Assembly (NCBI GenBank): GCA_028872875.1
Contig: JAGWOC010000002.1
Span: 38,574 to 102,573, forward strand
Direction of reading: 5' to 3'
Length of the DNA stretch: 64,000 bases
Source: Chloroflexota bacterium
GTDB taxonomy: Bacteria; Chloroflexota; Dehalococcoidia; DSTF01; JACRBR01
Within the stretch, counting starts at the first letter, position 1; every line of letters starts with the position of its first letter. This document shows, in pieces, positions 1 through 64,000 of this stretch. The position numbers and the translations under genes are program-made. A model generated the notes under the pieces. The model searched no databases. It was not told where the DNA came from and was given only the letters and a program-made list of their open reading frames with translations.

Positions 1-459
1 GCCGAGCGTCAACGGCACCAGGTACAGCGCCGAGCCGATCGTCAGCAGGACCGCGCTGAGCCGGTAGTCCGCCGGGTTCTCGTCCGGGTCGCGCACCATC
101 TTGATCAGCAGCACCCACAGCACGATGACGGCCGACAGCGTCGCCGTGATCGGCAGCGGGTTGTCGTGCAGCAGGTTCGGGTAGAAGAAGAACAGGCTCA
201 CGATGAACGTGATGATCAACGTCCCGTCGCGGATCAGCACGTACGACAGCCAGAACACGTCCGCGGCGAACCGCAGTGACAACTTCCGCAGCGTCCGGAT
301 CGCGTACGGCCGCATCAGATAGAACACGAGCGTCGCGATCCAGAACATCGGCAGGGCCGCCACCAGCGTCCCGACCATGAAGTCGCGGAAGCCATTGTGG
401 AACGCCTGGCCGAGCGCGCCGCTCAACTGGTCCACGGTCATGGCGAGTATCGGTGTCAT
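1..459 (-). CDS. Uncharacterised multi-pass membrane protein, C-terminus runs off the window; paralog of 953..1603
   Basis: Not in the ORF track. Manual translation from ATG 459: MTPILAMTVDQLSGALGQAFHNGFRDFMVGTLVAALPMFWIATLVFYLMRPYAIRTLRKLSLRFAADVFWLSYVLIRD...; SD AAGGAGA upstream; ATGA overlap with the ferredoxin stop. Confidence 0.85.
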   Translation of the reverse strand, partial: MTPILAMTVDQLSGALGQAFHNGFRDFMVGTLVAALPMFWIATLVFYLMRPYAIRTLRKLSLRFAADVFWLSYVLIRDGTLIITFIVSLFFFYPNLLHDNPLPITATLSAVIVLWVLLIKMVRDPDENPADYRLSAVLLTIGSALYLVPLTLG

Positions 460-953
460 TTCGCATCTCCTTTAGACGGCTTCGTGGTCCACGTCCGCCA
501 CACCTGCCACGGTCCCACCCGCTTGGCGATGCGCCAGCGGATGTCCTTCCCCCAGGGGTCGTGCGCCTCGCGTGGCTCCTGCACCTTCATCGCCGCGCGG
601 GTGTAGCTCGAAAGGGGCGCCCAGTGTCCGTGCAGGTCCCGCGGCTCGACGAGGATCGGCCCCTGCCGCGGCGCCATCGCTGGCGGTTCGGGCACGCTCT
701 TGATCGAGATCGCCTGCGTCGGGCACTCGCGGACACAGATCGTGCAGCCGTTGCAGTGGGCGACCTGCACCGGCACGGCCATCATCCAGTCACGCGCCAC
801 CGTCGCCGTCCGCGTGCCCCGGAGGAACGTCGCCTCGGGCCCTGCCGCGCGCGCGCGCGTCATGTCCAGCGTCCGGATCGGGCAGACGTCCATGCAGATG
901 CCGCACGTGATGCAGTCGCGTTGATCGACCGTGACGGCGAATTCCTTCGCCAT
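456..953 (-). CDS. 2x[4Fe-4S] dicluster ferredoxin with C-terminal extension
   Basis: CITCGICMDVCP and CNGCTICVRECP motifs; start overlaps the upstream stop (TAATG). Confidence 0.9.
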   Translation of the reverse strand: MAKEFAVTVDQRDCITCGICMDVCPIRTLDMTRARAAGPEATFLRGTRTATVARDWMMAVPVQVAHCNGCTICVRECPTQAISIKSVPEPPAMAPRQGPILVEPRDLHGHWAPLSSYTRAAMKVQEPREAHDPWGKDIRWRIAKRVGPWQVWRTWTTKPSKGDAK

Positions 954-1603
954 TACGCACCCGCCCCGGTGGCGTCACTACCCTCCGGCAGGTCCTGCGC
1001 GACGGCCGAGTGGAAGAACACCACGTATCCCACCGCAATCAGCCCGAGCACGCCCGCGAGGGCCATGTTCACGTATGTGATCGCCGCCGCGAACACCGGG
1101 TGGCTCGACGAAATCATCAGCGAGCTGACGCGGTTCACGTTCCCGAAGTCGGTCGCCTGCACCCCCAGGAGCGTCGGCACGAGATACAGCACCGAGCCGG
1201 CTGCGATCAGGATGCTCACGGCGTAGAAGGCGTTCGGCTCGTCGTCCGTGTCCCAGATGAGCTTGATCACCAGCGCCGCGAGCGCGCATACCGCCGCCAC
1301 GCCTCCCGTGATCGGGAACTGGTTGGCGATGAACGGGTCCACGAAGAAGAACTGGATGCTCATCACGAAGATCACGACCAGCAGGATGTCGCGCACGCTC
1401 GCATAGGCGAGCCACCAGAGGTCGGCGCCGATCCGCAGGCTGAACTTCGGCACCACGCGCAGGATGTACGGCCGCGCCAGGTGGATCGCGATGAGCGCGA
1501 ACCACAGCATCGGCAGCGCCGCCGCCACCGTCCCTTCGATGATCGATTCCCCGGAGCCCGTGATCGCGTTGTAAACCGCCTGGTTTACCTGGTCTGGAGT
1601 CAT
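953..1603 (-). CDS. Uncharacterised multi-pass membrane protein (216 aa)
   Basis: ATG 1603 with AAGGAGG SD; several hydrophobic segments; aligns by eye with the 1..459 product. Confidence 0.85.
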   Translation of the reverse strand: MTPDQVNQAVYNAITGSGESIIEGTVAAALPMLWFALIAIHLARPYILRVVPKFSLRIGADLWWLAYASVRDILLVVIFVMSIQFFFVDPFIANQFPITGGVAAVCALAALVIKLIWDTDDEPNAFYAVSILIAAGSVLYLVPTLLGVQATDFGNVNRVSSLMISSSHPVFAAAITYVNMALAGVLGLIAVGYVVFFHSAVAQDLPEGSDATGAGA

Positions 1604-1911
1604 ACCGAACCTCCTTCGTGTCCATATGCGGCTTGCCTTTCGTAAGTCGGCCGCACAGGCATCCTCGCGAAGCGCGGCGGGCGCCGAAACAGGCAGATGG
1701 CCGCTCGCCGCCGGGCCGGATGGCCCAATCGCGGCTGCGGTGTTGCGCATTCGAATTGAGGTGTTGGAAGAGCCTCATCAGACTCCAGCGCGCGCCCTGG
1801 CGTCGAAGGCGCGCCGCTCGGGGTGTCGCGGCCGGACCGCCCGGACGGGCCGAACGGCACCGGCGTCGCGCCGCATCCCGCGTTACAGTTGCCGGCGGAC
1901 GGAGGTGTGCG

Positions 1912-3645
1912 CTGGGACAGGTCGACGGCGGACAGATCCTCGTGGGCGTGCTCGTCGCCGCGGGCGTGAAGCGCGTCTTCACGCTGCACGGCGGCCATCT
2001 CGACGCGATCTACCAGGCCGCGGTCGCCGCCGGTCTGCCGCTCGTCGATACCCGCCACGAGCAGGCCGCCGGCCACGCGGCGGACGGCTGGGCGCGCACC
2101 ACCGGCAACGTTGGCGTCGCCATCGTCACCGCGGGCCCCGGCGTCACCGACGTCGTCACCGCTGTCGCCAACGCCTACCTCGACTGCATCCCGCTGCTCG
2201 TCATCGGCGGCCGCAGCCCGCTCATCGACGACGAGCGCCTGCCTCTGCAGGGAGGCTTCAGCCAGGTCGACCTGATGAAGCCGATCACCAAGTGGTCCGC
2301 CACGGTGACGCACCTGCCACGCCTCGCTGACTACACCGCGCAGGCGCTGCGTATCGCCACCAGCGGGCGGCCGGGCCCCGTCTTCCTCGAGGTCCCCGCC
2401 GACGTGCTCTTCGCGCGCATCGATGATGCCCGCGTGCACATCCCGGCCGTGGGCCGCGCCGTCGAGCAGTCCGCGCCGGACGCCGCGGCCGTGCGCGATG
2501 TGCTGACGCGCCTCGCCGCTGCCGAGCGCCCGCTGGTCATGGCGGGCGGCGGCGTCTGGTTCGCCGGCGCGGCCGACGAGCTGCGCGCCTTCGCCGAGCG
2601 CACCGGCATCCCGGTGCTCGCCAACGGCAAGGGCCGCGGCGTCCTCCCCGAAGACCACCCGCTGTCCTGTGGCGGCTTCGCTGCCCTCGCCGGCGTCCGC
2701 CAGGCCGGCGGGCCCGACGTCGTGCTGCTGCTCGGCGCGCGGCTCGGGCTGTTCACCGGCGGCGCCCAGAACTCCTTCATCCCGCCCTCCGCGCACGTCG
2801 TCCAGGTCGACATCGAAGCGGAGGAGATCGGCCGCAACCGCGACATCCAGACCGCCATCGCCGCCGACTGCCGCGCGACGCTGCGCGCCCTCACCGAAGC
2901 TGCGCCCGCCTTCGACTGGCCCGACCGCGCCCTCTGGGCCGGCGCGCTCCGTGCCACGCGCCGCGCGATGGATGCGGCATTCGCGCCGGCCGCCGGCGCG
3001 ACGCCCGTCCACCCGCACCGCCTCGCGCGCGACATCGCGCGCTTCATGGACCGCGCCGATGACGTGCTCGTCGCCGACGGCGGCGAGACCGCGTTCTGGC
3101 TGGAGATGGCGTCCACCGTCCGGCAGGGCGGCCACTGGCTGTCACACGGCTACCTCGGCTGCCTCGGCACCGGCCTGCCGTTCGCCATTGCCGCGCAGAC
3201 GGCGCACCCCGAGAGCCGCGTGCTCTGTCTGACGGGTGACGGATCCGTCGGGCTCAACTTCGCGGAGTTCGACACCATGGCGCGCCACCGGCTCCCCGTC
3301 GTGGTTGTCGTCAACAACGACCAGCAGTGGGGGATGTCGAAGCACGGCCAGGAGCTGATGTACGGCAAGGGCCGCACCGTCGTCTCCGAGCTCGGCCCGA
3401 CGCGCTACGACCTCGCCGCTGCCGGCTTCGGCTGCCACGCCGAGCACATCGAGCGGCCCGAAGACATCGTCCCCGCGCTCGAGCGCGCGTTCGCCTCCGG
3501 CCTCCCGGCGTGCGTCAATGTGCTCACCGACCCGGACATCATCGCGCCCATCACCCTCGCCATGGTCGCCCGCGCCAGCGAGGGCGCAGGCGAGAAGCCC
3601 GGCAGCGTGAACATGCCGTACTACGGCGAGCGCGACGTCAGCTAA
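1912..3645 (+). CDS. ThDP-dependent enzyme (benzaldehyde lyase / 2-hydroxyacyl-CoA lyase / IlvB-like)
   Basis: DTRHEQAAGHAADGWAR, SHGYLGCLG and GDGSVG...NNDQQWG ThDP motifs; probable CTG start after GGAGGT. Confidence 0.88.
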   Translation: MGQVDGGQILVGVLVAAGVKRVFTLHGGHLDAIYQAAVAAGLPLVDTRHEQAAGHAADGWARTTGNVGVAIVTAGPGVTDVVTAVANAYLDCIPLLVIGGRSPLIDDERLPLQGGFSQVDLMKPITKWSATVTHLPRLADYTAQALRIATSGRPGPVFLEVPADVLFARIDDARVHIPAVGRAVEQSAPDAAAVRDVLTRLAAAERPLVMAGGGVWFAGAADELRAFAERTGIPVLANGKGRGVLPEDHPLSCGGFAALAGVRQAGGPDVVLLLGARLGLFTGGAQNSFIPPSAHVVQVDIEAEEIGRNRDIQTAIAADCRATLRALTEAAPAFDWPDRALWAGALRATRRAMDAAFAPAAGATPVHPHRLARDIARFMDRADDVLVADGGETAFWLEMASTVRQGGHWLSHGYLGCLGTGLPFAIAAQTAHPESRVLCLTGDGSVGLNFAEFDTMARHRLPVVVVVNNDQQWGMSKHGQELMYGKGRTVVSELGPTRYDLAAAGFGCHAEHIERPEDIVPALERAFASGLPACVNVLTDPDIIAPITLAMVARASEGAGEKPGSVNMPYYGERDVS

Positions 3646-3693
3646 CGCCTTCGATCCTCGCGCCGCCAGATGTCCGGTAGCCGGAACCAGACA

Positions 3694-3724
3694 CCCCCGT
3701 TCCCTTCAGCGAAGGGGCCGGGGG
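3694..3724. repeat. GC-rich palindromic element between convergent genes
   Basis: CCCCCG-TT-CCCTTC-AGC-GAAGGG-GC-CGGGGG nested inverted repeat. Confidence 0.55.
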
Positions 3725-3737
3725 TTGGGTCCGCCGT

Positions 3738-5258
3738 TCAGATCGCGCCTTCGCGCAACCACTCGCCCGCCCGCTCGCCGATCATCACCGACGTCAGGTG
3801 GATGTTCGCGCGCGGGCACTTCGGCATCACCGACGCGTCCGCCACGTACAGGTTGTCGAGACCGCGCAGCCGCAGGTGCTGGTCCACCACGCCCATCGGG
3901 TCGCTGGCCGGCGCCATCTTCGCCGTGCAGCTCGGATGGAACCCGCTGGACGCCACCATCTTGCACCAGCGTCCGAGCGCCTCGTCGTCCTCGAACGCCG
4001 CCACCGGCGGCGCCTTCACGCCGTCCATCAGGTGTGCGAACTCCGCGTGCTCGCCGACGGCCAGCGCCATTCGCATGCCCTCGACGAGCCGCCGTACGTC
4101 CTCGGGCTCCTCGCAGAACCGGTTCTCGATGCGCGGCGCCACGTGCGGGTCGGCCGACGTCAGCGTCAGGCGGCCCATCGACTTCTGCCGGTAGATCACC
4201 GACCCGATCGAGTACACGTACTGGCCGCTCCGCGTCGCGAACTGCGAGATCGGCATCAACTGCATGTCGTTGCGCTCGGTGCCGCCCGTCGACGTGTAGC
4301 GGTACGTCACCTGCACGATCGGGTCGTCGCCGTTCAGGTAGCCGTCCTTCGCCGCGTACACCACGCCGAGCATCGGGTGGTCGTCGAGCTGCGCGCCGAC
4401 GCCCGGCAGGTCCTCGACGATGTCGATGCCCAGCTCGCGCAGATGCGCCGCAGGCCCGATGCCCGACCGCATCAGGATCGCGGGCGACGCGATCGCGCCC
4501 GAGGACAGCACGATGCGCGCGCCCTCGACGGTCTGGACGCTGCCGCCCGACTCCACCTCGACGCCGGTCGCCCGCGCGCCGTCCGTCAGGATGCGGCGCA
4601 CGAGGCAGTCGCCGCGCACCGTCAGGTTCAGGCGGTGACGCGCCGGCTCCAGGTAGCAGATCGCGACGCTCATGCGCGTCCGCCCGCGCTTGTTCATCGG
4701 GTGCGGCGCCAGCCCGGTGGACATCGGGTCGTTGTTGTCCTTCGTCTCCGGGTACCCCAGCGCGCGCATCGCCCGCATGAAGGCGAGCTGCACCGGCGCC
4801 AGCTCGTCCTCGCGGTAGCGCCTCACCGGGATCGGGCCGTTGCGCCCGTGATAGTCGTCGTCGAAGTCCATGTCGGTCTCGAGCCGCCGGAAGTACGGCA
4901 GCACCCGCTCCCACGACCAGAGGTCGTTGCCAAACGCCGCCCACTCGTCGTAGTCCTCCGGCGTCCCGCGCAGCGCGATCGCCGTGTTCACCGCCGACGA
5001 GCCGCCGACGACGCGCCCGCTGGGCAGCGGCGCCAGGCGGCCCGCGGTGTTCGCCTCCGCCATCCAGTCCCAGTTGTGCGGCGAGTACGAGTTGTCGTTG
5101 CCGTTGAGCAGCCCAGCCGGCATCTCGTCGACCGTCCGGTAGTACGGCCCCGCCTCCAGCAGCAGCACCGAGATCGCCGGGTCCTCCGACAGCCGCGCGG
5201 CGATCGTCGCGCCCGCCGCCCCGGCGCCGAGAATGATCACGTCGTAGCGCACACGCAC
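3738..5258 (-). CDS. GMC family FAD oxidoreductase (choline dehydrogenase/alcohol oxidase-like)
   Basis: YDVIILGAGAAG, GRVVGGSSAVN, LMRSGIG, FHPSCTAKM and YVADASVMP motifs. Confidence 0.92.
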   Translation of the reverse strand: MRVRYDVIILGAGAAGATIAARLSEDPAISVLLLEAGPYYRTVDEMPAGLLNGNDNSYSPHNWDWMAEANTAGRLAPLPSGRVVGGSSAVNTAIALRGTPEDYDEWAAFGNDLWSWERVLPYFRRLETDMDFDDDYHGRNGPIPVRRYREDELAPVQLAFMRAMRALGYPETKDNNDPMSTGLAPHPMNKRGRTRMSVAICYLEPARHRLNLTVRGDCLVRRILTDGARATGVEVESGGSVQTVEGARIVLSSGAIASPAILMRSGIGPAAHLRELGIDIVEDLPGVGAQLDDHPMLGVVYAAKDGYLNGDDPIVQVTYRYTSTGGTERNDMQLMPISQFATRSGQYVYSIGSVIYRQKSMGRLTLTSADPHVAPRIENRFCEEPEDVRRLVEGMRMALAVGEHAEFAHLMDGVKAPPVAAFEDDEALGRWCKMVASSGFHPSCTAKMAPASDPMGVVDQHLRLRGLDNLYVADASVMPKCPRANIHLTSVMIGERAGEWLREGAI

Positions 5259-5432
5259 CTCCGTCGCCCGATCCTAGCCCCCGCGCGCCGTTCGTGGCAG
5301 GGGCCGAACGGCCCGCGCACCCCTCCGGTGGCCGCGGAGCATCCCCACCCGGCGCGCAGCCCGCACGCCGGGGCTCGCATCCTGCCCGCGCATGCCATAG
5401 CATGAATCTCCACGCAGGGAGGGAGGCGGCCC

Positions 5433-6344
5433 ATGGAGTTCGAGACGATCCTGTACGAGGTGGACGGCGGCAAGGCCCGCGTCACGCTCAACCGGCCCGA
5501 AAAGCTGAACGCGCTCTCCATGCGGCTCCAGCGCGAGCTCAACGCGGCGCTGTGGGAGGCCGACAACGACGCGCGCGTCCACGTGATCATCCTGCGCGCC
5601 GCCGGACGCGCGTTCTCCGCGGGCTACGACCTGACGCCGATGCAGTCGCCGACGAAGCGCGAGGACCGCGACGAGACCTACACCAACGTCTACCGCGGCA
5701 TGGCGTCGATGGACGACGACATCTGGCAGCTCGAACGGCAGCAGCGCGAGCGCATGGCCATCTGGGACATCCACAAGCCGGTGATCGCGCAGGTGCACGG
5801 CTACTGCCTCGCCGGCGGCACCGACCTCGTCCTGCTCTGCGACATCGTCGTCGCCGCCGACGACGCCGTGATCGGCTTCCCGCCGGTGCGGGCGATGGGC
5901 TCGCCCGTGGCCCACATGTGGACGTACCTCGTCGGCCCGCAGTGGGCCAAGTACTTCCTGCTCACCGGCGACAGCGTCAGCGGCCGCCAGGCGGCCGAAA
6001 TCGGCCTCGTCTGGAAGTCGGTGCCGCCCGAATCCCTGGAGGCCGAGGTCGAGGCGCTTGCCGCGAAGATCGAGAAGATTGACACGGAACTCCTGACACC
6101 GAACAAGCGCATCGTCAACGTCGCGCTCGAGCTGATGGGAGCGCGCACGCTCCAGCGGATGGCGGCCGAGAACGATGGCCGCGCGCACCAGGCACCGGCC
6201 GTGCGCGAGTTCGGCCGCCGGGCCATGACGGACGGCCTGAAGGCAGCGCTCGAGTGGCGCGACGGCAAGTTCGGTGACAGCCGCACCAGCGAGGCCGCGC
6301 AGCGGCGCCGCGCCGAACACGAGCAGCGGCTGCCCGGCGCGTAA
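5433..6344 (+). CDS. Enoyl-CoA hydratase/isomerase (crotonase) family protein
   Basis: TLNRPEKLNAL, FSAGYDL and HGYCLAGG motifs. Confidence 0.9.
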   Translation: MEFETILYEVDGGKARVTLNRPEKLNALSMRLQRELNAALWEADNDARVHVIILRAAGRAFSAGYDLTPMQSPTKREDRDETYTNVYRGMASMDDDIWQLERQQRERMAIWDIHKPVIAQVHGYCLAGGTDLVLLCDIVVAADDAVIGFPPVRAMGSPVAHMWTYLVGPQWAKYFLLTGDSVSGRQAAEIGLVWKSVPPESLEAEVEALAAKIEKIDTELLTPNKRIVNVALELMGARTLQRMAAENDGRAHQAPAVREFGRRAMTDGLKAALEWRDGKFGDSRTSEAAQRRRAEHEQRLPGA

Positions 6345-6362
6345 CGGAAGGCAGGACCGCGT

Positions 6363-7052
6363 ATGGCCGACATCCGCACCGAATCCGTCGAGTACCCGGC
6401 GAATGGCATACCGGGTATGGGCTATGTCGCGCGTCCGGACGACGACGCACCGCACCCCGGCGTCATTGTCATCCAGGAGTGGTGGGGGCTCGACGAGCAC
6501 ATCAAAGACGTCGCCCGCCGCTTCGCGCGCGAGGGCTTCATCGCGCTGGCGCCTGACCTGTATCACGGCGAGTTCGCGACGGAGCCGGACGAGGCGCGCA
6601 AGCTCGCGATGAACATGAACCGCGAGCAGGCGATGAAGGACCTCTCCGGCGCCGTCACCTGGCTGAAGGCGACGCCCCAGGTGGCGCCGAAGAAGCTCGG
6701 TTGCATCGGCTTCTGCATGGGCGGCAGTCTCACCCTGGCGCTCGCCGTCGCGTCGCCGGACATCGCCGCGGCCGCGCCGTTCTACGCCGGCATGCAGCCG
6801 CCGCCCGAGCAGCTCGCGAGCATCGAAGCGGAGATCTTCGCCGCGTTCGGCGCGGACGATGCGGGCATCCCGCTTGACAACGTCCGGAAGTTCGAGCAGG
6901 CGCTCGCCGGGCACGGCAGCAGCGCGCGCGTCAAGGTCTACGACGGCGCGCCGCACTCGTTCTTCAACGACACCCGCCCGAGCTATCGGCCGGAAGCGGC
7001 GCGGGACGCGTGGGAGCAGTCGCTGGCGCTCTTCCGCCGCGTGCTCAGGTAG
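6363..7052 (+). CDS. Dienelactone hydrolase family protein
   Basis: QEWWGL, GFCMGG nucleophile motif, and YDGAPHSFFND. Confidence 0.92.
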   Translation: MADIRTESVEYPANGIPGMGYVARPDDDAPHPGVIVIQEWWGLDEHIKDVARRFAREGFIALAPDLYHGEFATEPDEARKLAMNMNREQAMKDLSGAVTWLKATPQVAPKKLGCIGFCMGGSLTLALAVASPDIAAAAPFYAGMQPPPEQLASIEAEIFAAFGADDAGIPLDNVRKFEQALAGHGSSARVKVYDGAPHSFFNDTRPSYRPEAARDAWEQSLALFRRVLR

Positions 7053-7067
7053 CGCGAGGAGGGCGAG

Positions 7068-7274
7068 ATGCCGCGCGACTGGGAGATCCCGGACGGTGAG
7101 GAGGAGGAGGACGAGTTCGGCCCCGGCAGCGCCGACTGGGATCTCAGCGAGGCGCACGGCTACCTGTGGGAGCCGAAGCGCCGGCACTGGCCCGTGCCCC
7201 CGTGGGCGCTCATCGTCGTCTCGATCATCGTGATCGTCGCGCTGCTCCTGCCGGCGCTGCTCGTCTTCCGCTAG
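7068..7274 (+). CDS. Small protein with acidic N-terminus and one C-terminal TM helix
   Basis: GAGGAGGG SD; 68 aa; hydrophobic C-terminal stretch. Confidence 0.7.
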   Translation: MPRDWEIPDGEEEEDEFGPGSADWDLSEAHGYLWEPKRRHWPVPPWALIVVSIIVIVALLLPALLVFR

Positions 7275-7280
7275 CGGACA

Positions 7281-8036
7281 CTACCAGTCGTCGCCGGATA
7301 CGAGGACGCGCTGCGCCGCGCGCAGGTCGATGCGGCCGTCGTAGAGCGCGCGGCCAACGATCACGCCCTCGATGCTGAACTCCGTCGCCAGCCGCGCGAT
7401 GTCGCCGACCGATGTGATACCGCCGGAGTAGATGACTGGCGCCTCCTCGCCGCCTTCCGCGCGCAGCCCGGAATCGTCGAGCACGCGTGCGAAGGCCTCG
7501 AAATCGGGGTGCGCCATCGTGCCGTCGCGGCTGATGTCGGTATAGATGAAGTGCGCCACGCCGCGGCGCACCATGTCCCGGATGAACTCCGCGACCTGAA
7601 GGTCGCTCGTCTCCAGCCAGCCCTTGATGGCGACACGGCCGCCGCGCGCGTCGACGGCGGCCGCGATCTTGCCGGGGTGGCGCCGCGCGGCCGCTTCGAC
7701 GATGTCCGGCTGCTGCACGGCGAGCGTGCCGGTGACGATGCGATCCGCGCCCGCGTCCGCCCAGCGGTCGAACGCGGCGGCATCGCGCGGCCCGCCGGCG
7801 ACCTGCACGCGCGCGCCCGTCTCGGCGATGATGCGCGCGATCAGCGCCGCGTTCACCGGCCGGCCGTCCTTCGCGGCGTCGAGGTCGACGACGTGCAGGC
7901 GCCGCGCGCCCTGGGCGACCCAGCGCTGCGCCATCGCGAGCGGGTCGTCGCCGAACACGGTCTCGCGGCCGTAGTCACCCTGCACCAGCCGCACGCAGCG
8001 GCCGCCGCGGATATCGATCGCCGGCATCAGATCCAT
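7281..8036 (-). CDS. hisA: ProFAR isomerase
   Basis: PAIDIRGGRCVRLVQGDY, HVVDLD, YTDISRDG and GRALY motifs; TATCAT -10 box 6 nt before ATG (leaderless). Confidence 0.93.
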   Translation of the reverse strand: MDLMPAIDIRGGRCVRLVQGDYGRETVFGDDPLAMAQRWVAQGARRLHVVDLDAAKDGRPVNAALIARIIAETGARVQVAGGPRDAAAFDRWADAGADRIVTGTLAVQQPDIVEAAARRHPGKIAAAVDARGGRVAIKGWLETSDLQVAEFIRDMVRRGVAHFIYTDISRDGTMAHPDFEAFARVLDDSGLRAEGGEEAPVIYSGGITSVGDIARLATEFSIEGVIVGRALYDGRIDLRAAQRVLVSGDDW

Positions 8037-8118
8037 GCGGCGATGATAGCGGAGGCCGCGATGTGAGGCAGCCGGGGCCGGTGCGCCTGTCGGATGCGGC
8101 GCCGTTCATGATGCGAGA

Positions 8119-8151
8119 TTCACGCCGGCTTCACCGGCGGTTCACGGCCGG
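8119..8151 (+). promoter_or_regulatory. Three TTCAC direct repeats at 11-bp period; OmpR/PhoP-type binding site candidate
   Basis: TTCAC at 8119, 8130 and 8141. Confidence 0.55.
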
Positions 8152-8213
8152 TCCCTACGCTGAGGTTGCCGGAGCGAGCGACGCTCCGAGTTGTTCCGGA
8201 AAGGAGGGACACC

Positions 8214-8495
8214 ATGTTTGAGACCATGAAGGCGAAGGTCGTTGGTGCGGGCGTCGGCCTGGCGCTGCTCGGCAGCGTCGTCGGCGGTGCGGCGCTGACG
8301 GGCATCACCGCGGCCAGCGCGCAGACGCCACCGTCGAACACGCCGGCCGTCACGCAGTCGGCAGGGCCGGACAAGGCCGAGACCACCACGGCGGCCGAGA
8401 GCGTTGCCGAGGCGAACGAGCCGCAACTGCCGGGCGGCGGCCACGCAGACGCCAACGGCGTCAACGTGCAGAACGACTTCCAGGGCATCCAGTAA
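8214..8495 (+). CDS. Small secreted protein (93 aa)
   Basis: AAGGAGGG SD; signal peptide ending ASA-Q; acidic C-terminus GGGHADANGVNVQNDFQGIQ. Confidence 0.8.
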   Translation: MFETMKAKVVGAGVGLALLGSVVGGAALTGITAASAQTPPSNTPAVTQSAGPDKAETTTAAESVAEANEPQLPGGGHADANGVNVQNDFQGIQ

Positions 8496-8517
8496 GGACG
8501 CCCCGGGAACAGCCGGC

Positions 8518-8547
8518 GAGAGGGCGGGTCGCAAGGCCTGCCCTCTC
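8518..8547 (+). terminator. Strong hairpin with GCAA loop after the small secreted gene
   Basis: GAGAGGGCGGG...CCTGCCCTCTC; no U-tract. Confidence 0.5.
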
Positions 8548-8633
8548 TGCGTGCCCGCGCGGTCGTGCCGGTTTGCTCCCGCTCGCGTGAACGCGTACCT
8601 TCCGATCGCGGGACAAAACGCGAGGAGGCGCAG

Positions 8634-9470
8634 ATGGCCGGTGAACCAGGTCGCGTGACCGTCGAGCGCGACGTCGTCTTCGGTACGGGCGGCGGCCGCG
8701 AGCTCAAGTGCAACATCTATCATCCGCCGGATCGGCGCAGCGAGGCGCCGTCGGTGCTGCTGGTGCACGGGGGAGGATGGGCGAGCGGCGACCGGTCGCA
8801 GCTCCACGGCTACGGCATCCTGCTCGGCCGCATCGGCTACCTGTGCGTCGCGTGCGAGTACCGGCTGACGGGTGAGGCGACGTGGCCGGCCCAGATCCAC
8901 GATGTGAAGGCGGCCCTGCGCTGGATGCGCGCGAACGCCGGCGGCCTCGGCATCGACCCAGCGAAGATCAGCGTTTCCGGCAACTCCGCCGGCGGTCACC
9001 TGTCGCTGATCGCCGCCGGCACGCAGGACGTGCCCGAGTTCGAGGGCGACGGCGGCAACGCCGGCGCCGGCACCGGCGTGGCGGCGGCGATCGCCTTCTA
9101 CGCGCCATCCATCCTGAGCGCGCCGGGCGCGACGCTCAGCCCGGTGGTGGCGGCGCTGATGGGGCCGGGTCCGAGCGCCGATGCACTGCGTGGGGCATCG
9201 CCCGTCTCCTACGCGGCCGCGGGTTTCCCGCCGACGCTGCTCTTCCACGGGAACCGGGACGAGCTGGTGCCGCACGAGGCGACGCTCCGCATGTATAGCG
9301 CGCTCGACGAGGCGGGCGCGCCCGTCGAGATGCACCTGTACGCCGGCGCGCCGCACGCGTTCGATGCGGTGCCGGAGCTGGGTCGCCAATGCGCGACGAT
9401 CATGGCGCTGTTCCTCGACCGGCACGTCGTACATCCGCGGCGCGTGCTCGTGCCGGCGGCGGCTCCATGA
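8634..9470 (+). CDS. Alpha/beta hydrolase (HSL/BD-FAE-like esterase)
   Basis: VHGGGW, GNSAGG, HGNRDELVP and GAPHAF motifs. Confidence 0.92.
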   Translation: MAGEPGRVTVERDVVFGTGGGRELKCNIYHPPDRRSEAPSVLLVHGGGWASGDRSQLHGYGILLGRIGYLCVACEYRLTGEATWPAQIHDVKAALRWMRANAGGLGIDPAKISVSGNSAGGHLSLIAAGTQDVPEFEGDGGNAGAGTGVAAAIAFYAPSILSAPGATLSPVVAALMGPGPSADALRGASPVSYAAAGFPPTLLFHGNRDELVPHEATLRMYSALDEAGAPVEMHLYAGAPHAFDAVPELGRQCATIMALFLDRHVVHPRRVLVPAAAP

Positions 9471-9485
9471 CAGCGGGCTGAGCGC

Positions 9486-10157
9486 ATGCCAGACATCGAA
9501 GACCTGCATCTGGGTGCTGCCGTCGTCAGCCGCGACGGGCATAGGCTCGGGACGCTCAGCCGTTTCGTGGTCAACACGGACACGCTCAAGCTCACGCACG
9601 TCGTGATCGACGTGGGCCTGCTGCGCAGTGAGCGGCCCCTCTGGGCGGGGGGCTGGGCGCTCTCGCACGACCGCATGGTGCCGCTCGGTGCCGTCACCGA
9701 CGCCAGGTCAGACGAGATCCGCATCTCGATGAGCGGCGACGAGTTCAGGGAGCATTCGGTCGACTACATCGCCGAGCACTTCGACCTGATGCCCGATGCG
9801 CACCCCGGCTGGCCCGACGCGTCGGACGTCGCCCGCCTGGCGGCGTCGATTCCGGGTGAGCCCGGCCCGTACCTGATGCACGAGACGCTCTCGATCGCGC
9901 CGGACGAGGTGGACATCAAGCGCGATTCGCCGGTCTGGCGCCTGAACCCGCACGAGAAGATCGGTGAGGTCGAGCGCGTCCTGTACGACAGCGCGAGCGC
10001 CAAGGTGAGCGCGCTCGTCATCCGCCGCGGCCTCGTCTTCTCGCACGACGTCGTACTGCCCATCGAACGCGTGGTCGAGGTCATCGCCGACGTGGTGCGC
10101 GTCGAGATCGCCGACGCCGCGCTGAAGGCGCTCGCGGAGTTCAAGGCGGACGACTGA
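9486..10157 (+). CDS. Tandem PRC-barrel domain protein
   Basis: Two repeats of V.S.DG.K(L/I)G.(V/L).. followed by VP(L/I)..V beta motifs. Confidence 0.75.
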   Translation: MPDIEDLHLGAAVVSRDGHRLGTLSRFVVNTDTLKLTHVVIDVGLLRSERPLWAGGWALSHDRMVPLGAVTDARSDEIRISMSGDEFREHSVDYIAEHFDLMPDAHPGWPDASDVARLAASIPGEPGPYLMHETLSIAPDEVDIKRDSPVWRLNPHEKIGEVERVLYDSASAKVSALVIRRGLVFSHDVVLPIERVVEVIADVVRVEIADAALKALAEFKADD

Positions 10158-10160
10158 GCC

Positions 10161-11114
10161 ATGACCCCGGCCGCGAGCAACGAGCTGCGCGCACGCGACC
10201 GCCGCCTGCCGCTCGGCGCGCGCACGTACGTCATGGCGGTCCTCAATCTCACCGACGACTCCTTCTCGGACGACGGCACGGGGCGCGACCTCGACGCGGC
10301 CGTGCGCCGCGCGGTAGCGGCCGAGCAAGAGGGCGCGGATATCATCGACATCGGCGCCGAGAGCGCGCGCGCCGACGTGCCGGTGCGCGACGCGGACGAG
10401 GAGGCGCAGTTCGCCGGCGAGGCCGTCCGCCGCATCGCGCGCGAGGTGGGGCTCGTGATCTCTGCCGACACGTACAAGGGGCCGGTGGCCGAGGCGGCGC
10501 TCCAGGCGGGCGCGCACGTCATCAACGACATCGGCGGCTTCATGTACGACACATCGACCGCCGAGGCAGCGGCGAAGCACGGCGCCGCGCTCGTCATCAA
10601 TTACACCTACGAGCGCCCGAAGGTCCGGCCATCGGAGCCGCCACGCTACGACGACCTGATCGCGGCGCACCAGGCATTCTTCCGCGACCGTATCGCGACC
10701 GCGAGGCGCGCCGGCATCGGGGATGCGTCGCTGATCATCGACCCGGGGATCGCGTTCGGGAAGTCGCACGACGAGGACCTGGAGGTGCTCCGGCGCCTGC
10801 CGGAGCTGTGCGCGCTCGGGCTGCCCCTGCTCGTGGCGGCGTCGCGCAAGCACTTCATCGGCAGCGTGCTGGGACTGGCGCCAGAGCAGCGCGACGAGGC
10901 GACGGCCGCCGTCACGGCGCTCTGCATCGCAGGCGGCGCCGACATCGTGCGCGTGCACGACGTACGGGCGAACGTACGCGCCGCGCGTATCGCCGACGCG
11001 ATCGTGCGCGGCCGCCCCGGCGACTACGCCGCGACGGCGGCGAGCTGGCCGTGGTGGTCCCGGGCGACGCCGATCGCGGGGACGACGATACCTGACCGCC
11101 GGGCCCCTCTGTGA
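10161..11114 (+). CDS. folP: Dihydropteroate synthase
   Basis: VLNLTDDSFSDDG, DIGAES, IDPGIAFGK, SRKHFIG and RVHDV motifs. Confidence 0.93.
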   Translation: MTPAASNELRARDRRLPLGARTYVMAVLNLTDDSFSDDGTGRDLDAAVRRAVAAEQEGADIIDIGAESARADVPVRDADEEAQFAGEAVRRIAREVGLVISADTYKGPVAEAALQAGAHVINDIGGFMYDTSTAEAAAKHGAALVINYTYERPKVRPSEPPRYDDLIAAHQAFFRDRIATARRAGIGDASLIIDPGIAFGKSHDEDLEVLRRLPELCALGLPLLVAASRKHFIGSVLGLAPEQRDEATAAVTALCIAGGADIVRVHDVRANVRAARIADAIVRGRPGDYAATAASWPWWSRATPIAGTTIPDRRAPL

Positions 11115-11294
11115 AGAAATGGGAGTGTGCGGGAACTCGACGTCCAGCGGCTCCTCTGCGTCCGGACCATCGTCGATCCTGGCAGCCGCCCTGGCCGAGA
11201 TTGCAGCGCCTGCATTTGCAAGGACTGGAGCGCGCGCTGGAAGTGGTCGCGAACATTCTGGAGTTGCTCGATTTGAAGGATGAGGGGCATGCGA

Positions 11295-11906
11295 ATGGTA
11301 GACCCACCTGGCCAGATCGTCATCCTGAACGGGACTCCGCGATCGGGGAAGTCCAGCATCGCCGCCGCGATCCAAAACACGTTCGACGGCGTGTGGATGA
11401 ACCTGGGGGTCGATCGGTTCAAGCCGATGACCCCCGAACGCTACCAGCCCGGGATCGGGTTGCGGCCCGGGGGTGAACGCCCCGACCTCGAGCCGCTCAT
11501 TGTCGTCCTGTACGGCGCCATGTACGAGGCCATTGCCGCGCACAGCCGGCTGGGGCTGAACGTCGTGGTGGACGTCGGGCACCACGACGCCTATTCGGTG
11601 CCGCGGGGTATCCTCTCCGACTGCTCGCGGCGACTGATTGGCCTCCCGGTCTTGTTCGTGGGAGTGCGCTGCCCTGTCGAGGCCGTCATGGAACGGCGGC
11701 GTGCGACCTGGGGCGCCAGCGACGCCTCAGCGCCGCTGCACGTGGGCCTGTGGCAGCAGGCCGTCCACATGCCGGGCATCTACGACCTGGAGGTCGACAC
11801 CTCGGTGCTCAGCCCCGAGGCATGCGCCGATGCGATCCGCCAGCGCCTCGAAAGCGATCCCCCACCATCGGCTTGTCAGCGCCTCGCGGACATGGCCACG
11901 GGGTAG
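11295..11906 (+). CDS. Chloramphenicol phosphotransferase-like P-loop kinase
   Basis: IVILNGTPRSGKSS P-loop, GLNVVVD, VGVRCP and YDLEVDTS motifs. Confidence 0.85.
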   Translation: MVDPPGQIVILNGTPRSGKSSIAAAIQNTFDGVWMNLGVDRFKPMTPERYQPGIGLRPGGERPDLEPLIVVLYGAMYEAIAAHSRLGLNVVVDVGHHDAYSVPRGILSDCSRRLIGLPVLFVGVRCPVEAVMERRRATWGASDASAPLHVGLWQQAVHMPGIYDLEVDTSVLSPEACADAIRQRLESDPPPSACQRLADMATG

Positions 11907-11946
11907 GGGGCGCGCGTCGTCCGAGGAACGCGGTGGGGGCGGAGCC

Positions 11947-12567
11947 CTACCCGGCCTTCTCCGCCGGCGGCACGGAGACGTAGTCGCCCAGCACGGCCTG
12001 GTCGCGGTACTGCTCCTTGCCTTCGAGCAGCAGGTCGCCGCCGTACATGTCGCAGCAGACGATCGCCGGGAAGCCCTCGACCTCGAGCTTCTTGACCGAC
12101 TCCGTGCCCAGGTCCTCGTAGGCGATGACGTCGAGCTGCTTGATCGTCTTGGAGAGCAGGGCGCCGGCGCCGCCGATGGCGATCAAGTACACGGCCTTGT
12201 GCTGCTGCAGCGCCTTCTTCACCTCGCTGCCGCGGCCGCCCTTGCCGATGATCGCCTTGAGCCCGCGCGCGAGCAGCGGCGGCGTGTAGGGGTCGAGCCG
12301 CATCGACGTCGTCGGGCCAGCGGAACCGGCGACCCGCCCGGGACGCGCCGGCGAAGGGCCGACGTAGTAGATGATCTGGCCCTCGAGCGGGTACGGCAGC
12401 GGCTTGCCTTCGCCGATCGCGGCGATGATGCGGCGGTGCGCGGCGTCGCGCGACGTGTACATGGTGCCGTAGAACTTCACGTGGTCACCGACGCGCAACT
12501 GCGCGACGTCCTCGTCGGTCAGCGGCGGACTCAGCCGGATCTCTCCGTCCTGCTTCACCAGCGACAT
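11947..12567 (-). CDS. Class I fumarate hydratase / tartrate dehydratase beta subunit
   Basis: RDAAH, GPTTSMRLD, IGKGGRG and YEDLGTE motifs. Confidence 0.92.
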   Translation of the reverse strand: MSLVKQDGEIRLSPPLTDEDVAQLRVGDHVKFYGTMYTSRDAAHRRIIAAIGEGKPLPYPLEGQIIYYVGPSPARPGRVAGSAGPTTSMRLDPYTPPLLARGLKAIIGKGGRGSEVKKALQQHKAVYLIAIGGAGALLSKTIKQLDVIAYEDLGTESVKKLEVEGFPAIVCCDMYGGDLLLEGKEQYRDQAVLGDYVSVPPAEKAG

Positions 12568-12677
12568 CTTGCTCACTCCTTGCTGCTTGCCCGTTCACTC
12601 TCCGCTGTCAGCGTTCCCCTCCGCGCTGTCGCATCGTTGTCACTGGGCGGCCGCATGGTCGGTGCCGCGCACAGCGC

Positions 12678-13208
12678 TCATCGCAACGCCTTCTCCATCT
12701 CGGCCATCTGCCACGGTATCGCCGCGCCCCAGTCGGCTCCGCCGTTCCAGGTCTGGCCATCGGTCTCGGCGATGACGCGGTAGCCGCGCCGCTCGTAGAA
12801 CGGAATCAGCCCCGCCTGCTTTACGGTCACGATGCGGACGGCGGAGGCGCCGGCGGCACGCGCCGCGCTCTCGGCGTGGCCGACGAGCAGCGAGCCGATG
12901 CCGGACCGCTGCAGCGTCACGTCGACGGCGAGCAGGCCGTAGTGCGCGGGATCGGCGCTGAGGTCGATGTGGACGCACGCGGCGATGCGACCGTCGAGCT
13001 CGGCGACGACCAGGCCGTCGATGAGCTTCGAGATGTCCTGGCGATCGGCGCGGCGCGTGCCCGGGAACACGTGGTGCTCCGTGTAGTCGTATGCGGCGTT
13101 GATCAACGGCACGAGCGCCCCCACGTCTGCCGGGGTGGCCGGGCGCAGCCGCGGGCGCGCCGCTGCGGCCGCTACAGGTCGGCGTGCTTCGAGCGGGCGC
13201 TGTGACAT
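12678..13208 (-). CDS. GNAT family N-acetyltransferase
   Basis: LRPATPAD, LAVDVTLQRSGIGSLL acetyl-CoA motif, FYERRGY; start uncertain. Confidence 0.85.
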   Translation of the reverse strand: MSQRPLEARRPVAAAAARPRLRPATPADVGALVPLINAAYDYTEHHVFPGTRRADRQDISKLIDGLVVAELDGRIAACVHIDLSADPAHYGLLAVDVTLQRSGIGSLLVGHAESAARAAGASAVRIVTVKQAGLIPFYERRGYRVIAETDGQTWNGGADWGAAIPWQMAEMEKALR

Positions 13209-14041
13209 TGCAGGTTCACCGCTACGGGGAGCGAGGTGATGTGCGTCGGGTAGGTCTCGATGTTCACGGCCATCGCAGTGTTCGTGCCGCCGACGGCCTG
13301 CGGGCCGACGCCGAGCGCGTTCACCTTCTCCAGCAGCTCGCGCTCGAACTGCGCCGTCTCCTCGTCGGCGCTCGCCTCGCCCACGCGCCGCGTGATCGCC
13401 TTCTTGGCGAGGAACATCGCGTACTCCGACGAGCCGCCGACGCCGACGCCGACCACGAGCGGCGGGCACGGGTTGCCGCCCGACTCCTCGATGGTGCGCA
13501 GGACGAACTCGGTGATCCCCTCCTTGCCGCGGCCGGGGAGCATGATCTGGAACTTCGTCATGTTCTCGCAGCCGCCGCCCTTCGGCACGACCGTCAGGTG
13601 GAACCCGTCGCCCGGCACGATCTCGGCGTGGATGACGGCGGGCGTGTTGTTCTTCGTGTTGACGCGCGTCGAGAACGGGTGGTCGACGATCGACGCGCGC
13701 AGGTAGCCCTCGGTGTAGCCCTTGCCGACGCCCGCGTTGATGGCGTCGCGGAGGGAGCCGCCGACGATGTGCACGTCCTGCCCGACCTCCGCCATGACGA
13801 CGGTCGTGCCGGTGTCCTGGCAGAGCGGGATCATCTCCCGCTTCGAGATGTCGACGTTCTCCAGCAGCTCGACCAGCACCTGCTTCGCGAGCGGAGAGCG
13901 CTCGCTGCGCTCGGCCCTCCGCAGGCCGGCGACGACGTCGTCCGGCAGGACGTGCGCCGCCTGCTCGCACAGCTCCGCCACCTTTTTCGTGATGTCGTCA
14001 ACGTGGATCTCGCGGACGCGCGTGTTCGTCTCTGTCGCCAT
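13172..14041 (-). CDS. Class I fumarate hydratase / tartrate dehydratase alpha subunit (Fe-S)
   Basis: PLCQDTG, PKGGGCEN, NPCPP and LPVAVNLQCHSAR motifs. Confidence 0.92.
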   Translation of the reverse strand: MATETNTRVREIHVDDITKKVAELCEQAAHVLPDDVVAGLRRAERSERSPLAKQVLVELLENVDISKREMIPLCQDTGTTVVMAEVGQDVHIVGGSLRDAINAGVGKGYTEGYLRASIVDHPFSTRVNTKNNTPAVIHAEIVPGDGFHLTVVPKGGGCENMTKFQIMLPGRGKEGITEFVLRTIEESGGNPCPPLVVGVGVGGSSEYAMFLAKKAITRRVGEASADEETAQFERELLEKVNALGVGPQAVGGTNTAMAVNIETYPTHITSLPVAVNLQCHSARSKHADL

Positions 14042-14054
14042 GGCGCCTTCGCTC

Positions 14055-14996
14055 CTACTTCAGCAGCGCGATCAGGTTCCTGGTCGCGTCCGCGGCCTTG
14101 CGGATCTTGTCCGCCTCGTCGTCGCTGACGGGTGTCTCGTGCGTCCTCTTGATGCCGCCGGCGCCCAGCTCGCACATGACCCCGCAGACCACGTCCTTGA
14201 TGCCGTACTCCCCCTCGCAGAGCACGGCGGACGGGATCAGCCTGTGCTCGTCGAGCAGGATCGACTCGACCATCGCGACGGTCGCCGCCGACGGCGCGTA
14301 GTACGCGCTCGACACCTTCATCAGCTCGCCGATCTCGGCGCCGCCGCGCATCGTGCGGGCGACGATGGCATCGATCTTGTCCTGCGGCAGCAGCGACCGC
14401 AGGGGCAGGCCGCCGATGCGCGCCTGCGACACGATCGGCACCATCGTGGTGTCGGTATGGCCGCCGAGGACGTAGGCGTGTACGTCGCGGACGGAGATGC
14501 CCGTCTCCATCGAGAGGAAGGCGCGGAAGCGCGCCGTGTCGAGGGCGCCGCCCTGGCCGATGATGCGCTCGCGCGGGAATCCGGACGCCTGGAGGGCGAC
14601 GTGGCACATGGCGTCCATGGGGTTCGCGAAGATGATGATGGCCGCGTTCGGCGAGGCCTTCGCCGCGTCCTTCACCTTGGCGCGGACGATGTCGGCGTTG
14701 CCGTTGAGCAGCTCCTCGCGGCTCATGCCCGGCTTGCGCGGGGCGCCGGCCGTGCAGACCACGACGTCTGAGCCGGCGGTCTCCTCCCAGCCGTCCGTGG
14801 CGGTGACTTTGCTGTCGAACCCGAGCCATGACGCCGACTGCGTCATGTCCAGCGCCTTGCCGTGGTGCAGCGTCCCCGCGAACTGCGGGTCGTCCTGGAT
14901 GACGACGTCCGCGATCCCCTTCTCGACGAGCCGCTGGGCGATGGCGCCGCCCGTCATGCCGCCGCCAATCACCGTGACCTTCTTGCGCGCTCCCAT
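14055..14996 (-). CDS. mdh: Malate dehydrogenase (LDH-like type)
   Basis: KKVTVIGGG, TAGAPRKPGMSREEL, ANPMDAM, LDTARF, GGHTD and GGAEI motifs. Confidence 0.93.
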   Translation of the reverse strand: MGARKKVTVIGGGMTGGAIAQRLVEKGIADVVIQDDPQFAGTLHHGKALDMTQSASWLGFDSKVTATDGWEETAGSDVVVCTAGAPRKPGMSREELLNGNADIVRAKVKDAAKASPNAAIIIFANPMDAMCHVALQASGFPRERIIGQGGALDTARFRAFLSMETGISVRDVHAYVLGGHTDTTMVPIVSQARIGGLPLRSLLPQDKIDAIVARTMRGGAEIGELMKVSSAYYAPSAATVAMVESILLDEHRLIPSAVLCEGEYGIKDVVCGVMCELGAGGIKRTHETPVSDDEADKIRKAADATRNLIALLK

Positions 14997-15031
14997 GTTC
15001 CTCTCCGTTCTGCTTGGCGGGCGGGGCGCCG

Positions 15032-16138
15032 CTAACGCGCTACCGCCTGCATCTTCCGCAGCTTCTCGATGACGGCGTCCGCGACCTGCGAGGTGCCCAC
15101 GGCCGCCGGGTCGTTGCGGTCCGCCTTCATGTCGTACGTGACCGACCTGCCCTCGCGGATCACCTCCGCGAGCGCGCGCTCCAGGCGGTCGCCGGCGTCC
15201 TGCTCGCCCATGTGGCGGAGCATCAGCATGCCGCTGAACATCATCGCCATCGGGTTGACCTTGTTCTGGCCGGCGTACTTCGGGGCGCTGCCGTGGATCG
15301 GCTCGAAGAGCGCGGTCACGTCGCCGATGTTCGCGCCGGGCGCGACGCCGAGGCCGCCGACGAGGCCGGCGCACAGGTCGGAGAGGATGTCGCCGTAGAG
15401 GTTGGGCAGCAGCAGCACGTCGAACCACTCCGGCCTCTGCACGAGCTGCATGCAGAGCGCGTCGACGAGCACCTCTTCGTACTCGATGTCCGGGTACTCC
15501 TTCGCGACCTCCCGCGAGACGGCGTAGAAGAGGCCGTCGGTGTACTTCATGATGTTCGCCTTGCTGATGGCGGACACCTTCTTGCGCCCGTTCTTGCGCG
15601 CGTACTCGAAGGCGTACTTCGCGATGCGGCGCGTCCCGAACTCGGAGATCATCTTGATGCTGATGCCGGCGTCGTCGCGGATCGTGCCCTGCCCGCTCTC
15701 GGCCACCATCGCCGAGAGCTGCGCCACGTACGGTGACCCCTTCTGGAACTCGATACCGGCGTACAGGTCCTCGGTGTTTTCGCGTACGATGACCACGTCG
15801 ACGTTGGCGTCGGCGTAGCGGGTGCGGACGCCGGGATAGACCTTGCACGGCCGCACGCAGGCGTAGAGTTGCAGCGCCTTGCGCAGGGCGACGTTGACGC
15901 TGCGAAAGCCGGTGCCGATCGGCGTCGTCACCGGCCCCTTGATGCCGAGCCTGGTGCTGGCGAGGGAGTCGATCGCCCGCTGGGGGAGCGGCGTCCCCTC
16001 CTTCTCCATCACGTCGACGCCGACGTTCTGCACGTCCCAGTCGAAGGCGACCCCGGTCGCCTCAAGGACGCGCCGTGTCGCCTCGGTGATCTCCGGACCG
16101 GTGCCGTCGCCGGGGATCAGCGTCACTCGGTATGCCAT
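15032..16138 (-). CDS. icd: Isocitrate dehydrogenase (IDH/IPMDH family, probably NAD-type)
   Basis: IPGDGTGPEI, SVNVALRK, RENTEDLY, PNLYGDILSD and EPIHGSAPKY motifs; TCA operon context. Confidence 0.88.
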   Translation of the reverse strand: MAYRVTLIPGDGTGPEITEATRRVLEATGVAFDWDVQNVGVDVMEKEGTPLPQRAIDSLASTRLGIKGPVTTPIGTGFRSVNVALRKALQLYACVRPCKVYPGVRTRYADANVDVVIVRENTEDLYAGIEFQKGSPYVAQLSAMVAESGQGTIRDDAGISIKMISEFGTRRIAKYAFEYARKNGRKKVSAISKANIMKYTDGLFYAVSREVAKEYPDIEYEEVLVDALCMQLVQRPEWFDVLLLPNLYGDILSDLCAGLVGGLGVAPGANIGDVTALFEPIHGSAPKYAGQNKVNPMAMMFSGMLMLRHMGEQDAGDRLERALAEVIREGRSVTYDMKADRNDPAAVGTSQVADAVIEKLRKMQAVAR

Positions 16139-16428
16139 GGCGGGGCTCCTGACATCGGGCGGCGCGATCCGGCGCCGGGCTGCTGTTCCGCGTGCATCAC
16201 GACCGGTCTGTCAGGCGCTGGGGCAAAGGCCCTCAGCGCGATTCCGGCAGGCGGATCACTGGGCCCTTTCCTCGTGGAAGGTCGCTCCGGTCTCGCTCGC
16301 GACTGCTCCCTGGGAGCCCGTTGGGCCCGAGCTGAGGCGTTCTGGAGCAACGTCACTATACACCCGGCCGATCGCGCCAAAACAGGGTCGTTTGGGCGCA
16401 ATTGGACGGACGCCTGGCCCCTGCCCCG

Positions 16429-16455
16429 TACGGGTCTGGCCGCCCGTGCCGATAC
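16429..16455 (+). promoter_or_regulatory. Candidate sigma28-type promoter for the GGDEF gene
   Basis: TACG-N15-GCCGATAC. Confidence 0.55.
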
Positions 16456-16478
16456 TCGTGAGGGTAGGGGGTATCGCT

Positions 16479-17300
16479 GTGAGTGCACGTGCGCCGCGCC
16501 GCATCCGCCTCGTCGAAGGCGGCGGAGAATCCCCGCTGATCACCGCCGAGGGGCGCCCGAGCGAGCGCAAGCGGGGCATCTCGTGGGTGCCGGTGACGCT
16601 GCGGCTGCTCACCATCGCCTGGGGCGGCACGATCATCGCCGCCCTGCTCGACACGTTCGGGCTCGTGCCGCACCTGCCGTTCCTGCTCGCCATCGGCATG
16701 ACCGGCTTCCTCGTCGCGGCGATCTTCGTGCTCACCCGCGACGAGAGCCGGGAGCGCGAGGACGCGGCGGAATCCGACCCCGACGGCGACGCTGCCCACG
16801 ATCTGCTCACCGAGCTGCCGACGTTCAACCACTTCGCCCGCAGGCTCAACGACGAGTTCACCCGCGCCCGCCGCATGGGACGCCCGGTGTCCGTCGTGCT
16901 GGTCGATGTCAACAACCTCACGGCAGTGAACCGGGAATACGGCGTGCGCGCTGGAGACGCCGTGCTCCGCCACGTGGCGCGCACGATCGATGCCACGAAG
17001 CGCTTCAACGACGTGGTGGCCCGGCTCGGGGACGACGAGTTCGGGGTGCTGCTGATCGACACCGGCGAGGAGGGGATCGCCGCCTTCATCGAGCGGCTCG
17101 AAGATCGCCTCGCGCGCGAATCGGCCATGGCCGAGGTCGGTGGCCGCGACGTCTCGCTGTGGGCTGGCGTCTGCTCCGGCAGCGCCTGCGGCACGCCCGA
17201 CATCATGGGTGCTGAGAGGTTGCTGGAGGCGGCGATGGCGAGCCTCAACCAGGCGAAGCAGGACCGTGAACGCCGCCGCCGGATGTGGCTGTCGGCGTAG
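16479..17300 (+). CDS. Membrane-anchored degenerate GGDEF-domain protein
   Basis: Two TM helices, then LTELPTFNHF, VDVNNL, YGVRAGD and RFNDVVARLGDDEF; GTG start inferred. Confidence 0.85.
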   Translation: MSARAPRRIRLVEGGGESPLITAEGRPSERKRGISWVPVTLRLLTIAWGGTIIAALLDTFGLVPHLPFLLAIGMTGFLVAAIFVLTRDESREREDAAESDPDGDAAHDLLTELPTFNHFARRLNDEFTRARRMGRPVSVVLVDVNNLTAVNREYGVRAGDAVLRHVARTIDATKRFNDVVARLGDDEFGVLLIDTGEEGIAAFIERLEDRLARESAMAEVGGRDVSLWAGVCSGSACGTPDIMGAERLLEAAMASLNQAKQDRERRRRMWLSA

Positions 17301-17396
17301 CCGTCCCCGCGCCGTCCTCGTCGGCATCACCTCGTCGGCATCACAAGGATCCGGCCCCGGCCCGGAGGTCCTGCTGTTCGTCCGGGAGCCGGCCGG

Positions 17397-17909
17397 TCAG
17401 GCCGCGCGGCCGATGCCAAGGCGGGCGGCAGCCGCGTTCGCGTCCATCACCTCGCCCCGCGACAGAAGCTGGATGAGCGTGCCGATCCGCAGGATCTCCG
17501 CCAGCCCGCCGCCATCGCGGCCACGGTCGGTGAGCGTCTGGTCCAGGCGCGCCTCGTAGCCCGCGCGGAGTTGCGCCCGCAGCTCGCCACATCGGGCTGC
17601 CTCGGTCCAGACCTCGATCAGCACCCGGCCGAGGGCCGCAGGCGGGAGCGAGAGTGCCCCGTCGTCCGCCTCGAACGGCGGCAGGAGCGCGTTGCTGCGG
17701 ATCAGGCGCTCGACCACGCCCGCGAGCACGGATGACTTCGATGGGAAGTGGTGGTAGAGTCCGCCCTTGGAGCAGCCGGCCGCAAGGGCGACGTCGTCCA
17801 TCGACGCCGCGCTGAACCCCTTGAGCGCGAAGACGGCCAGCGCCGCCTGGACGATCTGGTCCCGGGTGCGCTGGGTGCGGAGTGCCTGCCGGTTCGGTTG
17901 GCTCAGCAT
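17397..17909 (-). CDS. TetR/AcrR family regulator (TetR-1)
   Basis: HTH GFSAASMDDVALAAGCSKGGLYHHFPSK. Confidence 0.92.
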   Translation of the reverse strand: MLSQPNRQALRTQRTRDQIVQAALAVFALKGFSAASMDDVALAAGCSKGGLYHHFPSKSSVLAGVVERLIRSNALLPPFEADDGALSLPPAALGRVLIEVWTEAARCGELRAQLRAGYEARLDQTLTDRGRDGGGLAEILRIGTLIQLLSRGEVMDANAAAARLGIGRAA

Positions 17910-17923
17910 ACGTACTATGTGAT

Positions 17924-17950
17924 GTATCGGCCGGGAGGGGCCGATCCGCA
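17924..17950 (-). promoter_or_regulatory. Candidate sigma28-type promoter for TetR-1
   Basis: Minus strand TGCG-N15-GCCGATAC, ending 14 nt before ATG. Confidence 0.5.
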
Positions 17951-18000
17951 GGCGTAGCAGGCCATCCGGCAGGAAATTTTCCGGATCTTGTCAAACCCTC

Positions 18001-18029
18001 TTGACAGGACGCCCCCGCTGGCGCAGAAT
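18001..18029 (+). promoter_or_regulatory. Sigma70-type promoter for the mini-gene
   Basis: TTGACA-N17-CAGAAT. Confidence 0.8.
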
Positions 18030-18031
18030 CA

Positions 18032-18049
18032 ATACCGACGAGTCGGTAT
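18032..18049. promoter_or_regulatory. Operator-like perfect inverted repeat at the predicted TSS
   Basis: ATACCGAC-GA-GTCGGTAT. Confidence 0.65.
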
Positions 18050-18101
18050 AGCTCGGGCCCCGGGTGGCACGAGGGCAACGCAAGGGTCAGGAGGAGTAGC
18101 C

Positions 18102-18128
18102 ATGGTTCAGCGCGCGACTTGGGGCTAG
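18102..18128 (+). CDS. Putative 8-aa micropeptide MVQRATWG
   Basis: AGGAGGAG SD, then ATG GTT CAG CGC GCG ACT TGG GGC TAG, lying between a consensus promoter and a terminator. Confidence 0.6.
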   Translation: MVQRATWG

Positions 18129-18149
18129 GCGCCCCGGAAACAAACCAAG

Positions 18150-18180
18150 GAGGGTCTCTCTGAGGCCCTCTTTTCCATTT
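18150..18180 (+). terminator. Intrinsic terminator, probably bidirectional
   Basis: GAGGGTCTC-TCT-GAGGCCCTC followed by TTTTCCATTTT; A-rich run on the 5' side serves the convergent HD-GYP gene. Confidence 0.8.
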
Positions 18181-18199
18181 TCTCACCGGGGGGGTGCGG

Positions 18200-19711
18200 T
18201 CACGCCGCCTGCTTCGGTGCGGCGGCGGCGTGGTGTTCTGTCGGCGCCTCGTGGTCGGCCATGCGGATCTTGACGATCTCGTCGAAGGCGAGCAGGAAGG
18301 CCTGGACGCAGCGCGGGTCGAACTGGCTGCCGCTGCACTTGATGATCTCGTCCCGCGACACCTCGGCCGAGAGCGCGCGCCGGTAGGGGCGGTCGGACGT
18401 CATCGCGTCGAACGTGTCCGCCAGCACGAAGATGCGCGCGCCGAGCGGGATCTCGTCCGCCAGCAGCCCCAGCGGGTAGCCCTTGCCGTCGAAGCGCTCG
18501 TGGTGCGCCAGGACGAGGCTGGCGGCGCCCGACAGGAACGAGATGTCCTTGAGCATGTCGTGGCCGATCTTCGGGTGGCGGCGCATGTCCACCCACTCCT
18601 CGTCGGTGAGCGGCCCCGGCTTGTGCAGGATCGTGTCGGAGACGCCGATCTTGCCGACGTCGTGCAGGAGGGCGCCCCGCTGCATGTCCAGCCACTCGTC
18701 GGTGCCGGGCGCGATGCCCATGTGGTAGGCGATCTCCATCATGTACTTGGCGACGCGGATCGAGTGGCCCTTCGTCTCGCGGTCGCGCGCGTCGAGCGCG
18801 GAGACGAGGGCCTCGAGCGTGCCGTCGTACGTCCGCCGGAGCTCGTCGGCCATCTGCAGGATGTCGGTGTTCGCCTTCTGGAGGTCCTGGTTCGTCTTCC
18901 GCAGCTCCTCGACATTCTCGGCCGTCTTGTCGATGTACTGCTTCATGGAGAGCCGTACCAAGAGCGGCGGCGCCGCGAAGGCTAGGATGCCGAGCACGCC
19001 CACGCCCGCGTACCCCACCGCCAGCGCCGCGCCCAGAAGTGCCGCCACGACGTAGTGTGGCAGCAGCCAGGCGAAATCGTCGTGCCACACGGCGTAGGTC
19101 TGCCGTCGCGTCGCCAGGCTCGCCGCGGTCGCAACTAGCGTGGTGTTAACCGCGTAATACACGACAACGGTCGCGGCAGTCACCGCGACGAGCAGGGCGG
19201 AGGTCGTCATGTGGCCGCCCATGAGGAGCCAGGCCACGCCCGCGATCGTGAGGTTGGAGAGCGTCACGGACCCGATGTCGAACAGCCGTTTGTACCACGG
19301 CGCGCCCGTCTCGTGGTCAGCCAAGAGGGCGGCGACCGGGCCGACGATGACGGCGCCGGCCGGGCCGAACAGCAGCGCGACCGCGAAGTCGCCGACCATA
19401 CCCAGCGAAATCGTCGTATCCCCGTAGATCGAGATCCGCGTCCTGCCCGCCGCGACGGCGAGCACGCCCAGGATGACAAATCCGGTCAGGTCCGACGTGT
19501 TGAGCTGGGGCGCGAAGTACGCCACTGCCGCCAGCCCCAGCGCGAAGACGAGCAGGACGTAGACCAGCGCCGGCCGCGGCAGGCGCGCCTCGGCCTCTGC
19601 GGCGGCGCCAGGCTGGACCGGCAGCGGGACGACGTTGGACGGCGCGTCGCCGCGCACGGCCCGCGTCTCGTCGCGGCCGTCGGCCGGTTCTTCGAAGGCT
19701 CGGTTCAGCAT
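18200..19711 (-). CDS. HD-GYP c-di-GMP phosphodiesterase with multi-TM N-terminal sensor domain
   Basis: GHSIRVA, LLHDVGKIG, HHERFDGKGYP and DAMTSDRPYR motifs; about 6-7 TM helices N-terminally. Confidence 0.93.
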   Translation of the reverse strand: MLNRAFEEPADGRDETRAVRGDAPSNVVPLPVQPGAAAEAEARLPRPALVYVLLVFALGLAAVAYFAPQLNTSDLTGFVILGVLAVAAGRTRISIYGDTTISLGMVGDFAVALLFGPAGAVIVGPVAALLADHETGAPWYKRLFDIGSVTLSNLTIAGVAWLLMGGHMTTSALLVAVTAATVVVYYAVNTTLVATAASLATRRQTYAVWHDDFAWLLPHYVVAALLGAALAVGYAGVGVLGILAFAAPPLLVRLSMKQYIDKTAENVEELRKTNQDLQKANTDILQMADELRRTYDGTLEALVSALDARDRETKGHSIRVAKYMMEIAYHMGIAPGTDEWLDMQRGALLHDVGKIGVSDTILHKPGPLTDEEWVDMRRHPKIGHDMLKDISFLSGAASLVLAHHERFDGKGYPLGLLADEIPLGARIFVLADTFDAMTSDRPYRRALSAEVSRDEIIKCSGSQFDPRCVQAFLLAFDEIVKIRMADHEAPTEHHAAAAPKQAA

Positions 19712-19755
19712 GCTACCGCCAGATGCGCATATCGCCGCCGGAAGGGCCCGTAGTA

Positions 19756-19782
19756 GTATCGGCAGCGGCGCGGCGGGCCTGA
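19756..19782 (-). promoter_or_regulatory. Candidate sigma28-type promoter for the HD-GYP gene
   Basis: Minus strand TCAG-N15-GCCGATAC, ending 44 nt before ATG. Confidence 0.55.
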
Positions 19783-19795
19783 GCCGCCGGGAGGC

Positions 19796-20521
19796 TCAGG
19801 CGGCCTGGTCGATCTCGGCGGCGAGCTGGCGCCGGAGCGTCGCCAGGATGCGCTTGTGAAGCTGGCAGACCCGGGACTCCGAGAGCCCGAGCATCTCGCC
19901 GATGACGTGGAACGGCCTGGATTCAGCGTATCGGAGCTTCAGGATGGCCCGGTCTCGCGCGTTCAGGTCGTGCAGCACCACATCGAGCATCGCAAGCGAG
20001 GCATTGTGGTCGGCCGCCTTGGCGGGGTCACCGGACTCGTCTTCGTCCACCGGGTCCAGCGCGGGGCCGTTCTCGCCACCCCGGTCCTGGAGCGCGTGCT
20101 CCAGCGAGATGAACTTCGAGTTGGCGTGGCGCAGGATGCCGTGGAGCTGGTCCGCAGGCATGCCGAGGCGGACGGCGACCTCCTTCGTCGTCGGCCAGCG
20201 GCCGAGCGATGCCGCGAGCTCCTGCGACGCGTGCTCGACCTCCCGCGTGCTCTTGCGCAGCGAGCGCGGCAACGGGTCCATCTTGCGGATGGCGTCCAGG
20301 ATTGAGCCGCGGATGCGCCGCACGGCGAAGCTCGCGAAGCTCGTGCCGCGCTCGGCGTCGAAGGCGTCGATCGCCTGGATCAGGCCCTCGGTGCCGTAGG
20401 CGAGCGCGTCCTCGCGGTCGAGCCCCAGGGTCTTCTGGTTGTCCGTGGACATGCGGCTGACGACGAAGGCCACGAGCGGCATGTGCCGCATGATCATCTC
20501 CTGGCGGTCTGGACTGCGCAT
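19796..20521 (-). CDS. fliA: FliA/WhiG (sigma28-family) RNA polymerase sigma factor
   Basis: GLIQAIDAFDAERGTSFASFAVRRIRGSILDAIRKMDPLPRSLR and IGEMLGLSESRVCQLH; GGGGGAG SD 6 nt before ATG 20521. Confidence 0.9.
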   Translation of the reverse strand: MRSPDRQEMIMRHMPLVAFVVSRMSTDNQKTLGLDREDALAYGTEGLIQAIDAFDAERGTSFASFAVRRIRGSILDAIRKMDPLPRSLRKSTREVEHASQELAASLGRWPTTKEVAVRLGMPADQLHGILRHANSKFISLEHALQDRGGENGPALDPVDEDESGDPAKAADHNASLAMLDVVLHDLNARDRAILKLRYAESRPFHVIGEMLGLSESRVCQLHKRILATLRRQLAAEIDQAA

Positions 20522-20617
20522 GAGAAGCTCCCCCGCAACGCGGAACCTGACTTCGCGCCGGAAGCTGCGACAGGGGAGATGCGCGGGAGACGCTGTCGAG
20601 CGTTGGGGGCTCGAGGT

Positions 20618-20697
20618 CTTCGGCGGCCCGGCCATCCGCGCGTACGGCGGACCCGTGGCTTTGCGTCCTCGCCTTTCGGCGAGTTTGCCCTGTCGGA
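20618..20697 (-). ncRNA. c-di-GMP-I (GEMM-I) riboswitch aptamer
   Basis: Minus strand CGACAGGGCAAACTCGCC-GAAA-GGCGAGGACGCAAAGCCACGGGTCC...GGATGGCCGGGCCGCCGAAG, matching the canonical GGGCAAAC / GAAA / GACGCAAAGCC pattern. Confidence 0.92.
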
Positions 20698-20845
20698 ACC
20701 TCTGACGATGACATCCAGGGCATCCTGCCGGGCCACGGGCGAGTCGTTCGCCCTCCATCAGCCTTAACGCTGCCGGGGGCCATGTGTTACAGGCCGGGGG
20801 GATCTTTTTTCGTCTGGGCGCAATGTGGGAGATTGTCAAGGGGTA

Positions 20846-20904
20846 TTGGCAAATGGGAGATCCTGTTGCATACTGACTTCGACGCAGGGGGCTGCGGACG
20901 ATAC
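20846..20904 (+). promoter_or_regulatory. Tandem promoters for TetR-2: sigma70-like and sigma28-like
   Basis: TTGGCA-N17-CATACT (20846-20874) and TTCG-N15-GACGATAC (20878-20904). Confidence 0.55.
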
Positions 20905-20936
20905 TCGCGGGGCGGGATCACGCCGGAGGGGGCGCC

Positions 20937-21551
20937 ATGGACCGATTCGAGCAACGCAAGCTGACCCGGGCACGGCTGATCGACGGTGCGCTGAAGCTGT
21001 TTTCGGCGAACGGCTACGACCACGCCACCATCGACGACATCTCGCAGGAGGCGGGCTACTCGAAGGGCGCCTACTACTTCCACTTCTCCACGAAGGAGGA
21101 CATCCTCCTCGAGCTGCTCCGCCGCTGGAGCGACGACCGCGCGTCCGGGCTCGCCGCGGTTGGCGGCAGCGACGGCGCCCGCGACCTGCGCGCGACGCTC
21201 GAGGCGCTCTTCTCCTACGAGCGCGAGCCGCGCTGGCCGGGCATGCTGCTGGAGTTCTGGGCGCAGTCGATGCGGAACGACGAGGTGAAGAAGCGCCTCG
21301 CCCAGGTGTACGGCGCCTGTCGCCAGGAGCTGGCGGCGTCATTCGCGGATGCCGCCCAGGCCGGCGCGGTGCGCGCCGGGTCCGCCGACGAGGCCGCGGG
21401 TATCGCGCTGGCGGCGCACGATGGGTATGTGGTACAGCTTGCCATCGGCTCGCCGGCCGGCAAGCTGATGACGCCCGCACAACTCGCCGACGCGCTCCTC
21501 TCGCCCCTCGAGGCCGCTCCTTCCGGGAAGCGTCGCGCAGCCGCGGTCTAG
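20937..21551 (+). CDS. TetR/AcrR family regulator (TetR-2)
   Basis: GYDHATIDDISQEAGYSKGAYYFHFSTKE; GGAGGGGG SD. Confidence 0.93.
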   Translation: MDRFEQRKLTRARLIDGALKLFSANGYDHATIDDISQEAGYSKGAYYFHFSTKEDILLELLRRWSDDRASGLAAVGGSDGARDLRATLEALFSYEREPRWPGMLLEFWAQSMRNDEVKKRLAQVYGACRQELAASFADAAQAGAVRAGSADEAAGIALAAHDGYVVQLAIGSPAGKLMTPAQLADALLSPLEAAPSGKRRAAAV

Positions 21552-21608
21552 CGCCGGCCGCGCCCAATCCGTAGGACGCCCGGCGCCTCCCGGGCCGGTG
21601 GGAGTTCC

Positions 21609-22607
21609 GTGCGCGCCCTGATCCTCGCACCCTTCGCGGACCGTTCGCTCGCGCGCTTGCGCCGCCTCGGTGCGGTCACATACGAGAGCTGGACCGAGAC
21701 CGGACGCATCCACGACCCGGCGGAGCTGGGCGCGCGCATCGCCGCGATTGGCGCCGACGTGCTGGTCGTGGAAGCCGATTTCGTCTTCGAGGAGCTGTTC
21801 GAGGCGGCGCCAGACCTGCGCCTCGTGGGCGTGTGCCGCAACGCCCTCAACCAGATCGACATCGAGAGCGCGACGGACCACGGCGTCGTCGTCACGCACG
21901 CTCGCGGGCGCAACACGAACGCCGTCGCCGAGCTGACGCTCGGGCTGATGTTCGCGCTCGCGCGCCAGATCCCGCGGGCGCACGCGCTCGTGGCGGGCGG
22001 CGGCTGGCGCGACCCGGTGGCGGGCTACCGCACGCTGCGCGGAACGGAGATCGCGGGCTCGACCGTCGGCGTCATCGGCTGCGGCCAGATCGGACGGGCG
22101 GTGACCCGGAAGTGCGTCGCCCTCGGCGCCCGTGTGCTGGCGTACGACCCGCTCGTGCCGCCGCGGCGGCTGCGGGCGATCGGCGCCACGCCGGCGCCGC
22201 TCGCCGGCCTCGCCCGCGCGTCGGACTGGGTGACGCTGCACGTGCCGGCGGATGAGGGCACGGCGGGGCTCATCGACGCGGCGTTTCTTGGCCGGATGCG
22301 GCGGACGGCGTACGTGATCAACACGAGCGGCGGATCCGTGGTGGACACCGGTGCGCTCGTCGCCGCCCTGTCGTCGGGGCGCATCGCTGGCGCGGCGCTG
22401 GACGTGTTCGACGGGCAGCCGCTGCCCCTCAGTAGCCCGTTGCTCTCGGCGCCGAACGTGATCCTGACGCCGCACATCGGTGGCGCGACGGCAGAAACCG
22501 TCGCGCGGCAGTCGCGGATGATGACCGGCGAGATCGAGCGGCTGCTGACTGGCCGCCGCCTGCGTTACGCCGTGAACCCGGAGGTCGACCCCGCCCGTGT
22601 CCGCTGA
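21609..22607 (+). CDS. D-isomer 2-hydroxyacid dehydrogenase family protein (atypical catalytic residues)
   Basis: GVIGCGQIG, LHVP and LTPHIGG motifs; has NTSGG and DVFDGQP in place of the usual N.xRG and DVFxxEP. Confidence 0.88.
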   Translation: MRALILAPFADRSLARLRRLGAVTYESWTETGRIHDPAELGARIAAIGADVLVVEADFVFEELFEAAPDLRLVGVCRNALNQIDIESATDHGVVVTHARGRNTNAVAELTLGLMFALARQIPRAHALVAGGGWRDPVAGYRTLRGTEIAGSTVGVIGCGQIGRAVTRKCVALGARVLAYDPLVPPRRLRAIGATPAPLAGLARASDWVTLHVPADEGTAGLIDAAFLGRMRRTAYVINTSGGSVVDTGALVAALSSGRIAGAALDVFDGQPLPLSSPLLSAPNVILTPHIGGATAETVARQSRMMTGEIERLLTGRRLRYAVNPEVDPARVR

Positions 22608-24063
22608 GCGCATCCTCGTCATCGACGCCGGCACGAGCAGCCTGCGCGCGGTCGCGGTATCGGCGAGCGGCGAGACCTCCGTGATCGCCACTGAGGCGTG
22701 GGACATGCGTACGCCCGCGGACGCAGAGCCGTTCGGACGCGAGCTCGACGGGCCAGCGATCGAGGGGTCGCTCGGCACGCTCTTGCGCGCGGCCGGCCGT
22801 ACCGGCGCATGGTCCGGCGTCGCGTTTGCCGGGCAGCGCGAAGGCGTCGTGTTCGTCGACGAAGGCGGTGCCGCTGTCTGCGTATCGCCGAACGTCGATG
22901 CGCGCGCGTCGGCCGAGGGCATGGCGCTCGACGCGGCGCACGGGCGGGAGGTCTATCTCGCGACCGGCCACCTGCCGTCGCTGATGCAGGCGCCGGTGAA
23001 GTACGCGTGGCTGCGGCGCCATCGCCCGGCTGGCGCCGCGCGGGTGCGACGTGTACTGCCGCTGGCCGACTGGCTCGCCTCGCTCGTGACGCGCGAGGCG
23101 GTGGCGAGCCGCAGCCTGGCGGCCGAGAACGGCCTGCTCGACGTGCGCACGGGTGCGCCGCCCGCGTACCTCGACGACACTGGTGTTCCTCCAGCGATCC
23201 TTGCGCCGGTCGTCGAGGACGGGACGGTGGTGGCGCGTGTGCGCGGCGGAGACCTGGCGGGTACGCCGGCCGTGCTGGCGGGCGCCGATACGCAGTGCGC
23301 GCTCGTCGGTCTCGGTGCGGTCGCAGCGGGCGATTGCGGCGTGCCGGCGGGCTGGAGCGCGCCGCTCCAGCTCGTGACGTCGCAGCCGGTGTTCGATGAG
23401 GAGATGCGGACGTGGACGGGCCCGCACGTCGCGCCCGGGCGGTTCGTCCTGGAGTCGAACGCGGGCGAGGCCGGGCGCGCCTGGGTGTGGGCGTGCGGGC
23501 TGGCCAACGTCGCCGTGGCGGATGCCGAAGGCCTGGCGCGGGCGACGCCGCCCGGCTCGCACGACGTGATGGCCGTGCTCGGACCGCGGGTAATGCGCGC
23601 GTCGCGGATGAGCGCCGGGCTGGGTGCGCTGACGCTGCCGTTGCCGCTGGTGATGTCGTCGCCGGACGCTGGCGACATGCTGCGCGCGGTGCTGGAATCG
23701 ATGGCGTACGCGCTGCGCGCGAACCTTGAGCAGATCGAAGCGGTGGCGGATACATCGATTGCGTCGCTGCGCCTGGGCGGCGGTCTGTCACGAAACGCGA
23801 CGTTCGCGCAGATCCTCGCCGACGTGGCCGACAGGGCGATTGAGGTCAGCGGCGCGCCCGAGACGACGGCGCTGGGCGCGGCGGTGCTCGCGTCGGTCGC
23901 GCTGGGGCTGCACGCGTCGCTCGACGACGCCGTTGGGGCGATGTGCCGTGGGCGGCGCACCGTACGGCCCGGGCTGGCGGCGTCGGCCGCGTACGAGGAC
24001 TACTATGGACGCTGGTGCGCGATGGCGGACGCGCTGGAGCGCATGGCGGCGGAGGGAGCATGA
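22597..24063 (+). CDS. FGGY carbohydrate kinase, LsrK-like
   Basis: VIDAGTSSLRA, QREGVVFVD...NVDARA, GADTQC, LGGGLS and ETTALGAA motifs. Confidence 0.88.
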   Translation: MSAERILVIDAGTSSLRAVAVSASGETSVIATEAWDMRTPADAEPFGRELDGPAIEGSLGTLLRAAGRTGAWSGVAFAGQREGVVFVDEGGAAVCVSPNVDARASAEGMALDAAHGREVYLATGHLPSLMQAPVKYAWLRRHRPAGAARVRRVLPLADWLASLVTREAVASRSLAAENGLLDVRTGAPPAYLDDTGVPPAILAPVVEDGTVVARVRGGDLAGTPAVLAGADTQCALVGLGAVAAGDCGVPAGWSAPLQLVTSQPVFDEEMRTWTGPHVAPGRFVLESNAGEAGRAWVWACGLANVAVADAEGLARATPPGSHDVMAVLGPRVMRASRMSAGLGALTLPLPLVMSSPDAGDMLRAVLESMAYALRANLEQIEAVADTSIASLRLGGGLSRNATFAQILADVADRAIEVSGAPETTALGAAVLASVALGLHASLDDAVGAMCRGRRTVRPGLAASAAYEDYYGRWCAMADALERMAAEGA

Positions 24064-24725
24064 GCGAGACGTACGAGGCAGAGCGCCGTGAGGTGCTGCG
24101 AGCGGTCGAGCGGATCGTCGCCGCCGGGCTGGTCGCGGGATCGAGCGGCAACGTCAGCCTGCGCATCGCGACGGCGGACGGGGAGCTGATCGCCGTGACG
24201 GCGAGCAGCGTCCCGTACCATCGCTTCACGCTCGACGACGTGCTGGTGGTCGACTTCGACATCGAGCCGGTCGTGGGCGAGGGTGTGCCGTCGAGTGAGT
24301 CGCTGCTGCACGTCGCGGTGTACCATGCCCGGCCAGACGTGAGGGCGGTGGTCCACACGCACTCCGTGTACGCGAGCGCATTCGCCGCGGCGGGCCGGCC
24401 GATCCTGCCGGTACTCGACGAGCAGGTGGTGATCCTCGGCGGCGCCGTGAAGGTGGCGGAGTACGGCCCGTCGGCCAGCGAGGAGCTGGCGGCACGCTGC
24501 GTCGCCGCGCTCGGCGAGCGCGCGGCGGTGCTGTTGCGCAATCACGGCGTCGTTGGCGTCGGACGCGACCTCGACGAGGCGCTCGCTGCCGTCGAGCTGA
24601 CCGAACGTGCCGCGAAGGTGCAGGTTCTCAGTGCGGTGCTGGGCGGCGCGCAGGAGCTGCCACCAGGCGTCGTGCGGACCGAGCAGGCCGTGTACCGCAT
24701 GCTGCACGGGCTTGGGCCAGAGTAA
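24060..24725 (+). CDS. Class II aldolase (FucA-like)
   Basis: GSSGNVS, PSSESLLH, VHTHS and LRNHG metal motifs; ATGA overlap with the kinase. Confidence 0.9.
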   Translation: MSETYEAERREVLRAVERIVAAGLVAGSSGNVSLRIATADGELIAVTASSVPYHRFTLDDVLVVDFDIEPVVGEGVPSSESLLHVAVYHARPDVRAVVHTHSVYASAFAAAGRPILPVLDEQVVILGGAVKVAEYGPSASEELAARCVAALGERAAVLLRNHGVVGVGRDLDEALAAVELTERAAKVQVLSAVLGGAQELPPGVVRTEQAVYRMLHGLGPE

Positions 24726-24855
24726 GCATCCGACGCTGCTTGGAAGATGCAAAGGGGGAGGCGCGTGGTGCCTGCGTGCCCGCTCGACCATACTGGGGTC
24801 GGGCAGTGCACACATCGCACCGCGCCATTCATGGCGAAGGGAAGGACGAACATCG

Positions 24856-25257
24856 ATGCAGGTCCCGGCATTCTTGCTCCGCAGGCTCTATGTGAAGGGC
24901 AGCCTGCGCAACGAACCCGGAGGCTTCGCCTTCGACCTGAAGAACTCGCTCGGCTCTGGCTACGCCGAACAGGTGCTGCCGCTTACGATCGACGGCGCCG
25001 AGGTGCCGCCGGAGCGCGCGACCTTCTCCGTCGACGGCGAGCACGTGCGGTTCGCGGATGTGTCGAGCGAGCGTCCGTTCACGCTGGCGATGAACAGGGT
25101 CGTGACGATCGGCGTCGATGGGACGCAGTTGGACGCGGGCAAGCACAAGATCGGTATCGGCTTCGTCGTCACCGGCATGGGCAAGATGCAGTTTGACGTG
25201 ACCGATGCGATCGGCAACGACGGGAGTGCACGTGATGACAGCGCAAACGACGCCTAG
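24856..25257 (+). CDS. Uncharacterised beta-rich protein (133 aa)
   Basis: GAAGGA SD; MQVPAFLLRRLYVKGSLRN... with clean coding-like composition. Confidence 0.75.
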   Translation: MQVPAFLLRRLYVKGSLRNEPGGFAFDLKNSLGSGYAEQVLPLTIDGAEVPPERATFSVDGEHVRFADVSSERPFTLAMNRVVTIGVDGTQLDAGKHKIGIGFVVTGMGKMQFDVTDAIGNDGSARDDSANDA

Positions 25258-26116
25258 TAGCAGTCCGCTGCCGCCCAATCCTCCGGAGATCGACTACGTC
25301 GGGCGCTGGGCGGCGATCGTCGAGCGCCGGCGCGTGCAGATGGATGCGGCGTATGCGGAGGCTGGCCTCGAACACGTCGACTACTGGGGTCGCCGCGCGG
25401 TCGCGTTCCGGAACGCGACCCATGCGCGCACCGAGGAGGATCCGTTCCTCGTGCGGGTGCGGGATGCGGTCACGCCCGCGAGCACGCTGCTCGATGTCGG
25501 TGCGGGGACGGGGAGGCACACGCTCGCGCTGGCGCGGCACGTGGGCCACATCACGGCCGTCGATCCGTCGGCAGCGATGCTCGGTCTGCTGCGGGAGGAC
25601 CTCGCCGCACGAACGATCGAGAACGTGACGACGGTGCAGGCGGAGTGGATGTCCGCCGATGTCGAGCCGGCCGACTTCGTGATCTGCTCGCACGTGCTCT
25701 ACCCGATCGCCGATGTCGTGCCGTTCATTCGCAAGCTCGAGTCAAGCGCCAGGGAGCGCGTGTTCGTGTACCTGCGCGCGGATCCGCTGGCGACCGACTT
25801 CGGGCTCTGGAGCGCGTTCCATGGCGTGCCGTTGCAGCCGCAGCCGGCGCACGTCGACCTCTTCAACGTGCTCGCGCAAGTCGGCATCTTCGCCGACGTC
25901 GAGATCGTCAGCATGCCGCTCACGTGGACGTTTGAGACGCGGGCGGAAGCGGTGCAGCAGGTGGCGAACAGCCTCTGTCTGCGCGACGACGACCACGATG
26001 CACGCACGAAGCTCGCCGCGCTCCTCGACGAGCGCATGGTGCCGCTTCCCAACGGACGGCTCGGTAGCACAGCGGCTGCGACGCGCTCGGCGATCTTCTC
26101 CTGGCGCCCGCGGTAG
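25235..26116 (+). CDS. Class I SAM-dependent methyltransferase
   Basis: LLDVGAGTG, VDPSAAML and DFVICSHVLY motifs. Confidence 0.88.
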   Translation: MTAQTTPSSSPLPPNPPEIDYVGRWAAIVERRRVQMDAAYAEAGLEHVDYWGRRAVAFRNATHARTEEDPFLVRVRDAVTPASTLLDVGAGTGRHTLALARHVGHITAVDPSAAMLGLLREDLAARTIENVTTVQAEWMSADVEPADFVICSHVLYPIADVVPFIRKLESSARERVFVYLRADPLATDFGLWSAFHGVPLQPQPAHVDLFNVLAQVGIFADVEIVSMPLTWTFETRAEAVQQVANSLCLRDDDHDARTKLAALLDERMVPLPNGRLGSTAAATRSAIFSWRPR

Positions 26117-26380
26117 TGTGGTGCTTCTCACGCACCGTTGCCATGGCGGCGTGGCGGCCGTGCGGCCCGTCCGGGGAAGTCTCGTGCGCCGCGGAAGTCC
26201 GCCGCACGAGGCGCTGGACCGCGACGGTCGCCCGGCTGTGCCGGATGCAGAGCCGAGGCCGGCTGTGCTCCATGCCGCGCGTTGCGTCCGAGCGCTAGCC
26301 AGCGGCCTCACTTCACGCAGCACACGCGGCCGCCTACAATGGCGCCGATCGGCTCGGCCCCGCATCTGACTGGAGCGCAC

Positions 26381-27511
26381 ATGCTCACGCGCCTCGACGA
26401 CTACCTCGTACACCAGACGCCCGACACGGTCGACCACGTCGCTACCAGCGACCGCAACTTCTACGACCGCTACTACTTCAACGCCCACACGCTCGACGGC
26501 GAGGCCTTTCTCGTGGTTGCGATGGGCCTCTACCCGAACATCGGCGTCCTTGACGCGTTCGCGACGTGCGTGATCGGAGGCACGACCCAGTACATCGTCC
26601 GTGCGTCACGCGCGCTCGGCTCCGACCGGATGGACTCGAGCGCCGGCCCGGTGCGCGTCGAGGTGCTCGAGGGGCTCAGGCGGTTCCGCGTGACGGTCGA
26701 GCCGAACGCGTTCGGCCTCGCGCTCGACATGACGTTCGAGGGCGCGGCGCCGCCGTTCGAGGAGCCGCACTTCCTGCGCCGCGCCGGCAACCGCGTCGTG
26801 ATGGACTACACGCGGCTGACGCAGGGTGGCCGCTGGTCGGGGGAGCTCACGGCCGGTGGGCGCACATTCGACGTCGAGCCGTCGGCGTGGTGGGGTGCGC
26901 GCGACCACTCGTGGGGCGTGCGCCCGGTGGGCGGCGCCGAGCCGCCGTCCGCGCCACCGCCCGGTGGCGGGCCAGGCGGCTTCTTCTGGATCTGGACACC
27001 GATACAGTTCGAGACGGCCTGCCTGCCGTACACGTGCAGCGAGGAGCCCGACGGCACCCGCTGGCACGCCGCGGCCGAGCTGATCCCGGCGTACGCGCGC
27101 GGCGGGCAGGGCGAGCGGCTGACGGTGGTTGGACACGACATCGAGCTGCGCCCGGGCACGCGCACGTTCGAGCGCGGGACGCTGACCGTCGCGCGGCCCG
27201 GCGGCACGCCGGCGACGATCCACATGGAGCCGAAGTCGACGATCTACATGGCGGGCGCCGGCTATGCCTACACGGGCGGCTGGCGGCACGGCCAGTACCA
27301 CGGCCCGCTGGTCGTCGAGGGCGAGACCTGGGACCTTCGGGACGAAGCGCTCTTGCAGCGCGTCGCTGGCCAGACCGAGACGGTCTGCGACTACACCGTC
27401 GATGGCATCGACGGCCTCGGAGTTGGCCACGGGATCATCGAGTTCCTGCTGCTCGGCGCCTACCAGCCGTACGGCTTCCACACCTGGAGTGACGTGGCCC
27501 CGGCGAAGTAG
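26381..27511 (+). CDS. Conserved hypothetical protein (beta-barrel, lyase/cyclase-like)
   Basis: DRNFYDRYYFN, GARDHSWGVRP and GIIEFLLLG; GGAG SD. Confidence 0.8.
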   Translation: MLTRLDDYLVHQTPDTVDHVATSDRNFYDRYYFNAHTLDGEAFLVVAMGLYPNIGVLDAFATCVIGGTTQYIVRASRALGSDRMDSSAGPVRVEVLEGLRRFRVTVEPNAFGLALDMTFEGAAPPFEEPHFLRRAGNRVVMDYTRLTQGGRWSGELTAGGRTFDVEPSAWWGARDHSWGVRPVGGAEPPSAPPPGGGPGGFFWIWTPIQFETACLPYTCSEEPDGTRWHAAAELIPAYARGGQGERLTVVGHDIELRPGTRTFERGTLTVARPGGTPATIHMEPKSTIYMAGAGYAYTGGWRHGQYHGPLVVEGETWDLRDEALLQRVAGQTETVCDYTVDGIDGLGVGHGIIEFLLLGAYQPYGFHTWSDVAPAK

Positions 27512-27541
27512 CGGCACCCGCGCGCTGCGATGAGAACGGCG

Positions 27542-27572
27542 GCGGCGGGCAGGATTGTCTTCTGCCCGCCGC
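27542..27572. terminator. Hairpin between the convergent CDS and tRNA
   Basis: GCGGCGGGCAG-N9-CTGCCCGCCGC. Confidence 0.6.
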
Positions 27573-27589
27573 TGTCCCTGGTTGATGAG

Positions 27590-27665
27590 TGGTGCCGAGG
27601 GGCAGAGTTGAACTGCCGACACCGCGATTTTCAGTCGCGTGCTCTACCACCTGAGCTACCTCGGC
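27590..27665 (-). tRNA. trnF: tRNA-Phe(GAA)
   Basis: GCCGAGGTAGCTCAGGTGGTAGAGCA-CGCGACTGAAAATCGCG-GTGTCGGCAGTTCAACTCTGCCCCTCGGCACCA; 76 nt with encoded CCA; TTGCCC-N18-TACACT promoter upstream. Confidence 0.97.
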
Positions 27666-27784
27666 ACGAGCCTGAGTGTATCGGCGGCCCGTCGGCGCGG
27701 GCAAGGAATCGTGGCGCCGCCGCACGCATCTGCCCGTAAGCGGGGCCGCTGGTATACTGCGCCGAATCGACGACCGAGGTGCCG

Positions 27785-28663
27785 ATGGCCGTCCTGCTCG
27801 TTGCGTCATCTGAGCCGCGCGCCGGCCGCAGCCTGATCGCGGCGGCACTCGCCTACCGCCTGACGCGCGATGGCGCGCAGGTGACGCTCGCGCGCCTCGC
27901 CGGCGACGAGAGCGCCGTGCCCGACGCGGCGACGTTCGCGGCTCTCGACGGCCTCTCGGCCCCCGAGAGCCCCCTGACGCCCGAAGCCGTGCGGTCGCTT
28001 GCGGGCGACGTGGTGCTGGAAGCGCCGCCCGGACCTGTCCGGGAGCTCGCCTCGTCGCTGGAAGCGCGTGTGGTGGCTGTCGGCGGGGCGGCAGCGCCAG
28101 ATATCGACGCGCAGAAGGACGGACTGATCGGCGCGATCCTCACGCGCGTGCCCACGGCTGCCGTCGCGAAGGTGCGCGCGCGGGCGGGCGTCCTGGCGGT
28201 GCTGCCCGAGGATCGCGTGCTCGCTGCTCCGTCGCTCGACGACCTCGCTGCCGCGCTCGGCGGACGCTGGCTGCACCGGAGCGCCGAGCCGCGGTCGATC
28301 GGCCGCGTGATGATCGGCACCGTCGCGTCCGACGCCGGGTCGCCGTATTTCGGAAACCGCGAGCGGGTTTGCGTCATCACCCGCTTCGACAAGACGGATG
28401 TCCAGCTCGCGGCGCTCCTCACCGACCTGCGATGCCTGGTGATCACGGGTGGCGGCGAGCCGAGCCCGTACCTGCTCGACCGCGTGTGTAGCCACCCGGA
28501 TGAGGTCTCGCTGCTGTCGGTCCCGGGCTCGACGGTGGAGACGATGGCGAAGGTCGAACCGCTCTACGGGCGCAGCCGCTTCGACGGCGATGGGAAGCTC
28601 CGGCGCGCCGTCGAGATGCTCGACGAGGCCGGTGTCTCGCTACCGCTTGCCGTAGCGCCGTAA
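27785..28663 (+). CDS. Stand-alone DRTGG-domain protein (Pta N-terminal-like)
   Basis: Degenerate P-loop (PRAGRSLIA), ITRFDKTDVQLAAL and LVITGG. Confidence 0.75.
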   Translation: MAVLLVASSEPRAGRSLIAAALAYRLTRDGAQVTLARLAGDESAVPDAATFAALDGLSAPESPLTPEAVRSLAGDVVLEAPPGPVRELASSLEARVVAVGGAAAPDIDAQKDGLIGAILTRVPTAAVAKVRARAGVLAVLPEDRVLAAPSLDDLAAALGGRWLHRSAEPRSIGRVMIGTVASDAGSPYFGNRERVCVITRFDKTDVQLAALLTDLRCLVITGGGEPSPYLLDRVCSHPDEVSLLSVPGSTVETMAKVEPLYGRSRFDGDGKLRRAVEMLDEAGVSLPLAVAP

Positions 28664-28718
28664 CGCCGCCTGTCCGGAGGGCGGCACGCGGCGACACCAC
28701 GGATCCCCGCCAGGCCCC

Positions 28719-29519
28719 CTACGCGCTGAGTTCTTCGCCGCCATCGACGCCAATGACGTTGCCGGTCATCCAGTAGAGCCGCTCGTCGGAGAGCACGGCG
28801 ATGGCCCGCGCGACGTCCTCGGGCGTCGTCGCGCGGCCGCTGGGGTTGCGCTCCATGGCGCGCTGGTGCAGCTCCGGCCCGCCGGGGATGCGGCGCAGCG
28901 CGGGCGTGTCGGTGACGCCGGCGCGGATGGCGTTGGCCGTCACGCCCAGCGGCGCCAGCTCGAACGCGAGCTGGCGGATGTGCGATTCGAGCGCTGCCTT
29001 CGCGGCGGATACAGCGCCGTACGCCGCGATGACGCGCGTCGAACCGGAGCTGGTCATCGCGAAGATGCGGCTGTTGCGGCCGAGCAGGCGGCGCGCCGCC
29101 ATGTCCTGCGCCCAGTACACCAGGCTGTGCGCCATCACGTCGAGCGTCATGTCCATCTGCTTCTGGCTGATGCGCCCTTTCGGGTCATCGGCGACGAACG
29201 GCAGCAGCGAGCCAAACGCGAGCGAGTGCATCAGCACGTGCACGTAGCCGTCGTCCCCGAGCTTCTCGCGCACCGTGTCGAGGGTGGTGGCGCGCTTCTC
29301 TGCGTCCGCTGCGTTGATGTTGAAGAAGACCGCTTCCTGTCCGGCCGTCCTCACCTCGTCCCGCACGCGGAGTGCGTTCGGCAGCGTCGAGCGCAGGTCG
29401 AAGTGCACGCCGAAGACGCCGTAGCCGGCGCGCGCCAGCTCGACCGACGTGGCGCCGCCGAACCCGCTTGACGCGCCGAGGATCAGCGCCCATTTCGATG
29501 ACATACGCGCTCCCGTCAT
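28719..29519 (-). CDS. fabL: SDR enoyl-ACP reductase, FabL-like
   Basis: LILGASSGFG, YGAVSAAKAALE, GVTDTPAL and VDGG motifs. Confidence 0.8.
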   Translation of the reverse strand: MTGARMSSKWALILGASSGFGGATSVELARAGYGVFGVHFDLRSTLPNALRVRDEVRTAGQEAVFFNINAADAEKRATTLDTVREKLGDDGYVHVLMHSLAFGSLLPFVADDPKGRISQKQMDMTLDVMAHSLVYWAQDMAARRLLGRNSRIFAMTSSGSTRVIAAYGAVSAAKAALESHIRQLAFELAPLGVTANAIRAGVTDTPALRRIPGGPELHQRAMERNPSGRATTPEDVARAIAVLSDERLYWMTGNVIGVDGGEELSA

Positions 29520-29713
29520 GGACTCGCCGCGCGGCGATCTCGCGCCAGTCTACGCCAGTCGTGCGCCTGCGTCACGAGGCGCGCGCGGCACGCCCCCGGG
29601 CTGCAAGCACTGAAGCCTGGCTCGCATGGCTAACCAAAGCGCAAAGTGGCAAGGTCCATCAGGATCGATCCTCGTCCCCGATCCCCGGCGTACGCTGAGC
29701 GCCCTTGCCCGCG

Positions 29714-29722
29714 TGGTATACT
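29714..29722 (+). promoter_or_regulatory. Extended -10 promoter for the riboswitch-otsAB transcript
   Basis: TG-G-TATACT. Confidence 0.7.
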
Positions 29723-29730
29723 TTCCCCAA

Positions 29731-29860
29731 ACCGCATAAGGCCGAATCCGCGGACGCGGAGCGGGGGAACCATCGGTGGGGTGAATCTCGCGCGACGGCG
29801 CGAGTAGGTCAGCCTTCTCAGACCGAACCCGACAGCTAACCTCGCAGGCACGTGAGAGGC
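29731..29860 (+). ncRNA. c-di-AMP (ydaO/yuaA) riboswitch
   Basis: GCCGAATCC...GAGCGGGGGAACCA...TGGGGTGAATC...TAGG...CCGAACCCGACAGCTAACCTCGCAGGC, matching the ydaO consensus blocks. Confidence 0.92.
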
Positions 29861-29873
29861 GACGACGCTCGAT

Positions 29874-29902
29874 GAAGGGCAGGGTCGCTCCCTGTCCTTC
29901 TT
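29874..29902 (+). terminator. Terminator-like hairpin forming the riboswitch expression platform
   Basis: GAAGGGCAGGG-TCGCT-CCCTGTCCTTC-TT; short U-tract. Confidence 0.6.
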
Positions 29903-29954
29903 GGTGTCCCTCGCGCTGCTGTTCGACCGGCATGGATCGCAGGAGGCCGGCGTT

Positions 29955-32219
29955 TTGACGACCATCGCCCCGCAGCCCGCCGCACCGTCGCTGCCGTACC
30001 CGTCCGAGGTCCCGCCGGCGACCGGACGCCTTCTTCTCGTCGCCAACCGGCTGCCCATCACCGCCAGGATCGGCGACGATGGTGCGATCAGCGTCGAGCC
30101 GTCATCGGGCGGGCTCGCCACGGGGCTCTGGGGTCCGCATCAGCGCTCCGGCGGCCTCTGGATCGGCTGGCCCGGCGAGCTGCAGCTCGACCCACGGCAG
30201 AAGCGGCAGCTCGACGACAAGCTCGCCGACCTCCGCGCGCTACCCGTCTACCTCACGCAGGACGAGGTCAACGAGTACTACGAGAACATGGCGAACGGCG
30301 TCCTCTGGCCGCTGTTTCACTACCTCATCGACCAGCTCCCGAACGAGCTCGGAGACTGGAATGTCTTCCGCGGCGTCAACGAGAAATTCGCCCGCGCCGT
30401 CATCGACAACTACCGCTCCGGAGACCTGATCTGGGTGCAGGACTACCACCTGATGCTCGTGCCGGCGATGCTGCGTCGCGCCCTCCCCGATGCCCGCATC
30501 GGGTTCTTCCTCCATGTGCCGTTCCCCTCGTCCGAGGTGTTCAGCGTGCTGCCCTGGCGCGAGGAGATCCTCCAGGGCCTGCTCGGCGCCGACCTCATCG
30601 GCTTCCACACGCCCGGCTACCTCCGCCACTTCAGCACGTCGCTCCGCCGCGTGCTTGGCGTCGACGTCGATGTTGACGCGCTCTGGCAGGACGAGCGCCG
30701 GGTGCGGCTCGGCGTCTTCCCGATGGGCGTCGATGCCGCCCGCTGGGCGCGCTCTGCCGACAGCCCCGAGGTCGCGCGCGAGGTCGCTTCCCTGTGCGAG
30801 GAGGCCGGCGGCCGCAAGATCATCGTCGGCATCGACCGGCTCGACTACACGAAGGGCATCCCGCGGCGCCTCGTCGCCATCGACCGGCTGTTCGCCGACC
30901 ATCCGGAGCTCTGTGACCGCGTGCGTGTCGTGCAGGTCACCGTGCCGTCGCGCGAACACGTCGAGCAATACGCCGAGTTCAAGCGCCGCATCGACGAGCT
31001 GGTCGGCCGCATCAACGGCACCCACGCCACCGCGAGCTGGATGCCCATCCATCACATGTACCGCGCGATCTCCCAGGCGGAGGTCTGCGCGCTCTATCGT
31101 GCCGCCGACGTGATGCTCGTGACGCCCGTCCGCGACGGCATGAACCTCGTCGCCAAGGAGTTCGTCGCCACCCGCACCGACGAAGACGGCGTGCTGATCC
31201 TCAGCGAGTTCGCCGGCGCCGCCGCCGAGATGGGCGAGGCGCTGCACATCAACCCGTTCGACACAGAGCGCCTGGCCGCGCGCATCAATGATGCGCTGTC
31301 CATGCCCGAGCCCGAACGCAAAGCCCGCATGCGCGCCCTCCGCTCACGCGTGCTGACCCACGACGTGCACCGCTGGGCCGAGTCGTTCATCGGCGCGCTG
31401 GCGGAGACCGGCCCGGCGTACCGCCGTTCGCAGCGCGCGTCCGCTCCGTCCGATCTCGCGTCGATTGTCGAATGTGTCCGCCGGGCGCCCCAGGCGCTGC
31501 TGGTCCTCGACTACGATGGCACGCTCGTCCCCTTCGCCCCGACGCCCGACGAGGCCGTCCCGGATCCTGACCTGCGCGACCTTCTGAGCGCGCTGGCGGC
31601 GCGGCCCGGCCTGCACGTGCACGTGGTCAGCGGACGCACCCGCGCTTCGCTTGACCGCTGGCTCGGCTGCCTTCCCGTCGGCCTGCACGCGGAGCACGGC
31701 CTCTGGTCACGCCTTGCGCCGGGCGCGCCCTGGCGCATCCTGCGCCCCGTGTCGCAGGAGTGGAAGGAGAAGGTCCGCCCGATCATGGAGCACTTCGTCG
31801 GCGCGACCCGCGGCACCTTCATCGAGGAGAAGACCGGCTCGCTCGCGTGGCACTACCGGCTGGCGAAGGCAGACTTCGCGCCGGAGACCGATTTCGGCGA
31901 GTACCAGGCGAAGGAGTTGCGCCTGCTGCTCGGCGAGATGCTGAGCAACGCCCCCGTCCAGGTCCTCGCCGGCAACAAGGTCGTGGAAGTGCGGCCGCAG
32001 GGCGTCCACAAGGGGATGATCGTGCCCGTGCTCCTCTCGACGATCGAGGATCAGGCGCCCATCCTCGTGGTCGGCGACGACCGCACCGACGAAGACATCT
32101 TCGCTGCCCTCCCGGATGACGCGCTCACGGTGCACGTCGGGTCGGGCGTCAGCCTCGCCCAGTTCCGCGTCGATACGCCCGCCGACGTCCGCCGCCTCCT
32201 CCGCGCCATCGTCGCCTGA
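29955..32219 (+). CDS. otsA: Bifunctional trehalose-6-phosphate synthase/phosphatase (OtsA-OtsB fusion)
   Basis: [34 protein letters not shown] and LDYDGTL HAD motif; TTG start after AGGAGG. Confidence 0.95.
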
Positions 32220-32343
32220 CGCGGCCGGTCACGGCCGCGCGCCGCCCAGTAGCGCTCCGCGCGCACCGGCGCGCCGGACTGTGCTACGATAGCCGCCAGC
32301 GCAGTCCGGTCTGCGGAGACTGCCATGTGAAGGGAGAGACGAC

Positions 32344-32583
32344 ATGGTCCGCAATGCGCTCCAGCACGGCGAGGACGGCCACGGCCTGCCGCTGATCGGC
32401 ACGCTCGCCGGTGCCGCCGGTGCCATCCTGCTCGCGGTCGGCGCGGCCAACGGCACCGGCGCGCTGGCGATCGTCGGCGGCATCGTCCTCGCGGTCGCGC
32501 TCACGGCCACCATGGTGCTGAACCACGTCGGCGTCGAGTACGACATCTACCGCCGGCTCGACGAGATCGAAAAGAAGAGGTAG
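32344..32583 (+). CDS. Small 2-TM membrane protein (79 aa)
   Basis: AAGGGAG SD; TGCTACGAT extended -10 upstream. Confidence 0.75.
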   Translation: MVRNALQHGEDGHGLPLIGTLAGAAGAILLAVGAANGTGALAIVGGIVLAVALTATMVLNHVGVEYDIYRRLDEIEKKR

Positions 32584-32666
32584 GGACAGATCCTCAGACC
32601 TGTCCGCCGCCGGTGGCCCCTCGCCTCGCGGACTGTAGCCGCGGAGGTTCAGCTTCGGCCGGCGCC

Positions 32667-33551
32667 TCAGACGACCTCCTGCCCGGTCAGCCGCCGGTAT
32701 GCCTCCCTGTACCGCTCCGACGTGCCGCGCACGACCTCGGGCGGCAGCGCCGGCGCCGGCGGCTCCCGGTCCCAGCCGGATGCGCTCAGCCAGTCCCGCA
32801 CGTACTGCTTGTCGAAGCTCGGCTGCGGCTGCCCGGGCCGGTAATCGGCGACGTCCCAGAAGCGGCTCGAGTCCGGTGTCAGGATCTCGTCGATGACGAT
32901 CAGCTCGCCCTCGCGCCAACCGAACTCGAACTTCGTGTCGGCGATGATGATCCCCCGCTCGCGCGCGTACGCCGCCGCGAAGTTGTACAGCGCCAAGCTC
33001 CGCAGCTTCAGCACCTGCGCCGGCTCCGGCCCCACTTCCTGGATCAGGTCAGAGAGCGTCATCGGCTCGTCGTGGCCCTCTTCGGCCTTCGTCGTCGGCG
33101 TGAACATCGGCTCCGTGAGCTGCTGGCTCTCCACCATCCCCTTCTCCAGCCGCACGCCGTTCACTGTGCCCCACTGCTTGTACTCCGTCCACGCCGACCC
33201 CGAGAGGTACCCTCGCACGATGCACTCCACGTCGACGCGCTGTGCCTTCTTGACGATCGACGTGCGGCCGATCAGCTCCGCCGGCAGCGCGAACGGCAGG
33301 TCGTCGGCCGCTGTCCCATCCGCGAGACGGATGAAGTGGTTCGGCACGACATCCTTCGTGCGCGAGAACCACCACGCCGACATCTGGCTCAGGACTTTGC
33401 CCTTGTCGGGGATGCCCGTCGGCAGCACCGCGTCGAACGCCGAGATCCGGTCGGTCGCGACGATGAGCAGGCGGTCGCCCAGGTCGTACGTGTCGCGGAC
33501 CTTACCGCGGTACGTCCTGTCCGGGAGTGGGGAGTCGATCAGCAGCGGCAT
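32667..33551 (-). CDS. purC: SAICAR synthetase
   Basis: YRGKVRDTY, TDRISAFD, ADTKFEFG, DEILTPDSSRFW and DKQYVRDW motifs. Confidence 0.96.
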   Translation of the reverse strand: MPLLIDSPLPDRTYRGKVRDTYDLGDRLLIVATDRISAFDAVLPTGIPDKGKVLSQMSAWWFSRTKDVVPNHFIRLADGTAADDLPFALPAELIGRTSIVKKAQRVDVECIVRGYLSGSAWTEYKQWGTVNGVRLEKGMVESQQLTEPMFTPTTKAEEGHDEPMTLSDLIQEVGPEPAQVLKLRSLALYNFAAAYARERGIIIADTKFEFGWREGELIVIDEILTPDSSRFWDVADYRPGQPQPSFDKQYVRDWLSASGWDREPPAPALPPEVVRGTSERYREAYRRLTGQEVV

Positions 33552-34320
33552 CGGCTTGTCTTCTCGCTTTCAGGTCGTAGTACAACAACGTCTGTGCGGT
33601 CACCGCGAACGGTAGCACGAGCGCCGACACCACGCTCGTCACCACCGCCGCCACCAGCGTCGGCGCCAGCGTGGCCGCGGTCGCGAGCAGCAGCGGCCCG
33701 AGCTGGATCAGCGTGATCACCACGACGATCCCGAAGGTCCGCCACCAGCGCCCGCGCACCGCGTCCGCGCTCGCGTCGAGCGCCGTCCAGCGGTCGCCGC
33801 CCTCCATCATCACCGCCTGTTCGGCGAAGAGCCAGCGCACCGAGAGATACAGCGTGAGCGCGAACGGCACGGTCACCAGCCACCAGTTGCGGCGGCCGTC
33901 GATCGTGGCTCCCGGGTGCGTCAGCCACCAGAGGGTCAGTGCCGGCACGGCGGCGAGCGAGAGCACGCCGAGCCCCGCGGCCAGGAGCGCTGTCGCGATG
34001 ACGGGCCGGAACCGCTCGAACGCCGCGTCGATCGCGCGGGAGAAGCCGGGCGCCGTGCCGCCGGAGAACTCGTGCACCGCCGCGATCAGCGCCGCGCTCG
34101 CAAGCAGCGAGACGAGCACCGCCGGGATGATCAGCAGCGAGACGATGTTCTGCTGAGCCGCCTGCGACCCCACGCGCCGCTGCACGACCGCGATCAGCAT
34201 CTGGAGCGGCACCGTGGTCAGTGCGATGCCGAGGAGCGTCGCGAAGTTCCGCCCGTACGCCCGGTACGCCAGCCCGACGATATCGCCGAGGTCGTGCTGT
34301 CCGCGCAGGTCCGCGTTCAC
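33502..34320 (-). CDS. Multi-pass membrane protein inside the pur operon
   Basis: GTGA overlap with the purB stop; about 6 hydrophobic segments; SADAVRGRWWR and LLYYDLKAR. Confidence 0.8.
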   Translation of the reverse strand: MNADLRGQHDLGDIVGLAYRAYGRNFATLLGIALTTVPLQMLIAVVQRRVGSQAAQQNIVSLLIIPAVLVSLLASAALIAAVHEFSGGTAPGFSRAIDAAFERFRPVIATALLAAGLGVLSLAAVPALTLWWLTHPGATIDGRRNWWLVTVPFALTLYLSVRWLFAEQAVMMEGGDRWTALDASADAVRGRWWRTFGIVVVITLIQLGPLLLATAATLAPTLVAAVVTSVVSALVLPFAVTAQTLLYYDLKARRQADAAADRLPTPGQDVPR

Positions 34321-35609
34321 ACGAGTCCGAGCCGCCGGAAGCTCTCGTCCACCTGCCGCGTATAGGCGCCGTAGTCGAAGATCGCGTCCAGCGCGGCGCC
34401 GCCGAGGCGCGACGTGACGCGCGCGTCCGCCTCGAGCAGCGGGCGGAATGCCGCGCGCTCCTTCCACGCCCGCATCGCGTGCGACTGCACGACCTTGTAC
34501 GCGTCCTGCCGCGACATGCCGGCGTCGATCAGCGCGAGCAGCACCCGCTGCGAGAACACGAGCCCCTGCGTCAGCTCCAGGTTGCGGCGCATGTTCTCCG
34601 GGTAGACCTGCAGGCCCCGCATGATCTCCGTGAACAGCGACAGCATGTAATCGAGCAGGATGCACGAGTCCGGCAGGATGATCCGCTCCGCCGATGAGTG
34701 TGAGATGTCCCGCTCGTGCCACAGCGCGACGTCCTCCGTCGCGGTCACGGCGTGGCCGCGCAGCACGCGGGCGAGCCCGCAGACCCGCTCGCACAGCTCC
34801 GGGTTGCGCTTGTGCGGCATCGCGCTCGAGCCGGTCTGGCCCTCGCTGAACGGCTCCTCCGTCTCCAGCACCTCGGTCCGCTGCAAGTGCCGCAGCTCGA
34901 GCGCGAACCGCTCGAGTGATGCCCCGACGAGCGACAGCGTCTGCACGAACTGCGCGTGCCGGTCGCGCGCCACCACCTGCGTGCTCACCGGCTCGACGCC
35001 CAGCCCGAGCCGCGCGCACACGCGCTCCTCGACCTCCGGCGGCACCGTCGCGTGCGTGCCGACGGCGCCGCTGATCTTGCCGACGGCGATCTGCGCCTTC
35101 GCGTCGGCCAGGCGCTGCTGGTCGCGCCGCACCTCCGCCACCCAGCCGGCCAGCTTCAGCCCGAACGTCGTCGGCTCCGCGTGCACGCCGTGCGACCGGC
35201 CGATCGTCAGGGTGTCCTTGAACTCGACCGCCCGCCGTTCGATCACACCCCGCAGCTCCGCCAGCCCCGCTTCGATGATCGATGCGGCGTCGCGCAGTTG
35301 CAGCGCCGTCGCCGTGTCCCATACGTCCGACGACGTCAGCCCCAGGTGCACCCAGCGCCCCTCTTCGCCGAGGCTGTCGGCGACCGAGCGCAGGAACGCC
35401 GTGACGTCGTGGTGCGTCTCCGCCTGGTAGCGGTTCAGGTCGTCGAGGTTGTAGCGCGCCCGCCGCACCTTCTCGGCGTCCGCGGCCGGCACGCGCCCCG
35501 CCTCCGCCCAGGCGTCGACGACCGCTACCTCGACCGCCAGCCAGCGGTCGAACTTCCCCTCGTCGGACCAGATCGCCCCCATCTCGGGACGTGTGTAGCG
35601 CTCGATCAT
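34317..35609 (-). CDS. purB: Adenylosuccinate lyase
   Basis: MIERYTRPEM, GRSHGVHAEPT, GSSAMPHKRNP and HERDISHSS motifs. Confidence 0.97.
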   Translation of the reverse strand: MIERYTRPEMGAIWSDEGKFDRWLAVEVAVVDAWAEAGRVPAADAEKVRRARYNLDDLNRYQAETHHDVTAFLRSVADSLGEEGRWVHLGLTSSDVWDTATALQLRDAASIIEAGLAELRGVIERRAVEFKDTLTIGRSHGVHAEPTTFGLKLAGWVAEVRRDQQRLADAKAQIAVGKISGAVGTHATVPPEVEERVCARLGLGVEPVSTQVVARDRHAQFVQTLSLVGASLERFALELRHLQRTEVLETEEPFSEGQTGSSAMPHKRNPELCERVCGLARVLRGHAVTATEDVALWHERDISHSSAERIILPDSCILLDYMLSLFTEIMRGLQVYPENMRRNLELTQGLVFSQRVLLALIDAGMSRQDAYKVVQSHAMRAWKERAAFRPLLEADARVTSRLGGAALDAIFDYGAYTRQVDESFRRLGLV

Positions 35610-35630
35610 GGCCCGCCTCCGGCGCAGAAC

Positions 35631-35651
35631 AACCAGCAAACAGCAGACAGC
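35631..35651. repeat. Degenerate heptamer tandem repeat
   Basis: AACCAGC AAACAGC AGACAGC. Confidence 0.5.
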
Positions 35652-35799
35652 AAGGTGCTCATCCCAAACTGGCGCGCGGACGCCCCCGGCTGCGCAATGC
35701 AACAAACGAGGACGTGGCGGTGCTGCTTGCTACGCCCCTTTGGTGACGACGGGGCGCGGCGAGCAGCACCCATGCACCGGAAGCTTCTGCGAAGCGTTC

Positions 35800-35827
35800 C
35801 TCCACCCTCTATCCTCCGGCTTCCAGT
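35800..35827. repeat. Degenerate heptamer tandem repeat
   Basis: CTCCACC CTCTATC CTCCGGC TTCCAGT. Confidence 0.4.
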
Positions 35828-35850
35828 GTCCGGGATCTCGCAAGCGCCCG

Positions 35851-36312
35851 CTAGCCGCCGGCCAGCCCCGCGCGATACGCGTCGTATGCCGCCCGCACGT
35901 CCGCGTGCCCCAGTGCCAGGATCTCCGCCGCCAGCGCTGCCGCGTTGCGCGCCCCCCAGGCGCCGATCGCCACCGTCGCCACCGGCATGCCCGGCGGCAT
36001 CTGCACCATCGAGTACAAGGCATCGATGCCCTTCAGTTCGCTCGACGCCAGCGGCACGCCGATCACCGGCAGCGGCGTGTACGACTTGCAGACCCCCGGC
36101 AGCGCCGCCGCGCCGCCCGCCGCCGCGATGATCACCTCGATCCCCCGCTCGCGCGCCATCGTCACGTACTCCCGCACGGTGTCCGGCGCGCGGTGCGCCG
36201 ACATCACGTGAACCTCGTACTCGATGCCGAACTTCGTCAGCGTCTCCATGCACGGCTGCATCACGTCCATATCGGACTTCGACCCCATCAGCACGGCCAC
36301 CAGCGCGGTCAT
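35851..36312 (-). CDS. purE: N5-CAIR mutase
   Basis: MGSKSD, SAHRAP, AAAGGAAALPG, PVIGVP and VQMPPGMPVATV motifs. Confidence 0.96.
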   Translation of the reverse strand: MTALVAVLMGSKSDMDVMQPCMETLTKFGIEYEVHVMSAHRAPDTVREYVTMARERGIEVIIAAAGGAAALPGVCKSYTPLPVIGVPLASSELKGIDALYSMVQMPPGMPVATVAIGAWGARNAAALAAEILALGHADVRAAYDAYRAGLAGG

Positions 36313-36319
36313 GTGTCCC

Positions 36320-37660
36320 TCACTCTCCGACCCCCTCTCCCACAAGGGGCGAGGGGGACGGCGGGGCATCGTCGCTCGCGCCGATGTCCCGCCGGTAGTG
36401 CATCCCGTCGAAGCGGATCCGCGCGACGTTCCGGTACGCCTTCTCGCGCGCCTGCGGGACGGTCGGCGCCGTCGCCGTCACCGCCAGCACTCGCCCGCCG
36501 TTCGTGACGATGCGCCCCGCGGCGTCGACCTTCGTGCCGGCGTGGAACACCAGCGCGTCGCCGTCGACGTCCCCCAGCCCGTCGATTGGCTTGCCCGTCT
36601 CGTACGCCCCCGGATAGCCGCCCGATGCCAGCATCACCGTCACCGCCGCCTCGTCGGTCCAGCGCACGTCCACGCCATCGAGCGTCCCATCGGCGCACGC
36701 GACCATGATCTCTAGCAGGTCGCTCTCCAGCCGCGGCAGCAATACCTCCGTCTCCGGGTCGCCGAAGCGGCAGTTGAACTCGAGCACGCGCGGGCCGCCA
36801 GCCGTGATCATCAGCCCCGGGAACAGCACGCCCCGGTACGGCGCACCCTCGGCGGCCAGCGCGGCGACCGTCCGTTCCGTCACTTCGCGCCGGACGGTCG
36901 CCGCCACGTCGTCGCGCAGCCAGGACGCCGGGCTGTACGCGCCCATCCCCCCGGTGTTCGGGCCGATGTCCCCGTCGTACACCGCCTTGTGGTCGCAGGC
37001 GAACGGCATGTGCACGATGTGCTGCCCGTCGCTGAACGCGTGCGCGCTCACCTCTCGGCCCGCCAGCCGGTCTTCGATGACGACGGTGCGCCCCGCCGCC
37101 CCGAGCGCGCCTTCGACCAGCAGCCCCCGCAGCGCGTCGATCGCCTCCTCGTGGGAGTCCGTGACGATCGCCCCCTTGCCCGCCGCCAGCCCGTCCGCCT
37201 TCACCACCACGTCGCCGGCGCGCGACTCCACGTACGCACGCGCCGCCTCGAAGTCGTCGAAGCGCGCCGCCGCGCCCATCGGCACGCCGTGACGCCGCAT
37301 GACCTCTTTCGCGAACGCCTTCGACGATTCGATGCGCGCCGCTGCCTGCGACGGCCCGAAGGCGCGGATGCCGGCGATCTGCAGCCGGTCCGCCAGCCCG
37401 AAACTCAGCGGGTCCTCCGGCCCGATCGCCACCAGCTCCACGCGACGCTCGCGCGCGGCCGCGACGACGGCGCCACAGTAGGCGTCGATCTGTTCCTGCG
37501 GCGCGTCCGCCTTCGGTACCACGAGCGGCAGCGTCTCCGCGAGCTGCGCGATGCCGGCGTTGCCCGGCGCGGCATAGAGCGCGCCCAGCCGTGGCGACTG
37601 CCGCAGCTTCCACGCGATCGCGTGCTCTCGCGCCCCGGACCCGATGAGCAGGACATCCAT
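36320..37660 (-). CDS. purD: Phosphoribosylamine-glycine ligase
   Basis: IGSGAREHA, APGNAG, KADGLAAGKG, GPNTGGMG, EFNCRFGDPE and TNGGRVL motifs. Confidence 0.97.
   Translation of the reverse strand: MDVLLIGSGAREHAIAWKLRQSPRLGALYAAPGNAGIAQLAETLPLVVPKADAPQEQIDAYCGAVVAAARERRVELVAIGPEDPLSFGLADRLQIAGIRAFGPSQAAARIESSKAFAKEVMRRHGVPMGAAARFDDFEAARAYVESRAGDVVVKADGLAAGKGAIVTDSHEEAIDALRGLLVEGALGAAGRTVVIEDRLAGREVSAHAFSDGQHIVHMPFACDHKAVYDGDIGPNTGGMGAYSPASWLRDDVAATVRREVTERTVAALAAEGAPYRGVLFPGLMITAGGPRVLEFNCRFGDPETEVLLPRLESDLLEIMVACADGTLDGVDVRWTDEAAVTVMLASGGYPGAYETGKPIDGLGDVDGDALVFHAGTKVDAAGRIVTNGGRVLAVTATAPTVPQAREKAYRNVARIRFDGMHYRRDIGASDDAPPSPSPLVGEGVGE
36331..36357. repeat. Palindromic element inside the purD 3' end
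   Basis: CCCCCTCTCCC-ACAA-GGGGCGAGGGGG; translated in purD as PSPLVGEG. Confidence 0.55.
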
Positions 37661-37704
37661 GGGATCAGATCGCACGTGCGCGGGAGTCCGCCGTGGCTCG
37701 AACC

Positions 37705-37725
37705 TCTAACATCCAACATCCAGCA
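37705..37725. repeat. Degenerate heptamer tandem repeat
   Basis: TCTAACA TCCAACA TCCAGCA. Confidence 0.55.
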
Positions 37726-37764
37726 TCGGCTCGCCTCGCTGACGATCGCTCGTCCCGCCCGCGG

Positions 37765-37974
37765 TCACGCGTCCTTCTCCGGCGCTTCCGCGATGCCGCG
37801 CAACACGAGCGCCAGCGCCACCGCCATGAGCATGGGCGCCAGCAGGCGCAGCAGCCGCGGCCGCAGCGTCCGCCGCGTGGTGGCGGGCCGGCGCGCGTAG
37901 ACGCGGCGCGGCGCGTCGTACGCCTCGCCCGAAGCGCCCCTCCCGTTCGTGCTCGGCGCGTGCTCGATGGTCAT
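37765..37974 (-). CDS. Small single-TM protein (69 aa)
   Basis: AGAGGG SD; Arg-rich segment then a hydrophobic helix; lies between guaA and purD. Confidence 0.55.
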   Translation of the reverse strand: MTIEHAPSTNGRGASGEAYDAPRRVYARRPATTRRTLRPRLLRLLAPMLMAVALALVLRGIAEAPEKDA

Positions 37975-37986
37975 CGCTCTCTACCC

Positions 37987-38014
37987 TCTTACGTCCAACA
38001 TCCAAGATTCGCCA
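37987..38014. repeat. Degenerate heptamer tandem repeat
   Basis: TCTTACG TCCAACA TCCAAGA TTCGCCA. Confidence 0.5.
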
Positions 38015-38021
38015 GCGCCCG

Positions 38022-39683
38022 TCACTCCCACTCGATCGTGCCCGGCGGCTTCGACGTGATGTCGTACACCACGCGGTTCACGCCCGGCACTTCGTTGACG
38101 ATGCGGCTGCTGATCCGCGCCAGTACGTCGTACGGCAGACGTGCCCAGTCCGCCGTCATCGCGTCCTCCGCGTTCACCGCGCGCAGCGCCACGACGTGCC
38201 CGTACGTGCGGAAGTCACCCATCACCCCCACCGAGCGCGTATCCGTCAGCACGGCAAAGGACTGCCACAGGTCGTAGTACAGCTTCGCCTTCTTGATCTC
38301 ATCCATGACGATCCAGTCGGCCGCCTGGAGCACCGCGACGCGCTCCGCCGTCACCTCGCCGATGATCCGGATCGCCAGCCCCGGCCCCGGGAACGGCTGC
38401 CGGTACACCATCTCGTCCGGCAGGCCCAGTGCGAGGCCGACCTGGCGCACCTCGTCCTTGAACAGGAAGCGCAGCGGCTCGACCAGCTCGAACGTCAGCT
38501 CCTTCGGCAGCCCGCCGACGTTGTGGTGCGACTTGATCTTCACCGCCGCGCCGCCGCCCGGCGCGCTCTCGATCACGTCCGGGTACGTCGTGCCCTGCAC
38601 CATGAAGTCGACGGCGCCGATCTTGTCCGCCTCCGCCTCGAAGACGCGGATGAACGTCTCACCGACGATCCGCCGCTTCTGCTCCGGGTCGATGATGCCG
38701 CGAAGCTGCGTCAGGAAGCGCTCCGCCGCGTCGACGTGCACCAGTTGCATCTGCATGTGGCGCTCGAAGGTGTCCACCACGCGCTCCGGCTCCTCGCGCC
38801 GCATCAGCCCGTTGTCGACGAAGATGCAGGTGAGCTGGTCGCCCACGGCGCGGTGCACCAGCGTCGCCGCGACCGCCGAGTCGACGCCCCCGGAGAGCGC
38901 GCAGATCACGCGGCCGCCGCCCACCTGCCGGCGGATGCGGTTGATACTGTCCGCGACGAAGTTGCCCGCCGTCCAGTCGCCCCGGCAGCCGCAGAGCTTG
39001 TACAGGAAGTTCTCGATCACCTGCTTGCCCTGCGGCGTGTGCGCCACTTCCGGGTGGAACTGGATGCCGATCATCCCGCGCTCGTCGCCCATTGCCGCGA
39101 TCGGCGAGTTGTCCGAGTAGGCGAGCGAGCGGAAGCCCGGCGGCATCTCCACGATCCGGTCCCCGTGCGACATCCATACCGGCAGCGACGCCGGCAGCTC
39201 CGCGAACAGCGGCGTCTCGCCGTCGCCGCGATGCACCACCGCGTGGCCGTACTCGCGCTCGTCCGACGGCGCCACCTTGCCGCCGAGCTGGTGCGCCAGG
39301 AGCTGCATGCCGTAGCAGATGCCCAGCACCGGCAGGCCACGCTCGAACACCCACGCCGGGGCCATCGGCGCGTCGAGGTCGTACACGCTCGCCGGCCCGC
39401 CCGACAGCACCACGCCGCGCGGGCGCAGCTTCTCCACCTGCTCCCAGGTCGCCGTGTGCGGCACCAGCTCGCAGTACACGCGGCACTCCCGGATGCGGCG
39501 CGCGATCAGCATCGAGTACTGCGAACCGAAGTCGATGACGACGACGGCCTCGGGCGGCGCCGGCACGGGCGGCGGCGTCGCCGCCGCCGCTTCGCCGCTC
39601 TTCTCCCGCGCGATCTCGAGGTATGCGGAGACTTCGAGGTCGTCCGAGGTGCGGACCCGGTGTGAGGTGTGCGGCTCAGGCAT
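38022..39683 (-). CDS. guaA: GMP synthase (glutamine-hydrolysing)
   Basis: [36 protein letters not shown] and [14 protein letters not shown] motifs. Confidence 0.97.
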
Positions 39684-39717
39684 CGCGTATCCTGTGTGGA
39701 ACGGGAGCGGTGGCCTG

Positions 39718-39747
39718 AGTGTAGCCAGCAGCAGCCTCCGGGGTCAA
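39718..39747 (-). promoter_or_regulatory. Sigma70-type promoter of the guaA-pur operon
   Basis: TTGACC-N18-TACACT. Confidence 0.7.
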
Positions 39748-39773
39748 TATCTTCTGCTCATCGACATAAGCAT

Positions 39774-40388
39774 TTGGACCAGAACGACGCCTATCGTCGC
39801 GCGCTCGACGTCCTCCGCGAGGGAGGCGTCGTCGCGCTGCCCACCGATACGGTGTACGGCCTCGTCGCCGTCGCGACCGACGACGCGGCGGTGCAGCATG
39901 TACTCGACATAAAGCGACGCCCTGCCGGCGAGTCGCTGCCGCTGTTCGTCGCCTCGCTCGAGCAGGCCGAGCTGATCGCCGCGCTGACGCCGCCGGCGCG
40001 CGTGCTCGCCGCGCGGTTCTGGCCCGGCGCGCTCACCATCGTGCTGCGGCGCAGGCCGGAGTTTCGCACGCTGGCGGCGGCAGGGGACACCGTGGGCGTG
40101 CGCGTGCCCGCCGACCCCGTGCTGCGCGAGCTGGCGGCGCAGCTCGGGCCGCTCACGGGCACCAGCGCGAACCGCTCCGGCCACCCCGAGGCGCGTACGG
40201 CCGCCGAAGTCCGCGCGCAGCTCGGCGACGACGCCGACCTCGTCGTCGATGCGCCGCTGCCCGCGAGCGGCGTGCCCTCGACCGTCGTCGACTGCACCGA
40301 TGAGCGTACGGTGCGCGTCCTCCGCGAGGGCGCCGTGCGCCGCGCCGACATCGCTCTCGTGCTGGCAGGCGTCGCCGAGGTCGCCTGA
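39774..40388 (+). CDS. tsaC: L-threonylcarbamoyladenylate synthase (TsaC/YrdC type)
   Basis: PTDTVYGL, KRRP, FWPGALT, TSANRSG and PSTVVD motifs; TTG start inferred. Confidence 0.92.
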   Translation: MDQNDAYRRALDVLREGGVVALPTDTVYGLVAVATDDAAVQHVLDIKRRPAGESLPLFVASLEQAELIAALTPPARVLAARFWPGALTIVLRRRPEFRTLAAAGDTVGVRVPADPVLRELAAQLGPLTGTSANRSGHPEARTAAEVRAQLGDDADLVVDAPLPASGVPSTVVDCTDERTVRVLREGAVRRADIALVLAGVAEVA

Positions 40389-40645
40389 CGCCGGGCGCCA
40401 CCCCGATCCGAGTTCTCGTGCCGCTCTGTTATCATGGCGCCGCGAGCGCGCTGCGCCCTGGGGTTCGACGCCGTTGAGGCATGCAAGACGAAATCGCCCG
40501 CAGATGCGCTCGACATAACTAGAGATCGGCCATCTGGTCACCACACGATCTGCCGCGAACAAGCGGGGCGCCTGACCCCGAGGAGCCGTCCGATGCCCGC
40601 CCTCCGCGCCGTCCCGCCGCTTCGCATCTCCCGGATGCTCGTCCG

Positions 40646-41707
40646 GTGAGCGAGACCAGCGCCCTCCCCGCGGCCGGCGCCGCCCGCGTCGCAGCGCTGC
40701 TCACGCGCTATCGGGAGCGCGTCCTCGCTGCCCTGCGCGAAACGGTGGATGGCGCGGGCGTCGGCTACGCCGGCTACATGCGCTACCACTTCGGCTGGCA
40801 GGACGCCGCCGGCAACCCGATCGCCGAGGCCGCCGGCAAGATGCTGCGCCCCGCGCTCTGCCTGCTCTGCTGCGAGGCCGTCGGCGGCGATGCCGCGCGC
40901 GCGCTGCCCGCGGCCGTCGCGCTCGAGCTGGTCCACAACTTCACCCTCATCCACGACGACATCGAGGACAGCAGCGACACGCGGCACGGCCGCACGACGC
41001 TCTGGCGCGTCGCCGGCATCCCCCAGGCGATCAACACCGGCGACGGCATGTTCGTGCTCGCCCACCGCACGCTGCTGCGGCTCGCCGACGCCGGCGTCGC
41101 CGCGGACCGCGTGCTGGACGCCGTGCGCGCACTGGACGACGCCTGCGTCGGCCTCTGCGACGGCCAGCACGCCGACATTGGCTTCGAAGGGACGGCGCAC
41201 GTCACGTTGGAACAGTACGAGGCGATGGTCGCCGGAAAGACGGCCGCGCTCCTCGGCGCCTCCGCCGCGGTCGGCGCCATCGCGGGGGGCGCGGAGGCGC
41301 GTGCCGTCGATGCGTTCGGCGCCTGCGGCCGGCGGCTCGGCATGGCGTTCCAGGTGCAGGACGACGTGCTCGGCATCTGGGGCGACGCCGGCACGACCGG
41401 CAAGCCCGTGGCCGACGACATCCGCTCCCGAAAGAAGTCGTTCCCGGTGGTCTACGCGCTCGGGTCGCTGCCCACCGCGGAGCGCGAGCGGCTGCGCACG
41501 GTATACGAGCAACCGTCGCTGGGCGAAGACGACGTCGCGCTCGTGCTGCGCCTGCTCGAGGCGGCGGGCGCGCGCGACGCGTCCGCGCAGGCGGCGAAGC
41601 GTTGGGCCGCCGCTGCCCTCGACGCCGTGCGCGAGGTCGAGATGCATCCCGACCGCCGCGCCGACATCGAGGCGCTCGCCGCGTTCTTCGTGGACCGCAG
41701 CGCATGA
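40646..41707 (+). CDS. Polyprenyl (geranylgeranyl) diphosphate synthase
   Basis: GKMLRP, ELVHNFTLIHDDIED..RHG, GKTA, FQVQDD and DIRSRKKS motifs. Confidence 0.92.
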   Translation: MSETSALPAAGAARVAALLTRYRERVLAALRETVDGAGVGYAGYMRYHFGWQDAAGNPIAEAAGKMLRPALCLLCCEAVGGDAARALPAAVALELVHNFTLIHDDIEDSSDTRHGRTTLWRVAGIPQAINTGDGMFVLAHRTLLRLADAGVAADRVLDAVRALDDACVGLCDGQHADIGFEGTAHVTLEQYEAMVAGKTAALLGASAAVGAIAGGAEARAVDAFGACGRRLGMAFQVQDDVLGIWGDAGTTGKPVADDIRSRKKSFPVVYALGSLPTAERERLRTVYEQPSLGEDDVALVLRLLEAAGARDASAQAAKRWAAAALDAVREVEMHPDRRADIEALAAFFVDRSA

Positions 41708-41786
41708 CCGCCGCAACGCACGCCGCGGTCGCGCTCGATCGACTTTGCACCCGTGCGCAACGGGTGCCTGTGGATCGCAACCGCCC

Positions 41787-42986
41787 ATGAACAAGAAGAC
41801 CATCCGAGACATCGACGTCCACGGCAAGCGCGCGCTCGTGCGCGTCGACTTCAATGTGCCGATGGACAAGGCGACGCACCGCATCCTCGACGACACACGC
41901 ATCCGCGCCGCGCTGCCGACCATCGCCTACCTGCGCGAGCACGGCGCCAGCGTGGTACTGATGTCGCACCTCGGCCGCCCGGATGGCAAGGTCGTCGATG
42001 ACCTGCGGCTCGCGCCGATCGCCGCGCGCCTCGCCGAGCTGCTTGCTGTCCCCGTCCCGTGCGCGACTGACGTCGCCGGCCCGTCCGCGCACGCCGTCGT
42101 CGCGGCGATGAAGCCCGGCGGCGTCGCGATGCTCGAGAATGTGCGCTTCGAGCGCGGCGAGGAGCGCGACGACCCGGAGCTGGCGAAACAGTTGGCCGCG
42201 TTCGGCGACGTGTACGTCAACGACGCCTTCGGCACGGCACACCGCGCCCACGCATCGACCGCCGGCGTTGCGGCGTACCTGCCGGCCGTTGCCGGCCTGC
42301 TCATGGAGAAGGAGATCGACTACCTGGGCCGCGTCGTCAGCGACCCCGTGCGCCCCGTAGTCGCCATCATCGGCGGCGCCAAGATCAGCACCAAGATCGG
42401 CGTCCTGCGCCATCTGCTGTCGAAGGTTGACGTGCTGCTCGTCGGTGGCGGCATGGCGAGCACCTTGCTGAAGGCGCAGGGCGTCGATGTCGGCGCCTCG
42501 CTCGTTGAGGATGGACAGCTCGACGACGCGCGCGCGGTCGTCGCCGAGGCGGCCAGCCGCGGCGTCGGCCTGGCGCTCCCCCAGGATGCGGTCGTTGCGG
42601 AGCGCTTCGCCGCCGACGCCCAGCCCCGTACGGTCGGCATCGATGCGGTGCCCCCCGGCTGGATGATCCTTGATGTCGGACCAGAGACGGTGCGGGCGTA
42701 CGAGGCGAAGCTCGCTCCGGCGAAGACCGTCGTCTGGAACGGCCCGCTCGGGGTCGCCGAATGGCCGGCGTTCGCGCAGGGATCCGTCGCGGTCGCGCGC
42801 TTCCTGGCGGCGTCGCCCGCGACCGTGATCATCGGCGGCGGCGAGACGGTCGCGCTCGTCACCGAACTCGGCCTGGCCCCGAAGTACGCGCACGTCTCGA
42901 CGGGCGGCGGCGCCTCGCTGGAGTTCCTCGAGGGGCGCACGCTCCCCGGCGTCGCCGCGCTCCTCGACCGGGAGCCGGGGCGCTGA
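41787..42986 (+). CDS. pgk: Phosphoglycerate kinase
   Basis: RVDFNVP, SHLGRP, NDAFGTAHRAHAS and STGGGASLEFLEG motifs. Confidence 0.97.
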   Translation: MNKKTIRDIDVHGKRALVRVDFNVPMDKATHRILDDTRIRAALPTIAYLREHGASVVLMSHLGRPDGKVVDDLRLAPIAARLAELLAVPVPCATDVAGPSAHAVVAAMKPGGVAMLENVRFERGEERDDPELAKQLAAFGDVYVNDAFGTAHRAHASTAGVAAYLPAVAGLLMEKEIDYLGRVVSDPVRPVVAIIGGAKISTKIGVLRHLLSKVDVLLVGGGMASTLLKAQGVDVGASLVEDGQLDDARAVVAEAASRGVGLALPQDAVVAERFAADAQPRTVGIDAVPPGWMILDVGPETVRAYEAKLAPAKTVVWNGPLGVAEWPAFAQGSVAVARFLAASPATVIIGGGETVALVTELGLAPKYAHVSTGGGASLEFLEGRTLPGVAALLDREPGR

Positions 42987-43130
42987 CGGCCGCCGGGCTC
43001 TGCATCGGCAGGATGGCGCGCGTTTGATCCGCCGATCCTGCTTTGTTACCCTCATCGGGTGGCCCGCCAAGGCGGGTCTTTATCATGGAGACGAGCGGCG
43101 GCGCGACCCCGCCGCCGGGGAGACCTGACG

Positions 43131-43829
43131 ATGGCGGACAAGGGACTGGACGTGGCGCCGCGCACGGTGCTTGGCAAGAAGGTGAAGGCGCTGCGCCGCG
43201 GTGGCGTCACGCCCGCCAACATCTACGGTCACAAGATCGACTCGACCGCCGTGCAGGCGGAGACCGCCGTGCTCACCCACCTGCTGCGCGGCATGACGCG
43301 CAACGCCATCATCGACCTGCGCGTCGCGGGAGAGCCGCAGGCGCGCCCCGTCGTCGTCCGCGAGGTCGACCGCGACCCCGTGAGCACCGAGATCCTGCAC
43401 GTCGACTTCTACCAGATCTCGATGACGGAGAAGATGCGCGCCGAAGTGCCGGTCGTGCTCGTTGGCACGTCGCCCGCCGTCTCGACCTACGGCGGCGTAC
43501 TCCTCCAGACGCTCGAGCTCGTCCCCGTCGAGGCGCTGCCCGGCGACATCCCCGCGCAGTTCGAGGTCGATGTCACGCTGCTGACCGAACTGGAGCAGTC
43601 CGTCCACGTCCGCGACCTCGATGTCGACACGGGCAAGGTGACCGTCCACATCGACCCGGACGTCGTGCTGGCGCGCGTCGCCTCGCCGCGGCTCGCGACC
43701 GCCGAGGAGACGGCCGCCGAAGCAGCGGAGGCCGCCGCACCCGCTGCTGGCGAGACGCCCGCGGCAGCGCCCGCGACCGGTACGGCGGCGGAGGCGCGCC
43801 CGCCTCAGGGTGTCAGCCGTCCTGGTTGA
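43131..43829 (+). CDS. rplY: 50S ribosomal protein L25 / Ctc
   Basis: LRRGGVTPANIYG, HVDFYQI, EVPVVLVG and ALPGDIP motifs. Confidence 0.93.
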   Translation: MADKGLDVAPRTVLGKKVKALRRGGVTPANIYGHKIDSTAVQAETAVLTHLLRGMTRNAIIDLRVAGEPQARPVVVREVDRDPVSTEILHVDFYQISMTEKMRAEVPVVLVGTSPAVSTYGGVLLQTLELVPVEALPGDIPAQFEVDVTLLTELEQSVHVRDLDVDTGKVTVHIDPDVVLARVASPRLATAEETAAEAAEAAAPAAGETPAAAPATGTAAEARPPQGVSRPG

Positions 43830-44616
43830 ACCGCGGCTCGCGCTTCTCCATGAACGCCCGCACGGCTTCGCGGTGATCCGGCTCGGTCTGCCGCTCCCGG
43901 ATCGAGTAGCTCTCGAGTGCCACGACGCGCCGCAGGTCCTGCTCCATGGCGTTCATGTGGAGCATCCGCTTCGCCGCCCAGACCGCCTCGTGCGGGTTCG
44001 CGGCGATCTCCTCCGCCAGCTTCAGCGCCGCCGGCAGCAGCTCGCCGGGCGCCACCAGCGCTTCCACGAGCCCGCGCCGCAGCGCCTCCTGCGCGTCGAT
44101 GATGCGCCCGGTCAGGGTCATGAATAGCGCGTTCGGCAGCCCGGCGACGAGCGGCAGGTAGCGGGTACTGCCGCATTCGGGCGTCAGTCCCACCTTCACG
44201 AAGCGCGCCGAGAAGCGCGCCTCCGTCGAGGCGATGCGGATGTCGCACGCGAGCGTCATGGTCAACCCGATGCCAACGGCGACGCCATTGATCGCCGCGA
44301 CGACGGGCTTGCCCTGCGAGAGTGCGATCGGCACCTCCGGGCTGCCGGCCTCGGACAGCATGTTCGAGCGGCGTCGGGGCGCAGCGCCCTGGAGTTCCCG
44401 ATCCCAGCCGGAGATGTCGGCGCCGGCGCAGAAGCCGCGCCCCGCGCCCGTGACGACGACGCAGCCGATGGCGGCGTCTGTCGCCGCCCGGCGGACCGCG
44501 GCGATGAACTCGTCCTCCATCGTCGGCGTCCAGGCGTTCAGCTTCTCCGGGCGGTTCAGGGTGATCAGCGCGACCGCGCCGCGCGCCTCGTAGAGGATGT
44601 GCTCGTAGTCCGCCAT
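43813..44616 (-). CDS. Enoyl-CoA hydratase/isomerase family protein
   Basis: TLNRPEKLNA, FCAGADI, NGVAVGIG and GLTPECG motifs. Confidence 0.92.
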   Translation of the reverse strand: MADYEHILYEARGAVALITLNRPEKLNAWTPTMEDEFIAAVRRAATDAAIGCVVVTGAGRGFCAGADISGWDRELQGAAPRRRSNMLSEAGSPEVPIALSQGKPVVAAINGVAVGIGLTMTLACDIRIASTEARFSARFVKVGLTPECGSTRYLPLVAGLPNALFMTLTGRIIDAQEALRRGLVEALVAPGELLPAALKLAEEIAANPHEAVWAAKRMLHMNAMEQDLRRVVALESYSIRERQTEPDHREAVRAFMEKREPRFNQDG

Positions 44617-44920
44617 GCCCGCTCCTTCCGCGTCCGGCCCCGCGCCGGTCCGCGCAGGCGCATGATGCGGTGCGGGTGGCCGTGAGACAAGGCGCGGCGG
44701 CACGGCGAGGGCACGGGCGCCGCGGGAGCCTGGCGAATGACGAAGGCCTCGCAACCGCGAGGCCAACGTCGCAGGCAGAGGAAGGAGGTAGCCGGCCGAA
44801 CACCCCTGCAACAGCGCCGGCCGTCACTCAAGACATCGGCCCCCTGCGCCCGATCTGTAGCCGCCGCGCCGGGACGCCGGCCCCGCGCGATATCTCGACG
44901 CCGCGCATTACAATGCTGGC

Positions 44921-46771
44921 GTGGGCAACCCCGAGGCCGCGCGCTACCCGGACATTGGCGAATACGCGCTGATCGGCGATTCCCGCGCGTGCGCCCTCGT
45001 CTCCCGCGACGGCTCCGTCGACTGGCTGTGCCTGCCGAGCTTCGACAGCCCATCCGTGTTCGGCCGCATCCTCGACTGGGATCACGGGGGCTATTTCCAG
45101 ATCGCGCCCGAGTCCGGGTACACGGCGCGCCGCCGCTACATCGATGCGACGAACGTGATCGAGACCACGTTCCACACCGCACAGGGAGAGGTTTCGGTCA
45201 TCGATTTCATGCCCGCCCAGACGGAGGCGGCGAAGCGCGGAGCGCTGGCTCCGCTGCGCATGCTGGTCCGCATCGTCGAGGGCCGCAGTGGCGCCGTGCC
45301 GATGCGCCTGGCGTACATGCCGCGGCCTGAATATGGGCGGGGTGCCGTGCGGTGCCAGGTGCGGGCGCCGGCGGAGGTCACGGCGATGCGCGGCCGTCAC
45401 ACGCTGCACCTGCGCGGCGCCATGCCCCTCGACTGCGGGCCGGACCACGCCCTCGCCCGGTTCGAGGTGGCGGCCGGGCAGCGGCTGCGCTTCTCGCTCG
45501 CCTACTCGTACGAAGAGCCGGCGGTGATCGTCTCCGATGGCTACGTCGACCTGCTCTATGGCCAGACCATCGCGTTCTGGCGCGACTGGTCGGCGCAGTG
45601 CCGCTACGACGGCCCGTACCGCGGCGAGGTGCTGCGCAGCGCGCTCGCGCTGAAGCTGCTTGCCAACGCGCCATCGGGCGCGATCGTGGCGGCGCCGACG
45701 ACGTCGCTCCCGGAGTGTATCGGCGGGCCGCGCAACTGGGACTATCGGTTCTGCTGGATCCGCGACGCGGCCTTTACCATCAAGGCGTTCCTCAGCATCG
45801 GCCTGGAGGCGGAGGCGAACGCCTTCCTGAGCTGGCTGATGGACGCGACGAACCAGACGGCGCCGCGGCTCAACCCCCTCTACACGCTGCTCGGCGATCG
45901 CCACGTCCGCGAGCGCGAGCTCGGACACATGGAGGGGTACCGCGGCTCGAAGCCCGTCCGCATCGGCAACGATGCCGTCCACCAGGCACAGCTCGACGTC
46001 TACGGCGAGCTGATCGATGCCTTCCACACCTTCATCGAACATCACGGAGGGCGGGTCGCAGGCGACGATGCGAAGTTCATCCGGCGCGTCGCGGACTACG
46101 TCTCTGGTCACTGGGCAGAGCCCGACAACGGCATCTGGGAGGCGCGGGCACAGCCGCGGCAGTACGTCGAGTCGAAGGTCATGGCGTGGGACGCGCTCAC
46201 GCACGCCGCCGCGCTCGTCGATGAGGGGCGTATCAGCGGCGACGCCGCCCGCTGGCGCGCCGAGGCGGCGAAGATCCACGAGACCGTGCTGCGGCGGGGC
46301 TTCAACGCGCAGATCGGCGCCTTCACGCAAACGCTCGACGGGGCGATCCTCGACGCGTCGGTGCTGGCGATGTCCGTGGTGCGCTTCATCGAGCCCGATG
46401 ACCCGCGCATGCTCTCGACGATCGACGCGCTGCGCCGCACGCTCGCGCCGGACGGCTTCCTGCGGCGCTACGCCGGCTTTGATGACGGGATCGCCGGCGA
46501 CGAGGGTGCGTTCCTCTTCTGCAACTTCTGGCTGTCGGCGGCGCTCGCGCGTGCCGGCAGGGCAGCGGAGGCCCGCGCCGTGTTCGAACAGACGATGACA
46601 GCGGCGAACGACGTAGGCCTGCTGTCGGAGGAGTACGCCCCCGCGACAAAGACGCGACTTGGCAACTTCCCGCAGGGACTCAGCCACCTGTCGCTGATCA
46701 CCGCGGCGCTCGCCATCGACGACGCGGAGCGCGGAGGCGGGAGGGATCATCGCCACGCCCCGCCGAAGTAG
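44921..46771 (+). CDS. Glycoside hydrolase family 15 (trehalase/glucoamylase-like)
   Basis: SLPECIGGPRNWDYRFCWIRD, QLDVYGE, GIWE, LLSEE and GNFPQGLSH; TACAAT 6 nt before GTG. Confidence 0.93.
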   Translation: MGNPEAARYPDIGEYALIGDSRACALVSRDGSVDWLCLPSFDSPSVFGRILDWDHGGYFQIAPESGYTARRRYIDATNVIETTFHTAQGEVSVIDFMPAQTEAAKRGALAPLRMLVRIVEGRSGAVPMRLAYMPRPEYGRGAVRCQVRAPAEVTAMRGRHTLHLRGAMPLDCGPDHALARFEVAAGQRLRFSLAYSYEEPAVIVSDGYVDLLYGQTIAFWRDWSAQCRYDGPYRGEVLRSALALKLLANAPSGAIVAAPTTSLPECIGGPRNWDYRFCWIRDAAFTIKAFLSIGLEAEANAFLSWLMDATNQTAPRLNPLYTLLGDRHVRERELGHMEGYRGSKPVRIGNDAVHQAQLDVYGELIDAFHTFIEHHGGRVAGDDAKFIRRVADYVSGHWAEPDNGIWEARAQPRQYVESKVMAWDALTHAAALVDEGRISGDAARWRAEAAKIHETVLRRGFNAQIGAFTQTLDGAILDASVLAMSVVRFIEPDDPRMLSTIDALRRTLAPDGFLRRYAGFDDGIAGDEGAFLFCNFWLSAALARAGRAAEARAVFEQTMTAANDVGLLSEEYAPATKTRLGNFPQGLSHLSLITAALAIDDAERGGGRDHRHAPPK

Positions 46772-46788
46772 GGCCGGGCGGCCGCGCG

Positions 46789-47301
46789 TCAGTCGCGCGG
46801 GCTCAGCTTGTAGAAGTACCCGAGGATGGCACCGTATATGATGTGCGCGAGCAGCGTCACCACCGGCGTCCGGCGGCCGTAGTTCAGCGCCATGAACCCC
46901 GGTGGCTCCAGGCGCGTCGTCGGCTGCGGCCCGGTGAAGTCCGATGCCATGCGCGGGTGCGCGCCCGGCAGCAGGGGCAGCACCGCCAGCAGCACGAACA
47001 GGCCGTGCACCAGCCCGATCGCGGCGCCGACGAACGCGCCCGACCGGCGCCAGGCGTGGAACGTCGCGACGTACAGCCAGCCGACGATCCAGCCGTTCAG
47101 CATGTGCACGACAAACCCCTCGACCTTTGCCCGGTCGCGGTCGGGCGTCAACATCGTGCCCAGCATGAGCGGTAGGTCCATACGCGTGAAGCCGGTCGCC
47201 TGCGCGGTGCGGAGCGTGCCGGTCAGGAAGAACGTCGCCACCAGGCTGCCCAGCACATGGTTGCGGGCGTGCTGGCCACGCGTCACGCGGTCGCTCGTCA
47301 T
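46789..47301 (-). CDS. Conserved membrane protein (about 4 TM)
   Basis: LGTMLTPDRDRAK, HPRMAS and LEPPGFMALNYG; TACACT 6 nt before ATG. Confidence 0.8.
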   Translation of the reverse strand: MTSDRVTRGQHARNHVLGSLVATFFLTGTLRTAQATGFTRMDLPLMLGTMLTPDRDRAKVEGFVVHMLNGWIVGWLYVATFHAWRRSGAFVGAAIGLVHGLFVLLAVLPLLPGAHPRMASDFTGPQPTTRLEPPGFMALNYGRRTPVVTLLAHIIYGAILGYFYKLSPRD

Positions 47302-47393
47302 GGCCGCAGTGTACCGCCACCCTCCGGCGGCGAGGAATCGGGTGACGGCGACGCACGCTGCGGATCTCGTACCGCGGGGGTACACTGGCGCTC

Positions 47394-47672
47394 GTGAAGC
47401 GAGATCTCAGCCAGCGCGTCATGCGGCTGCCGCTGCGCTCCAAGGCGCGGCTCCTCTGGCGCATGCTCCGCGACCCGGACGTGCCGGGCTCTGCCAAGGC
47501 GGTCCTGCCACTCGTCGCCCTCTACCTTGCGATGCCGTTCGATCTCGTCCCTGACCGCATTCCGGTGCTCGGCGAGGTCGACGACCTGCTGGTGATCGCG
47601 CTCGGCTTCGGGATGTTCGTGCTCCTGACGCCCCGGCACGTCGTCGAGCGACACCTCGCGGCATGCGAATGA
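47394..47672 (+). CDS. YkvA/DUF1232 family membrane protein
   Basis: YLAMPFDLVPDRIPVLGEVDD. Confidence 0.9.
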   Translation: MKRDLSQRVMRLPLRSKARLLWRMLRDPDVPGSAKAVLPLVALYLAMPFDLVPDRIPVLGEVDDLLVIALGFGMFVLLTPRHVVERHLAACE

Positions 47673-48982
47673 GCGGCGGACTGCTCGCCGGCGCCGCCGT
47701 TGTCTCGATCGCGCCGCGCGCGGAGGACCTCGCGGCCGGCGTGTATCTGGGCGGCTTTGGGAGCTACCGCAACCGCCGCGCGGCCGGCGTGCACGACGAG
47801 CCGTGGTGTCGCGCGCTCGCGCTCTCCGACGGCACGCTGACCCTGATCGTCGCCGCGCTCGACCTCGTCGGCGCCAGCGGCCCGCTGCTGGCGTCGGTCC
47901 GCGACGACGCGTCGCGCCTGATGGGCGTCGCGCCGGAGCGGATCATCGTCTGCTGCACGCACAGCCACGCCAGTCCCGACCTGCAGGGGCTGTGGGGTGG
48001 CGTCCCGGCGTCGTACCGCACCCATGTCGCGCACCGCGCGGCGAGCGCGATCTGGGAGGCGCTGCAGGCGCTGGTCCCGGTGACGGCGACGGCGGCGACG
48101 GCCACGCTCGACGGCCACGTCCGCAACCGGCGCGGCTGGCCGGAGACGGATGTCGCGCTGACCGCGCTGCGCTTCACCGGCGCCGGCGGCTGGCCCGTCG
48201 CCACCCTCGTCAATTACGCCTGCCACCCGACGGCGAGCGGCCCGGAGAACAGCGACGTGTCGCGCGACTGGTGCGGCTATGCCGTCGATGCCGTGGAGCG
48301 CGAGCTGGGCGGCCCGGCGCTGTACGTCAACGGGGCGATCGGCGACGTGAACCCGGCGCGCGACGGCAGCTTCGAGGCGGCGGAGGCGCTCGGCGCCGCC
48401 GTCGCGCGCCGGACGGTCGAGGCGCTGGAGATGGCGACCGCGGTCGGTGGTGCGCTGGATGTGCGCATGCGTGTGCTCGAGCTGCCGCTGAACTTCGAGC
48501 GTCTGGCGCAGCGCGTGCAGGACGCTGTTGGCCGCGCGGGCCCCGCCCTCTCGCTGCTGAGCAGGGCCGGCGGCCTGCACGGCGCCGCCCGGGCGCTGCA
48601 CGCGGCGGGCCGCCCGGACCTGGCGCAGATCGTCGCGGCGTTCGAGGGCATCTCCGAGCGCCGCCTGGTACACCGGGACGGCAAGACCTACCTGTCGACC
48701 CACTGCGGCTACCTGCGCGTCGGTGGCGACGTGGAGGCCTTCTGCGCTCCGGGCGAGGTGCTGACGCGCCTCGCGCTGCCGCTGCGCGCGTCGCTGGGCG
48801 CGCGCCACCGGCTGTTCCTGGGCATGGCACAGGATACGCTTGGCTACTTCCTTCCCGAGGACGAGTGGATGAGCGGGCGCAATCACAACTACGAGGAGTC
48901 GGTATCGACGGGGAAGCATGCGGGCACCGTGCTGGCGGACGCGCTGCTCTCCCTCGTGCGGCACGGGGAGGCGCGCGCGTGA
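47669..48982 (+). CDS. Neutral/alkaline ceramidase-like amidohydrolase
   Basis: THSHASPD, NYACHPT, NGAIGDVNP, PGE, GY..P and YEESVS; ATGA overlap. Confidence 0.8.
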   Translation: MSGGLLAGAAVVSIAPRAEDLAAGVYLGGFGSYRNRRAAGVHDEPWCRALALSDGTLTLIVAALDLVGASGPLLASVRDDASRLMGVAPERIIVCCTHSHASPDLQGLWGGVPASYRTHVAHRAASAIWEALQALVPVTATAATATLDGHVRNRRGWPETDVALTALRFTGAGGWPVATLVNYACHPTASGPENSDVSRDWCGYAVDAVERELGGPALYVNGAIGDVNPARDGSFEAAEALGAAVARRTVEALEMATAVGGALDVRMRVLELPLNFERLAQRVQDAVGRAGPALSLLSRAGGLHGAARALHAAGRPDLAQIVAAFEGISERRLVHRDGKTYLSTHCGYLRVGGDVEAFCAPGEVLTRLALPLRASLGARHRLFLGMAQDTLGYFLPEDEWMSGRNHNYEESVSTGKHAGTVLADALLSLVRHGEARA

Positions 48983-49716
48983 GGCTGCCGCTCGTGACCT
49001 CGCACGCCGCCTGCAAGGGCCACGCGCCGGAGAACACGCTCGCCGGCGTCGAGCGCGCGATCGCGCTCGGCGCCGACGCGATCGAGATCGACGTGCACTG
49101 CACGCTCGACCGCGTGCCGGTGCTGCTGCACGACGAGACCGTCGACCGCACGACCGACGGCAGCGGCAACGTGCACGAGATGCCGCTCGACGCCGTGCGG
49201 GCGCTCGACGCCGGTGCGCGGCAGTTCGCACCCCGCTTCGCGGGCGCGAAGGTGCCCACCCTGGCCGAGGTGCTCGACGTGACGAAGGGCAAAGTGCTGC
49301 TGCAGATCGAGGTCAAGCAGACGGGGATTGAGCAGGAGGTCGCCGCCGCCGTGCGCGCCGCGGGTGCCGTCGCGTCCTGCGAGGTGCACGCGTTCTACCC
49401 TCAGGTCGTCGAGCGCATGCGGGACGTCGAGCCCCGGATGGCGGGGGCGCTGCTCACCGACGCGCGGCGGATCGTCGACTGGGACGACTTCTTCGGGTTC
49501 GCCCTGTCGCTCGACGCGCAGGGCGTGAGTGTCCACTACGCCGCCGCGACGGCCGAGGTCGTCCGCCGCGGCCATCTCCGCTCGCTCACCTTCATGACTT
49601 GGACGGTCGACGATGGGCCGGATATCGAGCGCATGATCGACGCGGGCGTCGACAGCATCTGCAGCAATCTCCCGGACGCTGTCCGCCGGGCGGTGGATGC
49701 GACCGCGCGCCGATGA
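48979..49716 (+). CDS. Glycerophosphodiester phosphodiesterase
   Basis: SHAACKGHAPENT, IEIDVH, LHDETVDRTT, QIEVK and WTVD motifs; GTGA overlap. Confidence 0.9.
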   Translation: MRLPLVTSHAACKGHAPENTLAGVERAIALGADAIEIDVHCTLDRVPVLLHDETVDRTTDGSGNVHEMPLDAVRALDAGARQFAPRFAGAKVPTLAEVLDVTKGKVLLQIEVKQTGIEQEVAAAVRAAGAVASCEVHAFYPQVVERMRDVEPRMAGALLTDARRIVDWDDFFGFALSLDAQGVSVHYAAATAEVVRRGHLRSLTFMTWTVDDGPDIERMIDAGVDSICSNLPDAVRRAVDATARR

Positions 49717-49801
49717 TGTGACAGCGTACAGCCATCGTGTGGCCGGCGGCGGCGGCGCCGGTCGGATTCCTGGCGTGAGGACTGTGGCTCCTCGCCGACG
49801 A

Positions 49802-51145
49802 TCAATACACGACGTCGTCCGCGCGGTACGCCTCGAGCCGCTGCTTGACGCTCTGCATGAACGCGCCGGCCTGCGCGCCGTCGAGCGCGCGGTGGTCGAA
49901 GCTCAGGCAGAGGTTCATCACGGAGCGCACGGCGAACGACGCTTCGGCCGTCACCCGCAGCTCGCGCCGGACGGCCTCCGTCGTGATGATCGCCGCCTGC
50001 CCCGGCGGGACGACGGGCTGCGACGCGATCGAGCCGAAGGAGCCGGTATTGTCGACCGTGAACGTCGGGCGACGCATCTCGTCGACCGTGAGCTTGCGTT
50101 CCCGCGCCTTCGCGCCCAGCTCGTACAGCTCGTGCGCGAGGCCCGCGATCGACTTGCGGTCGGCATCGCGGATGACCGGCACCACGAGCCCGGTCTCCGC
50201 CGCCACCGCGATGCCAATGTCGTATCGGTGGTGCACGACGATCTCGCCGTCTCCGAAGCTGCTGTTGATCCGCGGGTGCTGCTTGAGCGCGGCCACGACC
50301 GCCTGCACGAAAAACGGCGTGTAGGTCAGCGTGACGCCCTCCGTGCGCTCGAAGTCGGCCTTGATCCGCGCGCGCAGCGCCGCGAGCGCGGTGACGTCCG
50401 CCTCGACCATCATCCATGCCGGTGGTACGGTCTGCTGCGATTCGAGCATGCGCGCCGCGATCGTGCGGCGCGTCGGCGTCAGCGGCACGTGCTCGTCGCT
50501 GCCACCTGTCGCTGGCGCTTCGCCGGCCGCTGGCGCCTCGGGCAGGCGCTGCGCCGCGCTTCGGCCGGGTGGCAGGGGCGCGCCCACGACGCCGGCGCCG
50601 GCGTCCGGCGGCACAGTGTGCATCACAGGGTTCGCGACGTACGCCACCACGTCCTGGCGCGTTACGCGGCCGCCGATGCCCGTGCCCTGCACCAGCGTCA
50701 GGTCGATGCCGTGCTCGGCTGCGAGGCGCAGCACGACCGGCGAGTATTGGCGCGTCCGGTGGTACGCGCCTCTGCCGTCGGCCGCGTCCGGCGGTCGATC
50801 GCGCGCGCCCTGCACGGGAGCTACACCATCGTGCCGGGCGGACGTCGCGGCCGCGTCGCCCCGCGCGGGCTGGTCGACCGGCTGGAGCGCGGCCCGGGGG
50901 GCGACGTCGCCCGCCGCCGCGACCTCCGCGAGCGGCGTCCCGATCGGCACCACTGCGCCCTCCTCCACGAGGATCTTCGCGAGCCGGCCGGCGTACGGCG
51001 ACGGGATCTCGACGACGGCCTTGTCCGTCTCGACCTCAACGAGCGGCTCGTCGAGCGCGATGTCGTCGCCTTCGTGCTTGATCCAGCGCGTGACCGTGCC
51101 CTCGGTCACGCCCTCGCCCACGTTCGGCATCGTCAGTTGCGGCAT
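49802..51145 (-). CDS. bkdB: Branched-chain 2-oxoacid dehydrogenase E2
   Basis: Lipoyl ETDKA, YSPVVLRLA E3-binding domain, and FDHRALDG. Confidence 0.85.
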   Translation of the reverse strand: MPQLTMPNVGEGVTEGTVTRWIKHEGDDIALDEPLVEVETDKAVVEIPSPYAGRLAKILVEEGAVVPIGTPLAEVAAAGDVAPRAALQPVDQPARGDAAATSARHDGVAPVQGARDRPPDAADGRGAYHRTRQYSPVVLRLAAEHGIDLTLVQGTGIGGRVTRQDVVAYVANPVMHTVPPDAGAGVVGAPLPPGRSAAQRLPEAPAAGEAPATGGSDEHVPLTPTRRTIAARMLESQQTVPPAWMMVEADVTALAALRARIKADFERTEGVTLTYTPFFVQAVVAALKQHPRINSSFGDGEIVVHHRYDIGIAVAAETGLVVPVIRDADRKSIAGLAHELYELGAKARERKLTVDEMRRPTFTVDNTGSFGSIASQPVVPPGQAAIITTEAVRRELRVTAEASFAVRSVMNLCLSFDHRALDGAQAGAFMQSVKQRLEAYRADDVVY

Positions 51146-51154
51146 CGCACGCTC

Positions 51155-52135
51155 CTAGTACGCCGCGAGCTCGCGCATCGCCTGCGCGATCTTCTCGCGC
51201 GACGGCAGGCAGTACTCCTCCATGCCGGCGTTGAACGGCATCGCCGGCACGTCCGGCGATGCCAGCCGCCGGATGGGTGCGTCGAGCGCGTCGAAGGCGT
51301 GCTCGGCGATCAGCGCTGCCACCTCGGCGCCGATGCCGCCGGTGAGGTTGTCCTCGTGCACGATCAGCACCTTGCCGGTGCGCCTGGCCGCATCGAGGAT
51401 CGCCCCGCGGTCGAGCGGCGCCAGCGTGCGCAGGTCGAGCACGGTCGCATCGACCGCGCGGTCCGCGGCGAGTTCCCGCGCCGCCTCCAGGCACTCGTGC
51501 GCCATCAGCCCGTAGCTGATCACCGTGATGTCGTCGCCGGTACGGCGCAGCGCGGCCGCGCCGATGCGCACCGGCGCGTCGCCGTCGAGGTCCTCCTTCA
51601 GCATGCGGTACGCCTTCTTGTGTTCGAAGTAGACGACGGGGTCCGGGTCGGCGATCGCCGCCTTGAGCAGCGCCTTCGCGTCGGCCGGCGACGATGGCGC
51701 GACGACCTTGAGGCCCGGCACGTGCGCCAGCAGCGCCTCGATCGACTGCGAGTGGTAGAGCGCGCCACGGATGCCGGCGCCGTACGGCATCCGCACGACG
51801 ATCGGGCAGCCGTAGCCGCCGTCCGAGCGGTAGCGCCACTTCGCGGCCTCGCTGATGAGCTGATTGAAGGCGGGATAGGCGAAGTCGGCGAACTGGATCT
51901 CCGCGACCGGCAGGCAGCCGTTCGTCGCCATGCCGATCGCCACGCCGACGATGCTCGACTCGGCGAGCGGCGTGTCGAGCACACGCGCCGGGCCGAAGCG
52001 CGCGAGCAGCCCGTCAGTGGCGCGGAAGACACCGCCCTCCTGGATGTCCTCGCCGAGCACGATCATCGCGTCGCGCTGCTCCATCTCCTCCCACAGCGCG
52101 TCGTGGATGGCGTCGATGTAGGTCTTTTCCGTCAT
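51155..52135 (-). CDS. bkdAB: Branched-chain 2-oxoacid dehydrogenase E1 beta
   Basis: GGVFRAT, DTPLAES, EIQFADF and ALYHSQS motifs. Confidence 0.88.
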   Translation of the reverse strand: MTEKTYIDAIHDALWEEMEQRDAMIVLGEDIQEGGVFRATDGLLARFGPARVLDTPLAESSIVGVAIGMATNGCLPVAEIQFADFAYPAFNQLISEAAKWRYRSDGGYGCPIVVRMPYGAGIRGALYHSQSIEALLAHVPGLKVVAPSSPADAKALLKAAIADPDPVVYFEHKKAYRMLKEDLDGDAPVRIGAAALRRTGDDITVISYGLMAHECLEAARELAADRAVDATVLDLRTLAPLDRGAILDAARRTGKVLIVHEDNLTGGIGAEVAALIAEHAFDALDAPIRRLASPDVPAMPFNAGMEEYCLPSREKIAQAMRELAAY

Positions 52136-53127
52136 CACGCGTCCTCTGCGAAGACGTGGCGCAGTGCGTCCTCGGGCCGCGGGTCCGCGGCGCCCTCCGC
52201 GCTCTGCACCGCTTCCTCGATGTCGCCCTTGACCTGCGCCCTCAGTGCGGTATCCTCGTCCTCCGTGATCACGCCTTCTTCGAGGAGGTGCTTGCGGAAG
52301 CGGTCGATCGGGTCGCGCTTGATCCACTCCTCGAGCTCGGCGCGCGTGCGGTAGCGTCGGTCGTCGTCGGAAGACGTGTGCGGCACGAGGCGATAGGTCT
52401 TCGCCTCGACGAGCTTCGGGCCGCGGCCGCGGCGGCACTCTTCGATGTTCCAGCGCGCCGTCTGGTAGACCGCGAGCACGTCGTTGCCATCGACCGTCGA
52501 GCCGATGATGTCATAGCCCTTCGCGCGGTCGGCGACGTGCCGCACCGACATCTGCTTCCCGGTCGACTCGGAGATCGCGTAGCCGTTGTTCTCGCAGAAG
52601 AAAACGACGGGCAGCCGGTGGATGGTGGCGAAGTTCAGCGCCTCGTGAAAGTCGCCCTCGCTCGTGGCGCCCTCGCCGAAGTAGGCGACCGTCACCTCCT
52701 TCGATCCCCGCAGCTTCGATGCGTAGGCGATGCCGGCGGCGTGCGGAAGGTTCGCGGCGATGACGCTCGACCGCGTGACGACGCGCGCCTCCGGCCACGA
52801 CCAGTGGCAGGGCATCTGGCGCCCGCCGGAGTTCGGGTCGTCGGCCTTTGCGAAGAGGCCGAGCAGGATGTCGCGCGGCGACATGCCGAGCGCGATCATC
52901 ACGCCGACGTCGCGATAGTACGGCAGCACCCAGTCCGTGCCGCGGCGGAGGGCGTGCGCTGAGCCCACCTGTGCCGCCTCGTGCCCCTGGCCGGTGACCG
53001 CGAAGGCCGCGCGACCCTGCCGGTTGAGCGCGAACATGCGGTCGCTCAGCTCCCGCGACACGAGCATCTCGCGGTACATCGCCCGGTGCAGCTTGTCGGG
53101 TGCGGCACGCGGCCGGGGTTCGTTCAC
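52135..53127 (-). CDS. bkdAA: Branched-chain 2-oxoacid dehydrogenase E1 alpha
   Basis: GQGHEAAQ, PYYRD, SGGRQMPCHW, GEGATSEGDFHEALN and PHTSSDD motifs. Confidence 0.88.
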   Translation of the reverse strand: MNEPRPRAAPDKLHRAMYREMLVSRELSDRMFALNRQGRAAFAVTGQGHEAAQVGSAHALRRGTDWVLPYYRDVGVMIALGMSPRDILLGLFAKADDPNSGGRQMPCHWSWPEARVVTRSSVIAANLPHAAGIAYASKLRGSKEVTVAYFGEGATSEGDFHEALNFATIHRLPVVFFCENNGYAISESTGKQMSVRHVADRAKGYDIIGSTVDGNDVLAVYQTARWNIEECRRGRGPKLVEAKTYRLVPHTSSDDDRRYRTRAELEEWIKRDPIDRFRKHLLEEGVITEDEDTALRAQVKGDIEEAVQSAEGAADPRPEDALRHVFAEDA

Positions 53128-53324
53128 GCGTACCAAGGCATCGCTCCGGGCCACCCCGCGCGACCGGCGCACGTCCGGGCGGCCCCTTGTATTATCGTCC
53201 TTTTCGGGGCGTCTTGGAGCGCGCCCGCCGGAAGGGGGCGCTGCCGTTGCGGGATCGGCCTGCGCGAACGTAGAATGCGCCCAATCCGCCTCTGGAAGGC
53301 GTCCAGGAAGAGGAGGGCGACCCG

Positions 53325-53765
53325 ATGGGTCACGAAGAAGCGCTGGCGGCGGTGCCGCTGTTCTCGCAGCTTAGCCGGAAGGACCTCACCCGTCTCAGCC
53401 GCGCCGTCGTGGAGCGCGACTACAAGAAGGGCCAGACGATCGTGAAGGAGGGCGAGCAGGCCGTCGCCTTCTTCGTCATCATCAAGGGCAAGGTCGAGGT
53501 CACGCACGCCAGCGGCGCGCGCGCGCAGAAGCTGAATGACCTCGGCGCGGGCGAGGCGTTCGGCGAGATGGCGCTGCTCGATGGCGGGCCTCGCGCGGCG
53601 ACCGTGAAGGCGCTGGAGGAGACGAAGTGCCTCGTCCTCTCGCGCTGGGACTTCGTCGCCGAGCTCCGCACCAACCCGCACATCGCGGTCGCGATGCTGC
53701 CGATCCTCAGCCGCCGCCTGCGCGAGGTGGAGGCGAAGCTCGCAAAGCAGGCGGCCACGCACTAG
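53325..53765 (+). CDS. Stand-alone cyclic nucleotide-binding domain protein
   Basis: IVKEGE and FGEMALLDGGPRAATV phosphate-binding cassette; no HTH. Confidence 0.9.
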   Translation: MGHEEALAAVPLFSQLSRKDLTRLSRAVVERDYKKGQTIVKEGEQAVAFFVIIKGKVEVTHASGARAQKLNDLGAGEAFGEMALLDGGPRAATVKALEETKCLVLSRWDFVAELRTNPHIAVAMLPILSRRLREVEAKLAKQAATH

Positions 53766-53971
53766 CCCCGGGGCGTGCGCCGTCCGGCGTTCCGGCGGTC
53801 GTACCGCAGGCGGCGGCAGTGGCGGCCTGGCCGCGCCTGTTGTCGGCGGCCGATGCTTGGGCTTGGATCAATGATTGAAAGGACGTAGCCTGTTCGCACC
53901 GCCGGAGGGAACCGGCCCGCGGCGTGTTCGTGGCCTGGGTCGTCCGACGCCTGACGCAACGGAAGGAGTCC

Positions 53972-54325
53972 ATGATGGGCAATAAGGTCGTCCACTTCGA
54001 AGTCCTTGGCAGCGATGGCAAAAGGCTCCAGCAGTTCTACGCGTCGCTGTTCGGCTGGAAGGTCGATGCGAGCAACCCGATGGAGTACGGCCTCGTCACC
54101 GGCGAGGACGCGGGCATCGGCGGCGGCATCGCCAGGTCGCAGGGTTCGCCCATGGTGACGGTCTACGTCGAGGTGCCCGACCTGGCCGCAGCGCTGACGC
54201 AGGCCGAGCGGCTCGGTGGCAACACGGTGATGCCGCCGATGGATGTCCCCGGCGGGCCGAGGATCGCGCAGTTCGCCGACCCGGACGGCAACGTCATCGG
54301 CCTGACGCAGGCCGGCGCTCCGTAG
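53972..54325 (+). CDS. VOC/glyoxalase family protein
   Basis: VVHFEV, FYASLFGW and FADPDGN motifs. Confidence 0.9.
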   Translation: MMGNKVVHFEVLGSDGKRLQQFYASLFGWKVDASNPMEYGLVTGEDAGIGGGIARSQGSPMVTVYVEVPDLAAALTQAERLGGNTVMPPMDVPGGPRIAQFADPDGNVIGLTQAGAP

Positions 54326-54349
54326 GCCGCCGTCCGGAAGGAGACAGCA

Positions 54350-54706
54350 ATGCCTGAGGACTGGGCGCGGCCCGTCGTCCACTGGGAGATCCAGGCGCGC
54401 GACCCGCAGCGCATCCGTGAGTTCTACGCCCGGATGTTCAACTGGGCGATCGGCGATGGGCCGATCATGCAGATTCCCGCCGGCGCCGGCGGCCCCGAGC
54501 CCGACCAGTTCAGCGGTCACATCCTGCCAGGCGACACGGCGCGTGTCGCGCTCTATATCCAGGTGCGCGACCTGCGCGCCTCGATCGAGCAGGCACAGAC
54601 GCTCGGCGGCGCGGCGCTGAGCCCGCCGTTCGACGTGCCCGGCGGCCCGACGATCGCCGCCATCGCCGACCCCGAGGGGAACCGCGTCGTCCTGGTGCAG
54701 CAGTAG
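54350..54706 (+). CDS. VOC/glyoxalase family protein (tandem paralog)
   Basis: VVHWEI, FYARMFNW and IADPEGN motifs. Confidence 0.9.
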   Translation: MPEDWARPVVHWEIQARDPQRIREFYARMFNWAIGDGPIMQIPAGAGGPEPDQFSGHILPGDTARVALYIQVRDLRASIEQAQTLGGAALSPPFDVPGGPTIAAIADPEGNRVVLVQQ

Positions 54707-54716
54707 CCGCGGCGGT

Positions 54717-55982
54717 CTACAGCAGCAGCCGGATCGGCTCCTCGAGGAGCGCCTTGATCGCGCCGAGGAACTGCGCGCCCTGGGCGCCGTCGGTCACGCG
54801 ATGGTCGGCGGAGAGCGCGACCTTCATCATCTGCCGCGTGACGATGGCGCCGTCGCGTGCGACCGGTTGGTCCATCACGCTCCCGACGCCGAGGATCGCC
54901 GTCTGCGGCGGCTGGATGATGCCGATCAGCGTCTCGATGCCGTAGGCGCCGAGGTTCGTGATGGTGAAGGTGCCCTCGCTCATCTCCTCCGCCCGCAGCA
55001 GACCGCCTTTCGCCCGCCCCGCGAGGTCCTTCGTCTCGCGCGCGATCTGCGTGAGCCGCTTGCGCCCCGCGTCCATCACCGCCGGCGCGATCAGCCCCGC
55101 GTCCATCGCGATCGCGATGCAGATGTTCTGGACGTCGTGGCGCATGACCTCGTCGCCCGCCAACGTCGCGTTGAACATCGGGTGGCCCTGGAGCGCGAGG
55201 GCGGACGCCTTCACGATCAGGTCGTTGATGCTCACGCGGCCTGCTTCGTCCGCCTGTGCATCGTTGATCTGGCGGCGCAGCGCCGCGGCCTCGGTCATGT
55301 CGATGTCGACCAGCAGGTAGTAGTGGGGCGCCTCGCGCTTGCTCTGGGCCATCCGGCGGGCGATCGCCTGCCGCATGCGGCTCATCGCCACGACCTGGCC
55401 GCCAGGCGCGGGCGACGGCCCCGGTCGCGCGGCAGCCGCCGCTTCCTGCGTGCGGGCCGTCACGGCGGCCGTGGCGGGCTCGGCGAACTGCTCGACGTCG
55501 TGGCGCAGGATGCGGCCGTCCGGCCCGCTGCCGTGCACTCGCCGCAGGTCGATGCCCCGTTCGCGCGCGATGCGCTTCGCCACCGGCGACGCCCGCAGGC
55601 GGCCGTCGGCCGGGCCGGCGGCTGGCGCCTCCGACGGCGGTGCTGGACGCGCCGTCATGGCCGACTGCGCCGGCGCTGCGGAGGCCACCGCAACGCTGGC
55701 GTCCGCGGCGGCATGGCCGCCGCTGTATGCCGAGACGTCGTCCTGCGGGCCGCCGATCAGCGCGATCACGTCGCCGACGCGCACGGTGTCGCCTTCGGCG
55801 GCGAGTGCGCCGCGGAAGGTGCCGGCCTCAAAGGCCTCGATCTCGACGTTCGCCTTGTCCGTCTCGATCTCGGCGATCACCTCGCCCCGTTCGACGGCGT
55901 CGCCGTCGTGCTTGAGCCAGCGCAGGACGGTGCCCTCCGTCATGTCGGCGCCCATCTGCGGCATCACAACTTCGGAGATCAT
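54717..55982 (-). CDS. pdhC: Pyruvate dehydrogenase E2
   Basis: ETDKAN lipoyl site, ASPVAKRIA and ADHRVTDG. Confidence 0.88.
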   Translation of the reverse strand: MISEVVMPQMGADMTEGTVLRWLKHDGDAVERGEVIAEIETDKANVEIEAFEAGTFRGALAAEGDTVRVGDVIALIGGPQDDVSAYSGGHAAADASVAVASAAPAQSAMTARPAPPSEAPAAGPADGRLRASPVAKRIARERGIDLRRVHGSGPDGRILRHDVEQFAEPATAAVTARTQEAAAAARPGPSPAPGGQVVAMSRMRQAIARRMAQSKREAPHYYLLVDIDMTEAAALRRQINDAQADEAGRVSINDLIVKASALALQGHPMFNATLAGDEVMRHDVQNICIAIAMDAGLIAPAVMDAGRKRLTQIARETKDLAGRAKGGLLRAEEMSEGTFTITNLGAYGIETLIGIIQPPQTAILGVGSVMDQPVARDGAIVTRQMMKVALSADHRVTDGAQGAQFLGAIKALLEEPIRLLL

Positions 55983-56965
55983 GCTGCTTCCCCCTCGCAC
56001 AGGCGGAGCGCGAGCGCGACGATGCCCGCTTCCTGCGGCAGCGCCGCCTGCTCCAGCGCGCCCGCGTACGGCATCGGCACGTCGGCACCCGAGCAGCGCA
56101 GCACCGGCGCGTCGAGGTCATCGAACGCCAGCTCCTGGATCAGGGCAACGATCTCGCCGCCGAAGCCGCCGAACTTCCAGTCGTCCTCGATGACGATCGC
56201 GCGGTGCGTCTTCCGCACCGAGGCGATGATGCCGTCCACGTCGAGCGGGCGCAGCGTGCGCAGGTTCAGGACCTCCGCGTCGATGTCCTGCGCGGCGAGC
56301 TGCTGTGCCGCGCGGCGCGCCTGGTGCACGCTGCCCGAGTAGCCGATCAGCGTCAGGTCGGCGCCCGGGCGCATGACCTCGGCCCTGCCGAACGGCAGCC
56401 GGTAGATCTCCTCAGGCACCTCGCCCTTGGAGGCGTACAGGGCAGTGTGCTCGATGAAGATCACCGGGTTCTCATCCTCGAACGCCGTCGTGAGCAGCCC
56501 CTTCGCGTCGTACGGCGTCGCCGGCACGACGACCTTCAGCCCCGGCACGTGCGCGTACCAGCCTTCGAGGCTGTGTGAGTGCTGAGCGCCGAGCTGGCTG
56601 CCGGCGCCGCCTGCCATGCGGATGACCAGCGGCACCCGGATCTGCCCGTTCGACATGTAGTGCAGCTTCGAGGCGTTGTTGACGATCTGGTCGATGGCCA
56701 GCAGGCTGAAGTTGATCGTCATCAGCTCGACCATTGGCCGCAGGCCCGCCATCGCCGCGCCGATACCGGCGCCGACGACGACGGATTCGGCGATCGGCGT
56801 GTCCTTCACGCGCCGCTCGCCGAACTCATCCATAAAGCCCTTGGTGACGGCGTACGAGCCCCCATATGCGCCGATGTCCTCGCCCATGAGGAAGACGCGC
56901 TCGTCGTTGCGGAGCTGGTAGCGCATCGCCTGGCGGAGTGCCTCGCGGTACGTGATCTCAGGCAC
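55979..56965 (-). CDS. pdhB: Pyruvate dehydrogenase E1 beta
   Basis: GAYGGSYAVT, DTPIAES, NFSLLAIDQ and GAQHSHS motifs. Confidence 0.9.
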   Translation of the reverse strand: MPEITYREALRQAMRYQLRNDERVFLMGEDIGAYGGSYAVTKGFMDEFGERRVKDTPIAESVVVGAGIGAAMAGLRPMVELMTINFSLLAIDQIVNNASKLHYMSNGQIRVPLVIRMAGGAGSQLGAQHSHSLEGWYAHVPGLKVVVPATPYDAKGLLTTAFEDENPVIFIEHTALYASKGEVPEEIYRLPFGRAEVMRPGADLTLIGYSGSVHQARRAAQQLAAQDIDAEVLNLRTLRPLDVDGIIASVRKTHRAIVIEDDWKFGGFGGEIVALIQELAFDDLDAPVLRCSGADVPMPYAGALEQAALPQEAGIVALALRLCEGEAA

Positions 56966-58004
56966 GGCTGCCCTCCTCCGCCGATGGCGCGTCCACGTAC
57001 ACATCGCGCGTCAGGCTCTCGGTCGGTGGCGGCGGGCTCTGCTCCGCGAACTCCGCCGCCTCGCGCGCGATGTCGTCGACCTCCGCCTGCATGTCCGCGA
57101 CGCGCTCCTCCGTGAGGACGCCATCGGCAAGGAGCCGGCGCTTCAAGCTGGCGATCGGGTCCAATGTGCGCCAGCGGTCGACCTCGCCCTTGGTCCGGTA
57201 GAACTCCGGGTCGGCCATCGAGTGGCCGCGGAAGCGGTAGCAGATCGCCTCGAGGAACGCCGGTCCCTCGCCGGCGCGCACGCGCTTGGCGAGCCGCGCC
57301 GTCGCCTCGTACATCGCGAGCACGTCCATGCCATCGGCCTGCTCGGCGTGCATGCCGTAGGCCTCGGCGCGCTTGTACACCTCGACGAGCGCCGACACCC
57401 GCTGCACGGCCGTGCCCATCCCGTAGAAGTTGTTCTCGCAGATGAAGAGCACCGGCAGCTTCCACACCGCCGCGAGGTTGAGGGCCTCGTGAAACTCGCC
57501 CTCGTTCACCGCGCCGTCACCCAGGAAGTTGACCGCGATGCGGTCGCTCCCCTTGTACTGCTCGGCGAGGCCGAGGCCGCACGCCAGCGGCATGTGCCCT
57601 GCGACGATGGCATAGCCGCCAAGGAAGGACTTGCTGACGTCGAAGAGGTGCATCGAGCCGCCGCGGCCGCCCGTGACTCCTGTCTCCTTTCCGAACAGTT
57701 CCGCCATCACGCGCTTCGGGTCGACGCCGCGGGCGAGGGCGTGGCCGTGCTCGCGGTAGTGGCTGACGATGTAATCGTCCGGCCGGAGCGCCGCGATCGC
57801 GCCCGTCGCCACGGCCTCCTGGCCGATGTAGAGGTGCAGGAACCCGTGGATCTTCCCGCGCGCGTACATCTCCGCCGCCTTCTCTTCGAAGCGGCGGATC
57901 TCCATCATCGTGTGCAGCAGCGCGACGAGCTCGTCGCCAGTCATCCCCGCCCCGCCGTCGTGTCGCGTCAGTGTGCCGGTCTTGCCGTGTTGTCCCATGG
58001 TCAT
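56958..58004 (-). CDS. pdhA: Pyruvate dehydrogenase E1 alpha
   Basis: GFLHLYIGQEA, GRGGSMH, GDGAVNEGEFHE and FRGHSMADP motifs. Confidence 0.92.
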   Translation of the reverse strand: MTMGQHGKTGTLTRHDGGAGMTGDELVALLHTMMEIRRFEEKAAEMYARGKIHGFLHLYIGQEAVATGAIAALRPDDYIVSHYREHGHALARGVDPKRVMAELFGKETGVTGGRGGSMHLFDVSKSFLGGYAIVAGHMPLACGLGLAEQYKGSDRIAVNFLGDGAVNEGEFHEALNLAAVWKLPVLFICENNFYGMGTAVQRVSALVEVYKRAEAYGMHAEQADGMDVLAMYEATARLAKRVRAGEGPAFLEAICYRFRGHSMADPEFYRTKGEVDRWRTLDPIASLKRRLLADGVLTEERVADMQAEVDDIAREAAEFAEQSPPPPTESLTRDVYVDAPSAEEGSRA

Positions 58005-59392
58005 TCCGTCCAGAAGTGAATTGCTTCGCCATCGACGGCCATCGCCGCCTCTTTCACCGTTTCGCCGAGCGTCGGGTGGGCGGCGACGGTCCAGCCCAGC
58101 TCGCGCGGCGTCGCCTCAAGCGTCATCCCGAGCGACGCCTCCGCCAGCAGCTCCGTCACCATCGGCCCGACCATGTGGATGCCGAGCGTCTCTCCCGTCG
58201 CGGCGTCCGCGACGATCTTGATCAGGCCGTCGGTCTGGTTGATCGCCTTCGCCCGGCCGTTCGCCCGCACGGGAAACTTGCCCACCTTCAGTTCGTATCC
58301 CGCCTCGCGCGCCTGCCGCTCGCTGAGGCCAACGCTGCCGACTTCCGGCGCGCAGTACGTCGCGCGCGGCATGTGCTGGTAGTCCAGCGTTGGCGGCGTC
58401 CGTCCGGCGAGCCGCTCGACGACGGCCACGCCCTGCGCCGACGCTACGTGCGCGAGGTTCATGATCCCCGTGACATCGCCGATCGCGTACACGCCCTCCG
58501 CGGTCGTCATCAGCGCGCCGTCGGTCTTCACCCAGCCCCGCTCGACCTGCACGCCGATGCCGTCGAGTCCGAGCGTTTCGACGTTGCCGGTGAAGCCGAT
58601 CGAGACGAGCACGTGGTCCGCCTCCAATTGCTGCTCGCTTCCCTTTGCGCGGAAGCGCACGCTGGCACCGCCATCGCGCACGCTGGCGCCCTCGACCTTG
58701 GCCCCGGTGACGAACTTGATCCCCTGCTTCTTGAACGCGCGCTCGAGTTGCACGCTGATCTCTTCGTCCTCGAGCGGCAGCAGGTGGTCGAGCATCTCCA
58801 GGATCGTCACCTCCACGCCGTACGCGTGCCAGAACGTCGCGAACTCGACGCCGATCGGCCCGCCGCCGATGATCACGACGCGCTCCGGCCGCTCCCGCAA
58901 CGCCAGCGCCTCGCGGCTGCCGAAGACCGTCTTGCCGTCGGGCTCGAGCCCCGGCAAGGCGCGCGGGCGTGCGCCGGTGGCGATGATCACCGCCTTCGCG
59001 TCGACCGTCTCGTCGGTGCCGCGCACGCGGACCCGCGTCCGTGACGCGAACTCCGCGTCGCCGGCCACGGTCTCCACGCCGTTCTTCCCGAGCAGGAACT
59101 CGACGCCCTTCACCATCTGGTCGACGACCAGGCGGCTGCGGTCGATCGCGCTTCCCATGTCGACCCGCAGATTGTCGAAGGAGATGCCGTACGTTGCCGC
59201 GTCCCGCACGAGGTTCACGACTTCGGCGTTCCAGAGCATCGCCTTGCTGGGGATGCAGCCCCAGTTCAGGCAGGTCCCGCCGACCCGCTCCCGCTCGACG
59301 AGCGCAACGTTCATGCCGAGCTGCGCCGCCCTGATCGCTGCCACGTAGCCGCCCGGCCCGCCGCCGATGATCGCCAGATCGTACTCAGCCAC
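58001..59392 (-). CDS. lpdA: Dihydrolipoamide dehydrogenase
   Basis: GGGPGGY, GGTCLNWGCIPSK and HPTLGE motifs. Confidence 0.97.
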   Translation of the reverse strand: MAEYDLAIIGGGPGGYVAAIRAAQLGMNVALVERERVGGTCLNWGCIPSKAMLWNAEVVNLVRDAATYGISFDNLRVDMGSAIDRSRLVVDQMVKGVEFLLGKNGVETVAGDAEFASRTRVRVRGTDETVDAKAVIIATGARPRALPGLEPDGKTVFGSREALALRERPERVVIIGGGPIGVEFATFWHAYGVEVTILEMLDHLLPLEDEEISVQLERAFKKQGIKFVTGAKVEGASVRDGGASVRFRAKGSEQQLEADHVLVSIGFTGNVETLGLDGIGVQVERGWVKTDGALMTTAEGVYAIGDVTGIMNLAHVASAQGVAVVERLAGRTPPTLDYQHMPRATYCAPEVGSVGLSERQAREAGYELKVGKFPVRANGRAKAINQTDGLIKIVADAATGETLGIHMVGPMVTELLAEASLGMTLEATPRELGWTVAAHPTLGETVKEAAMAVDGEAIHFWTE

Positions 59393-60302
59393 CGGTCACG
59401 TCTCCCGGCGGGACCGCCGCCACGCCGCGTGCGCGGTCCACCCCCGTCTGCTTCTCGGCGTGGTAGGACGACCGCACGAGGGGCCCGGCCTCGACGTGCG
59501 TAAAGCCCAGCTCCTCGCCGTATTCGCGGAACACGCGGTACTCCGCGGGCTCGTAGTACCGCTCGACGGGCAGGTGCCGCATCGTCGGCCGCAGGTACTG
59601 CCCGACGGTGAGGATGTCGCAGCCGTGCGCGCGCAGGTCGCGCATCACGCCGAACAGCTCCTCGCGGGACTCTCCGAGGCCCACCATGAAGCCGGACTTC
59701 GTGAGCATGTCCGGGGCTGCCTCCTTCGCGCGGCGAATGAGCTCGAGCGAGCGCGTGTAGATCGCCTGCGGTCGCACGCGCCGATAGAGGCGCGGCACCG
59801 TCTCGACGTTGTGGTTGAGCACGAACGGCCGCGCCGCGACCACCTGGGCGAGGGCGTCCCAGTTCCCCTTGAAGTCCGGGATCAGCACCTCCACCCGGAC
59901 ATCTGGTCCGTTGCGCCGGATCGCCTTGATGCACGCGGCGAATGCCTCGGCGCCGCCGCTCGCGACGTCATCGCGGTTCACGGAGGTGATCACCACGTAG
60001 TCGAGACCGAGCGCCCGCACCGCCTGCGCCACGCGATAGGGCTCCAGCGGGTCGATGGCGCCGGGGCGCCCGGTGGTGACCGCGCAGAACCCGCACGAGC
60101 GTGTGCACACGTCGCCAAGGATCATGAAGGTCGCCGTGCCGGCGTTCCAGCACTCGCCGGCATTGGGGCAGTGGGCCTCCTCGCAGACGGTGTGCAGGGA
60201 TTGTTCGCGCATCAACGCCTTCACGCGTTGGTAGCGCTCGCCGCCGGGGAAACGCACCTTCAGCCATTCGGGCTTGCGCGCGGGTCTCGTCTCAGCGACC
60301 AA
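59385..60302 (-). CDS. lipA: Lipoyl synthase
   Basis: CEEAHCPNAGEC, CTRSCGFC and RSSYHA motifs. Confidence 0.97.
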   Translation of the reverse strand: MVAETRPARKPEWLKVRFPGGERYQRVKALMREQSLHTVCEEAHCPNAGECWNAGTATFMILGDVCTRSCGFCAVTTGRPGAIDPLEPYRVAQAVRALGLDYVVITSVNRDDVASGGAEAFAACIKAIRRNGPDVRVEVLIPDFKGNWDALAQVVAARPFVLNHNVETVPRLYRRVRPQAIYTRSLELIRRAKEAAPDMLTKSGFMVGLGESREELFGVMRDLRAHGCDILTVGQYLRPTMRHLPVERYYEPAEYRVFREYGEELGFTHVEAGPLVRSSYHAEKQTGVDRARGVAAVPPGDVTGG

Positions 60303-61008
60303 CTGCCGCCTCCATCAGTGCTTCCTCGTGCAGCTCCAAGCCGAACTGCCTCCCGAACGCGGCGATCACCTCGGCCTCGACCGCAGGCACGTCGAAGTCC
60401 GCTCCCGCGAGCTGACGCATCGACGTTACGCCGGCGTCGGCGATGCCGCAGGGGATGATGTGCGCGAAGTACGAGAGGTCCGTGTTGACGTTCAGCGCGA
60501 AGCCGTGCGTCGTCACGCCCCGTGACACGCGGACGCCGATGGCGGCGATCTTCTCCTGCCGCACCCAGACGCCAGGGCGGCCCGGCGCCCGGCCCGCGAC
60601 GATGCCAAATCGCGCCAGCGTCTCGATGAGCACAGCTTCGAGCGAACGCACATACCAGACCGGACCGCTGCCGAATCGCCGGAGGTCGAGGATGGGGTAC
60701 GCGACGAGCTGCCCGGGGCCGTGGAAGGTAACGTCGCCGCCGCGGTCCGTTTCGACGACCTGCGCGCCGCGCCTCGCGAAGGCCTCGCGGCTGAGCAGCA
60801 GATGCTCGCCTTTGCCGCGGACGCCGAGGGTGTAGGTCGGTGGATGCTCAACGAGGATCAGCGCCGGGTCGCCACCCGCGCGCACCCCGTCTGCGATGCG
60901 CTGCTGCATCTGCCAGGCGCGCTGGTAGTCGACAAGCCCGGGCCGGAGGAGGGTGCAGCGGGATCCCAAAGCGGCCGTTCTTTCCGGTGCGCGCGCCGCG
61001 GCGCTCAC
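60292..61008 (-). CDS. lipB: Octanoyltransferase
   Basis: EHPPTYTLG, DRGGDVTFHGPGQ, KIAAIG, HGFALN and IPCG; TGCTATGCT extended -10 6 nt before GTG. Confidence 0.95.
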   Translation of the reverse strand: MSAAARAPERTAALGSRCTLLRPGLVDYQRAWQMQQRIADGVRAGGDPALILVEHPPTYTLGVRGKGEHLLLSREAFARRGAQVVETDRGGDVTFHGPGQLVAYPILDLRRFGSGPVWYVRSLEAVLIETLARFGIVAGRAPGRPGVWVRQEKIAAIGVRVSRGVTTHGFALNVNTDLSYFAHIIPCGIADAGVTSMRQLAGADFDVPAVEAEVIAAFGRQFGLELHEEALMEAAVGR

Positions 61009-61285
61009 CTCTTGAGCATAGCACAGCGGTCAGAAAGTCAATCGGATCGAGTATCGGCGGTGCGCTGGCACCATGCAGCGGGAGAACCCTGACGGGATTT
61101 CCGAAGCCGGGCCAGGGCGAGGGGCTGTCCGGCCGGAGTGTGGCGGGCCAGAGCGCCGCTGGCGTCCCGCCCGCCGGGCCCCAGGGGGCGTCGCGGCGCT
61201 CACCGCGCTACGTCGCCTGTGCGGGACGCGACGAGGCCCGGACGGCAAGTCCGGGCCCCGTTCTCGGTCCACCGTGTGGGCGACG

Positions 61286-61828
61286 TTAGTCGTGCATCTC
61301 TCGCGCGTGCACATCCATGCTGCGGTCGGAGCGGTGCTGCTCGGCCGGCTCGGCGATCTCGTGGTCGGGCGCTTCGCACGTCACCGTGGCGGTGGGCGCC
61401 GTGGCCGGCGTCGCCGTTGCCGTTGGCACCGCGGTCATGGTCGCGTCGTCGGCATCCGGGTGGTCCATCTCGGGGTGGTCGATCTCCGGGTGGTCGATCT
61501 CGAGATCGCAGTTCTCGTCGAGATCGGGGCCTTCGGCGGCCTGCGTCGGCCCGGCCGTCAGTGTAGCGACCGCCGTCGATGTGGCCGTCGGTGCGGGCGT
61601 GTTCGTTGCGACGGCGGTGCTCGTCGCGGTGGTCGTTGAGGTCGCTGTCCCCGTGGCAGTCGCGGTGTTGACGACCGGTGCGGGCACGGTGCTCGTCGCG
61701 GTCGCCGTCGATGTTGCTGTCGCGGTTGCGGACTGTGGGGACGCCCCGCCCTGCGAGGCGAACGCTCCGGCTGCGGCCAGGCTCAGGAGTCCTATCGCCA
61801 GGGCGCCGCCGATGATCTTCTGTCGCAT
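61286..61828 (-). CDS. Secreted Thr/Ala-rich protein with His/acidic repeats
   Basis: AAGGAGGG SD; signal peptide; EIDHPEIDHPEMDHPD repeat. Confidence 0.75.
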   Translation of the reverse strand: MRQKIIGGALAIGLLSLAAAGAFASQGGASPQSATATATSTATATSTVPAPVVNTATATGTATSTTTATSTAVATNTPAPTATSTAVATLTAGPTQAAEGPDLDENCDLEIDHPEIDHPEMDHPDADDATMTAVPTATATPATAPTATVTCEAPDHEIAEPAEQHRSDRSMDVHAREMHD

Positions 61829-62031
61829 ACTCCACCCTCCTTAGCGGGGTCGTGATCCTTGCGTGTGCGGCCGGTCCTTCCGCGTTGCCTAACGGACGCG
61901 GCCGGAGAAAGGTGACGGGCTCCTGGCGGGAAAATGCCCTCACGGCACGGCCGGGAGCGATGGTCGGCGCCCGCTACCGGTCCGGGAGAAGCCCGGCCGC
62001 TCGTTGGCGCAAGCCGCGGGAGGACGTCTCC

Positions 62032-62562
62032 TCAGCCCTCGTCCTCGTCCGGCTCTTCTGTGGGAATGGCCTGATCCGAATGTCCGTTCGACCTGACGCA
62101 GGCGTGCCCTGCAGCCTCGATCGGCGCGCCGCAGAGGGGGCAGACGGGGCGCCCGCCGGCGATGATCTCGTCGAGCTGCGCGCCCAGCGCCGCCGATTGG
62201 GCGGGCGTCAGCCGCGCGCGGAGCGCCGGCTCGTCGCCATCCTCGACGCCTATCTCGTACAGGTACAGCACGACGGTGCTGTCGTGCGGGTCATAGCCCA
62301 TCCCCATGCGGCCGATGCGGAAGTCGTGTTCGGCGACCACCGGGAATCCTTCGATCTCGCCGGGGCGCTCCTCACCCGCATACTCGAGTTGGGCCAGCAT
62401 CTGCTTCAGCGCCAGGCTGAGCGCCTGCATCTGCTCCTTTTCCATCCACAGCGAGGCGGACTGTCCCGCTTCACCCACCAGGCGGAGGCGAAACGTACGC
62501 TGCCCCGGTTGGCCGAACGCCTGTGCGTCGACGCCGGACGCGAGACCGAACTCGACCGTCAT
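62032..62562 (-). CDS. DUF3090-like protein
   Basis: AFGQPGQRTFRL, LWMEKEQ, FRIGRM and GGRPVCPLCG...HAC. Confidence 0.75.
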   Translation of the reverse strand: MTVEFGLASGVDAQAFGQPGQRTFRLRLVGEAGQSASLWMEKEQMQALSLALKQMLAQLEYAGEERPGEIEGFPVVAEHDFRIGRMGMGYDPHDSTVVLYLYEIGVEDGDEPALRARLTPAQSAALGAQLDEIIAGGRPVCPLCGAPIEAAGHACVRSNGHSDQAIPTEEPDEDEG

Positions 62563-62843
62563 GAGGGGGCTCCCTGCCTGATCCGCACATCCTGCAACAC
62601 GCGTTGTAGCGGCGCGCGGGTACAGGATCATGGCTGCCCTGCCGGCGGTCAAGCGCGGTGCCACATCTCCCGCGCATCCGACGCGGCTCGCCCGGCGAGA
62701 CCACCCGGCCCGGGACGCATGCCAGCCGCGAATCCGCCCCCTGCGCTCTCAAGACAGTCCGTTCGGCCCGGCCGAAGCTGCGTGAACGGTTGGTACGATG
62801 AAGGTGTCGGTGTGACGACAATATGTCCCGGGGAGTCGTATTG

Positions 62844-64000
62844 ATGGCACAGATCCACGACCGTCCGAGCGTCGACCGCAAGGCGCGGCTCACGATCCCC
62901 GCGCAGACGATCCGCAAGCAGGACCCCAGCGTCCGTGTGCTGAACTGGCGCGAGGTCTACCTTCCGCTCGACATCGAGATGGCAAAGGTCGAGGCCGAGC
63001 GCTGCATCCAGTGCCCGGCCGCGCCGTGCCAGGTCGCCTGCCCGGCCGGCAACGACATCCCCGCCGCGCTCTGGAAGCTCGAGCACGGCGACCCCGTCGG
63101 AGCGGCGGACGTCTTTCACGAGACCAGCAACCTCCCGGAGATGTGCGGCCGTCTCTGCCCGCAGGAGCGCCTGTGCGAGGGCCACTGCGTCGTCGGCAAG
63201 CACGCGAAGCCGGTCGCGATCGGCCGGCTGGAGGCCTTCGTCGCGGACTGGCAGCGTGTCCACGCGCCGGCCGCGGCGCCGGCGCCGCCGCCGACGGGCA
63301 AGCGCGTCGCGGTGGTGGGTGCTGGCCCGGCCGGACTGGTGGTCGCGGAGGAGCTGGCGAAACTTGGCCACGCCATCACGGTGTTCGACGCCTGGCCGTC
63401 TCCCGGCGGCGTGCTCCGCTACGGTATCCCGTCGTTCAAGCTCGAGAAGCGCGTGCTGGACGAGCGGCTTGCGGAGCTCCGCCGCCTGCCGATCCGCTTC
63501 ATCGGCGACACCAGCATCGGCACCCGTGGCGGGAAGACGGTCGACGACCTGCTCGCCGAGGGCTACGACGCCGTCTTCCTGGGCCATGGCGCCGGCGTCG
63601 GCAACGAGCTCCAGATCGAAGGCGTGGGACTGGCCGGGATCATGCAGGCGACGGAGTTTCTCTCGCGCGCGAACGTGGCCCCGCAGGACCTGCCGCCGCG
63701 CATGCGTACTCCCCTGCAGCCCGGCCGGCGGACCGTCATCATCGGCGGCGGCGACACGTCGATGGACTGCGCGCGGACGGCCGTCCGCCTGGGCGCAGAG
63801 GAAGTCTCGCTCGTCTACCGGCGCACCGGACAGGAGATGGTCGGCCGGGAGGAAGAGCGCAAGCACGCGCGCGAAGAAGGCGTGCGCTTCGAGTTCCTCG
63901 CGGCGCCCGTGCGCTTCCTGGGCGACGACGCAGGCCACGTCCGCGCCGTCCGGTTCGAGCGCATGGAGCTGGGCCCACCCGACGAGAGCGGCCGCCGCCG
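62844..64000 (+). CDS. GltD/SudA/NfnB-like NAD(P)-dependent Fe-S flavoprotein, runs off the window
   Basis: Not in the ORF track. Manual translation: EAERCIQC..PCQVACP, CGRLCPQERLCEGHC, VVGAGPAG, RYGIP, IGGGDTSMDCAR, YRR. Confidence 0.92.
   Translation, partial: MAQIHDRPSVDRKARLTIPAQTIRKQDPSVRVLNWREVYLPLDIEMAKVEAERCIQCPAAPCQVACPAGNDIPAALWKLEHGDPVGAADVFHETSNLPEMCGRLCPQERLCEGHCVVGKHAKPVAIGRLEAFVADWQRVHAPAAAPAPPPTGKRVAVVGAGPAGLVVAEELAKLGHAITVFDAWPSPGGVLRYGIPSFKLEKRVLDERLAELRRLPIRFIGDTSIGTRGGKTVDDLLAEGYDAVFLGHGAGVGNELQIEGVGLAGIMQATEFLSRANVAPQDLPPRMRTPLQPGRRTVIIGGGDTSMDCARTAVRLGAEEVSLVYRRTGQEMVGREEERKHAREEGVRFEFLAAPVRFLGDDAGHVRAVRFERMELGPPDESGRR

Follow-up and report, generated by a model that had tools for sequence, protein, structure and literature searches.

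The leader of a FliA/WhiG-like sigma-factor gene in an uncultured Chloroflexota bacterium carries a class-I c-di-GMP riboswitch, found on the minus strand of the 64,000-nucleotide stretch of DNA analysed here (the window). As an explanation of the whole leader we favour, with a probability of roughly 0.7, an OFF switch that would act by sequestering the Shine-Dalgarno sequence (SD) and the AUG start codon; high c-di-GMP would most likely shut the sigma gene off. This reading is directly supported by the aptamer itself, by the complementarities around it, by the covariation of a long-range helix, of P1 and of an intrinsic terminator in orthologous leaders, and by the position of the window's clade, which is nested within terminator-bearing lineages. 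The features are listed in Table 1.

Table 1. Features of the riboswitch leader and its surroundings in the window, with the evidence on which each was assigned.
Feature	Position	Strand	Evidence
c-di-GMP-I (GEMM-I) aptamer	20618..20698	-	cmscan; RF01051 alignments of orthologues; invariant pocket in 40 leaders
5' switching strand GAGGUU-C-CGACAGGG (P1 5' strand and G20 junction)	20688..20702	-	MFE and constrained folds; covariation of both helices
P1 3' strand and extension	20613..20622	-	constrained fold; covariation
Hairpin UCGAGC-loop-GCUCGA between aptamer and segment X	20596..20614	-	folds
Segment X, two-partner strand GCGCAU-CUCCCC-UGU-CGCAGC-UUC	20561..20584	-	folds; alignment homology
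Competing, weaker partner of the SD region (fold without ligand)	20542..20558	-	MFE
Ribosome-binding region GUUGCG-GGGGAG-CUUCUC-AUGCGC (SD 20534-20528, start codon 20521-20519)	20516..20539	-	constrained fold
FliA/WhiG-like group-3 sigma factor, 241 aa, first gene after the riboswitch	19796..20521	-	Pfam Sigma70 r2, r3, r4
GCCGATA(C) box between sigma and HD-GYP genes	19757..19763	-	likeness to sigma-28/WhiG-type -10 element
Membrane-anchored HD-GYP c-di-GMP phosphodiesterase, next gene downstream	18200..19711	-	Pfam HD_5, E 6.6e-31; HHERFDGKGYP motif
TGTAAC-N16-CGTT upstream of the riboswitch, candidate leader promoter	20766..20791	-	invariant in alignment of 12 intergenic regions

A search of the window against Rfam with Infernal cmscan returned a full-length aptamer of the c-di-GMP-I (GEMM-I) clan at 20618-20698, with RF03167 as the top model (69.1 bits, E 2.9e-14; gathering score 59) and an alignment spanning model positions 1-80 of 80. 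A second family of this clan (CL00126) also reaches at least its own gathering score in the window and is masked by clan competition, and the match is far above chance. A first-pass annotation of the same DNA had placed a canonical aptamer at 20618-20697 and had named the Rfam search as its check; position and class both hold, although the top label is RF03167 and not RF01051. By covariance-model (CM) alignment and in the numbering of the Vibrio cholerae Vc2 aptamer, the pocket equivalents are G20 = 20689, A47 = 20662 and C92 = 20623, the interhelical C44 corresponds to C20665, and the GAAA tetraloop lies at 20677-20674. In Vc2, G20, A47 and C92 contact the ligand and C44 has an interhelical role (PMC4744006, PMC5888326). 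All four residues are invariant in the 40 orthologous leaders described below, and the first hairpin ends in a GNRA tetraloop in every one of them (GAAA, GAGA, GCAA, GCGA, GUGA, GUAA or GGAA). The element thus shares with RF01051 and Vc2 the P1 helix, the P1b hairpin with its GNRA tetraloop, P2 and these four positions. In the orthologue alignment the aptamer helices are 98.4% paired, compared with 30-44% when slid, and four pairs are changed on both sides.

The first-pass annotation had also pointed to CTCCCCTGTCG (20578-20568) as able to pair either with CGACAGGG in the aptamer 5' strand (20695-20688) or with the SD, GGGGGAG (20534-20528). All of these motifs are found at these places, with the ATG (20521-20519) six bases past the SD; CCCTGTCG and CGACAGGG are exact reverse complements of each other, as are CTCCCC and GGGGAG. 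MFE and constrained folds bear out a downstream segment with two partners, and both helices extend further than had been claimed. The leader helix comprises 14 bp between 20702-20688 and 20575-20561, and the helix on the SD, formed by segment X at 20584-20564, additionally covers the start codon. The 5' switching strand in turn has the P1 3' strand as its partner in the closed aptamer; pairing with segment X instead destroys the pocket. In the constrained fold P1 is formed by CG 20622-20621 with CG 20695-20694 and by GACCUC 20618-20613 with GAGGUU 20702-20697; the columns of P1 and its extension are 79.6% paired in the orthologues, with four pairs changed on both sides. The hairpin between the aptamer and segment X recurs at the same place in the orthologue alignment with a varying stem sequence.

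In the mechanism that we propose, the aptamer 5' strand (20702-20688), which combines the P1 5' strand with the ACAGGG junction containing G20, would choose between its two mutually exclusive partners. With c-di-GMP bound, it would close P1 with 20622-20613 and bury the junction in the binding pocket, leaving segment X (20584-20564) free; once the ribosome-binding region is transcribed, it would form an 18-bp interrupted hairpin with segment X through GCGCAU with AUGCGC, CUCCCC with GGGGAG and CGCAGC with GUUGCG. With SD and AUG both inside such a hairpin, translation of the sigma factor would be blocked. Without ligand, segment X (20575-20561) would invade the aptamer from the unpaired ACAGGG junction and build the 14-bp long-range helix that encloses the aptamer, while the ribosome-binding region would be held by a weaker local hairpin, and translation would go ahead. 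Within this model we infer the identity of the ligand, the direction and size of the regulation in vivo and the kinetics of the toehold.

The unconstrained MFE fold (-84.7) contains the long-range helix as 20702-20697 with 20566-20561 and 20695-20688 with 20575-20568. With the aptamer enforced, segment X pairs with SD and AUG, the probability of being unpaired falling to about 0. The OFF hairpin is predicted at -31.3 kcal/mol and the local hairpin of the ON state at -18.6 kcal/mol, and the two ensembles are predicted to lie only 4.5 kcal/mol apart. Opening the ribosome-binding site would cost a predicted 17.0 kcal/mol with the aptamer closed and 12.0 kcal/mol in the ligand-free fold, a difference of about 5 kcal/mol. 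Even in the ligand-free fold the SD is largely paired (mean P(unpaired) 0.29), with AGGUUCC (20548-20542) on GGAGCUU and GCGCG on UGCGC in the MFE structure. The earlier proposal that the segment invades P1 in this state stands, but the SD that it described as open is predicted to be partly paired; because of this pairing and the opening cost of 12 kcal/mol, the ON state is only relatively more accessible.

When the window is taken alone, the pairing of the leader segment with the downstream region is equalled by only 5% of shuffled versions of that segment (z = -1.95), and the dual complementarity, as a feature of a single sequence, appears convincing only together with the comparative data. 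Duplex energies across the leaders are likewise individually close to shuffled controls (mean z -1.06), single-sequence shuffling being a weak test of a long-range helix in this GC-rich RNA; a permutation of cognate against non-cognate pairings and counts of paired columns were used in its place. The long-range helix is absent from the full-length MFE folds of four close relatives (L001, L020, L002 and L021), which makes the thermodynamic picture in GC-rich RNA a fragile one, and we did not rely on those folds.

The comparison drew on 40 orthologous leaders from Chloroflexota MAGs and metagenomes, all of which carry the aptamer. It lies directly upstream of the orthologous sigma gene in 19/19 genome loci and 22/24 metagenome loci; of the two loci without it, one is on a contig cut before the upstream region and the other belongs to a distant relative (37% identity). 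About 33 of the 40 leaders have an intrinsic terminator, as called by an automatic detector with three leaders then reassigned by eye (L021 and L023, which have T-runs in or near the SD spacer, and L004, for which the wrong T-run had been picked). In the alignment the segment homologous to segment X forms the 5' arm and loop of this terminator; the complement of arm and loop lies in the 5' leader and the P1 5' strand, and the pairing between them covaries. The pairing energy of the leaders is -18.3 kcal/mol for cognate and -15.9 kcal/mol for non-cognate combinations, and 0/5000 permutations reach the cognate value, a count that, like those from shuffling, overstates independence as the leaders share kinship. 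Columns of the long-range helix are 78.8% paired, compared with 35-53% when slid; the column pair 16/161, for example, holds 17 A-U, 9 G-C and 7 G-U pairs, and the outer helix is swapped as a whole between leaders (CAGAGG:CCUCUG, GGUCCG:CGGACC, GGUCAC:GUGAC and CGGGC:GCCCG). For P1 and the terminator together the paired fraction is 80.1%, and 12 pairs carry changes in both partners. Since the aptamer 5' strand and the terminator 3' arm compete for the terminator 5' arm, the family reads as an OFF switch, and the OFF direction that had been proposed from the window alone is supported by these terminators, by the same alternative partner and by the covarying pairing.

The terminator-less leaders fall into a clade of six and a single independent case, each placed among leaders of the terminator type; in the clade of the window the terminator 3' arm and U-tract have been lost. 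For the window we model a translational platform, in which the helix of segment X with SD and AUG would exclude its helix with the leader, and the effect on translation is predicted. The output could instead be transcriptional or run through RNA stability, by Rho-dependent termination or RNase attack, or the switch could be partly degenerate after the loss of the terminator, with SD pairing secondary or incidental. The ancestral platform is indeed a terminator, and the predictions leave the SD paired with and without ligand. C-rich partners for a G-rich SD are moreover common in a leader of 70% GC: the window has a second UCUCCC at 20590-20585, and it is this different element that serves as the SD partner in L023. 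In L020 the CUCCCC:GGGGAG pairing is weakened by two substitutions. However, 19650-20960 of the window contains no terminator-like site (a GC-rich hairpin with a U-tract behind it), the aptamer and the switching strand are intact across the whole clade, the contiguous anti-AUG/anti-SD layout recurs in L002, L021 and L010 with SD/AUG-pairing sequences that differ between them, and in six of the seven terminator-less leaders the predicted SD/AUG partner overlaps the segment that pairs best with the 5' leader. We consider a non-translational or decayed output unlikely on this evidence, and retain SD/AUG sequestration as the probable output of the window's leader.

An ON switch, in which the ligand would raise sigma-factor expression, is highly improbable and was rejected: class-I c-di-GMP riboswitches do exist in both polarities and the SD is still paired in the ligand-free fold, but the closed aptamer releases the very segment that forms the strongest SD/AUG-sequestering hairpin (-31.3 kcal/mol), and the contest for the terminator 5' arm in terminator-type orthologues follows OFF logic.

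A ligand other than c-di-GMP, be it 3',3'-cGAMP or whatever the RF03167 "GGC" class binds, has very little in its favour. The window and 10/19 orthologues score highest with RF03167, and P1, stem lengths and short P2 loop of its consensus resemble those of the window; Kellenberger et al. 2015 are also said to have found some G20 aptamers promiscuous. Against this, the remaining nine orthologues score best with RF01051 (about 57-64 bits, 56.7 lowest, models 1-87 of 87; gathering score 35). The name "GGC" reportedly refers, in Weinberg et al. 2017, to positions 20/47/92, and at the Vc2 A47 position, where the RF03167 consensus reads CGCGAA, with the G that distinguishes the variant, the window reads CGCAAA, with a blank in the match line, and all 40 leaders have A. 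With A rather than G at this position the pocket is the canonical G20/A47/C92, and membership of the c-di-GMP-I-GGC variant was rejected. Position 20 discriminates c-di-GMP from c-AMP-GMP (PMC9481103). The first-pass annotation had recognised a G there, and the G of ACAGGGCAAAC aligns to RF03167 model position 10, the equivalent of Vc2 G20; a c-AMP-GMP riboswitch (GEMM-Ib) would need A, where 40/40 leaders have G, and was rejected as well. The locus is, in addition, composed of c-di-GMP enzymes (HD-GYP and GGDEF). Judged by its sequence, the element is a genuine, canonical class-I c-di-GMP aptamer, and c-di-GMP would be its ligand.

The first-pass annotation had called the regulated gene a sigma factor, which the Pfam domains confirm. 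Its score against TIGR02479 (FliA_WhiG) is 183.5 bits, under the cutoff of 189.6, and with all three Sigma70 domains present the product is best named FliA/WhiG-like. The HD-GYP gene, a GGDEF gene and two TetR genes are syntenic with it in 19/19 genome loci, and GCCGATA(C/T) is found 20-40 nt past the sigma stop codon in 17/19 orthologous loci. The candidate leader promoter presumably belongs to the ECF-sigma type, which it resembles. The region was found only in DNA metagenomes, mostly from mine drainage, and three small metatranscriptomes of one study whose DNA contains the region yielded no reads from it.

The host phylum and the control of a FliA/WhiG-like sigma gene set this riboswitch apart from Vc2, as does the alternative helix, which draws on the P1 5' strand together with the G20 junction and encloses the whole aptamer. 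A parallel is offered by Cd1 of Clostridioides difficile, a c-di-GMP-I riboswitch of the OFF type that lies in front of the flgB operon, of which sigD is a member (PMC3649979, PMC5386303, PMC6200980). Both are class-I OFF switches that lower a sigma-28-family factor at high c-di-GMP (here by prediction), and the orthologues of the window's leader also use an intrinsic terminator. Cd1, however, precedes a long flagellar operon with sigD distant downstream, whereas here the sigma gene comes first and none of its neighbours was identified as a flagellar gene, and the output of the window is predicted to be SD/AUG sequestration where that of Cd1 is termination. In Streptomyces and Rubrobacter, the RsiG-(c-di-GMP)2-WhiG switch acts post-translationally through a c-di-GMP-binding anti-sigma factor. 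Negative control of a WhiG/FliA-family sigma factor by c-di-GMP is common to both systems, but it is exerted there by an anti-sigma protein and here by an RNA element in the sigma mRNA leader.

The riboswitch could also serve as the entry point to a c-di-GMP circuit complete in itself and conserved throughout this Chloroflexota lineage, possibly bistable and with an ECF-type second input, a proposal that we put forward tentatively. At low c-di-GMP the sigma factor would be made and would transcribe the HD-GYP gene from sigma-28-like GCCGATA(C/T) promoters; its targets would probably include the two TetR genes and the gene for a degenerate GGDEF protein as well. A positive feedback would result, since the phosphodiesterase would bring the c-di-GMP level down still more, and through the TGTAAC-N16-CGTT promoter ahead of the riboswitch the circuit would receive another input, linked to the envelope.

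The RNA class, both platform types and the OFF polarity are already known, and the window provides a well-supported new example that a specialist may find pleasing rather than surprising. Sensing of c-di-GMP is here built directly into the mRNA that encodes a master regulator, a WhiG/FliA-family sigma factor, and the phylum is one that has received little study; Actinomycetota achieve the same logical connection with a protein, RsiG. The 40 leaders form a natural series in which the same switching strand serves as a terminator 5' arm or as an anti-SD/anti-AUG strand, and the family would be useful for studying how a riboswitch platform shifts from transcriptional to translational control while its polarity is kept.

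An Rfam scan of the entire window at gathering threshold returned three matches, one of which was a c-di-GMP-I-clan aptamer covering model positions 1–80 of 80 (69.1 bits, E 2.9e-14), bearing out the canonical minus-strand aptamer proposed in the first-pass annotation. A second family of the same clan also exceeded its gathering score there but was masked by clan competition. The top-scoring model was RF03167, the c-di-GMP-I-GGC variant, whose consensus differs from that of RF01051 at one ligand-contacting position (CGCGAA vs. CGCAAA), the site of A47 in the Vc2 riboswitch of Vibrio cholerae. The window reads CGCAAA, and the RF03167 match line is blank at this column. RF03167 was the best model in 10 of 19 orthologous genome loci (60.6–71 bits) and RF01051 in the other nine (56.7–64 bits); the label therefore reflects a close contest of related models, and the variant pocket it implies was rejected.

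The wider sample comprised 19 genome and 24 metagenome loci coding for the orthologous sigma factor, from which 40 distinct leaders (window included) were kept after two duplicates and two loci without a leader were dropped. All 40 possess the aptamer, with G20, A47, C44, and C92 (Vc2 numbering) invariant and the first hairpin capped by a GNRA loop in seven versions. The aptamer helices are 98.4% paired, compared to 30–44% with partners slid. Vc2 contacts its ligand through G20, A47, and C92 (PMC4744006, PMC5888326), and G20, the guanine highlighted in the first pass, is the position altered in c-AMP-GMP-sensing variants (PMC9481103). On these sequence features we conclude that the aptamer is canonical c-di-GMP-I and infer c-di-GMP as its ligand.

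A clear intrinsic terminator, typically GCCGCCUGUCG-loop-GGACAGGCGGCAUUUUU, lies between aptamer and SD in approximately 33 of the 40 leaders. The stem shows 80% pairing over the alignment, and in many pairs both bases have changed. Its 5′ arm and loop are complementary to the conserved 5′ leader CAGAGG...CGAACAGGC, which comprises the P1 5′ strand and the junction holding G20. RNAduplex identified the terminator 5′ arm as the leader's best partner in nearly all sequences, with cognate duplexes averaging −18.3 vs. −15.9 kcal/mol for non-cognate ones (0 of 5000 permutations reached the observed value). In the MAFFT alignment this helix is 78.8% paired vs. 35–53% when slid, and column pair 16/161 occurs as A-U (17), G-C (9), and G-U (7). 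The outer helix is also swapped as a whole: the commonest form, CAGAGG:CCUCUG, is present in most leaders, with GGUCCG:CGGACC in L041 and L016, GGUCAC:GUGAC in L003 and L024, and CGGGC:GCCCG in L039, and these swaps fall in separate lineages. Alternatively, the leader 5′ strand pairs just 3′ of the aptamer to give P1 and an extension (79.6% paired, four pairs changed on both sides), where GAGGU:ACCUC alternates with GGUC:GACC across leaders. Since it pairs with both, the leader strand would choose between P1, with the aptamer closed, and the terminator 5′ arm, forming an antiterminator that would also destroy the pocket. Ligand would favor P1 and free the terminator 5′ arm, leading to termination and hence an OFF logic. 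Because the leaders are related, these pairing and permutation counts overstate independence. Nearly all 40 leaders carry a further hairpin between aptamer and switching segment (alignment columns ~105–125), with a variable stem and a loop reading CCCCGCC in most terminator types and CCCCCAAC in the window; its CCGCC also occurs in the terminator 5′ arm, with which it could compete in pairing to the 3′ arm.

No terminator-like site was found in the window between 19650 and 20960. Here, UCUCCCCUGUCGCAG-CUUCCGG aligns in the columns of the terminator-type UGCCGCCUGUCGUCCU-CCUCUGG, and the columns of the terminator 3′ arm and U-tract hold unrelated sequence. The motifs of the proposed translational switch were located on the minus strand as described, and folding reproduced a segment with two partners. 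The unconstrained MFE fold of the leader (−84.7 kcal/mol) includes a long-range helix between the aptamer 5′ strand and segment X, the switching strand between aptamer and SD. Once the aptamer pairs are imposed, segment X instead forms three helical blocks with the ribosome-binding region (−31.3 kcal/mol), leaving SD and AUG an unpaired probability of approximately zero. The two structures are mutually exclusive because both use 20575–20564. When constrained in the same way, the ensemble with a closed aptamer is 4.5 kcal/mol less stable than the one with the long-range helix, a gap small enough to be covered easily by the binding energy of a ligand with nanomolar or tighter affinity, as is typical of class I. 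Without ligand, the proposed invasion of P1 agrees with the MFE fold, but the proposed open SD does not: in that fold it stays paired in a local hairpin of −18.6 kcal/mol (GGAGCUU and UGCGC with the partners in the table), and opening 20536–20516 is computed to cost 12.0 kcal/mol, vs. 17.0 kcal/mol once the aptamer is closed. The folds predict a shift in accessibility rather than a closed-to-open SD switch. Close relatives gave inconsistent full-length MFE folds. For the window lineage, an output through transcription or RNA stability, or a partly degenerate switch, has a low but appreciable probability. An ON switch is unlikely, since the terminator logic of the orthologues and the pairing of segment X with the SD both point to OFF, the direction originally proposed. 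A conserved element just upstream of the switching segment, CGUCUCCCGCGCA (CGUCUUCGA...GCGCA in terminator types), pairs through its GCGCAU with the start-codon region of the window; many terminator-type orthologues also begin with ATGCG, and some might combine termination with start-codon masking.

Features of the sigma locus, its leader, and other elements (window coordinates unless a locus is named)
Feature	Coordinates	Strand	Sequence or pairing
c-di-GMP-I aptamer	20618–20698	−	
Aptamer 5′ strand motif	20695–20688	−	CGACAGGG
Inter-element hairpin	20596–20614	−	
Conserved element	20579–20591	−	CGUCUCCCGCGCA
Segment X	20561–20584	−	
Two-partner motif	20578–20568	−	CTCCCCTGTCG
SD	20534–20528	−	GGGGGAG
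Start codon	20521–20519	−	ATG
Sigma factor ORF	20521–19796	−	
Long-range helix, outer (MFE)	20702–20697 / 20566–20561	−	GAGGUU / AGCUUC
Long-range helix, inner (MFE)	20695–20688 / 20575–20568	−	CGACAGGG / CCCUGUCG
X/RBS block 1 (aptamer-constrained)	20584–20579 / 20521–20516	−	GCGCAU / AUGCGC
X/RBS block 2 (aptamer-constrained)	20578–20573 / 20533–20528	−	CUCCCC / GGGGAG
X/RBS block 3 (aptamer-constrained)	20569–20564 / 20539–20534	−	CGCAGC / GUUGCG
Ligand-free partner of GGAGCUU	20548–20542	−	AGGUUCC
Ligand-free partner of UGCGC	20558–20554	−	GCGCG
Box ahead of HD-GYP gene	19757–19763	−	GCCGATA(C/T)
Same box, L001–L019	~3743–3864	+	GCCGATA(C/T)
Site before downstream TetR gene	17925–17931	−	GCCGATA
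Site before GGDEF domain	16448–16454	+	GCCGATA
ECF-like element	20766–20791	−	TGTAAC-N16-CGTT
Sigma-70-like promoter	20846–20874	+	TTGGCA-N17-CATACT
GGDEF-domain ORF	15879–17300	+	
c-di-AMP (ydaO) riboswitch	29730–29865	+	
Trehalose gene	29901–32219	+	
L002, predicted pairing			CGCAUC-CCCCC / GGGGG...GAUGCG; CCC-UCGGA / UCCGA-CA-GGG
L021, predicted pairing (8 bp)			GCGCAUCG:CGAUGCGC
L010, predicted pairing			UUCCUCC

The product of the adjoining gene, whose ATG lies six bases past the SD, is a sigma factor of 241 aa in which regions 2, 3, and 4 are all present, in keeping with the direct control first suggested; its best NCBIfam match, FliA_WhiG, falls slightly below the cutoff (183.5 vs. 189.6 bits). 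Downstream follow the gene for a membrane protein of 503 aa bearing an HD-GYP domain (HHERFDGKGYP), a TetR-family gene, and a convergent GGDEF-domain gene with the signature GDDEF, while a second, divergent TetR gene is found upstream of the leader. This gene order is kept in 19 of 19 genome loci. Both the HD-GYP/GGDEF context and the invariant G20/A47/C92 pocket make a ligand other than c-di-GMP unlikely. In the GGDEF-domain protein GDDEF replaces GG(D/E)EF, with RFND five residues earlier. The protein could be a cyclase that has degenerated or a receptor for c-di-GMP, and its real start codon is probably well within the ORF. The nearest relative is a Chloroflexota MAG (98% amino-acid identity in the sigma factor), the remaining relatives are all Chloroflexota/Dehalococcoidia MAGs, and locus DNA is present in metagenomes from mine drainage, groundwater, and sediment. 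Three metatranscriptome runs from one study in which this DNA occurs contained none of the region.

A GCCGATA(C/T) box occurs between the sigma and HD-GYP genes in 17 of 19 orthologous loci; it begins 20–40 nt past the stop codon of the former and often has CTACGG ~15 nt upstream. Its similarity to a sigma-28/WhiG −10 element suggests that the HD-GYP gene is a target of the riboswitch-controlled sigma factor. GCCGATA occurs 12 times in the window (6.4 expected). Approximately 60 nt upstream of the leader, 12 aligned intergenic regions share TGTAAC-N16-CGTT without change, a motif similar to ECF-sigma-type promoters; a further ~40–60 nt upstream (columns 123–128 of that alignment; ~40 nt in the window) is a conserved TTGACA(A/G). 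The sigma-70-like promoter is oriented toward the divergent TetR gene at 20937. In the aligned intergenic regions, AGTATGCA and GTATCGG are also invariant. The full-length ydaO riboswitch (94.8 bits) immediately precedes a gene for a fused trehalose-6-phosphate synthase/phosphatase (Glyco_transf_20 and Trehalose_PPase).

This class of RNA is already known, as are the two platform types and the polarity. Of the functional parallels, Cd1 in C. difficile is the best studied; it precedes the flgB operon, which contains sigD (PMC3649979, PMC5386303, PMC6200980). The literature searched yielded no c-di-GMP riboswitch described immediately ahead of a FliA/WhiG sigma gene. Seven leaders are without a terminator (window, L001, L020, L021, L002, L023, and L010), and in six of them the predicted SD/AUG partner overlaps the best leader-pairing segment. 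The SD/AUG-pairing sequences differ from lineage to lineage, L023 employing another C-rich element and L020 carrying two weakening substitutions. In the sigma-protein tree, all seven except L010, a separate case, belong to a single clade (support 81/76) that sits within the terminator types; judged by this nesting, the translational platform is derived from the terminator platform and arose at least twice.
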